64,000 nt of DNA from Cyanophora paradoxa CCMP329 (GCA_004431415.1 QPMI01000031.1:1-64000); one strand, 5' to 3'. Shown: positions 1 through 64,000, numbered from the stretch's first letter. Notes: generated by a model not told the origin, from the letters alone. Made by a program: numbers and translations.

Positions 1-61
1 GGGCCGGCGGCGGGGCCGCCGGTCGCGATCGCGCGCTGAGGCGGGGCGGGGCGGGGCGCAG

Positions 62-3000
62 CCTCTGCCAGTCGCTGCCGCAGCTGCTGCACCACAAGGA
101 TGAGGTGGTGCAGCGGTGCATCAAGCACCTCTCGAAGCCCAAGACGCAGGCCCGCGACGCCATCCTCGAGTGCGCCCCCCGCCGCGCCGCGCCGCGCCGC
201 GCCGCGCCGCGCCGCGCCGGGGCTGAGGCGGGGCGGGGGGGCGGCAGGATGGTGGGGACGCTGGCGCGGGACCTGCGGGGGGAGGTCTTCGAGGCGCTGC
301 CGGCGCTGGCGGGGGCCGTCGTCGCCGCCCTCGACCCCACGGACCCGCCCTCCATCGAGGCCGTCTTCTCCTGCCTCTCCCTCCTCCTCAAGCACCTCCT
401 CCGCCAGCTCTCCTCCCGCGTCCCCGAGTTCTTCCGGTACCCTTCGCTTCCCCCCCCCCTCCCCTTCCCCTCCCCGGCCGCCGACGGGGCGGGGCGGGCA
501 GGGCGTACCGGGCGCTGCTGGAGCACCGGAAGGACTACGTGCGCGGCTTCGCGGCCGAGTCCTTCGCCTACCTCCTCCGCCGCGCCAAGGCCCGCCGCCC
601 CGCCCCGCCCCGCCCCGCCCCTGCCCCGCGCCCGTCGCCGAGGGGGCGGGGCCAGGCGTCGAAGCTCCCCGGGCACGTGGACGCGCTGCTGGAGGCGCTG
701 GCGGAGGCGCCGGGCCCCGAGCTCGCCGACGGCACCGCCGCCCTCCTCTTCGAGCTCCTCCGCGTCCGCCCCGCGCCCCGCGCCGCTGAGGCCGCCCCGC
801 CCCGCCGCCCCGCTGAGGCCCGGGCGCGCAGGGGGCGCAGGGGCACCTGCACAGCCGGGCCCCCGAGTTCTTCCCGGCCCTCCTCCAGCGCCTCGCCCCG
901 CCCCCGGGCCCGACGCCGACTCCCGTCCGCCCCCCCCCGCCCCGCCCCGCCCCGCCGGTGCCGGCTCTGAGATCCGCCCCGCAGACGCCGAGCAGCGCTT
1001 CGCGGTGATCAGCGGCGTCCTCGTCCGCCTCTGGGGCCACCTCGGCAGGTCCGCCCCGCCCCGCCCCGCCCCGCCCGCCCCGCCGCCAGCCGGGCCGACG
1101 CGGGGCGCAGCGCGCAGCAGGCGGCGCCGCTGTGGGCGGCGCTGCTCGCGCGGCTCGGGGAGCTCGCTTCGGGGGGCGCCGCGGGGGACGCTGAGCTGGC
1201 GCGGCTCCTCCGCCTCCTCCACCACTGCATCGCCTTCCGCCGCGGCGCCCGCGTCACCGGTCCGCCCCGCACGCCCGCCCGCCCGCCCGGCCGGCCGGCC
1301 GGCCAGCTAGCTGGCTAGCTAGCTAGCTCCGGGCCGCGCTCGGGCTGACGCGCGCGCGCTCGGGCAGACGTGCCGGCGGTGGTGGTGGCGCTGGGGGCGG
1401 CGGTGGAGGCGGCGGGGGCGTGGGGCGGGGGCGCGGCGGCCCCGCGGGCCCTCGCCTGCCTCTCGGCCCTCGCGGGGGTGGCGGACGGGGAGGCCTTCGC
1501 GAAGCACTGCGCCCCCGCCTGCGCCGCCCCGCTCCGGGTGCCCCCGGGCCCCCTCCTCGCCCCGCTCCTCCTCCGCTTCGCCGCGAGTCTGGCCCCGCTG
1601 CCGGCCTTCCCCGCCTTCCTCCTGCCGTGCGCGCTGCGCCGCTGCGACGCGGCGGGGGCGGGCGAGGACGACGCGGCCGTGCTGCTCTTCCTCCGCGCCC
1701 TCGCCTGCCTCCTCCCGTCCCGCCCGACCTCCGCTCCCCCGCCGGCCGCCTCCTCCACACCGGCCCCTCCTCCCCCTCGTCCGCCGCCTCCTCGCCGCCG
1801 TCGCCGGCTGGAAGCCGCCCGCCGCCGCCGCCGCCGCGCCCTCGCCGGGCAAGGGCAAGCGCCCCCGCGACGGCGCCTCGGCGGCGGGGAAGGCGGCGGG
1901 GGCGGGGGCGGGGGCGGGGCGGGACGCGGGGTGGCTGGAGGGGGCGCTGCGGGCGCTGGCGGCGCTGGACACGGGCCTCGAGGCCGGCCTCGCCGCCGCC
2001 GACGGCGCCGCCGCCGCCCTCGACGCCGCCCTCGCCGCCGCGGGGCCCGACGGCCCCGCCCGCGCCCCGCTCGTCCGCGCCCGCGCCGCCGCCGAGGCCG
2101 CCCGCGCCGCCCTCTTCCGCTCCTACGCCCCGGTGCACCCGAGGGGCGGGCGCGGCGCAGCCGGCGGCCGCTGACGGGGCTCGCGGGACGCAGGGCGTGC
2201 GCGCGGGGAGCTGGCGAGGGCGCTGGCGGTGGGCGGTGCCCACGCCGGCGAGTGGCGCATCCTGCGCGCCGTGCGCGAGTTCGCCGAGTTCGCCGCCTCC
2301 GCCCCCGCCGCCGAGCCCGCGCCCGGCGACAAGGGCGCCGCCCCCGCGCCACGCGCCGCGGCCCCCGCGGCCCCGCGCACGACAAGAAGTCCGCCAAGAA
2401 GAAGGGCGGCAAGGAGGCGGCGGGGCGGGCCTCCTCGGCGCCGGCGGCGGCGCCGGAGGCGGTGACGGGGGCGGGGGCGGGGCGGCCGGCGGAGCTCTCG
2501 TCGGCGGCGCTGGCGGAGCTGATGTCGCGCACGGAGTCGAACCTGGGGTCCCCCGTGGGCCCCCTCCGCCTCGAGACGCTCCGCCTCTGGGCCTGCTTCG
2601 ACCCGCTCCACTTCGCCCCGCTCGAGGGGGCGCCCCCCGGCGGGGGCGGCACGCCCCTGGTGGGCGCGTGCCCGCTGCTGCGGACGCTGCTGGAGGCGGA
2701 CGAGGTGCCGCTGACGGCGACGGAGGGCAAGGGCAAGGTCCTCCTCCTCCGCCGCGCCGAGGTCCGCCCCGCCCCGCCCGCCCGCCCCGCGCCGCGCGGC
2801 CTCACGCGGCCTCACGCGGGGGCGCCTCAGGTGATGATTAAGACGGGCCGCCTGCCCGCCGCCTACCTCAGCGGTGCGGGGGGCGGGGCTCAACGCGGGG
2901 CCGGGCCCCGGCGCTGACGCGGGGCGGGTCGCGCAGCGGTGCCGCACTACGCGCTGGGGCTCCTCCACGTGAAGTTCTCCCTCGTCTGGCCCCTCGCCGC

Positions 3001-6000
3001 CGACCTCCTCGCCGCCGCCGCCTCGACGCGGCACGCGCTGGGGCCCGCCGGGGGCCCCCACGCCGCCTTCGACGCCATGTGGCCGACCATCCGCCAGCAC
3101 GTCCTCGACGCCCACCGCGCCTGCGCGCCCCCGAGCTCCCATCCGCCCCGCCGTCCGTTCCCTCGCCGCTGACCGCCCCGCAGCGGACGCGCGGGCGACG
3201 GGCGCCGCGGCCGCCGAGGAGGAGGAGTCAGAGGAGGAGGATGAGGAGGACGAGAAGGAGGCGGAGGCGAAGAAGAAGAAGGCTGCGGCGGGGGCGTTTG
3301 AGGCGGGGTGGCGGCGGCGGGGCCTGCGGGGGCGCGAGAAGCGCCTCACGAAGAAGCGGACGAGCCGGCAGTCGCGGCGGGCGATCGCGGGGGCGATCGC
3401 GGGTCGCGAGGTGCGCCTCTTCGAGGCCGCCTGGCTCGCCGAGGGCTTCGCGGAGCGCGAGGAGGAGGCGGCGGCGCCCGAGGGGGAGGGCGGCGGCCCG
3501 ACGGACGCCCTCACGCGCCACGCCCAGCTCTTTAAGTGCCTCGTCGCCCTCGCCCCCGAGGTGCCCCGCCCCGCCCCGCCCCGCCCAGCCCCGCCCCGTC
3601 CAGCGCTGAGGGGACCCTCTTCTCCGAAGGTGGAGCGGCACTCGCGGGACGTGGCGCCGCTCTTCCTCGACTTCCTCGAGGGCGAGTACGCCGAGGCCAC
3701 CGCCACGGGGCCCCGCCCCGAGGCCCTCGCCGCCCTCGAGGAGGGGGCCGCCGAGCCGGCGGCCAAGCGCGCCCGGCCCTCGGCCGGCGAGGACGAGGAA
3801 GAGGCGGCGCTCGAGGCGCTGGGCGACGAGGGCGACGGGGAGGACGAGGAGGAGGAGAAGAGCGGCGAGGGCAAGGAGGGCAAGGAGGATGCCAAGGCCG
3901 AGCCCGGCAAGGATGCGGAGGAGTCGGAGGATGGGAAGGAGGGCGCGGGCCGGGGGGCGGGGGGCCCGGCGGGGTCGCGGCGGGCGGCGGGGAGCAAGCT
4001 GAAGGACCACCTCGCGCTCTTCGCCGCCTTCCGCTCCCCCCGCGGCCTCCACTCCCACGAGCGCCTCCGCGCCGCCTTCTTCCGGTGCCCCCGCCCGCCC
4101 CGCCCCGAGCCCGGGGAGGCCAAGCGCAGCTGAGGCGGGGCGCGGCGTCTTGCAGGCTGCTGTGCAAGACGGAGGAGAAGGTGCAGGCGCTGGCGCTGGA
4201 GTGCGCGCTGCTCTGGAAGGAGGACGCCGTCCACACCTTCGCCGACCGCCTCCGCCGCATCGTGCGCGCCCCGCCCCCCGCCGCCCCTCTCTCGAAAGCG
4301 AGGCGAGCCTTGTCCCGCAGGTGAAGGAGGGGACGATGCGGGAGGAGCTCGTCCTCCTCTCCGTCGACATGGACCCCGGTGCTTTGCCCCCTCCCTCTGC
4401 TCTGCTTTGCTCCTCCGTCTCTGAGGCGGGGCGGGCAGCCTCGGGGGTGGTGCGGGAGGAGCACCGGGGCGCGCTGCTGCGGGTGGTGACGCGGCTGCTC
4501 TACGGGAAGATGATGCAGCGGCGGGGCCAGGGGGCCGCCACGAAGGGCGCCCTGGCGGCCCGCCGCGCGGCCATCCTCGCCTTCTTCGCCGCCCTCTCGC
4601 GCCCCGGCGAGCTCGGGCCCCTCCTCGCCCTCCTCCTCGACCCCTTCCGCGCCCTCCTCCCGCGGGGCGCCCCCGCTCCGGGCGCCGCCCCCGAGGACCC
4701 GGAGGACCCAGCCCCGCTCGCCGGGGCGCACCTGGCGACGGCCAAGGCGCCCCCGGCGAAGGTGTACGGTGCGGTGCCGCTGGGGAAGCAGGCGGGGTAC
4801 GCGGCGGTGCTGGGCGATCTGCTGCAGCAGCTCGGCTCGCTCCTCGCGGGGCACCTGCCCCCGCTCCTCTCCGTCGCCCTCGCCCTCCTCCGCGCCGCCC
4901 ACGCCCGCCTCTCCGCCCCCGCCCCCGCCCCGGTCCCCTCGCTCCCGCCCCCCGCCGCCGCGCGGGCGCTGCGGAACGCGCTGCTGAAGCGGCTGGGGGC
5001 CCTCCTGGGGCGCTTCCCCGCCGAGGTGGCGGCCCTGGGCGCCCCCTTCCACGGCCCCGTCCTCGACGCCGTCGAGGCCGGCATCGAGAACGCGGCCAGG
5101 GAGGCGACGCAGGCCAACACGGGCGCCCTCGAGTGCGTCGCGGCGCTCGCGGACCCCGCCGGCCCCCTCCTGCCGCTCCTCGCCTCCCGCCCCGCGCTCC
5201 TCGCGGCGGCCCTGGCGCTGCTCGGGGCGCCCCGCGTGGCGGACGCGGTGGCCTCGCAGGCGCTGGCCGTGGCGGAGGGCCTCGCCGCCTCGGAGGCGGC
5301 CGGCATGCCCCTGCTCCTCCCCCACGCCCCGGCCCTCGTCGGGCACCTCGAGCGGCTGCTGGCGGGGCGCCCCGCCGCCCCGCGCGGCCCCGCCGGCGGC
5401 CTCGGCCTCCGCGTCCTGCGCCTGCTCTCGGCCCTCGTGCCGCACGCCCCGCCCGGCGGCGCCCTCGCCTCCCGCCTCGTCGAGCTCCTCCTCCCCTTCC
5501 TCCACCCGCGCCGCCGCGTGCCTCTCGGTCCGCCGTTCATTTCTCCGTTCGCCCGCCCAGCCTTCTCTGACCGCCGGGGCGCCGCGCGGCAGAGGCGAAG
5601 GAGCAGGTGCTGCGGGTGCTGGCGGCGCTGGTGGACGGGGGCCTCCCCGAGCCGGCCGCCCTCCTCCCCAAGCTCTCCCCGCTCCTCGGCCCCGAGGGCC
5701 TCCACGCCGTCCGCCCGCCCCCGCCCCCCGCCCGCCCGCGCAGCCTGATTTCAAGGCAGGGGACGACGCGGGTGCTGCTGGCGGCGTGCGTGGGGGCGGT
5801 GGCGCGGCGGCTCCCGCCCGAGACGCTGGGGCCCGTCGCCGAAGTCCTGGCCGGCCTCAACGCCCTCTCTGAGTCGCGCATCGAGGAGCCCGACTACGAG
5901 GCCCGCCTCGCCGCCTGCGCCCGCATCGCGGGGACCGCCCCGGGAGCCGCCCCCTTCTTCCCCGCCCTCGCCCAGCCCCTCCTCCAGCTCCCGCCCCTCC

Positions 6001-9000
6001 TCTCCACCCTCCTCTTCTACGTGCGCGCCCCTCGCACCCCTCCCCCCTCCTCCCTCGCCCCCCTCTGAGCGCGGCGGGGCGGGGCGGCAGCTGCACGACG
6101 CGGACATGGCGGTCCGCAACGGCGCCTCCGACTCGCTCTCCGCCTTTGCCCGCTACGCCGCGGCCGCCTGCAAGGAGACGGGCCCCGAGGGCGAGGAGCG
6201 GCGGCGTGGGCTCACCGCCCTCGTCCAGCACATGCTCCTCCCCGCAATCCGCCGCGGCCTCCGCACCGCCCGCGAGACCGCCCGCCGCGTCCGCCCCGCC
6301 CCGCGCATTCAGCCCCGGCCGGCACGCCCTCACGGCGCGAGGCCTGCGCGCAGGAGCTGGTGCGGCTGCTCTCGGACCTCGCCAAGGGCTTCCCCGCCCT
6401 CTGCCCCGACCTCCAGGTCCGCCCCGCCCCTCGCGCCCCGACCCGCTCCCCGCGGCGCCGTGCGAGCGCGCGGGCAGCACGCGCTGGGGGGCGGGGACGA
6501 GGAGTCGTCGCTGCTGTTCGCGCTGGTGCACATCCAGGCGCACCGCCGCCTCCGCGCCCTCGCCCGCCTCCGCGACCAGGCCCGCGACGCCCGCTTCGCA
6601 CCGGTCCGCCCGCCCCGCCCCGCCCCGCTCCCTCTGCCCGACGCCGCCGGCCGCGCAGGCGACGCTAGCGGGCTACTTCGTGCCGCTGGTGACGCACATG
6701 CTGACCGACGAGGGCGCCCGCGTCGACATGCCCCTCGCCGAGGCCGCCGCCGCCGCCCTCGGCGCCGCCGCCGCTCGCCTCGAGTGGAAGCAGTACAGCG
6801 CGCTGCTCGCCTCGCTGCTGCGGGCGCTGCCCAAGCGGCAGGACATCCAGCGCGCCCTGCTCGCTGCCACATGCGCCCTCCTCGACGCCTTCCACTTCGA
6901 CCCCTGCGCCGAGGAGCCCGCCGCCGCCGCCGAGGCCGCCGCCAAGGAAGGCGAGGAGGAGGACGAGGACGAGGAGGAGGAGGGGGACGGGGAGGAGGGG
7001 GCGGCCGACGCGGAGGCGGCGGCGCCGGGGGAGGACGACGAGGCGCCCGAGGAGGAGAACACGGCGGCGGACGGGGCGGCCGGCGAGGGCGGCGAGCGGC
7101 GGCGGGGCCCCGGCGCCGGCGGGCGGGCGCGCAAGGGCCGCAAGAAGAAGGGCGGGGAGGAGGCGGTCCCCGCGGGGCCGGGCAAGGGCGGGCCCAAGGC
7201 GAAGGAGCCGGAGGACGACGGAGGCCTCGGGGCGCGCAAGAACCGCGTCCTCGTCGCCCTCACCCGCCGCGTCCTGCCCCCGCTCTACGCCCACCTCGCC
7301 GGCCCCAAGCGCCACGACAAGCCCGACCCCGTGCTTCTCCCCTCCGCCCTCCGCCCCGCCCCTGCCGCTCCGCTAAACTCGAGCTCGCCCCTCGCAGGCG
7401 GCGGCGCAGCGGGTGGCGGTGGCGCTGGCGGTGGTGAAGGTGCTGCTGCTGCTGCCCGAGGAGGTCACCCACGCCCAGCTCCCCCGCCTCCTCTCCGGTC
7501 CGCCCCCGGCGCCCCGCGTCCCGGACAGAGCGGGCCGCCGATGGGGGCGGGGGACAGTGCTGTGCGGGTCGCTGCGGAGCCGGGAGGAGGAGGTGCGGGA
7601 GGCGGGGCGGGGCACGCTGGGCAAGGTGGCGGCCGCCCTCGGGCCCCGCTACCTCCTCTTCGTCGTCAAGGCCCTCTCCGCCGCCCTCCTCCGCGGCTAC
7701 CAGGCGCGCGCCTTCTTCGCTTTCGGTCCCTTTGTTTCTTTTCCCGCTGTTTCGCGGTCTAGAGCTCCCTGAGACCGGGTCCCGGCCGACGTGATGAAAC
7801 TGGATTCCCCTTCGTGACGCACCCGCTGAACGAACCAATACCACAGCTCACTCTGATCCCGGCCGCTAGAGCGTTCTCTTAAGCACCCCGCTTTTCCTCT
7901 TTTTTTTCTCGAGCCGATCTGATGAAACTGGATTCCCCTTCGTGACGCACCCGCTGAACGAACTAATACCACAGCTCACTCTGATCCCGGCCGCTAGAGC
8001 GTTCTCTTAAGCACCCCGCTTTTCCTCGTTTTTTCGCGAGCCGACGTGATGAAACTGGATTCCCCTTCGTGACGCACCCGCTGAACGAACCAATACCACA
8101 GCTCACTCTGATCCCGGCTGCTCAAGCTTTCTCTCTAGCACCCCGCTTTTCCTCGTTTTTTCTCGAGCTGATCTGATGAAACTGGATTCCCCTTCGTGAC
8201 GCACCCGCTGAACGAACTAATACCACAGCTCACTCTGATCTCGGCTATGTTTCCATTTATTCCCCTTTTCCATTCCTCGGGCCGCGTGATGAAACTGGAT
8301 TCCCCTTCGTGACACACACGCTGAACGAACCAATACCACAGCTCACTCTGACGCCCGCCGCCCCCTTTCCTTTTCCATCCCCTTTCCTCCACCCTTGAAG
8401 GGCGCCCAGGCCTGCGGCTGATGCGGCTCCCTCCCGCCCGCGCGCGCAGGTGCACGTGCTGGGCCACGCGCTTCACGCGGCGGTGGCGGCGATGGGGGCG
8501 GCGGGGGTGCTGGCGGCGGGCTCGATCGACTACTGCCTGCCGACGCTGGTGCCGATGCTGCTGCGGGACGTGACGGGCGAGGTCGCCGCCGAGCGCGAGG
8601 TCGCCGCCATCGCCGCCTCCGTCAAGGAGTCCAGGCCCGCCCCCGCCCGCCCCCGCCCGCCCCTGCCCGGCAGCTCTAGATCTGGACCGATGTTTCCGGC
8701 GCAGGAGCTGCAAGAGCCTGGAGACGCTGGAGATGGTGGCCCGCGTGGCGACCTTCGAGGCGCAGGCCCCCGGCCTCGTCGCCGCCGTCGCCGGCGCCCT
8801 CCCCGCCGGGGCCCCCGCCGACGCCGGGCCCTCCTCCTCCTCGCGCCGCAACCCGGCGGACGACGCCGAGGGGCGCCTCCTGCGGCGCCTCCAGGAGCTC
8901 CTCCGCCGCCTCGTCCTCGGCTTCTCCCACAACCCCACGTGCGCTCCAAGGTCCCCGCGCTCGCCTCGCCCGCGCTGTCCTGAGGCGGGCGGGCGGGCGG

Positions 9001-12000
9001 GGCAGGGCGGAGCCGGGCCCCGTGCTCCTCTTCGTGCACGGCGTGGTGACAGAGCACCTGGGGCCGGAGCTGCAGGCGGCGCAGGCGGCGGCGGCGGCGG
9101 CGCTCAAGGTGCAGGGGGCGGCGGGGAAGGTCGTCAAGCGCGTGCGGCTGGCCCCCGGCAAGGCCCTCCTCGTCGAGTTCGGCCTCTCCCTCCTCCACGC
9201 GCACCTCAAGCGCGGTCGCTTCGACACCGCCGACGCCGCCCACATGCAGGCCCGCCCCGCCCCGCCCCGCCCCGCCCCGCCCGCCGGCGCCCGGGCCGAG
9301 AGCTCAGGCCCCGCCAGATGCTGGACCCGTTCGTCGGGCTCCTCGACTCGTGCCTGGCGACGCGCAACAGCGCCCTCCTCTCCCTCGCCCTCAAGGTGGC
9401 GCCCTCCGCTCTCCCCGCCGCCCCGCCGCCCCCTCTGCGCCTGACGGCGGGGCCAGTGCGTGACGGCGCTGGGGCGGCTCCCGCTGCCGGCGCGCGAGGC
9501 CCGCATGCCCAGCATCGCCTCCAAGCTCTTCGCCATGATGCAGGTCCGCCCCCCGCCCCGCCCCGCCCCGCCCCGCCCCGCTTCCTCGGGCCGGGCCTCG
9601 CCGAGGCGGGGGGCCGGGCAGCGTGCGGGGGCGTCGACGGCGGCGTCGGAGCTGGCGCAGACGTGCTTCCGCTCGGCAGCGGCGCTGCTGCGGGACTGCC
9701 CCGCGTGGAAGCCCCGCAAGGGCGAGCTCCGCCTCCTCCTCACCCTCGCCGCCTCCGAGGCCCTCGAGGTCCAGGTCCGCGCCGGCCCCGCCCCCGCCCC
9801 GCCCCGGCCCCGCCCTCTCGATCTTCTGATGGGCGCGCAGGTCTCGTCGACGGCGTTCAGCCTGGCCAAGGCGCTCGTGGCGCGCCGGGTGGTCATGCCC
9901 GAGATGTACGACCTCGCGGACCGGCTCGCCGAGCTGGCGGTGCAGGCGCACGACCCGCGCGTCCGCGCCTCGTGCCGCGCCGTCCTCCACCAGTTCCTCC
10001 TCCAGTACCCCCTCGGCGAGCAGCGCCTCCGCAAGACCCTCCAGGCCCGCCCCCCCGCCCCGCCCCGCCCCGCCCCGCCGCAGACGCCCGGCCTGACGCG
10101 GCGGGCGCAGTTCTTCCTCGCCGGCCTCTCCTACAAGCACGCCGACGGCCGCCTCGTCCGCCCCGCCCCGCCCCGCCCGGCCCGCGCCCGGCCGGCCGGC
10201 CCGCCTTAGCTCCTTTGCAGAGCAGCGCGGAGGTGCTGCGGGGCGTCGTCGCCAAGTTCCCGCAGGACGTCCTCGACGCCCACGCGCGCCCGCCCCGCCC
10301 CTGCACGCTCCCCGCGCTGACCGCCCCGGGCAGGCCTCTTCCTCCTCCTCCCCATCGCCGCCCGCCTCGGCTCGGACCCCGCCCCCGCCTGCAAGCGCGC
10401 CCTCGCCGCCCTCTTCAAGGCCCGCCCCGCCCGCCCGAGCGCGCCGCGCAACGCCGCCGCCGCTGACGGGCGGGCGTGCAGGAGCTGCTGGCGCGGGCGG
10501 GGAAGAAGGTGCAGGAGGAGGTGCTGGGCACGCTGCTGCCGGCGTGGCTCGCCCCGGGGCCCAACGCCAAGCCCGCCCTCCGCCGCCTCGCCGCCCAGGT
10601 CCCCGCCCGCGCCCCCGCCGCGGCGGACGGCGCCGCTGAGGGCGGGCGGGGCGGGGCAGCTGTGCGGGCTGGCGGCGGAGGCGCTGGGGGCGTCCTTCGG
10701 GCGGCACCTGCCGCGCCTCGCGCCGGCCGTCCTCGCCCTCCTGCCCCGCCCGCGCGCGGGACCTCGACGGGCAGGGCGACGAGGCCGCGCGCCCCTTCTC
10801 CGCCCGCGGGGCCGCCCCCGAGGAGGAGGCCGCCGCCCCACCCCCCGCCGGCGAGGACGGCGCGGCGGAGGGCGCCGAGGAGGAGGCCGTCGCCTCCGGC
10901 GACGAGAAGGGAGAGGAGGCGGGTGAGCAGGCGGACGGCGGCGCGGCCACGGGGGACGAGGAGGAGGACGCGGAGGAGGCGGCGGCCGCCGGAAACGGCG
11001 AAGCAGATGACGACGACGAAGAGAAGGAGGCGGGCGGGGGCGCCGCAGAGGAGGAGGAGGAGGGGGCCGCGGGGGCGGGCGGGGAGTGGGAGCTGGCGTA
11101 CACGGCGCTGTGCTGCGTGGAGCGCTGGCTCGCCGCCGTCCCCGGCGCCGCCCCCGACGCCCCGGGCACCCTCGCCGTGCGCCCTTCCCCCGTCCCGCCC
11201 GCCCGCCCCGCCCGCCCCGGTCCCCGCCGAGCGCCGGCGCGCGCAGGCGCTGTGGCGGGCGATGCCGGCGGCGCTGACGTACGAGCACGCGTGGGTGCGG
11301 CGGGCGGCCGGCCGCGTGCTCGGCGCCTCCTCGCGGCGCGGCCGGGCGGGGCGGCGGGGGCGGCCTCGGACGCCGTGCTGGGGGCGCCGGGGGCCCTCGC
11401 GCGGCTGGCGGGGGCGCTGTGCCGGCAGCTGGCGGCGGACGAGCGGCTGGAGGCGAAGGCGGCGGACCAGGCCGTCCGCAACCTCCTCTTCGTCGCCACC
11501 GCCCTCCGCCACGCCGGCCCCGCGCCCCCGGCCCCGCAGGCCCCGGAGGCCCGGCGGCCGTGGCGAGCGAGGCGTCAGGGAGCGAGGCGGAGGCGGGGGC
11601 GGGGGCGGGGCCCGGGGCGGGGCGGCGGCGGCCGCGGAAGGAGGGCCTGGCGTGGCTCATGGCGCGGGCCTCGCGGATCGCGCGGAGCGTGGGCCCGGGG
11701 CCGAGGCCCGCCGCTCGGCGGCCATCCGCTTCTTCGCGGCGGCGGCCGTGCAGTGGTGCCCGGCGCCGCCCGAGGGCCAAGAGCCCCCCGCCGCCTCCCC
11801 CATCGGGCCCTACCTCGACGACATCCTCGGTCCGCCCCGCCCGCCCGCCCCGCCCGCCGCCAGGCCGGCTGCTGAGCCCCCGCGGCCGCAGGCCCGCTGT
11901 ACCGGATCCTGAACGACGGGGACGAGCGGGCGGAGAAGGGGGCCGGGGGCGTGAAGGCCCTTGCGGGGGAGGCGCTGGAGGTGGTGCGGGGGCGGGCGGC

Positions 12001-12348
12001 CCCCGGCGAGTTCGCCGCCGCCTTCGAGCGCGTCCGCTCCGCTGTCGCCGAGGTCCGCGATGCCCCGCCGCCCCCGCCCCGCGCCCCGCGGCCGACGCGG
12101 GCGGGGCAGGTGCGGCGGAAGCGGCGGGCGGAGCGGGCGGCGGAGGCGGTCTCGGACCCCGCGGCGGCCGCCCGGCGCCGCGCCTCCAAGCTCCAGCGCA
12201 AGGTCCGCCCCCGCCCCCGGCCCCGCCCCGGCGCCGCGGCGAGCCGGGCGCGCAGGCGGAGTCGCGGAAGCGGAAGGTGGCGCAGTTCGTCGAGGCGCGC
12301 CCCAAGAACCGCATCAAGCGCTCCCGCCCCGCCCCGGGCGCCCGCTAG
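62..12348 (+). CDS. UTP20: U3 snoRNA-associated protein 20 (SSU processome HEAT-repeat protein); many introns; 5' end lies upstream of the window
   Basis: Manually spliced exons give LCQSLPQLLHHKDEVV, LEMVGTLARDLRGEVF, HRKDYVRGFAAESFAYLLRR, LVHIQAHRRLRAL, LLDAFHFD, LLRGYQ|VHVLGHALH, QFLLQYPLG and C-terminal EAVSDPAAAARRRASKLQRK, all typical of UTP20/DRIM. Stop TAG at 12346-12348. Confidence 0.93.
7791..7856 (+). ncRNA. Box C/D snoRNA-like unit, copy 1 of 5 in the UTP20 intron 7704-8449
   Basis: C box GTGATGA 7791-7797, D box CTGA 7853-7856, flanking stem cggccg/cggccg, two rRNA-antisense-like tracts. Confidence 0.88.
7919..7984 (+). ncRNA. Box C/D snoRNA-like unit, copy 2
   Basis: cTGATGA...CTGA, 66 nt, flanking stem gccg/cggc. 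Confidence 0.85.
8046..8111 (+). ncRNA. Box C/D snoRNA-like unit, copy 3
   Basis: GTGATGA...CTGA, flanking stem agccg/cggct. Confidence 0.87.
8173..8238 (+). ncRNA. Box C/D snoRNA-like unit, copy 4
   Basis: cTGATGA...CTGA, flanking stem agctga/tcggct with one G-U pair. Confidence 0.85.
8286..8351 (+). ncRNA. Box C/D snoRNA-like unit, copy 5
   Basis: GTGATGA...CTGA, flanking stem cgggc/gcccg. Confidence 0.87.
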
Positions 12349-14715
12349 GCGCCCGCCCGCGCCCCTCTCGCACACGCATTGCATTCGAATTCGAACTCTT
12401 CTTGCATTCATATTGAGCTAGTTGAACGTTGGTTGCGACGGGGGTGGGTGGGCACTGGGCATGCGCAAGCGCCGCAAGGGACCGCCCTCTTCAGCTTGCA
12501 AGGACCAGCTAATTCGATCGCGAGCTCAAGCAATCGCTTCGCACGTGCACCGGCGGCTCACCTGACATCGGTTCGAACGGGTACGGGACCTCGAGGTCTT
12601 TTTTTCCATACCTGCCGCGGGGCTGGCAGTGTGAAAGGGGTGCGCGGGCAAGGGACCGCGCCGAGCTTGAAGCTGATTTGATCACGAGCATTCGCTTCGA
12701 AACTCGAATTCGCGGCTCTCACTGAGTCACCTGACGCCGGTTCGTACGTATACGGTACGAGGCCTCGACCACTGCTTCAGATTTCCCCGATTGCTTGCAA
12801 TTGGCTCCTCCTTGGCGGGGCGCGGGGCCTCGGACGAATGCGCGGGCGGGGGCTCGGGGCCGGGGGGTCGCTGGCCCCACGTGCACGGCGGCGGCGAGGG
12901 CGACGAGCCCGAGGCCCCCGAGGCCCCGCCCCGAGCCGCCCCCGCAGCCGCCCGGCGCCCCATGCAGCCCTCAAGGCGCAGCCCCCCCCCCCCCCCCCCC
13001 CCCTACCCCTCCCCATGGCCATTCCCCTAGGCCTGGCCTCCCCCGGCCCGCGGCCGAGGACCCCGCGCAGGAGCGCAGGAGCGGAGAGCGCGCGGCCTCC
13101 AAGGGCCTCATCAATTGCAATTGCAAGCAGCTCCTCACTGAGTCAGCACCATCATGCATGTGAGCGGCGCGCGCGCGCATCCGCCGCTGCATGGGGCGGG
13201 GCCCGGCCCGCGGGGGCGCCATCCCCAGCTAGCCTAGTAGATGGGCCGATCGCGCCCCCCGGCACCTTGGCCCAGTGGCGTTCGGCACCTTGGCCCAGTG
13301 GCGGACCGGATCGGAGCCCGGGCTGCCGGAGCCTAGCCCTACCGGTAGTAGCTGCCGCCGGCCGCGCTCAGCGGCTCAGCGGGCTGCCGGGCCAGTGGCA
13401 CCAGCTGCAGTGCCGGGCACTGCCGGCAGCCCTGGCCTCGAGCTCCCGGAGTCCTCGCCGTCCCGGGTCCGACGGTCACCGACTCACTAAGTCACACCGA
13501 GTGACACCGACTCGGCGTCGAGTCGGCGAGTCCGACGGTCGCCGAGTCGATCGCGACCGTCGGACGGACGTCGACCGTCGGACGTCGACCGCGCGCGAGG
13601 GAGTCGACGTCGGGGATTGCTAGTGCCGCCTATAACGTGACTTATTACCGTCCATATCGATACTGTAGGATTGCTTTTTTAGCCGATGTTTTAAATTGCC
13701 GTATATTGCCGAGAGGCCGAATTCGGCAATTTTCAAGTTTAAGCCACGCGTACGGCAATTCTCAGGGGGATGACCGATTTTGTATGGCGCCATAGAAGAA
13801 ATCCAGAGTTTCGGCAATTTATAGCCACGGCAATTCCGGTTTTGGTCGAATTCGGCAAGCGCGGCAATTTCATATGCCGGAGTCTCTTCATATGTATGCA
13901 TATGCGCGCAACGTTAACTTGGCAAGCCCGATTGAATTCGAAGCCCATCTGGCACCTCCAGCTCTCTGCACTGAGTCTGCAGCTGCAGTGCAGCAGCAGT
14001 GCAGCTGTCTGCTGCTAGTAGCCTGCTACTAGTATACGTACGTATACTAGTATACGTAGCTGGCTCAGCCTGGCTGCTGGCCCGGAGGCCCCGGACCAGT
14101 GGCCCCTACTGGCCCAGTGGCCCCCTAGTAGTGGCCCCCTACTAGGCTAAACTATGATAGTACTGTAGGCCTAGGGCGCTCGCCCGGGAACCGGCCGGCG
14201 CCGGCGCCCGGCCCCGGCCGGGTCGCCCCAAATTAAAACACTGTGACACATTAACCATTAATCTAAATATCACATGCATCGTCCAGTATTTTCCTGTTCT
14301 GAACGGTATCGAATCCCGCCGGGCCCGAGCACTTCCGAAGTTCGTCTGGCTTCAAATCCACGTGGTTCCGAATTAGAAAGCAAACTTAGGAAAAAATACC
14401 ATTAATGAGTGATAGCAATGATGGTAAAGCTGTCGAGGCTGCAATGACTCCAATGAGTGCCATTAATTTGTGACATCACATGAATCCATGATGGGGCCGA
14501 ATTTTAATTATTATTTAGTTTTTTAAAAGAACAAAAAGCCATTGAAAAGGGCATGGGCCCAAAACTTGAAAGCGGCCACGAGTGGGCCGTTTGATAGGTA
14601 CGCGAGTCAAGCTCAAGCTGCTCAACCGGGACAGTCCGACCGTCGGTCCGGAGTCCGGAGTCCGGACTCCGGCATCGGACGGTCAACGCGAGTTACGCGA
14701 CTCGCGAGTCGCGAT

Positions 14716-15206
14716 TAGGGCTGGGTTCAGTGGAGCCCCCGGGTCCACTCAGTCAGTGGACATTTTGCGTCAAACTCACTCAGTGACTACCAGTGAGTGG
14801 GGGGTACGTGCTCTTTTACACGAAAAACGACCAAAAACGACCTAAATCTCGCTGAGCTTCAAGGCACTACGTGCCTAAACTGTTTCCACCGTAATTCCAC
14901 GGGCTTTCGATATGTTTAGAGGTCATTTGCAACGCAGGCCATTGTCATAATTGCAGTGCTTCTCGACGTTGCACGCCCTTCGCGCCGCGGCCTGCGGCAC
15001 TCCGACGTTAAGTACCCCCACGACGTTCCACCTAAATAGCTAGGTGGCGGATGGGTCCTAATTTTTTGGCGCCGGATACCCCCCCACGCAGCGCTGGCTG
15101 AGGTCCGGCTCACTGGCCTCATACATTTTTCTTTGTGCGAGTGGGCCAAAATCTCCACTGACCCTCGACCCTCGACCCTCCACTGGTTTCACTGGACCCA
15201 GCCCTA
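14716..15206. mobile_element. Non-autonomous hAT-type MITE (491 bp)
   Basis: TIR TAGGGCTGGGT[T/C]CAGTG at both ends. Perfect 8-bp target-site duplication GTCGCGAT at 14708-14715 and 15207-15214. Confidence 0.9.
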
Positions 15207-15429
15207 GTCGCGATCGGCGACGAGTCGGCGTCGACGCCGTCGAGACGGTCGAGTCGGCGAATCCCCGCGGATCCCGATTCCCGAGTCCGATGATCGGATA
15301 CGTATACGGTATACCGCCCGCGGCCGGGCCGGTAGTACCCGGTACTACGTTAACGTTATCGATCACTGTGACTCTAGTCTCAGAGTCTGCAGCTGTGAGA
15401 CAGTGTGAGTCCGACGGTCTGTGTGACTA

Positions 15430-15766
15430 CTGTAAGTCGGGAAATATTTAGTATACTGGATCTTTATAGTACCAAAGTTTTGAGGCCTGACTACTAAAGT
15501 TTTATCGTATACTAAACCGAGGTGCGAGGGGGGGTACGTAGCCCGCGCGCGCAGCCAAAGTTGAAGGGCGGGAGAAGCTAGCTATAGTGCGAGGGGGCTT
15601 CCGGACTCTCCAACAGATGAAGACCCCCTGGCGCGCCCACCCCCTTTCAAAGGCCGCTACTAAAGCGCTCCGCGCGGCCATCTCTTAATTATTTTCAGCC
15701 TAATAAACCGACCAAACCCCGGGATTACTAATTATATTGGGGTCTTAAATATTACCCGATTTACAG
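15430..15766. mobile_element. Non-autonomous Tc1/mariner/pogo-type MITE (337 bp)
   Basis: 21-bp TIR CTGTAA[G/A]TCGGG[A/T]AATATTTA (19/21 match), flanked by TA at 15428-15429 and 15767-15768. Confidence 0.85.
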
Positions 15767-16195
15767 TACTACACTGACTAGTCACCGTGGCACTATCATA
15801 GTATCTATCTCTCACACTGTCACAGTGTGACAGTCCGACCGTCGAACAGATCATCGGATCTACTACCGGTAGGCTGCGGTAGCTATAGGCTACCCCCGGT
15901 ACTACGCCGTGACGGTAGCCAGATCTAGACTCACAGCTGCTGCGCTGCTGATCATGAGCCGCTGAGCCTCAGGGCCTGCGCATGCAGCTGCAGTGATCGC
16001 AGATTCGCAGGATTCGCAACCCCACCATCCAGGCATCCAGCTCTTGGGGGGCTCGAGGGGCGCGCTGCGCTGCGGCAGCTGCGGGCGAGCGCGGTGACGT
16101 CGACGGCGAGCGACTCGCCGAGTCGGCGAGGCCCGCGCTGGCCCTACCGTAAGTAGTACGGATCGAAAGCAGCCGCAGCAACGTAGGCGTCCAAG

Positions 16196-19100
16196 ATGCA
16201 TTTAGATGCTTGTGCGGCACTGAACTCCAGCTTCCGTGCATCGGCGCAATCAGCGTCGTCCAGTTCCCTCGCGATCGATCGCGAGCCCTGTAGCTTCAGA
16301 AGCGCAAGGCAAGTCAGCGGCCGGACCGTACGGCAGCCGGAGCTGGCGGCGGCGCTGCCGTTCGTGCCAGCATCGCTGCTGGCTCGGAGCCTTCCCGTGC
16401 TGGAAGAGCTGCAGCAGGGCGCCCGCTACGCCATCGCGTCGGAGTGCGGCGCAGCCCTCTTCGTTGACGTCGCCGGCTTCTCGCAGCTCGCCCGCTCCTT
16501 CGCCCGCACCGACGCCTCCCATGGCGCCGAAAAGGCCCGCCGCTCCCCGACCCGCCGCGCGCCCGGCCGCCGGGCCCGCGGCCCGCCTCGAGCTCGAGCC
16601 TCGAACCCCTTTCGGAATTTCGCTGACCGAGTCCCGTATACGTAGCTGTCAACGCAGTTGAATCACTTCCTACAACAGCTGATTTCGCGGCTGCACGCGC
16701 GCGGGGCGGAGGTGCTGCTCTTCCTGGGGGACGCGCTGGTGGCGTTCGTGCCGGCTACAGGGCCGTTGGCGCTGCGTGACGCGGCGCGACTTGCCGTCGA
16801 GGCGGCCATCGATATCCGTAGCATCGCCTTCGAGCGCAATGGCGTCGCCCTCCGCTCCCACACCGGCTGCGGTCCGCCCCGCCCCGGCCGCCCCGCACGC
16901 GTCGCCCTAGCCTGCGCCGCCCCGCGCGGCGCGCTCCCTAGGCCGAGGCCTGCCACGGCCACCGATCGCGACGCGCGCGCAGGGGCGGGCGAGCTGCAGA
17001 CGTACCTTGTGCGGGCGGGCGAGCGGGCGGGGCAGCTGCTCTTCGCGGGCGACCTCATTGCCCAGGCCTGCCGCCCTGTCGGCCGCCGCGCCCCGGGCTT
17101 TGAACCGTCCTCATTGTGAGCGGCGGGCAGGTGACGGCGGCGCAGCGGGCGAGCAAGGACGAGGAGATTATCGTGTCGTCGGAGCTGTTCGCCCTCCTGG
17201 AGGGGTACAACGCCGAGCGAATTTCGCCCGTAGCCGGCCGTTCCCTCTACAACCTCTCCATCCCGCGCTCCAGGCCGCCCCGCCAGGACTCTTTCCCCTT
17301 GGAATTCCAAGCCACCGGGGCTCCAGGCGTGTGCGGCTGCGGGGCGCCGCTGCGCGCGTCGGCGAAGGCCGAAGCGGCCGCCCTCATCCCCTTCGCTGCC
17401 GAGGTGGCGCCCTTCGTGCCTGGTACCGCCCGCCCCGCGAATCTGCATTTCATTTCCCTTTCACATGAATTCGAATGCAGCCGACGCCATCGGGAGGACT
17501 AAAGAAGCGAGTCTTTTGAGTGATGATATCCGCCGAATCGTCGTTCTCTTCGGTTCGAATTCACATTTGGCTGCCGCAGCGCTTCTAGATCTGTCCGCAT
17601 ATGCGCATTTAAATTAAACTCTCTTGCAGCATCGTTTCCGGAGCTGGATCTTGCCAAGAGCGATGGAAAGCGGAGTGACGGCGCCACGCAGCACGCCGCA
17701 CGCTTCGCGCAGGTGGTTCGGTCGGTGCACCGCGCGACAGCAGAGTACGAGGGCAGCGTCAACAAGATCATCATGTGCGCGCAAATTCCGGTACTCGTGC
17801 TTATCCATAACTAATGCTTCAGCATGCGCAGCGATGAGAAAGGGGCGAGTGCTCTAATTTCGTTCGGTGTCAGCCAATTTAGCCACGAGGACAATGACGG
17901 TGTGGCACTTCGAATTCCGAATCATGATCATGACCAGCTGGCCGCTTTGTTTCACTCACACCGGTGCCACCGCCGCAGAGCGGGCGGTGTTGCTGGCGCT
18001 GACGCTTCAGGAGTGGTTCGCGACCTCGTCTGCGCCCTTCGCTTGCGGCGTGCGCGCCTTCTCTGCCCGCCGCTTTCGCCGCCGCTTTGGCGCAGACCGC
18101 GGCTGGCGCAGGTGGCGGCGGGGCGCTCGTTCTGTGGGAGCCTGGGCGCCCCGTGCAGGAAGGAATACGCTGTCATTGGCGACTGCGTGGTCGGCCCCCC
18201 CCCCTCCCCCCCCCCGGCCCTCCCCCACCACCGCCTGTTCCCATTGCACACTCTCTGAATCGCCGTAGATCGTCGCTGCGCGCCTCATGGGCGCTGCGCG
18301 CGAAGCGATTTGCGAACCTGCGATGGAAGATGGTCCAGGTCTAGGGCTGGCTTCGCTCGGTGTCGGCCCCTTCCATGGCCAGCAGCGCATCTTCTGCGAC
18401 AGCAGCGTGGTCGATGCGATCGTCAACCGCGGCAGGCAGACGGTGCGTACGCGTACCACGGCACATAGCTGTAGTGTAGTCCAGAATGTCGTCTAATAGA
18501 TCGCAGGGACTGTTGTTTGAGGACCTTCCGTCTGTGTGGCCAAAGGGATCTCAGGATTCACTGCAAGCGTACCGCCCAAGTCGCAGCGACCAACACTTTT
18601 CGCGCAAGTCTTACCAGTGAGCGTGATTCAATGTTGAAGTTCATTCCACCGCACTTCGAATTCATTGTCAGATGCGTTGTGCAGGCAATTGCAAGCTGTA
18701 CATGTTCCCTCGTACCGCGGCCGATCGCGATCGCGAGCCGGTTCTCACGTCTCAGACGGCCGCGGGCCAGGCACGGCTAGGGCGCGTCTCTATTTCATTC
18801 TGCTTCTCTTGGTATAGTTATTCGGGTGTTGGCTTATCTAAAGATGACAGAATCCAAAGATAGGAGCACTGTCGACGTTCGAGGCCAGCATGCACACAGA
18901 ACTGCTAGTGCTCCCGACTGGCGTCCAAAAAGCGAATGACGTGTGTTTCGGGCGGTGCGCCTTCCGCGCGCGCGTGCGCAGGTTGGCTTTCATGATGACG
19001 CACGAGTCGTCTTATATGTGTCGCAGAGAGGAGGAGCTGAAGCAAGCGCTGGCGGCCGTCGAGCGGCTCTGCACCGACGGCAAGGGCTCGACGGTGGCCA

Positions 19101-22100
19101 TCGAGGGACCGGCCGGTGCCTAGCGCCCTCTCGTCGACGGATCTCAATGGGACGACGAGCGTCTTTGCAGGCTACGGCAAGTCGCGGCTGCTGCAGGAGG
19201 TAACGTGGGAGTGCAGTGCCCGGGGTATCCGCCTCCTCCGCACCGCCGCAGCCGCCGTCGAGGCCCGTCCCGTGCGCCATCACCCATCGCGCTCGACTGA
19301 AGCCGTGCAGGAGTCGACGCCGTTGTGGGGCTTGCGCGGACTCCTCGCGTCCATTGCGGATGTGTCGAGCGAAGAGGCACTGTGGAAAGACCTGAAGGGC
19401 CTCATCAGCGCCGGTGACGCGAAGCTGCTCTGGGACTGCCTCTTCGGCGCTTTCGGTGCCGCCCCGTCGACGTCTCCCCTCCGATTGGCGAGCCGAATCT
19501 GCAGCTGACCCATGATGCGCACCGCGTATGTATCAGAAATCAGTGCGGCGCCGGCGGATCCGGAAGAAGCGGCTGCTGGAGCGTTGTCCGCTAATAGCCG
19601 TCGGGACTCGTATTACAGCAAGACATCGCAACGTTTTGCGGGATCCGGCCGCGGAAGCCTTCAGCTTGGCCCCCTTGGTTTGTTTGGGGCAGGAATGATC
19701 GCGCGCGTGTCAAATGCGTTTACCCGGTGCGTATACGGGCCGCTTTAAATCTGAAGAATTTCCATCCCGTGGCCTCTGGCGTCCAAATATTTTTCCGTCT
19801 CTAATAATGCCTTTTGTGTTCAGGCTTGTCCTAGCTCTGGGAAAAACTGGTGATCATGAAGCCTGTGGCGGTAGCGCCACTTCTGCAGCTGGATCCGACG
19901 TTACGCGTGTTGCTGTCGTCATCGAGGTTTGCACTTGGTGATCTATAGCATGCGCAGCGGCTGTACATGTACATGTATATTCCTCTGACTGTCTACCTTG
20001 CAGGATGCCCACTGGTTTGCATATCAGCCGCGATCTCGATCCCGCTGATCTCTCACATGTACGGACCGCGCCGTGCCCGCAGGCTGGACAGCGCCAGCTG
20101 GTTCGTGGTGCGTTGCGTGCGCGACGCCGTCCAATCGGTGCTGCTCGTCATCGCGTCGCGGCCGATGCCGGCGGCCTCTGCGCCGCGCGACTACCTCATC
20201 CTCTCGGGGCAGGCGCGTGCACGTGCTGCATCCCACGCGCCTCCAACGCCCCATCGCTCACCATGGCCACATCGCGCTTGCAGCTGGAGGACACAGCCGT
20301 CCATCTCGCTGGGGGCTTGCATTCGACTCCCGAAAAGATTATAATTAAGTCGCCCAGTGGCGAAGGAGAGCCGAAAGCGCCGGAGCTCTCCAAGGCTGAC
20401 GACAACGATATCGATGCCAATCGCAAGCAGCTGCAGCCCGACGTGGTTGCGAAGACCGTCTTCGAGGCTTTGGCTGAGCGCGAGCTCGAGGGCGGCTTTA
20501 GATCTATATCTCAGGATCAGCTGGCAGCCGCAGCTTCGCCCAATACCAACGACATCATTCTGCCGCCCCTGCGCCACCCCGTGCAGGTGCATACAGAGGT
20601 TGCCCGCGACTGCGTTCTCTTGCCTCACGCGCCGGGTCAGGTGGCGCTCATCCGTCTTGGCCCTCTTCCACCCGCCGCCGCCCGCGCCCTCTTCCTCGTG
20701 CGCCGCTCCTGCTTTGCATGCGGGAAACGTAATAACTGAGAGCTCCCGTGCAGAGCCTCGCAAAGCGCATGACCGTCCAGCTGCCGCTGGTGCGCATGCG
20801 CTTTGTCGCTAGCTAAAGCGTGGGCATCTCTGCGCGCGCACGCACCTGATGGTGTCCGGATATGCATCGCTAGGCGGCGTCGGAGGCTGTCCTCACAAAG
20901 GCTGCTGGCGTGCCTCTCTTCCTTGTCGAGCTATGCCGCCACTCGCGCCCCGACTCCGGCGAGTTTGTTGTTCCGGACAGCATTCAGGTCCGCATTGTTC
21001 AAACTTGCTGCCTAGAGCTATTCCTGCTTTCGGAAGACGCTAAGGTGTGCACAAACGTTAACGTAGCAAATCGTGCTGGCGCGCACGGATCGGCTGCCGG
21101 CCTATGCGCAAACAATCCTCAAAGTGGTTGCGACGATCGGTTCGGACTTCACTGTCGAGGGCGCGTGGTCCGTGACGGGCGGCTCGAGCAGCCCAGCACG
21201 TGTTCGGCAATGTTTCCGCTCCCTGCGAAGCGCCGGCCTCATCGTGGCGAGCTCTATTTCGCTCTATCAGGCTTGGCATTAATATTTCGATTCGTGCTCA
21301 TTTTCGCAACAGGAGCAAGAAGGCGGACCGGCGGCGCCCAAAGGTATTAGAGAAGAGGAAAATTCCGAAGAGGCCGGCGCGAGCGGGGCTGAAGAGGAGA
21401 ACGAGGAATCAGAGATGGATTCTTGGCCGCCGCTAGATCTGCCCTTTAACTTTCTGCATGCCCTCACCAGAGTGCGCCATCTTTTTAAAGTTCCTGTTGT
21501 AATCGTGCCATGACAGAGCTAATCAAGCGGCGGTAGGACGCCGTCTACAACGCAATGCTGACAGCGCAGCGAAGGGAGCTGCACTTGGCCGCGGGTCGCT
21601 GGCTGGAGATGCGCTCCAAGGGCGACGGGCACGACCTGGCTGCTCTCACGTGCGTTGCTCTCCCAGCCGTGGGCGCAGCTGCAGCTGCAGCTGTCGGCTG
21701 ATCACGGACCGTGTTGTATAATTAGGATGCACTACCGGCTCGGCGGGCTGCCTGAAAAGGCGCTGAAGTACCTCGCGCGCGCGGCCGAGCACGCGATGTC
21801 CACCAACGCTCTCGCCGAGGCCGGTGCACTCACTCTGCTCTGCCATGCAATCGGCGATGTCGATTCGCAGAGTCGCGATTGCTCACACTGTTATATTACG
21901 TATTCGGCAGCGCGGCTGAACGCGGAGGTGATATCCGCCATCGACGAGCTCGGCCTGGCCGGGCCGGACGTGCCGCCAGTGCCGCGGGCGGCCAAAGCCG
22001 AGTCCGACGAGGCTCCTCCGTCCGCCCGCCGACCCGGCGATCCCGTCGCATCACCGACGAGCCCAGACAAGCACGCGGCGTGGGCAATCGCGCGCGGCTG

Positions 22101-24276
22101 TGCGCTTCGTAGCTGGGCGATGGTTCGGTACTACGAGGGGCACTTCCGCGTCGCCTTTGAGCTGGCCGTGCGTGTTGCGCCGCCTCGAGCTTTAGTTGTA
22201 GTCTCTTATATTATAATTATTATTTGAACTTGCTTCAACGTTCGTTCAGGCTGCAAGTCTCGCAACGCTCGGCGAGCCCCTGCCAGAACACGGCGACTCG
22301 GTATTTGTCCTTGCACGCATCGTACTTCGCATTATCCGGCTCAGCGCGAATGTCGACGGAAAATTCAGCCGCGCGTCCGCAACGATTGCGCCGCCGCCCA
22401 CTAGCCCGATCGCGACGTCGACGCTCCGCTGCCGCCGCGAGGCGATCTTTGACTCGAGCCTCGTCGTCCTCTGGTGCGTTCTTCTGAGCTAACATTGCCT
22501 CCTTTGCCCGATCGTCGCGGCTTGCAATCGCCAGGTCGCTTGTGCGCGCTGGCGGCGATCGGTCGCGAAAGAGCATCGTTCTTGGGCTTTCCGCCATTTC
22601 TCGCGGTGAGCGCCGAGATTCTCCGTATCCTGATCCGCCCGGCCACTTTGTCAGCCGACATTCCCTACCTGCGTACCAGCATACGAGATCAGCCGCGACA
22701 CGCCCGACGCGCTCCTTGGCGTCGACGACGTCCGGGTTCGCGGCAACTTCGCCTCGGTGGTCGACGCGGTGGGAAGCGCGGCGCGCGGGCGGGCGATGCT
22801 CGTGCGCGCGGAGGCGCTCGGCGACCGCCTCAAGGTCGGCGTCGACGAAATCGCGAAGGCATCCCTCTGCAACCAACGCGGGATGCAACTGTGCAGGGAG
22901 GGCCGGTTCGCACACTTAAATCGTCTCTTTGCGAATGCGCTTTTGTTCACAGATGGGAGGATGTGCGCAGGTTCGAGGACGCGATTGACATCTGGAAGCA
23001 GGCGTTCTTTCTCATAGGCAACCACCCGAGCTCGCGATCGCTGGTCAACCGCGTGTCCTATGCCCTCAACCTCCTCCTCACGGTCAGTCGTCGAGCGTCT
23101 GCTTCTTCCTTATCTGATGTGGCGCAGGGGAATTTTGCGGCGTCGGAGCGCGTCTGTGAGGAGGCAGCCGTCTTCAACTCGCGCCTCGGCCTGTCAGAGT
23201 CCTGTGCGGCTCTGGTTCTAAATATTCAGCTTCTCCTGCGGCTCTGAAATCGATTGTCCGTTCGCGGCAGTCATGAGCGCCTGTTTCGCCCAGAAGTGCC
23301 TTTCAGCCATCCTTCAGGGTCGTTTAGAGGAGGCGGTCACCCTCCTCAAGCGGTCCCAGGAGGTGCGACTCCGCATGCGTCAGTCCCGGAATCGCTCGAG
23401 CAGAGCCTGAACTTCTGGCCATGTGCTCAACTTAGAACCTGCGGGAGGAGCGCATTGGAAGATACTGGCACTTGCAGTCAACCGGTCTCGCTGGCGCCGT
23501 GCGGGTTTTCTCAGAACCCACGGGTTCCATAGTCGCTTATAAATAGAGCCGGACAGGTACTCGCATGGCGCCTGGGCGACTCGGTCGCTGCGCTGCGATT
23601 CTTCGAACGCGCTGCAGAGCTCCAGGCAGAGGAAATGCGCACGGTCACGTGGAACGCCATCCGTGAGCTGCCCTTTCTCTTTGATTATGATCGGGTTCTT
23701 CGCATGATGTGCATGGCCACTGCAGTCTTGCCGATCCTTCTGTGCGAGTTTTCATTGTGGTGGCTGGCGCGGGCTCGCGCGGCAGCAAGAACCAACGGGC
23801 CTGTCGGCTTCTGGGCGCGCATCTTTGGCGGAAACGGCGCAACTGTGGGCATCTCCCATAATCTGTTGCGACTGAACGAGGGCCTTCCGCTTGAGCTTCT
23901 GGACGTCAAACGGGCGGAAGCGTTCGCGAAACGGGTGGCGCGGCTGCTCTCAGAGGCCCGCCGGCGCCGTCTTCCCGCGCTAGCACCCTTTGTCGACCTG
24001 GCGGCGGCGCACCTCGGCCGCCCCGCGCGCCGCCTCGCGCGGCTGCGGGCGGCGCGCGAGGGGCTTGCCCGCGCGGGCCTGCGGCCGTGGGAGGCGGCGG
24101 CGAGCCTGCAGCTCTCGTTATGGACGGATAACGGCGCGGAGGCGGCGGAGGCGGCGGCTTCGGCCGCCCGCATCGCCGGCGAGACGGGCCTCCGCATCCC
24201 GTCCGCCGCCACCGCGGTCGCGGGGGGAGACCCCTCGCGATCGTCGCCCGCCAACGTTGTATCGCTCTGGGTTTGA
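16196..24276 (+). CDS. Soluble adenylyl cyclase (ADCY10/sAC-like): two class III cyclase domains, P-loop NTPase and helical/TPR-like tail; multi-exon
   Basis: First cyclase domain ALFVDVAGFSQLA and LLFLGDALVAF. Second domain YEGSVNKII-DEKG and GRSFCGSLGAPCRKEYAVIGD-AARLM. Walker A VAIEGPAG|YGKSRLL. Later ARTDRLPAYAQTILKVVATIGSDF and KALKYLARAAEHA. Confidence 0.85.
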
Positions 24277-25815
24277 GCTGGACGGATTGCAATTGCCTCT
24301 TTACATATATATAGGCCACCATGTCTCCACAGCGGCACGCGCAACTTCTAGAATTTTTCGAATATATATATTCTTGAGAGATGAATAGCGCTGTGCCCCC
24401 TGGGCAGCCCCCGCAGTGCTGGTGTCTAGAGCCTGTGGTCGGTAATTCACCAAAAACAACATCTGTCCCAGTTTGTTTGATAATTTCTTTGAAGCTCATC
24501 CCCGGCCCCCTTTTCGACAAGTCGATGTGCTTTACGTGCGAATGAGTTGAAAGTAAAAAGCGCTGCTTGCAGCGGGTCACTTCGATACTCCCCCCCCCCC
24601 CCCCCCCCCCCCCCCATAGCCACCATTCTGCTTGCCACAGGTGCAGTGCTGAAGCTCAACCAAAATGGTATACGAATTATGGATCGAAGTCAATTAGCTC
24701 AACATGTGAGAAGTCAGACACTAGGGTGCCGGCGCCACGGGCGTGCTTTCATGCATCGCGACGCCGGCGCCCAAAGCGCTAGCGCTAGCTGCAGCTGCAG
24801 CTGGCTGCAGAGCGTGCACGTGCTCGCCCTCCGTCGCAACCGGGAGTGGGTGCACCGCGGCCGCCGCTGCTTCCGCTGCTGCCGACGAGCCGCCGCAGCA
24901 CCCGCAGCTGCAGGCCGTTGCGAGTCTTTGCCAAGGACTCTGGCCGGGCGCTTCGTCGAGCCCTTCCGACTTCGCCATAGGATTCAACTGCGGCCGGCTC
25001 TGCTTCAACGCCAATCTTCCGCGGTAGACGCCGTCCCCTCCTCTGTTCCCGAACAGCTTTGTCGACCCCCGAATCCAGTAAGTCTCTTCGCAGCCTGCGT
25101 TTCCAAGGTGAGCGTCGTCTCGCACATCCTTAAGATCTAATATTGCACCTTTCGTTTGAAGTTTCTTCGATGCCAGTACTGTCCGACGTCGACGGCCAGC
25201 AATTGCAAGACATCAGGTTAGAAGCGAGCACGTCGATACAACACAAACGCTAAAGGTTGTGATGCTATCTATAGCTTTTTTATTTGTATTAGATTGATTT
25301 CATCACTGTGTCAATTACCTGCAATTCCAGGCCCACGTGAGCGGTAGATTAAAGACGAGTCGCGAATCGATATCTGGTGCGCATTCGAAATTCAGCTCAG
25401 ATTCGATCTAGATAAAACCTAGTACGTGCACGCAAATTCAGCTAAACATTCACATTGACGCACTTCCACACTCCATTTGCTTGCTGTTGACGTCGGATCT
25501 GGATTCAAATTCGAAGACTTTGCTTGCGCGTGATCATGATTTTTCTGACAAGAGAGTCAAGGTGACTTTAATTTTGAATGTAATTATATCGTCTTCAATG
25601 TTATCGGCCCTCAGACCTGAGAGGTTTCTCCTTCTAGTTGTTGTGAGTTTAATTTTGACAGGACTTTGGCGGTCTTCAGATTGATTTGGACCCCAGGACC
25701 ACCAGAGTCCAAAATTGCACAGCTGGACACAATGACAGACGATCCATCTGCTCGAATCAAATTGCAATTTGAAGGAAAAACAAAATCAGAAACAATATAA
25801 GAGTATGTACGTATT

Positions 25816-26370
25816 TCAATCTCGAGCGCAAAACGAACCTGCAACGTTGATCCAGATGCCACCCTGCTTGTTAGCTTGAATTCGATTTTCCCTCAGGATT
25901 GCTCGTGCGCGACCGCAAACCAGAATTCCGTACGACCGATTCTCACGTATCGTGTTCTTATTCACTGCCGCGACCAATCCGAAATCGATATTATCCGGTG
26001 ACGATTGACCGAAGTCAAGGCCGTGCTCGATGATAATCCCGGCACCGAATCCCAAGCCCTGGCCTTGGGCACTCTTCATGAAGGCGGATGAATGAGTAGA
26101 GGCGAAGGCCCCTTGCCGGAGAATCCGATTCTTATACACTGCGACATCCAGTCCTATCGAGCGGCAACCAGAAATACGAACACCCACCCGTCTGCAAAAA
26201 CATTGGCAATCGTGGATCCACTCTGACGCGTAAATCCGGAATTCACCCGTTGTCTGAGACGACGTTGTCGAGTATAAGGAGCGGCGCTTGATTCCACGAA
26301 GGCTCAAGTGGGTAGTTTGAGACGGTACCGGTGGACGGCAGATCCTCATTTCCCAGCGAGACCTGTACAT
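25816..26370 (-). CDS. Exon(s) of a probable right-handed parallel beta-helix protein; full gene extent unresolved (about 24.4-27.1 kb)
   Basis: PbH1-like turns VGVRISG..VYKNRI, GAGIIIEH, NTIRENRSYGILV..LRENRIQANKQGGIWI. Confidence 0.5.
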   Translation of the reverse strand: MYRSRWEMRICRPPVPSQTTHLSLRGIKRRSLYSTTSSQTTGEFRIYASEWIHDCQCFCRRVGVRISGCRSIGLDVAVYKNRILRQGAFASTHSSAFMKSAQGQGLGFGAGIIIEHGLDFGQSSPDNIDFGLVAAVNKNTIRENRSYGILVCGRARAILRENRIQANKQGGIWINVAGSFCARD

Positions 26371-27230
26371 GCCTCAAGGATCATGAAAATCAAATAATTT
26401 GTGTCTGTCTTTATCGTAAAGATTAAATATTGTCGCGAACCCCAGAGGAGGACGTGCGGACATTGACCACAAACTCGGCCACACGCGAGAGTGCATCGAA
26501 AATTCCTTGCATCTTGGCTGGGTTCGCGAATTCCGCCATAATTGTCTCAGGGCTCAAGAGACTGGGCAGCCCTGAAGCGTGAGTTAAGTGTTGGACAGCG
26601 TTCGATTGCGACGCCAATGTCAGGATCGTAAGAGAGCAAGAGCATGCACCTGAAACGGCGTTTTTGAAATTCGACCAACTGCTACCTGTCACGACATCAT
26701 CCCAGGAAGGCAAGTTATTCACCAGTTCATTTGCAGCCTGTCGAATACTGGACTCCGGTGAACCGAGACCGTTCGTTTCTGCGGGTGTTGATAATAAAAG
26801 AGCTACAAAGCGCTACCCCAATTGCAAGGGCAATAACGCTCATGATCACTTGCAATTGAAATAAACTGACTGCATGCACAATTGTGTGTTACGAAAGGAA
26901 AAGTTGGCATTGATTGGAGAGCAACTTGCCAGCATGTCGAAGGTTCAGAGACAGTTCTAGTTGCTGTCGCATTGCATTTGCAGCATTCCTTACTCATCTA
27001 TTTTCTATAACGCACGCGTACAGGAGCTGGAAGGGTATTCACAACATGGCAAAGTGCGAGATGACAAGCTGCACCTGCAGCTGGCTTCGATCAACGACGA
27101 GTTGGGCCAATTGTCAAAGGTTGCGATCTATAGTTAATCTCGATCATGATAAATTATATCGATCAACACGCTCGAGCCCGCGAACGAATTCGAATTCGAA
27201 TGCTGAAGTGAATTTCGAACTACAGGAATT

Positions 27231-28341
27231 TATGGCTTCGATCAGCGGTCCGCCTGCGAAGCCGCCTCATTCTCCGCCATCCGATCAAATCAACGTTTCG
27301 ATGCTCTCGCTGGAGGGAGTGACGCGTCTATGGGAGCAGTTCAAACTCTTGCAGGGCGCAGTGGAGCGGTTTGGTCCGACGGTGGATGAGATAGGGTCGA
27401 AGAAGCTTGCCGAAGCAGAGGCGCACGTGCGAATTTTCATTTGCGCGAGTATCATTATATAAAAGCGGAACGTTGTGTTTTTCCAGCTCAAATGCACGCT
27501 CCCGCATGCACAGATTTCCGCGATTGCGCGAGAGATGACAGAAATAAGAAACACGATTGTAACCTTTCCGCTCAACCCGGTGCGCATTGCAATTTATGTA
27601 ATTGATCACGATAGAACTTTGGATGAGTTAAATATCGCAACTGCATTTGTTTGAGTCGCGCGTGCGCACGCTGTTTCGCGGGCAGGTGCGGCTCCTCCGG
27701 GGGGACGCGCCGGTCCACACGACCTACCTGGACGCCCTCGCCAAGAGCATCGGCAACGAGAGCTTCGAGGCGTGGCCCAAGGACACGCCCCCGGGCAGCG
27801 TCCTCCTCGACCTGAACAGGACGGCTCTGAAGGCGCGACATTTACGTTGCAATTAATATTGCTCAATTCGAATTCGTGGCGCTGGGCTTGAGTAGACGTC
27901 GACGTCGAAGTCCGACCCGCTAACTATTTTTTGAACGGCAGCTGAAAGAAGTCCTGCTGGTGATCGACAAGCAGCTGGGGGTCTTGCACGCCCTTCAGCT
28001 CGATTCGGGAGACCTAGACGGCTCGCGCAGCGAACGAGGCGTCCATGCGGAAGAGAAGGGCCCCCAAGAGGCAGGCGTCCCGCCGAGACGGCAGGCAAAG
28101 TCGCCAATGCGTGCGCCGGAGTCCGTCTACGTCACAGCCACGGACGCGACGGCCGCCATGGAGGCGTTCCTGCAGCGGCAGCTCGAGCAGGCCGCGGCGC
28201 ACCAGGCGGTCGGCGGCCCGCCCCTCGCGCCCTCCTCGAAGCCGAAGCGCACGCGAAGGCCGCCGGGCAGCGTCGGCGCCGGCATCTGCAAGCGGGCCAT
28301 GCGCTGCCTCTGCTGCTGCAACTCCGGGAAATACGAACCCG

Positions 28342-28375
<34 letters not shown>

Positions 28376-28508
28376 TCTCGAGCGCGATCACGATCAGCCG
28401 TTTCCAGCCAGGCGAGATGCCGACGCGGAGCAGCTTACGCTGGCCGTCCGGTCAGCTGGCGGTGACCAGGACGCTCCGGACCCTCCGCAGCTGCGGCAGC
28501 AGGCTTAG
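27231..28508 (+). CDS. Hypothetical spliced protein with a (DH)n tract
   Basis: Coding-like segments (MASISGPP..KKLAEAE; VRLLRGDAPVH..RTALK; LKEVLLVIDKQL..) separated by AT-richer intron-like segments. GACCAC repeats at about 28344-28375. Confidence 0.45.
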
Positions 28509-29042
28509 CTGCGCGTGCATATGAGTTGACACCGTTAACGTTTGTCAGGAAATCTGCTTGGCTATATGGCTGGATATCTATGAGATATCGATGGCCCACT
28601 GGGCAATTTTTATTTCTTCGTAGTACACGCAAGCATGGAGGATGGGGCTAAAATCACGTGCATGTGCACTTATGAGCGCATAGCCACGTACGTATACGTG
28701 TCAGATGGCAATTGCGGACTCGGGCTCAAGCTCATGATCATTACTGATCCCGAGTGCCAGTAACTGATTTCGATCACTGATTACATTACTGAGTACTTAT
28801 ATAGAATATGAATTTGTAATCATAACTAAGCTAGATCGCCTTCATCGTACAGGAACGTACAAGCGGGATCCGGACCCGCTATGTCGTGGAGCTGCGAGAA
28901 ACGCACGCGGTACCTTAAACTGCACTAAAAGCGAAATCATGCACCACGAACAAAAATCTCTATATTACCTAGAGAGTCCTAGGATCAGAACGATCCGAGC
29001 GATCGCGAAGGATTTCATGCTCAGGTTACTGCTTAAGCTTGA

Positions 29043-32000
29043 TCAAAGAAAGAACAGAAAGAAAGGAAGAGCTGCGCGGCGTGCACGGCGTGAAATCGAG
29101 CTAAGGCGTGAAGTTGGCGGAGGCGTCCAGGGAGGGGCGGGAGCCGGGGGGGCGGGAGCGCGAGGCGGGGCCGCGGCGCCAGCCGGCGCGCGGGGTGTGG
29201 GGCGAGTCGGAGGGAGGGAGGCGGCGAGGGCGGCGAGGAAGGCGGCGTGGGGGCGGCGGGGACCCCCCCAGGGCGGCCCCGCATGGGCCTCGAAGAGGCG
29301 CATGCCGCTGGCGCGCCCCGCCTCGGCGGCCTCGCCGAAGCGGCGGCGGGCCTTGGCGGCCGAGCCGCGGAGGGCGAGGCGGCGCCCCTCGAAGTAGAGG
29401 GCCGGCGCGCGGCAGACGGGCGCCGCGCGCGCGCCCCGCCGCAGGTCCCGAGGGCGTCGGCGAGGGCCGCTTCGAGGCGGGCGCGCCAGGGGGCGCCGCC
29501 CGGCCCCGCCGTCCCCTCCTCGAGGAGGGCGCAGAGGACCTCCGCCAGCGTGCTCACCGGCTGCACCGCGAAGACCCTGCGCCCCGCCCCTCGCCCCTCG
29601 CCCAGGCCCGGCCGGCGGGGCGGGCGGGGCGGGCGGGGCGCACCAGATGAGGACGCGGCCGGCGACGGGGAGGCGCCGGTGGCCGCGCAGGGCCTCCACC
29701 CCCGCCAGCGCCTCCCGCTCCGCCTCCTGCGCGGCGCTGCGTCGGCGGGGCAGGGGCAGGGGCGGGGCGGGGCGGGGCGGGGGCGGGGACCTCGCGGCGG
29801 CCCTGGCGGAGGCGGAGGAGGGCGAGGGCGGCGCGCTGCGCGAGGGCCTCCATCCGGTACGTCTGCGCCCCGGCGCCCGCCCCTCAGCGCGGGCCGGGCC
29901 GGGCCGGGGCGGGGCGGGCGGGGCGGGCCTCGTCCGGGAAGAGGGCGCGGGCCTCCTCCGCCGAGGCCGCCGTCGCCGCGTCGCACACGCCCGCCCACAG
30001 GCGGTTCGACGCCCACCCCAGCAGCGCCCACATCCTGGCCCCGCCCCGCTCGCACCCAGCCTCGCGCGCCCCCGCGGCGCGGCGCAGCGGCGCGGCGGGG
30101 GTGGGCGCACGTGTGAAGCCGGTTGTTCGAGGCGCGCGCGTCGTGCAGCTGCCGGCCGGGGTCAGGGCGGGCTGGGGCGGTCGGGGCGGCGGGCGGGGCG
30201 GACGGCGGTCTCGTAGGTGTGCTGGGCGCCGGCGGCGTCGCCGGCGAGGTGCAGCTGCAGCGCGTGGAACGACTGCACCTGTGCGCCGCCCCGCCGCCCC
30301 GCTCGCCCCGCGGCGCAGCGCGGGCCTGGGACGCGAGCGAACCTCGCCGAGGGCGCGGTAGTCGCCAATGCCGCGCAGCTGCGCCCGCGCCGCGCGCGTC
30401 AGCCGCGGACGGCGGGGCGGCGGGGCGGGGCGGGCGGGGCGGGCCTTGGGGCGGCAGCGGCGGCGAGGGCGGCGCCCCCCGCGAAGTCGCAGAAGATGAT
30501 CGCGACCTGCGCGCCGGCTGCGTCGGGCGGGGCGGGCGGGCGGGGCGGGGCGGGGCGCGCACGGCGAGCTGCTCGGAGCGGAGGTAGCCCAAGGCGCGCT
30601 CGCACCGCTTCGTCCGGCACCTGCCCCGCCCCGCTCGCCCCGCCGGCGGGGCGGGGCGGGGCCGGGCGGGGCGGGCGGGGCGGGGCGGGGCGGGGCGGGG
30701 CGGGGCGGGCGCACAGCTCGTCGCCGCGGCGGACCCAGGCGAGGGCCTTCTCCGGCGGGAAGCCGGCGACCTGCGGGGCGGGCCAGGGCCCTCAGCCGGG
30801 GCAGGGGCGGCAGGGCGGCGGGCGGCGCACCGCGAGGACGGCGTACACGTGCGCGCAGCTGCCGGCGGGGCGGGGCGGGGCGGGGCGGGGCGGGGCGGGG
30901 CGGGCGCGTCGAGCAGCGGCCGCGCGAGCTGGGGGCGGGCGAGGGCGGCGCACGCGTCGACGTAGAGGGGCGAGGTGGGGTCCGCCGCCGCCAGGTCGTG
31001 GTTCAAGAAGGCTGCCCCCGCTCGGTTAGTTGAACGCGGCCAAGCCGGGGCGGGGCGGGGCGGACCGTAGTACATGGCGGCGAGGGCGTCGCCGGCGTGG
31101 ATGAGGTGGTGCGAGTAGATCGTGAGCGCGCTCGTCAGCACCGCCCGCCGCTGCTCCGCCAGGGCCCCCGCGCCCCGCCGCCCGGGCCCCGCCCGCGCCC
31201 CTTCCCCGGCCTGCCCGCCCGCCCCGCCCCGCCGCGTCGGGCCACGCCGGCGGTGCGGAGCGGGGCGGGGCGGGGCGGACCGGGCGGGGCCGGCGCGGGC
31301 TTTGCGGAGGACGTGGGCGACGACGGCGAGGGCCTTGGCGAGGGGCCCCTCGTGGGCGAGCCGCACGCCCAGCAGCCGCAGGCACCGCTCGATCGCCGCC
31401 CCGGCCTCGGCGGGGCGCCCCAGCGAGAAGAGCGCGCGCGCGGCGAGCTGCCAGCGGCGGGCGCGGGCGAGGACGATGGCCTCCTCGGGCCCCGCCTCGG
31501 CCGCCCCGAGCGCGAGGGCGCGCTGCGCCAGCTCGAGCCCCTCGCTGTAGGCCCCCACCGAGAGCGCCCCCGCCGCTGCCGCCGGTTCGGGCGGGAAGCG
31601 GGGCGGGCGGGGCGGGGCGGGGGGCGGGCGGGGGCACCGCAGGCGTCGAGGTGGGGCAGGGCGCGGGCCGGCTGGCCTGCGGCGAGGTGGTGGAAGACGG
31701 CGCCGGCGGCGGCGGCCTGCCCCGCGGCGCCCTCCTTCGAGACGGCGCGCTCGAGGAACTCGGCCGCCCGCCGGTGCACCCGGTCACGGTCCTCGCTCGC
31801 CAGCAGCTGCACCCCGGGCCACCCGCCTCACCGGGGCCGGCGGGGGGCGGGGGGCGGGGCGGGGGGGGGGCCGGGCCTTGTAGAGGACGTCGCGGACGGC
31901 GGACTGGAGGAAGCGGACCTCGAGGATGCCCATCGAGCGCTCCGAGGCGGCCAGCACGCCGTGCCGCTCCAGCGCCTGCAGCGCCCCCGCCACCCCGCTC

Positions 32001-35000
32001 CCGTCCGCGTACCCCTCAAGCGCGAACGCCGCGAGGCCCGCCTCGAAGCGGGGGCCCAGGGCGGAGCAGAGCTTGAGGACGAGGGCCGGCGTGGGCGGGA
32101 GGCGGTCCAGGCGCGCCACCAGCAGCCGCTCCATGCTGCGCCCCCGCCCCTCAGCGAGGCCGGGTCGCCGAGGCCGAGGCGGAGGCGGGGCGGGCCTGTC
32201 GGGGAGGGGGATGGCGAGGGGCGCCGCCTGGGGGCCCCCCGGGGCGGCGGGCAGGCGCAGGCGGCCCTCGTGGACAGCGAGCCAGCCGCTCGCCTGCAGG
32301 TACTCCACCATCTGCCGCCCCCGTCACGGGGCCGGCTGGAGAGGCGGGGCCGGGGGCGGGGGCGAGGGCGGGCCTCCTTGAGGGCGAAGGGGTTGCGGCG
32401 GGACTTCTCGGCGAGCTCGTCGGGGAGCCAGGGGGGCAGCCCCGCGGCCTCCACCCCCAGCAGCCGCCCCACGAACTCCGCCACCTCTGTCCGCCCCGCC
32501 CCCGCTCAGCGCGCCCCGGCGCGGGGCCGGCGGGGCAAGGCGGGCCAGGGCGCGCCCTCGGCCTCGAGGGGACCCAGCTCCATGACGCTCGTCCGCGGGG
32601 ACCCGCGCAGCCGCAGCATCTGCGCCCCGCTCGAGCGTGGCCCGGGCGCGGAGCGGGGCGGGGCGGGGGCGGGGCGGGGGCGGGGCGGCTGGCCTCCTCG
32701 GGGCGACGCGGCGGGACAGGGGCCGCGTGGCGACGAGGAGCGAGGCGGCGCTGTGGGGGCCGGCGTGAGGGGCGGCAGGGCGGGCGGAAGGGCGCGGGGC
32801 GCACGGGACGGCGGCGAGGTGCGCGAGAAGCTGCAGCGAGGCCGAGTCGAAGGCGTGCCTGCGCCGCTGCCTCGCGAAAGGGCGGGCGGGGCCGGCGGGG
32901 CGGGCGGGCGGGGCGGGCGCACAGGTCGTCGACAAGGAGGGCGGCGCCGGAGCGGGCGACGACCGTCTCCACGAGCGCTGTCAGCAGCCGCAGCAGCCGC
33001 GGGGCCCCCTCGTCCCCCTCCCCCGCCTCCGCCTCTTCCTCTCCCCCCTGCGCCGCACCGGCATCGGCGCTGACCGCGCGGTGCGCGGGGCGCGGCGCGG
33101 GGCGGGGCGGACGGAGGAGGAGGGGCCGGGGAGGCGGGGCGGGGCGGGGCGCGGGCGTCGGCGAGGAAGGCGGCGAGGAGGGCCGCCTCCTCGGCCCCGC
33201 CCACCCCCAGGCCCTCCAGGAAGGGCGCCAGCTCCGCGCCCCTCCACCGGCCCTCCCGCAGCGCCCGCCTGCGCCGCGCATGCAGCCGGCTCAGGCGACG
33301 CCCACCGCACCCCGTCGCATCGCGTCGCGGCGCACGGCGTGTCGGCGCCCCGCGGCGTGCACTCGCCCCGCGGCGTCTCCTCTACCGCCGCCCCGTTCCT
33401 GCACGCCGAGGTCGGGGGCGCAGCGAGCGCAGCGAGAGGGGCGACGCGGGGACGGCGCGCACGCGGCGTCGGCGCCGTTTGTCCACCTCTCGGGCCCCCG
33501 CACCGCCTCCTGCTTCCCCGAGCCGCCCGCCGCCGCCCGCGGCACCAGCGCGCGCAGCAGCTGCGGCCCGCGTCGGCGCCCCCGGGCCACGTCGAGGGCG
33601 GGCCGGGGCGGGGCGGGGCGGGGCGGGCCTGGCGGAGGGGCTGGTAGGGGTGCGGGGCGAGGGGGTCGGCCTCGAGGAAGAGGCAGGGGAGGGCGGCCGC
33701 CTCGGCCAGCCGCAGGGCCTCGGTCAGCAGCAGCGACTTCCCCGCCCCCGCCTCCCCCTCCACGAAGAGCACGCCCGCCCCGCGCCCGCCCTCCCGCACC
33801 CGCGCGGCTGCCAGGAAGCCCGCCACCCGCCCCAGCGCCTCCCGCCGGCACAGCAGCAGCCCGTCCGCCCCCGCCGCCGCCCCCGCAGCGCCCGCTCCGT
33901 CTCCCCCCGGCCGGCCCGCCCCCGCCGGCCCGCCGGCGCCGGCGCCACTGCCCATGGCGGCGACGGCGCGGCGGAAGGAGCGGCCGACGGGGGCGGTGCG
34001 GGCGGCGCGCCCGCGGAGCGCGAAGGCTGCGACGGGCCCGTCGGCGCCCTTGATGGCGAGCGGCGGCAGCGCCTCCAGCCGCACGCGCGCCCCCGCCGCC
34101 TCGGCCGTCGCCGCGTCCACCCAGATGGCCCCTGCGGCCACCCCTCGGGCGGGGGCGGGGGCGGCGGGGGCGGGGGCGGGGCGCACCGTCGGCCTTGGCC
34201 ATGAGCCTGGCGGCCATGTTGCAGGGTGCCCGAGCACGTTGTAGTCGCACCGCTGCTCGTCCCCCAGCAGCCCCGCGAACACCCTGCCCGCGCGACCCGG
34301 CCCGCCGTGGGCGACCCGCGCGCCGCCGAGGCGCCGGCGGCTGCGAGCGCGGCGCACCGGCCGGTCGTGACGCCGATGGAGGCCGGCCCGCACTGCCGCG
34401 CCGCGAACTGCTCCCGGATGTGGAGCGCCGCCAGGCACGCCCGCAGGGGGTCGTCGCTGCCGCCCCGCCGCCCTCGGCCGGAGCGGCGGCGCAGGCGGCC
34501 CGCGGGGCGGGGCGGGGCGCACCTGTGGGCGGCCCCGGCGAGCCCCCACGTGAGGAGGCAGATGAAGCCTTCTGCGGGGGGCGGCGCGCGTCGGGCGGGG
34601 CGCGGGCGACGGGGCGGGCGGGGCGCGGGGCGGGGCGGGGCGGGCGGGCACTGTCGTCGCAGAAGCAGGAGCGGAGGACGCCCTGCAGGAGCGCGTGAGG
34701 GCCCGGGCGGGCGGGCGGGCGGGGCGGGGCGGGGCGGGGCGGGGCGTGCCTCGGAGATGGCGGCGGCCTCGAGGACGGCGGCGACGGCGCGGTGGAGGGC
34801 GGCGAGGGCCTCCGCGGGGAAGCCGGCGGCCCAGGGGCCCTGCCCCGCGAACCCGTCGACGCGGACGAAGGCGGAGGTGCACATGCGGAGCTCGGCGAGG
34901 AAGCGGCCGTCCCCCGCCAGCTGCCCCGCCACGTCCTCCGGCAGCAGGCCCCGCAGCGCCCCCTCCACCGCTGCGCCCCCCGCCAGCGCCGGCCGCTGCG

Positions 35001-36224
35001 GGCCCAGCAGCCCCGCCCCGCCCCGCGCCGCCCACGAGGCCGGCCGCCGCGAGGAGGGCGACTCGTCGCCGGCGGCGGGGGTGCGCGGGGAGCGACCGGA
35101 GCCGCCCAGGGAGTTGCCGAGGGAGAGGGAGAAGCGGAGGGAGCGGGCGCGGGTGCGAGCGGGCCGGCCGGGGTGCCGGGGAGGTCGGCGGGCGGGGCCC
35201 GAAGACGGCGAAGCCGGCGTCGGCGCGGGCGCCGGGCGGGGCGTGGCGGGCGAGCTCGGGGCGAGGGCCGCCTCGCCGGGCCCCGCCAGCGCCAGGCCGG
35301 CCGCGAGGCGCCCCAGCGGCTCGCCCACGACCGCCAGCTCCGAGCGGGCCCCGCCGCCCCGGCGCCCCCGCCGAGGCGCAGCGCGTACAGCTCCCCCGCC
35401 GCCACCGCCACGTGCACGCCCAGCCTGCACGCCCCGCCCCGCCCCGCGTCGCCCCCGCGCCCCCGCGCCGCCGCGCCGCCGCCGCCCGCGGCGGCCCGGC
35501 GCACCTGGTCTCTGGCTCGCGGCTGGAGGGCGTCGGGGGCGACTCGAGGGCGGCCTCACGGTCGCTGGCGGGCTCCTCGCGGGCCGGCCCCTCGATCGCC
35601 TCCGCCGCCAGCCGCTGCGCCGCCACGCACGCCTCCTCCAGGCCCCCGCCCCCGCCCCGCGTACACCAGCACCAGGATCGCGTCCCCTGCCCCCGCCCCG
35701 TCACGGCCCCGCCCGCCGCGCCCGGGGCGGGCGGGGGGCACACCGAGGAAGCGGATCACGTCCCCGCCGTGCTTGCGCGCGATGCGGATGGCCCGGCTGA
35801 GGCTCCCGTTCAGCGCCCGGCTCAGCGCCTCCGCGCCCTGCGCGGCCGGCCGGCTCAGGGCGGCGGCCCCGCGGCGGCGGCGGCGCGGCGCGGGCTGGGC
35901 CACCTGGCGGGCGGCGGTGCGCCGGCTCTCTTCGTCGCCGTCGCCCTGGGCGGCCTGGATGAGGCGCTGCGCCGCCTTGACGCTCCCGACGACGTCGACG
36001 AGGACGACGGCGGCGTGGAAGCGGGTCGAGGAGGGCGACTCAAGCAGGGAGCCGGCCTCCACCCGTCCCCGCGCGTCTTTCGTCGAGTCCGAGCACGCCC
36101 AGACGGCCAGGTCGGGGAGGAAGTGGACGGGGTGGAGTTGCAGGCGGCCATCCTCCTCATCCTCCGCAATCCCCGGGCTTGGAGGGCTCAGCCCCGCGGG
36201 GCTCGGCGGCTCTAGCTCTGTCAT
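29043..36224 (-). CDS. Second ADCY10/sAC-like cyclase-NTPase-TPR protein; multi-exon
   Basis: AVVLVDVVGS, GAEALSRALN..KHGGDVIRFLG|DAILV, FLAELRMCTSAFV, CDDKG, AHSDDPLRA, SIGVTTGRVFAGLLG..RCDYNVLG..NMAARLM. Walker A FVEGEAGAGKS, Walker B LLVDDL, RNPFALKE, ARLDRL, FLQSAVRDVLY. The 3' end is approximate. Confidence 0.88.
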
Positions 36225-36646
36225 TCCGCCGGACCACAGCGCACAGCGCCGCCCGAGGCGATGCTAATGCAATTGCCAGGCGAGGTCATGCCGCTGAATG
36301 CAAGGATGCGAGGTCGAGGTCGTGCCGAGCTCGAGAGGAGGCGAGGATGCTAACTGCAAAAAGAAGCATTTACATGTCCTTGATGCGCGCCAGCTCGATT
36401 CACCGTTGCGGCTTTGCTGCTCGACCCGAGCCGACTGCAAGTGTTCTTGCTGGATGGGGCTGGATTCCAGTGTCACCCGATCCGCTGAAGCGCAGGCGAC
36501 TGTACCGTCACCGCCGAATGGCTGCTGTGGGCCTGTGGCGCAAGAGTGCTCCCGCGTGCGAGCTGTCCAAGCGACCAACTTTGCGTACCCCCCGCTCGTG
36601 CGAAAAAAAGCTGGTCCAGCGAGCTCGCTGGAAGCGCCCGCGTCGC

Positions 36647-38336
36647 ATGGAACTGGAGGATGAGGAGGCGGCGCACGACGCGCATGACGTGCTCGAGCAC
36701 TTCGGAGCGCACGGCGTCCCCGAGCACATCATGGAGCCGCCGCTGGCGCTCGCGGAGGGAGAAAGCGGACGTACGAGGGCGAGGAAGGTCCTCCGAGCGA
36801 CGTCGCACCTTCGCCCTGCCCCCCTCCGTGTAAGAACCGCCGCGCGCAGATCTCGGAGCACTCGAAAGCGTACGAGAAGACGCGCGCGATGCTCTACAGC
36901 GCAGTCGCGAACCATCCCACCTTCCTGTGCGTGGAGGGGCGCAGGCGGGCGGGCGCCGGCGTGCGGGCGGGCGGCCGACGAGGGCCGCGCAGGGCGCAGC
37001 GGCTGCAGTTGCTGGGGGAGACCCCGAGCGTGAAGAGGCTGAGCAAGGAGAAGATCCTGCGCATCGCGCTGGCGATCGGCATGGACCTGGAGCCGTACCG
37101 GCCCTTCGCGGGCCCCATGCAGAAGCACAAGGTGGCGCTCCCCGAGGGCCTCGCCCCGCCCCCGGCGGCGGCGCGGGAGGCGCGCGGCGCCGGCGGCGTC
37201 TCGGCGCGGAAGAGCGCGTACCTGGCGGACCGGGAGGCGCTGCGCTCGTACGTCTCCTCGCACCCCGAGTTCAGGCGGCACCGCCCCGCCTTCCTGGGGC
37301 CCCACTACCGCGAGGCGCGCCCCCCGCGCCCCGCCCCGCGCGCCCCGCGCGCCCCGCGCCCCCGGGACGAGCGGGAGCGGGCGGGCGGGGCAGGTGGGGA
37401 AGCTGCCGAAGGAGCGGCTGCTGCACGTGGCGCACAAGCTCCGCGTCGACCTCTCCGACTTCGTCCACTACGCCGGCACCCTCCCCGCCGGCCCGCCCCG
37501 CCCCGCCCCGCCCCGCCCCGCACCACCAGACCGGGCCCGCAGACTACTACGCCCTCTGCGACGAGCTCCGCAACGCCCTCACCCACAGGGTGCCCGCCCC
37601 GCCCCGCCCCCGCCCCCGCCCCCGCCCCGGCCGGGCCGACGCGGGGCGCCCCGCCGACGCTGGCGCCCCCGCAGGAGGACGACGAGCTCGCCGCCCTCGC
37701 CCCGCCCCGGGCCCCGCCCCCGTGCGCCCCCGCCCGCCTCGGCGCCCGCCCCCCGCCCCCGCCCCGCCCCGCCCCGACGCCCCGGCAGGCGGGCGCCGGC
37801 CCCTCGGCGGCGCCTGCGCTGCTGCCGGGCGCCCCGCCGGCGGCGTACGGGGCCTTCTTCGAGGCGCCCTCCCCCGCCTCCCCTTCCCCGTCCGCCCCGC
37901 CCTGCCCGCCCCCGCCCCGTCCCGCCCGCGGCCCCTCCTCGAGCCGCCCGCGCAGGACCACTCCTACGGCGCCATCGGCTTCCCCGACGCCGGGGCGCAC
38001 CTGCACGGTGCGCCCGCCGCCGCCGCCTGCCCCGCCCGCCGCCTCACCGCGCCCCGCAGAGGCGGCGTCGCTCGCATTCGGGGGGCACGCGCCCCCGGCC
38101 GCCCCCTCCCCGACGACCTCTGCTTCCTCCCCCGGGGCCCGCCCCGTACCCCGAGACCCTCCGCACCCCCACCCTCCCCTCCCAGGCGCCCGGCCCCGAC
38201 GCCGCCGCCGGGGCGCTGCTCCGCGGCATCGCCGGGGACCCGCACGCGTACCCCGACGCCCTTTGGACCCCCCTGGGGCCCCCGCCCCCCTCCGGTCACG
38301 GCTAGCGAGCCGGCCAGACGTCTCAAACGAGTCTAG
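36647..38336 (+). CDS. Hypothetical protein with an internally duplicated ~50-aa module and a Pro/Ala-rich tail
   Basis: Spliced exons with host-type introns. Repeat 1 SKAYEKTRAMLYSAVANHPTF..VKRLSKEKILRIALAIGMDL; repeat 2 KSAYLADREALRSYVSSHPEF..VGKLPKERLLHVAHKLRVDL. End approximate. Confidence 0.65.
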
Positions 38337-38422
38337 ATCTCATCGTGTTCCGTGCCAGCTCGGATCGCGCACGCGGGGCCGGCGGGGGCCGGCGGGGGGC
38401 GCGGGCGCGGGGCCGGGGCGGG

Positions 38423-41245
38423 CTACTTCTTGGCGCCGCGCTTCTTCGCCGCGCCTGACCGGAGCGAGGCGCTGATGCCGGCCGGGGAGGCCGGGGCCGC
38501 CGCCGCCGCCGCCGCCGCCGGCTTGCTGCTTGCCCGCTTCTTCGCCTCGGGCGCCGCCGCCGCCGCCTCCACCGCCTCCGCGCCCTTCTCCGCCGCCTTG
38601 CGCTTCCCCGCCCCCTTCCCCTTCGGCGCCTCCGCCTCCGCCGCCTCCGCCGCCGCCTCCGCCGTCGCCTCCGCCTTCGCCGCCTTGCCCTTCTTCGCCG
38701 CCGGCGCGGCTGGGGCCGGGGCCGCCTGCTGCAGCGGGGCGGGCGTCAGCGCGGGCCCGCGCTGTGAGGGGCGGGGGCGGGAGAGCGAGTGCCTCCTTGC
38801 GGGGGGCGGCGGCGTCGGCGGCGTAGCCCGGGAAGTCGTAGTCGACGCCGGCGGCGGCGAGCCGCTTGCGCGCCGCCGCCTCCTTCTTCACCAGCTTCGC
38901 CCGCATCTTCTCCACCTCCTCCCGCTCCGCTCCTGCACGGGCGCCCCGCCGTCAGCACGCTTCGCCGCGCCGCCCGCCGCGCCGCGCGGCGGCGCGCACC
39001 GCGTTGTGCCGCGCGATCGCCAGCTTCCGCCACGGTACCTGTCGCCCCGGCCGTCAGCGCGCGCCCGCCGGACGCGGGCGAGGAGGGCCATAAAGCGAGG
39101 CGGGGGGAAAGAGGGAGGAGGGGAAACGGTGGGCGTCAGAGTGAGCTGTGGTATTAGTTCGTTCAGCGTTTGTGTCACGAAGGGGAATCCAGTTTCATCA
39201 CGCGGCCCGAGAAATTGGAAAGGGGGAATGAATGGAAAGCCGGGATCAGAGTGAGCTGTGGTATTGGTTCGTTCAGCAGGTGCGTCACGAAGGGGAATCC
39301 AGTTTCATCACGTCGGCCGGAGGAGGCGAAAAGGGACCGGCCCTTCCTAGAGAGCGGGCGGGGCTGGGCGGGGCTGGGCGGGGCGGGGCGCACCCGCTTG
39401 AACTTCCTGTTGGCGCCGACGAAGGTCTTGGGGTGGACGCGCTCCGGGGGCACCAGCTTGGCCGTCAGCAGGCGCCTGGGGGGGGTCAGGCCGGGCGGGC
39501 TGGAGGGGGCGGGGCGGGCCGGGGCGGGGCGGGGCGGGGCGGGGCGGACCCGAAGAGGAGGTACTTGTCCATGGTCTCGGCGACGATGCGGGCGACCTCC
39601 GCGCTCGCGAACTCCACGAACGCGAACCCCCGCGACTTCCCCGTCTGCAGGGGGGCGTTGGGGGCGCCTGGGCGCTCCGGGGGCCCCGGCCCCGCCCGCC
39701 CCGCGCACCTTCTTCGAGCGCGAGAGCCGCAGCCGCGTCACCCGCCCGAACTGCGCGAAGAACCTGCGCGCGGCCCGCCCCGGCGCTCGGCCCCGGCCCC
39801 GGCGGCGCGGGCGGGGACGCGGGCCGGGGGGCGGACCCGCGCATCTGGTCCTCAAAGAAGCCGTAGGGGATGTGCCCCAGGTAGACCACCCCGGGCTCCC
39901 CGTCCTCCTCCCCGTCCTCCTCCCCGCCCTTGCGCTTCTTGGACTTGGCCTTCTTCTTCTTCGCGGGGAGGGCCGCCACGCGCGCCTCCAGCTCGGCCCT
40001 CTTCGCGTCGCTGAGGAGGACCGAGGGGCCGGCCGCCGCCTCGGGCTCCGCGTCCGAGCCCGCCCCGTCGTCCCCCTCGAAGACGGCCCCCACCTCCCCC
40101 TCCTCCTCCTCGTCGCTGTCCTGCGCCCGCCGGCATCGGCCCCGGCCCCCGCCGAGCCCCGCGGGCCGGGGGGCGGGCGGGCGAGCAGGCGCACGGCGGG
40201 GAGCTGGATCACGTCCTCGTCCTCCTCGTCCGCCGCCTGCCGCCGCTTCCCCTTGCCCTTGCCCGCCGCAGCCGCCTTGCCCTCCCCCGCGCCCCCGCCC
40301 GCCTTGCCCGCCTTGCCCGCCTTCCCGCCCTTCGCCTTTGCCGCCGCCTTCTCCGCAGGCGCCGGGGACTGCGGCGGGGCGTGAGGGGTCGAGGGCGCGA
40401 GGAGGGCGGGCCGCGCTCGCCTCGGGCTTGTGCTTCTTGGGGGGGGACGCCTCGCCCTTCTTGCCCTTGGCCGGGGCCCGTGCCGGGGCCTTCTCGGGCT
40501 CCTCCGCCCGCGCCCGCTTCTTCGTGGCCGGCGCCGGCGCCGCCTCGGGGGTCGCCTGCGCGCCCGGCCCCGCTCGCGCTCCGCCCGCGCGACGCCCGCA
40601 GCCGGGATCAACGTACGGGCTTCGCGGGAGCCGCCGCGGGCTTCTCCTTCTTCTCCTTCTGCGCCGCCCGTTTGCGAGGGCGGGCGGCGCTGGTCCGGCC
40701 CGAGGCGCCCGCACCTTGCCCTTGCCCGCCTTGGCGTCTTTGCCCGCAGCGACCGCGGCTGCGTGACCGTGAGGCCGAGAGCATGCGTTAGCTAAGCGCG
40801 ATCCGTACCTTCCGGTTCCTTGGGCGCCTCCTTCGCAGTGGCCTGGGGGAAACGAGACACATCGGCGGCGCCGCGAACGAGCTGAGGGGGAAGCGCGTAG
40901 CGAACCGGCTTGGCTTCCTGCTTGCGTTTCTTGGGGGCTGCCTCGGACTCTGATCGCGCGGCCCGGTAAGCGACACGCGTCAGCATCGTGATCGGCGATC
41001 GCACTCTTCGCCGCGGGCTTGCCCTGCGCGCCCCGCGGATCCCCGTCAGCCGAGCCAGATCATCCGGCGTCGCAGCTACCGCGACGCACCGCGTCCGCCG
41101 CCTCCGCCTCGCTCAGCCTGCGCTTCGGCGCTGCACCGGACCGGTCGGTCAGCGGAGGCCGCGTCGAAAGCATGCGAGTGCCACGAGCACGCAGGCTAAC
41201 GGCACACGGACCGTCCTTGTCCGCGGGAGCCTTGCGCGGCGCCAT
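38423..41245 (-). CDS. NOP15: Nucleolar RRM protein NOP15/NIFK (MKI67IP), a 60S biogenesis factor
   Basis: [17 protein letters not shown]|[20 protein letters not shown]|[52 protein letters not shown]|[15 protein letters not shown]. Stop at 38423-38425. Start approximate (MAPRK). Confidence 0.92.
39136..39201 (-). ncRNA. Box C/D snoRNA-like unit of the same family as the UTP20 copies, in NOP15 intron 39039-39393
   Basis: Reverse complement reads GTGATGAAACTGGATTCCCCTTCGTGA..CAGCTCACTCTGA. Sense to the host gene. Stem gggc/gccc. Confidence 0.87.
39246..39311 (-). ncRNA. Box C/D snoRNA-like unit of the same family, in the NOP15 intron
   Basis: Same 66-nt core, stem gccg/cggc. Confidence 0.87.
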
Positions 41246-41544
41246 CCCAGAACTGTTTGCGTACCCCCCCTTCGCCGGCTCAGACGGCTCTGTCGGCGGC
41301 TCACTTCGGACCAGCTTAAGCTTCAACGCAAAGAAGCGGGGCAAAAGCGCGCACCATGAATCAGCCTCCTGCACGCGATGCGTACAGACGCGGCGTTGAC
41401 GTATGCGGCATGCGCATGCGGCTAGCGCCTTGCAATCATTTGATCATGAATTGACTCGAGCTTGCGGCTAGCGCTGCGCATGCGCCTTCAGTGCCAGCCA
41501 GTGCGCGCGCCATGCGCCTTATAAAAAGCTTCAGCTAGCACTCG

Positions 41545-41900
41545 ATGAAGGTACGCGCTCCTCCCGGCCGGCCGCTCGCCGACGCCCGATCCCGGCCGAG
41601 GCCCGCTCGCCCTTGCTGACTCGCGGTTCCAGATCTTTGCCTGCTTCGAGGCGTGCAGCCCCGCGCGACTTCGCCTCGCGATCCTCGATGAAGGTACGCG
41701 CTCCTCCCGGCCGGCCGCTCGCCGGCACCCGATCCCGGCCGAGGCCCGCTCGCCCTTGCTGACTCACGGCCCCAGATCTCGCATGCGGGCGACTGGCAGC
41801 ACAAGCTGCGACGTTCGATGTGGATGCGCATTGGCGACCGCCGCCCTCCAGCGCTCCCTTGCTCCCCCGGCGCTACGGGCAGGAGCGCTGCGACCGCTGA
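41545..41900 (+). CDS. Possible 63-aa micro-gene with two near-identical 82-nt introns
   Basis: TATAAAA at 41520-41526 and ATG at 41545. Introns 41551-41632 and 41694-41775 (GTACGC..CTGAC..CAG). The spliced frame stays open to TGA 41898-41900. Confidence 0.35.
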
Positions 41901-42051
41901 CGAGGCTAATTGTAGTGTCTGGTTTAGTTTCAGTTATTGAATGTTTAGTGCGTTTAGATGTAGAACAGCGCTTCTCGTATGTGCAATGCGAGTTCGGATG
42001 CATCGGACTGCGTGCTGGGGGCGGCCGTGGCCGCGGTGCTGGGGGTAGCGG

Positions 42052-42274
42052 AGCCTGATTCAGCCTGATATAAACCTGATATTAAAGCCTGATTGAAGCC
42101 TGATTCAGCCTGCTTTAAGCCTGATTCAAGCCTGTCTCGGCCTGTTTAAAATCAGGTTTAGTCCTCCGAAATAAGGCTGAGCCTGTTTCGCCAAGCCTGA
42201 TCATGACTCGGCCTGATTGAAGCCTGTTTCAGATCAGGTTGAGACAGGCCCCGGCGACCCCCTTTTTACTAGTG
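42052..42274. mobile_element. Solitary CACTA/EnSpm-like transposon terminus with subterminal repeats
   Basis: Ends in TTTTTACTAGTG (CACTAGTAAAAA on the minus strand). Preceded by many AGCCTGAT/GCCTGT motifs in both orientations. No partner end seen. Confidence 0.6.
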
Positions 42275-43815
42275 TAGCCAGTACTAGTGCGCCACGTGCA
42301 CGCCTTTAGTTTGCTGCTTACTCAACCTTGCAATTACCTTCGAATTATGATATCGATTTGTGTGATATCGATTTGATATCGCAGGCGGCGGCCGCTCGGA
42401 GCAGCTGGTGCTCACGGCGTCGCCCGGCCCTGGCCCCGGTGCGCGCCCCCCCTCTTCTCTAGCTATAGCCTCTTCTAAGACTCCCCTCCCCTCCGCTCCG
42501 TTTTTCTAAGGGCATCGGGCTCCTCCGCCCCCGCTCCGGATCCCCCTCCCCTCTCATGTCGATATCTTCTTGAATTCGAAAGACTAGTGGAGTAGACTAC
42601 GAGCCTCGCAGGGCAGCCAGACTCTGTCGAGTTCTGTGGAACGAGTTTTGCGGCACGAGACTGCGCGTAACGGGCTGGACCGCCGGGCTAGCGCTATAGC
42701 TAGGCTAGGGAAGAGAGAAAAGCTGAGGGGGGGGGGGGGGGGGGGGGGGGGACAAGGAGGAGGATGGAGGAGGGGGGAGGGGGGGAGGGAGCTCATGATC
42801 ACGCCAAAGGGAATTTCGAAGCGGGATTGGAGGCGGATCCGGACCAGCCACCACGGCCGCCGCGGACCCCGCCGCGCTCGCGATCGGAGGTTGCGTTTTC
42901 GCCCGCGAACCGCCCCCTATAGCTAGGCCTGCCGATGCACACGCGCGCTTCGTCAGATCTAGCACTGGTGCCTAAGGAAGTTTGTTTCCCGCGGGAAACA
43001 TTCACATGTTTCCCTATAGGTATGGCACCGGGGCGGCCGACCCCAATGGGGACCATCAGGTGGGAAACGTCAGGTGGGAAACATCGCTAAGTTTGAGACC
43101 GGGTAACTTTTTTTTTCGTTTGCCCATTACCCGACCCATCTAGCTGGTTTTTACATCGCCAAACATGCGCAACGTTAACGCGTGTACTCTTTATACACAT
43201 GTACAACTCAAGCTAACGAGCTAGCTAAGATCCTAGCGAGCTAGCTAAGATCCTAGCGAGTTAGCTAGCTAAGATCCGAGCTAGCTAGGCCAGGATCCGA
43301 TGATCTTCTGCTTGCTGGGCTGCATCGTACGCGTGCTGTGCTAACGCTGCGAGGCGAGCAATATATATCATAGTATAGCTAGCTATAGCGCTGCTCTAGA
43401 TCTCCTACTCAGTACTTGCTGCGCGCAGCTGCAGCTGCAGCTGCAGCGGATCATGATCATGACTCATGACCGCGTGCCATACGCATGCCAACGCTGCGCA
43501 TGCCAACGCAATAATTAGCTATATTACTAGTGCAGCTTGCTATGATAGCAATTGCAAGTTCAAAGCACCTCATGATCATGATATTGACCGGCCACGGGCG
43601 GCTGCAGCTGGCTGAGACCAGTAGAAGAAAACTGCGTGTATACATTCGTACAAAGCCATTACGCAATCGGTTTTAATAATCATGTATAAACGTATATTGC
43701 AGAGACATCTGATTGAGCGGAAAATTGAGCGAAGGCCCGCGAGCGAGTAAGCCGGCGCAGTGGGGCTTCCCCAACGCGGGTGCCTGCTAGCACTGCACGT
43801 GGCTGGTCCCAAAAC

Positions 43816-44303
43816 TCGCGCGGCCGACGCTCCGTAGTCCAGCCCGACCGAACTCCAAACCCAGCGAACATCGACCGCCCAGCCGCGGCCCCATGCCCGC
43901 CACCTCAGCGGAGACAGCAGCCACACCGTCGGATGCGCCCCCGGACGCACCGACGCCCCGCCCGCTGCTCACGGTCGCCTTTTTGAATGTCGAAAGCCTT
44001 GCAGGCATACCTCGGCGCATCTGGCTCACCGGATGGCTCAAGCGTACCAAAGTGGACGTCCTCGGCATCGTTGACCACCGGCTCAATCCGAAGCAGATCG
44101 CGGCCCTTACGCAGCGCATCGAATCATCGTGGCGCGTGCTCATCCCGCCCGCCGCAGAGCTTAAACCCAACGTCTGGAGCCGAGGCACCGGTTTCCTCGT
44201 CCGCAAAGCCATCCCGGCCCTCCCCGGTGCTACAGCCACGCTCGTGCCCCTCCCGCCCACGCCGGGCCTGCGGCCGCACGATGCTTCACTACTTCGCCTC
44301 TCC
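43816..44303 (+). repeat. 488-bp direct copy of the 5' end of the non-LTR retrotransposon at 55578-56065
   Basis: Appears identical by eye from tcgcgcggccgacgctcc to acttcgcctctcc. Encodes the same APE N-terminus. Confidence 0.92.
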
Positions 44304-44555
44304 CCAAGTTTCAAACTGAACGGAGTTTGCGTCACGCCCCGCCCATTGTTAACTTCTTCCGCCAATGAAATTAGCCCAGCGCAAACTTGAGCTCGAACTT
44401 GGCCTCGTACACAGTGGCGTACACACGCGGCCACAACGGTCACAGTAACGGTCAGCAGGCCGGCTTGCTAGTCAGCTTCCCTCGGCTAGGCCGGACTAGC
44501 TAGCTTCCCGCCATCGCGCACGCCCGAGCGCGAGCATTCCTGCACGCCGCCGTGC

Positions 44556-46483
44556 ATGAAGCAGTCAAAGCGAAAGGAACCCAGCCTCTGGGATGACGGC
44601 TTCGACGAGGCCCGACGTCGGCACCGCTGGCACGGCAAGCGACCCGACAGCAGCAGCTCGTGGGCCGGCAAGGGCAACATGAAGCGTGTCAACAAGATCA
44701 CTCAGCAGGCGCGCAAGGCGAAGGAGCCCAAGCTCCCTGACCTCGACATCCTCAAGGGCGAGCACCCCGCGGCAACGGTCCGCTGCCTGGACACCAGCGG
44801 CCGCGCCTACCACGTTCGCCTTGGCGACTTCGTCATCTGTTCAGTTAGCTCAGACACCCAGCTGTGTCCAGAACTCAGCGTCGTTCGCCCGAAGCCCTTC
44901 CATTTCCCGCGCCCAGGTGAAACGATTTTGGCGCGAGTCGAGGGCGAGTTCCCAACACAGACGAAGGCGAAGCGCGGCGACTTCAACTACTCCGTCAACG
45001 GCGTCATCCTTCGGCGCTTCGTGCGCCCGGAGGACTCCGATGTGAAGGACTGCGGGCTCGGCAGCGTGATCATCAAGGCAGACGGGGAGCAGGCAGCCGT
45101 GGCCATCGCAAACCACCTCATCTACTACTCGAACGTGACGGTCCGCCCGCCGCGCCCGCGCCCCGTTCCAGCGTCCGATGCCCGTGCGCGCAGGTTCACG
45201 CACCCGCGAAGGTGGTGGCCGCGGACGAGTACAAAGCCCTCAACCACGCCGATCCCCACATCTACGTCTGTAAGCAAATCATGACGTTCCCGGGCGACGG
45301 CTCCTTCCAGTTCGACGTCGCCCTCGCCTTCAACGCGAGGCTCAAGCGAGTGGCGAAGAAGAAGATGGCGTGCTTCCTCCGGCCGCTGTCGAGGCCGGAG
45401 GAGCGCGTGGAGGCGATTGGCTACCTTCAGGACGCCGCCGCGAACGCCCTCAAGCGCCGGAAGACCGGGACGCAGCTTGTCAACGTCAAGATCCCGGTGG
45501 CCGGGCCGGCAATGTTGGTCTGCGGCTCTTATGACTCGTTCGAAGTTCTTTTTCCTATCCTCTAACGGTGCGCATCGCAGGAGAACATCGTGGCGCAGGT
45601 CGCGCACGTCGCCACGCCCATCGACCCGAAGACGGGCCAGCCGATCCCGGTTGACAAGCTGCCGGCGGCGAATCGCTTCGTTATCGAGCTTCCGGACCGC
45701 GAGACCGCTGCTGGTGGAAGCCGCTTCCTTTTTCCCGCTCGCTGTTCTTTTTCCGACCTCTTTGCAGCTGTTCTCGGTCCCTCCGGCGTGGCGCAAGCGT
45801 CCAAGCGCGTCTGCAAGCGGGACGCGGACGGGAAGGCGATCCGGAAGCACAGCGAGATGCAGACCGTCACCGTCGAGAAGGCGTACGGCGGCTTAATCGT
45901 GCCGCGCCACACGGGCTCCCATGACGTCGTCCAGTTCGACGAGCGTGCGCCCGGCCCGCCCTCGCCGCGCCGCTCGCTTACGAAGCTCTGCTCCTTGGGC
46001 GCGGCAGGTCCCGGTCGGATCGTGGCCACGAAGCGCTCGGGCAGGAAAGGTGGGCACGTCACGCTCGAGCTTCCGAGCTACGAGTACGGCCCCGACGGCG
46101 AGCGCATCGCCAGCCTCGCGGGGCCCCTCGCGGCTGTCCCCGTGAAGCGCCCGCGCCGGTGCCGCGCCGGCGCCAACACCGTCGCCAAGGCGCCGCCTGT
46201 CCCCGAAGCAGCCCCTTCAGAACCTGCCGCCGCCGCCCTGCCGGCCCCCGCCGCCGCCGCCCTGCCGGCCCCCGCCGTCGCCGCCCCGCCGGCCCCGCCG
46301 CCGCCGCCCTGCCGGCCGCCGCCGCCGCCGCCCGCCCGCCCCCGCCCCGCCGGTCGCCGCCCTGTCGGCCCCTGCTGCTGCTGCCCCACCGGCCGCTGCC
46401 GCCCTACCTGCCCCCGCCGCATCCGCCTCGGTCCCCAAGTGCGCCCCCTCCCCTCGCCCCCGCTCGGCTACTTGCTCGCCTAA
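44556..46483 (+). CDS. BAH (bromo-adjacent homology) domain-like protein, spliced
   Basis: YHVRLGDFVI..ILARVE..LRRFVRPED..LIYYSN..VHAPAKVV..DEY..IYVCKQ follows the BAH pattern (GD.V; IARI; WF.RP.E; ELF.S; G.C.V; F.C). Basic N-terminus and Pro-rich C-terminus. Confidence 0.65.
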
Positions 46484-46596
46484 TCCTGCAGCAGGAAGGA
46501 TCGCGCGGCACAGCTCGCGGCCGCGGTGGCGGCGCGCAAGAGGGCAAAGTCGTGAAGCTGCTACTGAGAATCGCACTATCTAGGTTACAAGGTGCG

Positions 46597-49500
46597 CTAT
46601 GTCTGGTCCAAATCCATTTCGTCTATTTCCCCCTCCGCTAGATCGTCTGCTAGAACCTCTGCTAGGGCCCTATCATCGAAATCGAGCATGTTGGCGCCCT
46701 CATCCTCCGCCTCCATCTCCTCCTCCGCCTCCTCCTCTGCCTCGGCGTCGTACTCGGCGGTCTCCTCCTCCTCCTCCTCCTCGTCCCCGCTCTCCTCGGG
46801 CACCTCGTCCTCCGGCACCGGATCCCCTCCTGCAGCTCAATATCCTCGTCGATCTCCTCCTCGTCCGCAGGCAGGGGCACCGCTGCCACCTCCTCGCCCC
46901 CGGCGGCGCCGCCGCCGCCCCTTCGCCCTGCATAGCCGCTGACCGGTGGGACGGGCCGCAGGTCGGGGGATGAAGGGCCCATCTGGCCAGGCCTTGGCGG
47001 CGACGGGCGCGTCGTACTCGGCGTGGGCAGCGTCCTTCCCGCCGGCGCTCGCCTCCGTCATGTTCCGCATCCACAGCGCCAGGCGCCGCCGCTGGTGCGT
47101 CATGATCTGCTTGAGCATGTCGAGGTCCTTGTTCCACCCGCCACCGAGAGACGTGACGGTGTGTCGCAGGCGCCGAAGGAGGCCCATGTAGGACTCGATG
47201 ACCTCGCAGCTCCAACGGCCGGGCGCGTTCGTGTTGTCGACGCGCGCCCAGAACGCGAGGTGCGCAAGCGTCGAGTGCATGTAGCGTGTGAAGATCTTCC
47301 ATAACGGGAAGTGTGTCTCCATCAGGCCCTGGAGCTCGGCGACGGCCTCGATAACTTGCTGCCGCGCCTCCTCGTCGGGCTTCATGTTCCGCTCGTACTG
47401 GTAGATGATCTGGCGGAGCTGCCAAATCTCGTGCATGCCCCTCGTCTTCTCGCTCCAGCTCTCCTTACTGTCGCCGAAGCAGATGCTGAAGAGGGTGTCG
47501 GGCGCCTCGGGGTCCTCCAGGATCTTCTTGGCGGTGTTGGCGGAGATCTTCTGGAAGAACTTGTAGGTGGCCCCGTTCTCGGTCTTCTCGAACTTGATGT
47601 TCCGCGCGTATTTATCGCGAAGATGACGCTGCAGGTCTTCGATGCGCTTCTGCTGGTCCTCGGAGGCACCACAGGCGAGGGCGAGGAAGAAGTAGACGAA
47701 GAACCCGGCCACCCAGCTCTTGATGCCGTGCAGGGCGTCGTCGAGCCGGACCTGAGGTGCGCGTTGGCGTCCGCTGAGGCGAGGTGTCGCGGGCTTCTCA
47801 CCTCGACGGCAGCGACGGGCAGCATGCTGTTCGGGAGCGGCTGCAGGAGGGCGTTGGCGTCGTGCTCGGGGGTGCGGATTCTCTGTTCGCTGGCTGGAGG
47901 GAGGCCGTCCCGATCCCGCGGCCCTGCTGCGCGCACGACTTCGACCGCCGAGCAATCGGACCTGCAGTAACGTGAGCCCCATGCCGAATCTCAGCGCGTG
48001 TGACTCGGCGAACTGACCCGCGTCGGTGGACAGAATCGCAGTGCGGGCACAGGTCGAAGCCGAGGAGGACGCGGAGGAACTTGTAGTCGCCCGTCACCAA
48101 GAATTCGACCTCGACGGGCTTGTCGTGCTCGTACCCGGGGATCAGGGTGAGCGGGTTCTCGTTCAGGTACTCGACCATGTCGGCGAGGGGCTTGATGCGT
48201 GGGCGCAGGTTCTCCTCGCTGTCGCTACCGCCGAAGAGCATTAGGGGCAGGAGGGCGTAGCAGCTCTGAACGCCCTTCAGCGGGTGGTACGCCTGCGTCC
48301 CGTCCTCCTCGATGACGTAGTAGCCGTCGACGATTGCCACGATGCAGGTCATGCCGTCGGTCGTGGAGACGCTCTTCCCGCGGAACGCGATCGTCCCGTC
48401 GCCCGCCAGGCGGACTCGAGGTCTGATCTTCTTCCCCCTGTGCTTGTGCAGCGGGACGAAAGCGCTGATGAGGGCCGACAGGGCGGGCGTCGGCGTGACA
48501 GCTCTGCGGGGCGGCGGCGCTGCCGCCTCTCCGCCCGCCGCCGGCGCTGCCGCCTCTCCGCCCGCCGCCGGCGCTGCGCTCGACGGAGGCACAAAGAGCT
48601 CGAGCATGACGCCCGGCTTGCCCTTGTTCTCCTCGTCGCCGACGCCCGCCGCTGTTTCGACGATCTGCACGATCTGCACCGCTCGGTGAGCCTCGTCCCT
48701 CACCCCCGCCCCGCGCGCGCGCGCCGCGCCTTCTCGAGGTCATCGTTGACCTTGCCCCGTAGCTTCGTGATGCAGTGCTTCGACGGGAGGAAGGCTCGCA
48801 GCCCCACGAAGTGCTTCTTCAGGGCCTTCTTGAGGAGCTTCGTGAACTCAAAGTACGTCGCCTGCCCGGGTCGGTTTAGAACGGGATGGGGGGTTAAAAC
48901 ATTCGAGAAAGGGCGCACGTCCGAGATGCAGTGGCGGTCCTTCCACTCTAGAATCTCGCAGTCGGGAAGGTGTCCCGCAGCTTCCTGCAGGCGATGCTCA
49001 TCGCCTTCTTCACTTGCAGCTGACCCGATTTGCTCGTTTCCAGGGCTCGTTGGGCCTGCGGACGGTGGTTCAGAAAGGTGCTCTTCTCCAACGATTTTGT
49101 AGCCTATTAAAGTACGATTCTCGGTAGCTCTTTTTATGTATAATAACGCGCACTGCGTGTGGCCCGATGATGCTCACGAGGCGGCGTGCCTCCGCCTCCA
49201 GCGCCTCCCTCCTCTTCTGATAGGCGCCCTCCTCCTCTCCTTTGTTCCTGGGGCGCCCTGGATAAGCATGCATATGCCTGCGCGCGCGCCGCCCCGCCTT
49301 GTACCTCGCGAAGTTCTTTTTAAACATGGGGAGGCGGATCTGGATGTCCGGACTCGCAGCGTTTAGAATCGTCGAGAGCAGCATGCGGAGGAACCGCGTG
49401 CGCCGCTGCCTGGACGTATCCGAGCATCCCTTCCCAGGGACCTGCCTAGCTATGCGCGAGATGGTCGCTGCACGCTGTGCCGAAGTCCGCGGGACCTTGG

Positions 49501-50442
49501 CGCGCTTCGACTGGTGCTCCTCCCTAAGCTTCTTGTTCTCCGCCTCAAGCACTGCGATGCGCTCGTCGCGCGCTTTGAGCGTCGCCTTGCGGACGATCCG
49601 CTCCTCAGGCGGCACATCTTCCTTGCCGCGAGCGCGTTTCGGGGCGGTGCCGGGGCCGGGGGCCGGCCGCGGCGCCGGGCTCGGCGCCTCATTAAGAACT
49701 GCATTCGTCTGCTCGCGGCCGGGCAGAGAGCATACACTCGTAAGCGCGGGCAAGTCAAGTCATGACATCGAATTTGAATGAGCGGCATACCACGTCGGCG
49801 CCGAACGCGCGACGACCGCGCTGCTGCTGCTGCTCTGGGCTAATCTGAGGCGATTGCGGGCTCGCTGGAGCCGATGGCGACCCGGGTGGCGAAGCTGGAG
49901 GGCTCTGCAGGATGCACTGGAGGAACACAGCCACTGCGGTGGCCTCTTGAAGCGCCGCCGTGCAAGCTAAGCTATGCGGATACAATGGAGACGCAATGCC
50001 GCGCGCCTCCAGTTCCAGGTGGGCGTTTCGGCTGTGGGTGAGCACTGCGATGATCCGCATAAGCGCCTGGTACGCGACCGACGCGTCCGCCATCTCTAAA
50101 ACGACTGCTGCGGGCGCTGGAAACGTTTGGGGCGCGGGCTGGGCCGCGGGACGGGGCGCGATGGGTCGCTGCATCGCGCGGGCGGGTTCAAAACTCGGAA
50201 AAAAAGATCGCGTGTACCTCCCCTGCCATCTGCGGAAGCGGCAGCTCCGAGCGCCGCGAGCAAGCATACACATCCGCGACAGTTAGGCGCCGAAGAGCAG
50301 CAGGCGAGCCCAGCATGCGCGATAATGCGCAATTGCGATGCATAGCTACCTTAGGCGAAGCGGCTGGTCCACCCGCGCGGTCCTTGCCGGCCGCGATGCT
50401 CGCTCGTCGATATGGGTATGACGCGCTAAGCAAGGGGAGCAT
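46597..50442 (-). CDS. RAG1/Transib-like DDE transposase (spliced, acidic C-terminal tail)
   Basis: Motifs in RAG1-core order: RVRLAGDG (D 48398-48400), FLVTGDYKFL (D 48086-48088), CPHC (48038-48049), DALH (47728-47739), TRYMHSTLAHL (YMHSTLAH 47260-47283), GRWSCEVIES (E 47194-47196). 5' exons are approximate. Apparent 1-nt frameshift near 46825. Confidence 0.82.
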
Positions 50443-50576
50443 GCCCAGACTGGGTACGCAAACTGCTGAACGTCCAACTCCAGCTGAACGCCCTGCAGCT
50501 GGTGGGCCTGAAGCAGCCTCAAGCGTTAGCTATGTCGCATCGACAGTGTAGCTATGTTAGCTGTGGAGCGAAGCAT

Positions 50577-51309
50577 ATGCCCGCTGACTACGTGTCCGAG
50601 GAGGAGGACCAGGAGGAGACCATCAACGCGCCGTGCAATCGCCCAATGACTTCGTCTGTCATCGAGATCAACAGCAGCGACTCGGAGAGCGATGGACCAG
50701 CGGCAGCGCGCCGAGCGCAGGGCGCGCATGAAGGCGGACGAGGAGCGCGCGCTCGAGGAGGAGGATGAGATCAGGCGGCGCCACCAGGCAGCTTTGGAGG
50801 TCAACCTCGCAATAGAGCGCGACTCGGTGAGGCCATACAAGCTGGCCGAGCTCAAGCAGTTGCTGGAGTACGCGCGCGCGTGGATGCGCGAGCACGAGCA
50901 GCTGTACGAGCAGTTCGAGGTCGCGCTGGCGCACAACAACCTCCTCGAGGCCATTAACCTGCGGTCGGAGATCCGCAAGCACCGCAGCACGGCGCGCTTC
51001 TGCGGGCAGGACCCCCTCGGGCTCTACGAGGAGGCGGCCTTCAAGCCTCTCTATGACAACGTGACGGCCTTGCAGCGGCGGGCGGGGCAGATGGAGCATT
51101 TCGGCGACAATCTCTTCAAGTGCGCGGAGCACTTCCAGCGGGTGCGCATCCGGCAGCAGCAGGCGGCGGCGGCGGCGGCGGCGGAGGCGGCGGAGGCGGC
51201 GGCGGAGGCGGACGGGGCTGCTGCTGCTGCTCGGTGCAAGCGCCGCCGCCTGCGTCGCGGCGACGGCGTGCTCGTCTCGCGGCCGGACGATGCCGACGAC
51301 GAAGCGTAG
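50577..51309 (+). CDS. Hypothetical alpha-helical protein, divergent from the transposase
   Basis: ORF 50692-51309 with strong GC3 codon bias. A likely acidic N-terminus from ATG 50577 lies in another frame. Confidence 0.55.
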
Positions 51310-53080
51310 CGCCGTTAGCCGCCCCCGCCCCGCCGTTAGCCGCCCCCGCCCCGCCGGCCCCGCCCCCGCCCCGCCGGCCCCCGCCCCGCCCCGCCGGCCC
51401 CCGCCCCGCCCCGCCCGCCCCGCCCCCGCCCCGCCCCGCCCCGCCCCGCCCCCGCCCGCCCCCGCCCCGCCCGCCCCGCCCCGCCCCCGCCCGCCGCCCC
51501 GCCCCGCCCCGCCCCGCCCCGCCCGCCCCGCCCCGCCCCGCCGGCCCCCGCCCCCGCCCCGCCGGCCCCCGCCCCCGCCCCGCCGGTCGCCGCCCTGCCG
51601 GCGACGGCGTCCTCGTCTCGCGGCCGGACGATGTCTGCAGCTAGAGTCACCAGCTGCAGTCTGCACCTGGCTTGAATACGACAGATTTACTAGTTATTCT
51701 GCTATCGTGCGCGCACCGTGGCACCGTGGCACCGTGGCACTCAGTGACTACCGAGAGTGGCGGGCGGGCTGGCGGGGCGGGCTGACAGGGCGGGGCGCCT
51801 GGCGGGACAGTCGGGGGCCTCCGGGACACTCTGGCAGTCCGGGGGCCTCGGGAGCCTATTTTCGCGCCATACAAGGCCTCCCCCGACCCTGCAGCTGCAT
51901 AGGAGGCCTTATATAGTGCTTTAAAAAGGTTCTCTAAGCTTTTTTCGATGTCTCCCAGCTCCTGGGGCGATGGGCCCAATTTGGAAGGGCCAAAAGTCAG
52001 CAGAAGACTAGCTGTAACGTAGTGTATAGGCGTATGATGAGTCATATGGTATGACGGGTTAAATGGGCCCATCGCGGGGGCTTTGTGCAGGGCACTAAAT
52101 AACGCCGTGTGACGCCTCTACATCTTGAATAAAAAGTTCTAATCAAGATACGAGGCTGCCGTGCTTCAATCGCAAGCCTCGGAGTGCAGATTCCCTGGCA
52201 GATCAAAAATTGCGAACGCGATACCGGGGTCGCCGCGCGCTCGCAGCCTTGCGAAACCTTGAGAGCGGATAAGATTGCCGCCGACAGCGAGCCCAGCTCC
52301 CCGCTCGCAGTGCAGCCGCGCGCTTAAGGCGCCGGCCAGCCACTTGGCCCGGCTGCAGCTGCTCCGGCACGGGCGGCCTCAGCCAGCCGGCACCATGCTA
52401 TCGCAGCTTCAGCCATGAGCCTCGGAGAGGGCGGAAGTCTCCGAGGCTCGGTCCGCGATCCAGGGCAGGCGTGCGTATGTTCCAAGTTCGCGGGCGAGGG
52501 CGTGCGCCTCGCCGAATCGTTGTCGCGGCGTGCGCCTCGCCAGGTGTACTACAGTGCCACAGTGCCACGTTGTCGAAAGCGCGAGCCGCTCAGTCAGCCG
52601 AGTTTCCTCCGCTGGCCAACCGGGTACGCATACGCCCGGCCCGGCCCGGCATGCCACGAGAGCGCCCGCGGCGCTTCACGCGGTCTTCCTTCATCTCCGT
52701 GACCCGCTTCTGCGAGACGAGGTCGGTGGGGGCAGCGGCTGCTTGCCGCAGTGCATGGATTGCCAGCCCCAGGTGCGAGGCCTTGACTCATCCCGAGCTT
52801 CCCGAGCAGATTACCAGGCGCGCCGGCGTAGCTCAGCGCCGATTGGGTCTGGCACGGTCCGCCTTTGCGGCCGACCCCGGTTCCGTGCCCAAGCCGTTCC
52901 GACCTTCCCGAGCAGATTACCAGGCGCGCCGGGCGCACCTAGCTCAGCGTCGCCGAGCTTATAGGCTAGGCTTGCTCGGAGGCTCCGGATGCACGCACAG
53001 TTAGCCAACCCAGCCGCGCCCCGCGTCCCCGCCCGGCTGTCGTGTGGGCGACGCATGCGCAAAAGGAACACAAATTTTTC

Positions 53081-54884
53081 TCATCCGATGAGAGCTCTAG
53101 CTATGCAGGACGAAGCGAGCGGGCCGGGGCTAGCGCCCGATGGCGGGCGCCTCGAAAGGCGACGTCTCCGGCGGCACAGCAGCGTGTAGCTGCTGGACCG
53201 CGGCGACCCACCCTGCGACCCTAGGCCCCGGGGTTCCCGCATGAGCACGTCCCTCATGTAGAGATACTCGATAACGGCCTCCAGCTCCTCCACCTCCTTT
53301 ATGTACATGCGCTCCTCCTTCCGCCACACCTTCGCCTCACGCTCCAACTCCAAGTCCCAATTCCTCTTCATCCTTGAGACCTGCGCCGCGCCGCGTTACG
53401 CGCCAGCGGGCGCACGCACGCGTGTGGGCAATCGCGGACCTTGTTTTCCAAGTCATCCACCTTCGTCTGCAGCGCAGCGTTCTGGTTCTGCAGCTCCTCG
53501 CACTCCTCTTCGAGGTTTTTGACCCGAGTCGCTCTCTGCGGGCGCCGGAGGGACCGCCGTCAGCAGCGCATTGCGGGCGCCGGCGGCGCGGGCGGCGCGG
53601 CGGCCGGCGGGCTCACCAGACTGGCGTTGAGCTGCATCATCTCCTTCTCCAGCTGAGCGATCTTCTCCTCCCGTTGAGCGATCTGCCGCTGCTTCTCCCT
53701 GTTGGCCCACCGCAGATCAGGGAGCTCCCGCTCCAGGGAGCTGCACTTCTGTTGGAGCTCCTCACGCTGCGCCGGTGCACGGAGGAACACGTCGACTTTC
53801 GCCTTCAGTTGATTGGCGAGCTCCGCGCCAGTTAGACCCTTGTCTAGGACATCCTGCGGCCCGAATCAGCGAGGCAAGCTGCGGGCGAAGCGCACGGCGG
53901 CGTGAAACGGCGCGCGCACACGCTGCTGAAGGTACTCGATCGCTTCAAGGAGCTTGGACGCCATGCGAACCGCATCGGAAACCCGCTTGCAGCCGGTGAG
54001 CCTCCGATAGAGTGCGGCGTCCTCCTCCTCGATGCGAAAGCGGTGCCGCCCGGGCTTGTCCCAGGGGTGAATCGATCTTCCTCCTCGCCCGTCATCTCGA
54101 CATCGCACTTGCGCCGCTTGCACTGCTGCTTGGTGGACGTGGCGGGCTTCTTCGGGGCTGGCTTCTTCGCGGCTGAGCTGGCAGGCGACGGCGCGACAGA
54201 GGGATCGTCCATATACCGCTCCATGGCAACGAAGGGATCCTCATATTGCTCGCTCGGTGCCGCCGCGGGCGAAGGCTGGGAGGTCGCCGCCGCTGCCCGC
54301 TTGCGACTCACGCGCTTAGGCATGTCCACGGGGGTCGCTGGCGAGGCCGCTGCCGCCGGCGGCTGCGTGCGTGGAGGCGTGGCCGGCTGATCATGCGAAG
54401 GCTGCGATTGCGAGGGCGCAGCTACTACCCGCTTGCGACGCGGGCGATCAGGCGTGTACACGGGGGTCGCTGATGAGGCAGCTGCGACAGGCGGCGTACA
54501 CGGCTGTACAGGCGTACCCCCCCCCAAAGGCGTCCCTGGCGTCTCACAGCAGCCGCTGCCGGGGCTCTGCTCGAGCTCTGAGCGTACTGGCGAGACTTGT
54601 GGGGAGTCGCTCCCGCCCGCCGGCTCCGCCGCGGGAGGCGCCAGCGCGACCGCGGCCGTCGCATGCGCAGCTGGCGCTGCATGCGCAGGCTGAACGACTT
54701 GCTCGCTCAAAGCTGCGTCGCCAAAGTCGTCTGGATTCACGTCCTCGCCGAGGTCGTCCTGGCTGCCGCAGGTGCTGCCGCCAATCTGGCCGTGCCGCGG
54801 CCTGCCATCGCTGGCGCCGCCCAGCCACGCTCTAATGGAACCGAACGCTGAGCCGACCTTGGCAGACAGCACAGAGAGCGGCAT
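53081..54884 (-). CDS. Hypothetical protein: low-complexity Pro/Ser/Thr N-terminus and spliced coiled-coil C-terminus
   Basis: ORF 53844-54884 followed by heptad-like exons (REELQQKCSSLEREL..; VKNLEEECEELQNQNAALQTKVDDLENK; MYIKEVEELEAVIEYL). Confidence 0.55.
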
Positions 54885-55577
54885 CTCGATCGCCGAACGC
54901 TAAGCTATAAGCGCTTTTGCTTTTCCCGCGCAAGTCCGTGGCTGGCCGCAATCTAGCTGCAGCTGGCCGTGGCTTGGAAGGGGGGGGAGATGGCTTGGGG
55001 GGGATATAGAATTTGGTCTAGCCAGCTCGAACTCGAACTCAGCCGGCTGATAGCCGCCGTGACACGGCCGTGTTCAAAATTCAAATTCCATCCATTGTTA
55101 AAGCTCGCGAACTAGCGGGATGTCCAAAAGGTCGCGCCGTTTTCGGCCCGTCGAGGTCCGTCCGGGGCCGTCTGCGACATGCGAAACAGCTCCTTACCGG
55201 CGCGGCGGCGGCGGCGAGCTACTATGATACTTATACAAAAATCCCAACACTAATACTGTTACCGATGCAGATCTCTCAGATGAGGTTAACGTTCACGAGG
55301 TCGAGGTCTCGGGTCCAACGGGTCCGAGCAACCAGTCTCTGGAACTTGCAAATGAACTTCGCTGAGCAGGAACTGGGGCTACGCTAGTGAAACGAAACGA
55401 AACGCGTACGGTGTACAAACAATCTAGCTATAGGCAAATGCGAACACCTCAAGTAAACACTCTGTCAACCATACGCGATCTAATACATGTACAGCCGCAC
55501 ACAAATGCAATAGAAACTCTGATCTAGAGCTTAAAGCCTTGAAGCTTGCTTCTTTGCACTTTGGAGGGGCCTTACTA

Positions 55578-58500
55578 TCGCGCGGCCGACGCTCCGTAGT
55601 CCAGCCCGACCGAACTCCAAACCCAGCGAACATCGACCGCCCAGCCGCGGCCCCATGCCCGCCACCTCAGCGGAGACAGCAGCCACACCGTCGGATGCGC
55701 CCCCGGACGCACCGACGCCCCGCCCGCTGCTCACGGTCGCCTTTTTGAATGTCGAAAGCCTTGCAGGCATACCTCGGCGCATCTGGCTCACCGGATGGCT
55801 CAAGCGTACCAAAGTGGACGTCCTCGGCATCGTTGACCACCGGCTCAATCCGAAGCAGATCGCGGCCCTTACGCAGCGCATCGAATCATCGTGGCGCGTG
55901 CTCATCCCGCCCGCCGCAGAGCTTAAACCCAACGTCTGGAGCCGAGGCACCGGTTTCCTCGTCCGCAAAGCCATCCCGGCCCTCCCCGGTGCTACAGCCA
56001 CGCTCGTGCCCCTCCCGCCCACGCCGGGCCTGCGGCCGCACGATGCTTCACTACTTCGCCTCTCCAGCGACACCAACGCATACAGCATTATCTGCCTCTA
56101 CGCCCCTAATGACGCGGCCTCGCAGAAGCGCCTGGCGGCAGGCGTCACCCAGGCGATCGAATCGCTCCAGCTTCCCCCGAACGACGCCCTCATTCTAGGC
56201 GGCGACCTAAACGCCTACGCGCTCCCGCATTTAGAAAGCCGCCGCCGTGCCGGCGCACCGCCCCCCTTCGGGCACTGGTCCGATCTCATGGCTGACTTGG
56301 ACCTGTTCGACGAACATCGCCGCAGGCGGCCGCGAGACCGCATATACACGCGCTGGCACCGCAAGACGAACCGCTTCGACCAGAACGCGGCGCGACTGGA
56401 CTACGTCCTCCTCTCAGCCGACCTCTGCGTCGCGGCGGAGCGCGTCGGTATCCTTCGCACGGCGGGCGCGGCCCCGCGCCCTGACCACGACGCGGTCTAC
56501 GCGCGGCTCCATACGGACGCCGTCATCGCGCCCCGGGCGGCCCGCTTCAGGCTCCACGACCGCATCCTCCACTTCCCGCCGTTCCAGCGGTCCGTGCGGG
56601 CCTGCACGGCCGAAGCGCTAACTCGCCAGCCGGCTCTCTGCACCGTGGAGTGGCAGCGCTGGCTCGACGAGCTCTTCGCTGAATACAGGGAGATCGCCCG
56701 CCGTACCCGCCCCAGGCTGACTCGGAGGTCCGAGACGCCCGCGAAGTGATCGCAGGCCTCTGGCGCGACGCGGAACAAGCGCTCCAAGACGCGGAGGTAG
56801 ACACCACCGAAGAAGACTACGCGGTCGCCGATATGGGCTACCTGACCATCCAGGAAGCAGCGCTCGACGCCGCAGACGCGGCTCTTAGCTCCCGCAAGCA
56901 CCTAGAACGCTCCCTCGCGCACGCGCACACAGTCCCCCCCGAGCTCGCCCGTCATATTAAGTACTCCTCGGCCGACAACCGTATGCGCTCGCTGCAGCCG
57001 TACCCCCGCGAGAGGGTACCCCGGCGGCCACGACGGAGGAAGACATGGCGGCGCACGCCTGCGCATACTACACGGAGCTCCTCGCGGCCCAACGCCCGCT
57101 TCCCCCCGACCTCCCGGCGGCCACGCCGCCCTCGGCTCCGGCGGCCCCGGCCCGCCGCCAAGAACCACGGGCAACGGAGCATTCCAATGCTCGCCCAGGC
57201 ACCACCACGGGGTCGGAGCCTGAAGGCGCTCGCCCGTACCAGGGAACGGCTAGGCCGAACCCGCAGACCACGGGGCCCGAGCCGGAAGGCGCTCGCCCGT
57301 CCTTGGAACCGGGAGCCTCGGGCCCCGTGGACGTGACGCCGGAAGCCACCGCCGCTTTCCCGGCGGTCGTCGAGAAGCTGCGCGCTGCCCACCTTCTCAC
57401 CCCCGCCGACCCCCTCACGTGTGAGGAAGCCGAGCTCTTGTCCCGCTGCCTCGATACAGCGCCCCCGCCCTTGCACCCCCCGATGTGCGCCCCCTATACG
57501 GTTGGCGAGATCGAGGAAAGCCTAAAAGAGATGAATAAGTCGACAGCGCCGGGCGAGGACGGCCTCTCTGTAAAGTTCTATCTCACGTTCTGGAACATCC
57601 TCGGCCCGATAGTCACAGAAAGCTATAACTGCGCGCGCGCGCTGGGCACCCTATCGGAGCGCCAACGCACGGGGCTAATCCAACTGCTCTATAAGAAAGG
57701 AGACCGCGATAAAATCCAGAACTGGCGCCCAATCACCCTCCTGCAAATAGACCGCCGCCTCTTCGGAGCGGTTCTCGCGAAGCGCATAGCGCCCGCCTGC
57801 CAGCACACTATCAGCTCCGTCCAAACGGGCTTTATGCCGGACCGCACCGGGGCAGACAACGTCTGGCAGATGCAAGCCGTCATCCGTCACGCGGACCGTA
57901 CGGACCAGCATGTCGTGATACTAAACACCGACTTCGAGAAAGCGTATGACCGCGTAGAACACCTCTATGCGCTCCGGGTCCTAGCGGTCCAGGGCTTCCC
58001 GCCCGAATTCCTCGCCGACGTCCGAGCTATCACGAAAGGCGCTAGATCAAAAGTTATGATCAACGGGCAGATCTTCCCAACCATCATCCCGGTTACGCGC
58101 AGCGCTCTCCAGGGCGACCCATTCGCATGCATGTTCTTCAACACGCAGCAGGAGCCCACCACGCGAGACATCCTCGCGGACCCCGAAATCACAGGCGTAC
58201 CCGCCCCTCGGGACCCCGGGATCGAATCCAAGCTGGTCCAATACGCCGACGACGCAGCGCACTCGCTCAAGATCAATCCCCGCAGCCCAGACCCTGGCCT
58301 GCCCGTTAAGAAAACCATAGCTAAGTACCAGAAAGCAGGGAAGTACAACGGCTCCTCGCTCAATCTCGGCAAAACCGAAGGCATGCTCGCGGGAGCCGCA
58401 GCACCGACAAAGCGGCCCGGCCACCCAATCACCCTCCCAGCATGGACCCAAGCGATTCCGATCCGCTGGGTCAAGTCCACGTCCACGCTCGGTATCCCGC

Positions 58501-60660
58501 TCGGCCCGAGGGGCGAATTTGACGCCCGCCCTTACTGGGCTAAGCGTGTAGACGGGATGCGCAGCCGGAGAGCTCGCTGGAACCTGCGCGCGATGCGCGT
58601 CCACCAACGCGTCTACGTAGCCACGGCCATCGTGGCGTCTGTTAATATGTACGCGGCCGCGTTCCTTCCGTGCCCCCCGTCGGCCCTCCAAGCCATTAAG
58701 GACGAATACTGGGCAGCAATATGGCCCTCGTCCGCAGATGCACCCGCCCGGAAGCGCAGCGCGCGCGGCCGGATATCACGAGCGAAAGCTGTCCTCCCAC
58801 CGTCCAACGGCGGCCTCGGAGCACTCGACCTTGAGAGCCGCCTCCTGGCGCAAGCAGGCACGTACATTCGAGCGCTCTGTGACCCCTCCTTCGCGGTTTG
58901 GAAGCTTTTCGCCGCAGAAGAGATGCAGGAACTAGTGCCCAAGAAATACGCGGCGGCCGCGCAGGCCCTCGGCCTCAACGCGCTGGGCGCCGACCTCCGC
59001 TTCCGCCCGTATGCAGCCCTCCTCCCTGCTCAGGGGCCCCTCGCACCAGCGGTGCGCATCCTCACGCTCCTACGACCCCCGGAATCGGGCCCGACCCCCT
59101 CCGGTGCCCGCCGCACCGCGCAATCGCGTCCCTGCCGCTCACGCGGGATCGCCTCAGGGCGGAGCCGCTCTGGCTCAACCCGGTGCTCGCCCCGCCTGGC
59201 CAAACCTGGGGCATAGGCAAAATTGATGAAGCCCTCGCCGCCCGGCTCACTGCCGCCCACCAGATCACCGGCCCCGCGCCCCAAGACCTCTCCCAGGCCG
59301 CGTACACGCGCCTGAATGAAATCCGCGCCCAGGTCCGCCTTCGCGCAGCCCAGCTCGGCCTCGCCCCTCTCGACACGCCCCCCCAAGCTATCCTCCCCGG
59401 GCCGACCCTCGGATATGGCTGATCGCAGCCCCAGCAGAAGCTGGCGCTGGCCCCAGAAGGCCGCGCTCAGGCCCGATCATCTTCGCGACCCCAGGCACCC
59501 CGCCGCTGGGCTGCACGACCAGCACAATGCCCGACGGCACCATAGTAGGCCCGCCCGGCCCCCCCGCGCCCCTCCCAGCCGCCCCCGCGCTCCTCCCCCG
59601 CGCCCTGATCATCGCCGTCCCACCGGGGTCGGCGAAACAAAAAGCCCGGTGGCCAGACGGCCGCGCCGTGACCGCGGGCCGCCTCGACCGCGCCCCCTGG
59701 ATCCACACCGGGCTCCTCTACCGGACCCCGACCGGCCCCCGCCCCTGGCTCCACTACCGCATCTCGGCGGGCTACCGCGCCCTCCGGGCCCAGCCCCCCC
59801 GCCCGGCCCCCGGCCCTCTCGCCCGCTTCGGCCCCCCGCCCCCCGGCAAATGCTGGACCCAGGTGTGGGGCGCGGGCACGCAACATGCCCACCTGTCCCC
59901 GTGGAACCGCGAGACCTGGCTCTGGGCCACCCACGCTTGCCTCCCCGCCGGCCAATTCCTTTTCCATATTGGGGCTCGCCCGACCCCGTTCTGCTGCGCC
60001 TGCCCCGGCTCCGATGTACCCCCCGATACCTCGGACCATGCAGTCTTCTACTGCGAGCCCGCGCGCGCGGCCTGGGAGGAACTGCTCGATAGGTGGAACG
60101 ATTTCTACGGCACCTCTATCCCCCTCGAATGCGCGCACGCCCTCACCGGATTCCTAGCCGTCCCAGAAGAGCTTAAAAAGCGCCGCACCGGCTCCGCACG
60201 CCAGAGACGCGAATTCCGCATGCCTCGTAGCCTGCTAGCGGCCCTGGCGGGCCTCATGATCAGCGCTGCATGGTCAGCCCACGTCCGCGCCATCCAGGAC
60301 AACGCCCCCGACAGCACCGACAACACGCCCCGCCGCCCTACCAAGAAATCGATCTGGCAAGCATTTGAGCGCGCAGTCTGGGCCCGCACCCTCCTAGAGC
60401 AGAGCAAGATCGAGCTCGCCACCCGGGGCCTCCCCCAGGACGCGACGCAGCCAACTTTAGACCCGGACACAGTGGCCTGGAACTGGGAGCCGGCCGACCC
60501 CGACGCGCCCCCGGACGCCCCGGCACCCCCACTCCCCCAGGCGCTCTGGACGGCAGACAGCTTCATTGCCACAGCCCACCGCTCAGCACACGAAACAACC
60601 CTCACCCGCGGGCCCCTCCTCGACCCGCCGCCGGACTCAGACCCCGACAGCGACGACTGA
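55578..60660 (+). mobile_element. L1/Tx1-like non-LTR retrotransposon pol (APE endonuclease, RT, CCHC zinc finger), several frameshifts
   Basis: APE: AFLNVESL, CLYAPN, ILGGDLN, RLDYVLLS, PDHDAV. RT: APGEDG, NWRPITLL, QTGF, DFEKAYDRV, QGDP, YADD (58242-58253), GGLG. Zinc finger: CCAC..DHAVFYC. Confidence 0.93.
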
Positions 60661-60698
60661 GGCCGCGGCGCCCGGACGCCGTCACTCCCAGGGGCACT

Positions 60699-61476
60699 TC
60701 AGCCCCGCCGGCCGCTCATGCGCGATCGCCTCCAGCCCGTTCGCGGCCGTCCCATCACCTTCCTGCGGACGGGGCAGAACAATGAGAGAAACAACGGGAC
60801 CAGCTGCAGAGCCCCGCTGCGCACCAGGAAGTCCATCGCTTGATCGACGGTGAGGAACCGCCGAGAGTCCCGACCCCGGACCCCCGGCACCCGCCACACC
60901 TGGGCCAGAGCGCACTCCCGCCCCGGATAGGTCTCCGTCTGATCCCTGAGCGTAGCGCGAGAAGACGGCCCCCAGCGTGACCGGCGACACCGCGTCATAA
61001 GCGCTGACGAAATCCGCAGCACACAGCGCGCGAGGCGCAGCTGCGCACCAGATCGAGTAAATCCCGGGCCGAATCCCATGGCGCACTGCATAAAACGCCA
61101 GCGTACTCTTCTTCGCGACCTGCGAGCACCCAGGATAGGGCAGCTCGTAGAAGTACGCCCGTACTACGCCATCACGAAACATCGCGGCCGCGGCACGCAG
61201 ATGCCCGCGGAGCGTCCTCAACATCGGGAAAGCCGCAGGCACGACCTCGCCAGGGCTCGAGCCGGCGCTCCCAACTACGACAGCGTCGTCCGCAAAACCG
61301 CTTAGAACCTCGCCATCGCTCAACTCGGCTGCAGCCGGGGTCGCAGAAACGCGGTCTTCGCCAACCGCAGCCCGCTTCGCCGAAGGCTCACCCGCGGACG
61401 ACTCACTCCCGCTACGCTCCCGCTTGCAATCCGCCTCGCAGCCGGGGCCCGGCGCTCCCTCGGGCATATCCGCCAT
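60699..61476 (-). CDS. Small protein with an RNase H1 N-terminal hybrid-binding (Caulimovirus viroplasmin, Cauli_VI) domain
   Basis: FYAVRHGIRPGIYSIW, intron 60946-61048 (GT..AG), then DQTETYPGRECALAQV..SRRFLTVDQAMDFL. Matches the pattern FYAV..G..PGIY..W..C..QV....K.F.T.EEA..FL. Confidence 0.72.
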
Positions 61477-61560
61477 CGCTCCAATGCAAACTAGACCCCA
61501 CCCCCCCCCTCGGGGGGTACAAGCCCCTCAATCATGGCCTAGTCCCAGATCCCCCCCTAG

Positions 61561-63796
61561 ATCCCCATACCGGGGACCCCGGCGCTCATTCCCGCCAAGG
61601 CACCCCGTTGCGACGATGGCGTTCGTCGCCCCGCCCTTCCCGCTGCGCCTACGGGCCTCATCAAGCCCTTCCTCGTCAACGCCGCAAGGCCGGTCTCGCC
61701 CAAGGCTGTCGTCGCCGCCGCCGCCGCGGCCCGCACGTCGACGTCGTCTCCACCCGCGTCGCCGAAGCCCGCGCGCCAATCCTCCTCTAAGTCGAACGAG
61801 AGACTGAAGGAGAAGCAAGCCGCGCAAGCGCCGCCGCCGCCGGCGCCGGCCGAGGCCGGCCCGTCCAAGGGAACTAAGGTGAATCCCGTGCTGGCCGCGC
61901 CGAGCCCGGCGCTCACGTCCCCAAACAGGGCCGTGGGCGTCCGAAAAACTCCAGCCAGCCCAAGCGCGCCTCGCCGCGGACGCAGAAGAAGGCGACGGCC
62001 CCAACGGCGCCGGCTCATGACGAGGACCAGGCGAGGCCCATCCCTCATACCCGAGCATCGCGCGCACTAAACAGAGATTATACGCAGCCCGATGAGCGGC
62101 AGCCGCTCCTCCAGGAGGCGCTGCCCGTGCCTAAGCCGCTGCCGACCAAGGCCCCGCCGGCGCCCCGCAACACCAAGCGCGGCAAGATGCTCACAGACCG
62201 GTCGAAGCGCACTCTCGTGCTGTCAAAGCTCAAGGCCGACGCCGCCGTCCTTTACGACAAGGAGCTAGTGCGCGCACCCGCCCCGAAGGCCGCGCCTCTA
62301 AAACCTGATCCCCGGCCCGGAACCGCGCTCGCAGTACAATAAGCTGATGAAGTTCGGCGACGGCGTCGATTTCACCAAGTTCCCGGACCTCGTCGAGGCG
62401 GATGGCACGCTGCGGCAGGACTACCTCGAGATCATCGCGAACAAGGCCCTCGAGGCGATCGGCTGGCTCGAGCGCGCCAGCCCCGTCATGACGGAGGTCT
62501 ACCTGATCGGCCGCCACAAGAAGGTGGCCCTCCTCCACCTCACCGACATCGAGGTCTCGATGGAAATGAACCGCGAGCTCCGCACCCGCTTCCCCGACGC
62601 GCGCGGCTGCCTCGCCGAGATCGAGCTCGCCCTCGGCCACGCGCACCGCACGCTCAAGGTACGCCGTCGCGCGCGCCGAGTGCGCGCACGTGCCGACGCT
62701 GGGCCCCGGCCCGCAGATCCGCTTCTGCCAGGACCTCTCCGTCGCGAGCCGCCACGCGGTCTACGCCGGCCTCACCGACGAGCAGCGCGAGCTGGGCTGG
62801 TCCTACCGCATCTTCTGCGGCATCCCGGGCGTCTACACCGACGAAGCCTTCGACGAGATGGCCCGGGTCCGCATGCCGAGCCTCCGCTAGCCCAGATAAA
62901 GAAAGATAAAACCGAGCCTAGCAATGGCCCAACCGCCGCGCGACCCCGCCTAAGCCCCGGCCCGTCTGCACAGTCGGTCTGGCTCGAGCCCGCCGTCGTC
63001 GACGGCAAGATCAAGACCGTGAACCTCACGGCCGACAAGCCCCGCCGCTTCAAGCGCGACGGTGACAACATCGCCGTCCTGGGCAAGGAGATGGAGCCCG
63101 TGCCGGACTCCGACGACTCCGAGGGCGAGGAGCAGGAAGTCCGCGCCCCCACTATACCCCGCCCGACGGCCCGGTACCCCTCCGCTCACACACGCGAGGC
63201 AGACGCTCTACCCCGACTCGGTGGCCCTCGAGGCCACCAAGAACAGCAAGAAGATCTCCCGGGAGCACCGCATCAACTACCCCGACGGGGTGGGCGGCCG
63301 CGCGTCCTACCGCCCCGGCCACTCCACGGGCGCACGCCGGCTCAACCGCCTCAGCGCCCTCAACGAGGACAAGACCCCCGAGGAGGCCGCCCAGATCGCG
63401 GCGGACCTCGCCGCCCAGTCCCGCAAGCGCGCGATTGAGCGCTTCGGCCCCGACGCCGTCAAGAAGCGCAAGGGCGGCGCCGCCGCCCCGCCCCCGCCGC
63501 CGGGGCCGCCGCCGCCCCCTCCGCCGACGCCTCCGCCGCCGCCGCGGCCGCCGCCGCCGCCGCTGCCGTCGCCGCCGCCGCCGCCGCCGCCGCCGCCCCG
63601 GCGCAGGCCGCCGCCCCGCGCCCGCCCCGGGCCCGGCTCCCGCCCCGGCCCCGGGCCGGCCACCATCTCGCTCACCAACTACCAGGCGGCCCAGCGTGTG
63701 CTTGCCGAGCTCACCTCGGCCCTCGGGGGCCCCGCCGCCATCGAGGCCCTCCTGGCCGGCCGCCGGGCGGCCGCCGCCGACAACGCGGCAGCGTAG
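61561..63796 (+). CDS. Hypothetical spliced protein (basic/Pro-rich ends, globular core); possibly retroelement ORF1-like
   Basis: Coding-biased exons MKFGDGVDF..HRTLK | IRFCQD..FDEM | SVWLEP..EEQE | TLYPDS..DNAAA*. Start unresolved. Confidence 0.55.
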
Positions 63797-64000
63797 ACCT
63801 CCCCCCTCTTTTCGATCCCAACGGCCTCGGCCCTTTCGCCCTTTCGGCCTCAGTCTCCTTTTTCACTTTTCTCTCTTTACAATTCGCGGTAGCACGACTG
63901 CCAAAGAAGGGGGCCTCATGACGAGCCCACCGCCCCCCTCTCTGAGTTAGATAGCTCCATGAAGCAATGTCACCTCCCTACCCCGCCCCCGCGCAAAGCC

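Follow-up and report, generated by a model that had tools for sequence, protein, structure and literature searches.

A young, multi-copy transposon family of the alga Cyanophora paradoxa with a probable RAG1/Transib-type transposase and a convergent partner gene

Cyanophora paradoxa harbours a young, multi-copy transposon family, one copy of which lies in the 64,000-nucleotide stretch of strain CCMP329 that we analysed (QPMI01000031.1:1-64000; hereafter, the window). This copy is probably a multi-gene cut-and-paste element whose transposase is a very divergent protein of the RAG1/Transib kind. The transposase gene converges on a second gene, the partner, which is a real, spliced and expressed gene that travels with it. 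A sequence-only reading of the locus had gone further and proposed that the partner carries a BAH domain and has been recruited as a histone reader, as RAG2 was by RAG1; our searches found no match to such a domain.

Results

RAG1-type motifs and exons of the transposase gene

Every motif on which the sequence-only reading was based (LAGDG, TGDYK, CPHC, DALH, YMHSTLAH, and SCEVIES) is present on the minus strand where it had been placed, in the order and spacing of RAG1 (Table 1). Spliced proteins were taken from the annotators' models P0005, P0012, and P0019 rather than by joining the exons of the window, which are exact substrings of these models or 100% identical to them. In the paralog model P0005, the distances D418-D522, D522-H606, H606-H757, and H762-E781 are 104, 84, 151, and 19 residues, respectively; the counterparts in mouse RAG1 are 108, 87, 142, and 20. 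Compared as motifs (the RNase H fold is absent from the structural model described below), the D-D-E gaps are 104 and 259 in P0005 (D418, D522, E781) versus 108 and 254 in mouse RAG1. The zinc ligands C535 and C538 follow D522 by 13 residues, and H757 and H762 lie 19 residues ahead of E781.

Table 1. Positions of the features of the element and its surroundings, counted from the first letter of the window.
Feature	Position	Strand	Basis or remark
5' fragment of non-LTR retrotransposon, abuts unit on left	43816-44303	plus	100% identical to 55578-56065
Partner exon 1, 195 codons from ATG, stretch called BAH-like	44556-45140	plus	ORF and RNA joint 45140/45194; GC3 0.83
Partner exon 2, 108 codons	45194-45517	plus	RNA joints on either side; GC3 0.90
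Partner exon 3	45581-45713	plus	RNA joints 45517/45581 and 45713/45768, both GT..AG
Partner exon 4	45768-45944	plus	RNA joints 45713/45768 and 45944/46008
Partner exon 5, Pro/Ala-rich low-complexity tail	46008-46483	plus	stop 46481-46483 as assembled
One-letter gaps	46449, 46456, 46823, 46896, 46947, 48864, 48963		comparison with short-read contigs
Gap between convergent stops	46484-46596		113 bp as assembled
Transposase last exon	46597-47751	minus	DALH, HSTLAH, catalytic E, acidic C-terminal tail; GC3 0.90
Catalytic E of SCEVIES	codon 47203-47205	minus	
Two H of YMHSTLAH	codons 47275-47277 and 47260-47262	minus	
H of DALH	codon 47728-47730	minus	
Transposase middle exon, linker between CxxC and DALH	47802-47961	minus	annotators' models; canonical GT..AG flanks
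Transposase exon with both catalytic Asp and CPHC zinc pair	48018-48673	minus	GC3 0.92
CPHC zinc cysteines	codons 48047-48049 and 48038-48040	minus	
Second catalytic Asp (D of TGDYK)	codon 48086-48088	minus	
First catalytic Asp (D of LAGDG)	codon 48398-48400	minus	
Transposase N-terminal exons	48751-50273	minus	models P0001, P0005, P0019
Spliced antisense RNA over transposase core	47044-49044	plus	11 GT..AG introns, dinucleotides checked on sequence
Antisense introns 1-6	47095-47169, 47260-47325, 47431-47479, 47567-47634, 47757-47812, 47972-48033	plus	
Antisense introns 7-11	48147-48208, 48287-48347, 48421-48481, 48686-48762, 48853-49043	plus	
Third gene of unit, divergent from transposase, without known domain	50692-51309	plus	ORF; GC 0.71/0.37/0.93 by codon position
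Fourth ORF of unit, low complexity	53844-54884	minus	junctions 49208/54424, 45197/54713, 45811/~54712
Full-length copy of the non-LTR retrotransposon (endonuclease, reverse transcriptase), abuts unit on right	55578-60660	plus	

GC content by codon position in the two core transposase exons is 0.59/0.41/0.90 and 0.62/0.38/0.92 in the minus-strand frame, and this third-position value identifies the minus strand as the coding one. The plus strand was also considered as coding over 47-49 kb and was rejected, given the GC3 of 0.9 in the minus frame and antisense exons that lack a continuous reading frame (see below). Translated, 46960-47751 of the last exon and 48032-48451 of the exon with both aspartates recur exactly in P0005 (residues 599-862 and 401-540, respectively), and the frame-2 translation of the middle exon is identical to the matching part of this model. 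The start codon lies at ~50090 in the annotators' models, and the listed ORF begins at 50273. An RNA contig contains a sense intron at 49248-49304 in the N-terminal part (57 nt, in-frame; CT..AC on the plus strand). The partner is sense-spliced in RNA, but neither the middle exon nor any sense splicing of the transposase core was seen among the RNA joints listed. Two further sequence features were noted, a 27-nt tandem repeat at ~48515-48570 within the exon bearing the aspartates and the CPHC pair, and a GRPR motif at ~49250-49261, which falls within the 57-nt intron.

As assembled, the reading frame is interrupted. Seven homopolymer runs of 3-5 letters are each one letter shorter in the window than in the multi-copy short-read contigs, and these gaps look like long-read errors. 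Four of them break the transposase frame, one in an N-terminal exon (48963) and three in the C-terminal tail (46947, 46896, and 46823), and two others, at 46449 and 46456, where the short-read contigs have two extra C, shift the tail of the partner. With the extra letters restored, the transposase is open through to 46597, and the partner stop moves to ~46570.

Probable kinship of the transposase to RAG1

The assignment of the transposase to the RAG1/Transib group, also made by the sequence-only reading, is supported by its motifs, by language-model features, and by the fold of its zinc-histidine domain; beyond the motifs, the methods that support kinship to RAG1 are exclusively sensitive ones. 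A language-model search with residues 390-880 of P0005 returned RAG1 clusters with PF26100, PF26101, and PF26104 (score 0.94, 185 shared features), and the matches were RAG1 families and no other transposases. An AlphaFold2 model computed without an alignment has a mean pLDDT of 42, and its RNase H and ZnC2 parts were not modelled. Mouse RAG1 accounts for the three best PDB matches of this poor model in Foldseek (E 0.06, probability 0.96), a second look with VIA placed 12 RAG1 entries at the top (Z 8.5-10.2, ~148 residues, rmsd 4, 17-22% identity), and a Foldseek-independent search of 48,161 representative chains ranked zebrafish RAG1, mouse RAG1, and amphioxus BbRAGL 1-5 (Z 8.4-10.0). The structure comparison aligns the last exon to RAG1 residues 790-951, onto which model residues 402-572 fall with H606 on H795 and H757/H762 on H937/H942 in register. 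This match, although the best of 48,161 chains, is confined to the helical ZnH2 region of a model with a pLDDT of 42, and a Z of ~10 is not decisive for helical domains (by the tool's own note, it is reachable by chance for helical models). A shape search of a structure atlas with the same model gave TM values of at most 0.24, which are meaningless given its quality.

Sequence searches gave a different picture. Neither P0005 nor the ORFs of the window matched Pfam families of RAG1/Transib (PF12940, PF26100, PF26101, and PF26104 included), of CMC (CACTA/Mirage/Chapaev), or of other transposase superfamilies at E<=10, and the transposase had no match at E<=10 among PDB sequences, where RAG1, BbRAGL, and HzTransib are present. 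An HMMER search of the last exon against 1.84 billion protein representatives recovered alternative models of its own family and one spurious repeat protein only. Across the PDB sequence searches, the matches seen were chance ones, to an ankyrin protein (E 0.02) and to gp120.

The missing HMM or phmmer link to RAG1/Transib would be expected if the transposase were a member of a different DDE superfamily, or of a wider and unnamed clade, and resembled RAG1 through features shared by hairpin-forming enzymes, such as [C/D]xxH and zinc braces. That the helical domain alone was modelled and matched, and that no RSS-like ends were found, would agree with this reading, as would the absence of CACTA or Chapaev structures from all structure match lists; we know of no solved structure of either transposase, and the comparison is therefore one-sided. 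We nevertheless consider it unlikely. A CxxC pair after the second aspartate together with HxxxxH before the glutamate, at RAG1-like spacing, is to our knowledge specific to RAG1/Transib, and HSTLAH and G-x-W-x-x-E-x-x-ES are near-copies of HKTLAH and GAWASEGNES of RAG1. Also against it stand the language-model matches to RAG1 families, the lack of a Pfam match to any other transposase superfamily, and the RAG1 or RAG1L identity of all chains ranked 1-5 of 48,161.

For a transposase of the RAG1/Transib kind, D418, D522, and E781 (P0005 numbering) would form a DDE centre of RNase-H type, braced by a zinc site made up of the CxxC pair after the second aspartate and the HxxxxH pair before the glutamate, and the long helical domain between DALH and HxxxxH would be the counterpart of the zinc-histidine (ZnH2) domain of RAG1. 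We infer the cutting mechanism, as well as any role of the partner: judging from the family, the element would be excised by nicking followed by hairpin formation on the flanking DNA, and inserted with a short target duplication.

The partner gene and the junction with the transposase

The plus-strand partner gene, whose existence had been proposed from the sequence, has four GT..AG introns that are sense-spliced in RNA contigs of three studies (runs X15, X17, and X19). Models P0012 and P0014 match its first exon at 100% identity, and the RNA contigs extend to 46235 in exon 5, where they break at a repeat. The partner stop (46481-46483, plus) and the transposase stop (46597-46599, minus) converge; the earlier estimate of ~115 bp between them fits the assembled distance of 113 bp, which would shrink to roughly 27 bp with the short-read letters restored. 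The sequence-only reading had treated the two genes as a pair, and they do recur together. DNA unitig X1 record 3 (depth 1141) runs unbranched from 48544 to 46357, that is, from the transposase core through the gap and into the partner tail, which makes the junction common across the family. Moreover, the two genes are numbered consecutively (g21138 and g21139) on contig tig00021374, and a deletion junction, 45143/46929, joins partner to transposase.

The BAH domain assigned to the partner, in contrast, was not recovered. Exon 1, exon 2, the spliced model P0012, and two sub-ranges had no Pfam match at E<=10, BAH (PF01426) included; with no Pfam family at all, there is therefore also no match to RAG2, Kelch, or PHD. 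The PDB sequence search gave no BAH protein or other credible match, a feature search of a protein-language-model atlas gave no usable match, and an AlphaFold2 model of exon-1 residues 60-195, made without an alignment, was too poor for use (pLDDT 31.5). The label "BAH-like" is a by-eye reading of the partner sequence, and the pattern behind it covers residues ~85-215 (Y-x-V-x-L-G-D-F-V, ILARVEGEF, RRFVRPED, LIYYSN). We treat the partner as an element-borne accessory or passenger protein rather than as an established BAH reader or counterpart of RAG2.

These results bear on the proposal that the partner is a BAH-type reader of nucleosomes or methyl-lysine that associates with the transposase to steer or license transposition, an independently evolved counterpart of RAG2 and its PHD finger. 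The convergent layout, the junction conserved across the family, the consecutive gene numbers, the expression and correct splicing of the partner, and the by-eye pattern would all suit such a protein. RAG2 binds RAG1 at the ZnH2 region, and the transposase retains a long region of this kind (H606-H757, 151 residues versus 142 in RAG1). The ZnH2 region has been lost in subgroup II Transibs (Tao et al., 2022; PMC9435367). However, PF01426 and every other Pfam family fail on the partner, no BAH protein is among its PDB sequence matches, the atlas search and the fold model were of no use, and partner copies outnumber transposase copies (depth 1757 versus 1141). Adjacency alone is weak evidence for a reader, because the element has at least two more genes. 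We regard the proposal as rather improbable, and its most specific form, in which a degenerate BAH partner docks on the region that holds RAG2 in RAG1 and directs or licenses cutting, as a second independent RAG1-RAG2 division of labour, as a long shot.

A larger, multi-copy unit and its RNA

For each of the two genes, near-identical annotated models are present on 9 contigs. As to the copy number of the transposon family, which we infer, unitig depths in the DNA run are ~970-1760 versus 44-60 for rare junction contigs, roughly 20-35 times. Apart from 45143/46929, several non-canonical junctions were found (46896/47933, 47501/48554, 49787/50804, 49208/54424, and 45197/54713, as well as 45811/~54712), and we interpret them as copies with internal deletions, of the kind typical for cut-and-paste elements. 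Long introns were considered for 49787/50804, 49208/54424, and 45197/54713 and rejected, as canonical splice sites are lacking on either strand. Because the junctions of deletion derivatives connect 45.1 kb with 54.7 kb, the unit spans at least 10 kb and holds about four genes, in place of the two-gene unit initially envisaged. The third gene lies inside the bridged stretch and, like the fourth ORF, has no Pfam match. The first ~100 residues of the fourth ORF recur as the N-terminus of P0007, a paralog model in which they are joined to the transposase.

The unit sits in a TE-rich, lower-GC region beside retrotransposon copies, whose domains are the sole Pfam matches in our searches of the window ORFs and of models P0005, P0010, and P0012: the full-length copy matches PF03372 (Exo_endo_phos; E 2.9e-6) on 55655-56749 and PF00078 (E 3.1e-19) on 57045-59216. 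The RSS-like inverted ends that would be shared by copies of a RAG1-type element were not found in the window. Inverted-repeat searches of 40-56 kb gave GC-rich low-complexity matches only, and the left border (44.3-44.6 kb) showed no alignment to the reverse complement of the right border (54.85-55.6 kb), and hence no inverted repeat. Inverted mates are lacking both for a CACAGTG at 44410 and for the 19-mer at the unitig start (44419), and the retrotransposon borders in the window showed no target duplication.

The RNA that represents the transposase core in public data is mainly spliced, non-coding, and antisense. Its joints were seen in three RNA-like runs and are absent from the DNA run, its exons share no continuous reading frame, and left of 47044 the contig runs on into sequence absent from the window. 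Silencing, or read-through that starts outside the element, would account for this pattern better than active production of the transposase.

A non-mobile nature of the pair, whether as host genes after domestication or as a segmental duplication, is scarcely credible: host-like GC3 (0.83-0.92) and short introns in both genes, good expression of the partner, and the failure to find element ends are outweighed by near-identical copies on many contigs, unitig depths far above those of rare junction contigs, many internally deleted derivatives, the TE-rich, lower-GC surroundings with adjoining retrotransposons, and antisense RNA over the transposase core.

Discussion

A 2022 study described relatives of RAG1 and Transib from an alga and from plants, fungi, and bacteria (Tao et al., 2022; PMC9435367). 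Outside animals, few RAG1 relatives are on record, namely those of Aureococcus and of a chytrid together with some Transibs from plants, fungi, and bacteria (PMC9435367). The suggestion of a RAG1-family element in a non-animal lineage is supported by our analysis, but such relatives had already been described, and the family is for this reason best seen as a divergent variant of a known group.

The closest parallels are found with RAG1, RAGL, and ProtoRAG. The DDE triad, CxxC, HxxxxH, and DALH occur in the same order and at near-identical spacing, the ZnH2 domain finds its best fold matches in RAG1 and amphioxus BbRAG1L, RAG1 gives the best language-model matches, and the transposase gene lies tail-to-tail with a second gene, an arrangement shared by ProtoRAG and the vertebrate RAG locus. 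The family also shares an algal host with AanRAGL of Aureococcus anophagefferens; however, the AanRAGL genes are single-exon and co-directional (PMC9435367), whereas those of C. paradoxa bear introns and converge. Further differences from RAG1 and RAGL are the absence of HMMER-detectable similarity, a partner without RAG2, kelch, or PHD match, the size of the unit (about four genes, at least 10 kb), and the RSS-like asymmetric inverted ends and 5-bp duplication, which were not found for the unit in the window.

Similar to Transibs, the family combines DDE and zinc motifs in a single-protein transposase, occurs outside animals, and is multi-copy with deletion derivatives. Most Transibs carry a single gene in 3-4 kb and have CACAATG-type ends. 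The C. paradoxa unit is, in contrast, multi-gene, no CACAATG-type ends were found, and HzTransib is absent from its structure match lists. The long region between DALH and HxxxxH, which is retained in bacterial and subgroup I Transibs (PMC9435367), seems to be kept in C. paradoxa. With BAH proteins (PF01426; ORC1, Sir3, and DNMT1), the likeness of the partner is a by-eye pattern only (a hydrophobic strand, RRFVRPED, and LIYYSN), and the partner differs from them in having no Pfam, PDB, or atlas match.

The family would add Glaucophyta to the hosts of RAG1 relatives. A form that profile searches miss through its divergence also suggests that sequence surveys underestimate the breadth of the superfamily. 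Recruitment of a chromatin reader, a claim that at present has gene order as its basis and nothing else, would, if true, bear on ideas of how RAG2 was acquired and would mean that a lineage separated from vertebrates by more than 1 billion years has a RAG1-RAG2-type division of labour. Being young, present in many copies, and accompanied by deletion derivatives, the family offers a tractable natural system in which to study non-RAG2 accessory genes of RAG1-type elements, and it is likewise suited to asking how such elements are kept in check in an alga that has RNAi and DNA methylation.

A probable distant relative of RAG1 on the minus strand

GC content in the window varies from 51 to 84% in 2-kb steps, and from 57 to 71% beyond 42 kb. 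GC by codon position in two core exons of the transposase (GC1/GC2/GC3 of 0.59/0.41/0.90 and 0.62/0.38/0.92) identifies the minus strand as coding, and every transposase motif quoted in the sequence-only reading lies on this strand. EukProt proteins with sequences identical to the exons bear names of the type EP00741_Cyanophora_paradoxa tig..., in agreement with the glaucophyte source. The annotators' model of the locus is tig00000944_g5968.t1 (P0001). Since the core exons are exact substrings of a paralog model, P0005 (residues 401-540 and 599-862), with which the middle exon likewise agrees, P0005 stood in as the spliced protein in our analyses.

The assignment of this gene to the RAG1/Transib kind was supported without any Pfam or PDB sequence match. 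No Pfam family, RAG1 domain families included, was matched at E<=10; the PDB sequence search returned nothing, though RAG1, BbRAGL, and HzTransib are all present there; and HMMER comparison of the last exon with 1.84 billion representatives retrieved only further models of the same family. Motif order and spacing, language-model features, and structure searches agree, however, and on these grounds the transposase is quite likely a genuine, if very distant, member of the group. The motif residues of P0005 are D418, D522, C535/C538, H606, H757/H762, and E781, and their spacings are close to those of mouse RAG1 (D-D, 104 vs 108; D522 to C535, 13 vs 19; D522 to H606, 84 vs 87; H606 to H757, 151 vs 142; H762 to E781, 19 vs 20). 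Two local strings are common to both proteins, HSTLAH (HKTLAH in RAG1) and G-x-W-x-x-E-x-x-ES. In language-model features, the clusters nearest to P0005 390-880 are RAG1_RNase_H, RAG1_ZnC2, RAG1_ZnH2, and RAG1_pre-RNase_H (score 0.94), with 185 of 256 features in common; among the top ten family-bearing matches, eight fall into one family or clan.

Run without an alignment, AlphaFold2 modelled a transposase fragment poorly (mean pLDDT 42; 70-82 at fragment residues ~430-545 only). Mouse RAG1 nonetheless supplied the best three PDB chains in Foldseek (E 0.06), and 12 RAG1 entries (Z 8.5-10.2) headed VIA, a second-look structure comparison. A Foldseek-independent search of 48,161 representative chains placed zebrafish RAG1, three mouse RAG1 chains, and amphioxus BbRAGL at ranks 1-5 (Z 10.0 to 8.4, ~148 residues aligned, rmsd ~4 Å, 15-22% identity), a match that covers the helical ZnH2 domain only, where chance can give helical models a Z this high, and that unrelated chains follow closely (Z 8.0-8.4). 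HzTransib was absent from the structure-match lists. The structural alignment pairs model residues 402-572 (P0005 601-771) with RAG1 790-951 and sets DALH and HxxxxH in register with H795 and H937/H942. The long region between these two motifs resembles that of RAG1, RAG1L, and subgroup I or bacterial Transibs, in contrast to the shortened one of subgroup II Transibs (Tao et al. 2022, PMC9435367).

All catalytic and zinc codons of the window copy are kept, as had been claimed, although the assembled reading frame is broken. At 46449, 46456, 46823, 46896, 46947, 48864, and 48963, the window lacks one letter that is present in multi-copy short-read contigs; each site falls in a homopolymer of 3-5 letters, and four of these seven gaps disrupt the transposase frame; once the missing letters are put in, the C-terminus is open to the stop at 46597. 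Because the gaps carry the signature of long-read consensus error, which is probably their origin, we do not call this copy dead. The same kind of error may affect gene models elsewhere in the Cyanophora paradoxa assembly. The transposase also contains a 27-nt tandem duplication (48515-48570; nine residues, AAPAAGGEA-type), and an RNA-like contig of run X19 has one unit fewer, a copy or strain polymorphism.

A conserved convergent partner other than RAG2

The partner comprises five exons starting at the ATG at 44556 (GC3 0.83-0.90). It is real and expressed, given four canonical introns in RNA-like contigs from three studies (see table), and its place as conserved convergent neighbour of the transposase was confirmed by this splicing and by a junction common across copies.

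The proposed BAH identity fared less well. At E<=10, Pfam returned no family for exon 1, exon 2, the partial model P0010, or the spliced model P0012, the last tested also in two sub-ranges and having an exon 1-2 junction identical to the RNA junction. PDB sequence searches found no BAH protein, the protein atlas gave no usable match by language-model features, and a fold model of residues 60-195 reached a pLDDT of 31. By eye, a strand near YHVRLGDFV followed by ILARVEGEF, RRFVRPED, and LIYYSN resembles BAH signatures; a BAH-like fold is less likely than not. No RAG2, kelch, or PHD match was found in the partner either, and the analysis did not support a RAG2-like function. Outside the window, the 803-residue model P0021 (tig00020848_g14527) contains part of the partner gene duplicated in tandem, with a few substitutions; rearranged partner copies separate from the transposase therefore exist as well.

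A multi-gene mobile unit

Near-identical annotated models place the transposase on nine contigs and the partner on nine, with consecutive gene numbers on tig00021374 (partner g21138, transposase g21139). In the DNA run, a single unbranched unitig from 48544 to 46357 spans the gap between the convergent stops, so that essentially every copy with the transposase 3' half has an adjoining partner tail. Unitig depths are 1757 for the partner, 1141 for the transposase core, and 966 for its N-terminal part; if rare junction contigs (depth 44-60) are single-copy, copy number would be roughly 20-35.

Several junctions in the contigs do not fit canonical introns on either strand (45143/46929, 46896/47933, and 47501/48554, also in the DNA run; 49787/50804, 49208/54424, 45197/54713, and 45811/~54712). 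We read these as internally deleted copies, a usual by-product of cut-and-paste transposition. As they connect 45.1 kb with 54.7 kb, the element measures at least 10 kb: the convergent pair stands, but the unit is not limited to two genes, since it holds a third gene and a low-complexity ORF. The third gene has a very strong coding signature and a helix-rich product, and gave no Pfam match.

Coordinates of genes, introns, and flanking features
Feature	Position	Strand	Note
Partner intron	45141-45193	+	canonical; RNA-like contigs X15, X17, X19
Partner intron	45518-45580	+	canonical; RNA-like contigs X15, X17, X19
Partner intron	45714-45767	+	canonical; RNA-like contigs X15, X17, X19
Partner intron	45945-46007	+	canonical; RNA-like contigs X15, X17, X19
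Annotators' sense introns of transposase	47752-47801, 47962-48017, 48674-48750	-	an antisense intron overlaps each one, shifted by 5-16 bp
Third gene	50692-51309	+	GC1/GC2/GC3 0.71/0.37/0.93; divergent from transposase
Low-complexity ORF	53844-54884	-	N-terminus fused to transposase in annotators' model P0007
Retrotransposon endonuclease	55655-56749		full non-LTR copy, right of unit
Retrotransposon reverse transcriptase	57045-59216		full non-LTR copy, right of unit

Two 488-bp stretches in direct orientation bracket an 11.3-kb unit: a 5' fragment of a non-LTR retrotransposon on the left (43816-44303, stopping abruptly at 44303) and, on the right, the identical start (55578-56065, 100% identity) of a complete copy of that retrotransposon. 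Their 5' flanks differ, and no target duplication was found at the retrotransposon borders. Candidate causes are insertion into the retroelement followed by rearrangement, and mis-assembly. A search for the ends of the element did not locate them. A high-depth DNA unitig begins at ~44419, just past CACAGTG at 44410; the window contains no inverted mate for this heptamer or for the 19-mer after it, and no inverted-repeat alignment was found between the left and right unit borders. Convergent on the retrotransposon 3' end, 22 bp away, lies a minus-strand ORF (60682-61476) that weakly matches the RNase H1 N-terminal hybrid-binding domain (PF01693, E 4e-4).

Antisense RNA over the transposase

Between 47044 and 49044, contigs of X15, X17, and X19 carry 11 short GT..AG introns on the plus strand, antisense to the transposase, which are absent from the DNA run. 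The antisense exons over the core have no continuous open frame, and the RNA is non-coding. Left of 47044 the main antisense contig runs on into sequence outside the window, so transcription may initiate beyond the element or in another copy. Among the joints listed, the only sense-strand transposase intron in RNA is 49248-49304 (57 nt, one RNA contig); it is in frame, as is the unspliced form, and would take out 19 residues including GRPR, a motif reminiscent of the GRP in the nonamer-binding domain of RAG1 (PMC9435367). Given that RNAi with RdRPs is present in Cyanophora, where antisense small RNAs are frequent (PMC3700990), and that the alga methylates its own repeats (bioRxiv 10.1101/2025.04.15.648976), the antisense transcripts could plausibly be a silencing substrate.

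Relation to known RAG1-like elements

A RAG1-type transposase outside animals is not new: Tao et al. 2022 (PMC9435367) described, in the alga Aureococcus, RAG1L-RAG2L transposons whose co-directional genes each consist of a single exon and which have asymmetric TIRs and 5-bp duplications, as well as RAG1L in a chytrid and Transibs in plants, fungi, and bacteria. Cyanophora is mentioned neither in the text of that paper nor in the supplements examined. What the Cyanophora element adds is a glaucophyte host, a divergence so extreme that the family is invisible to profiles, a multi-gene, intron-bearing architecture, and a conserved convergent partner other than RAG2.
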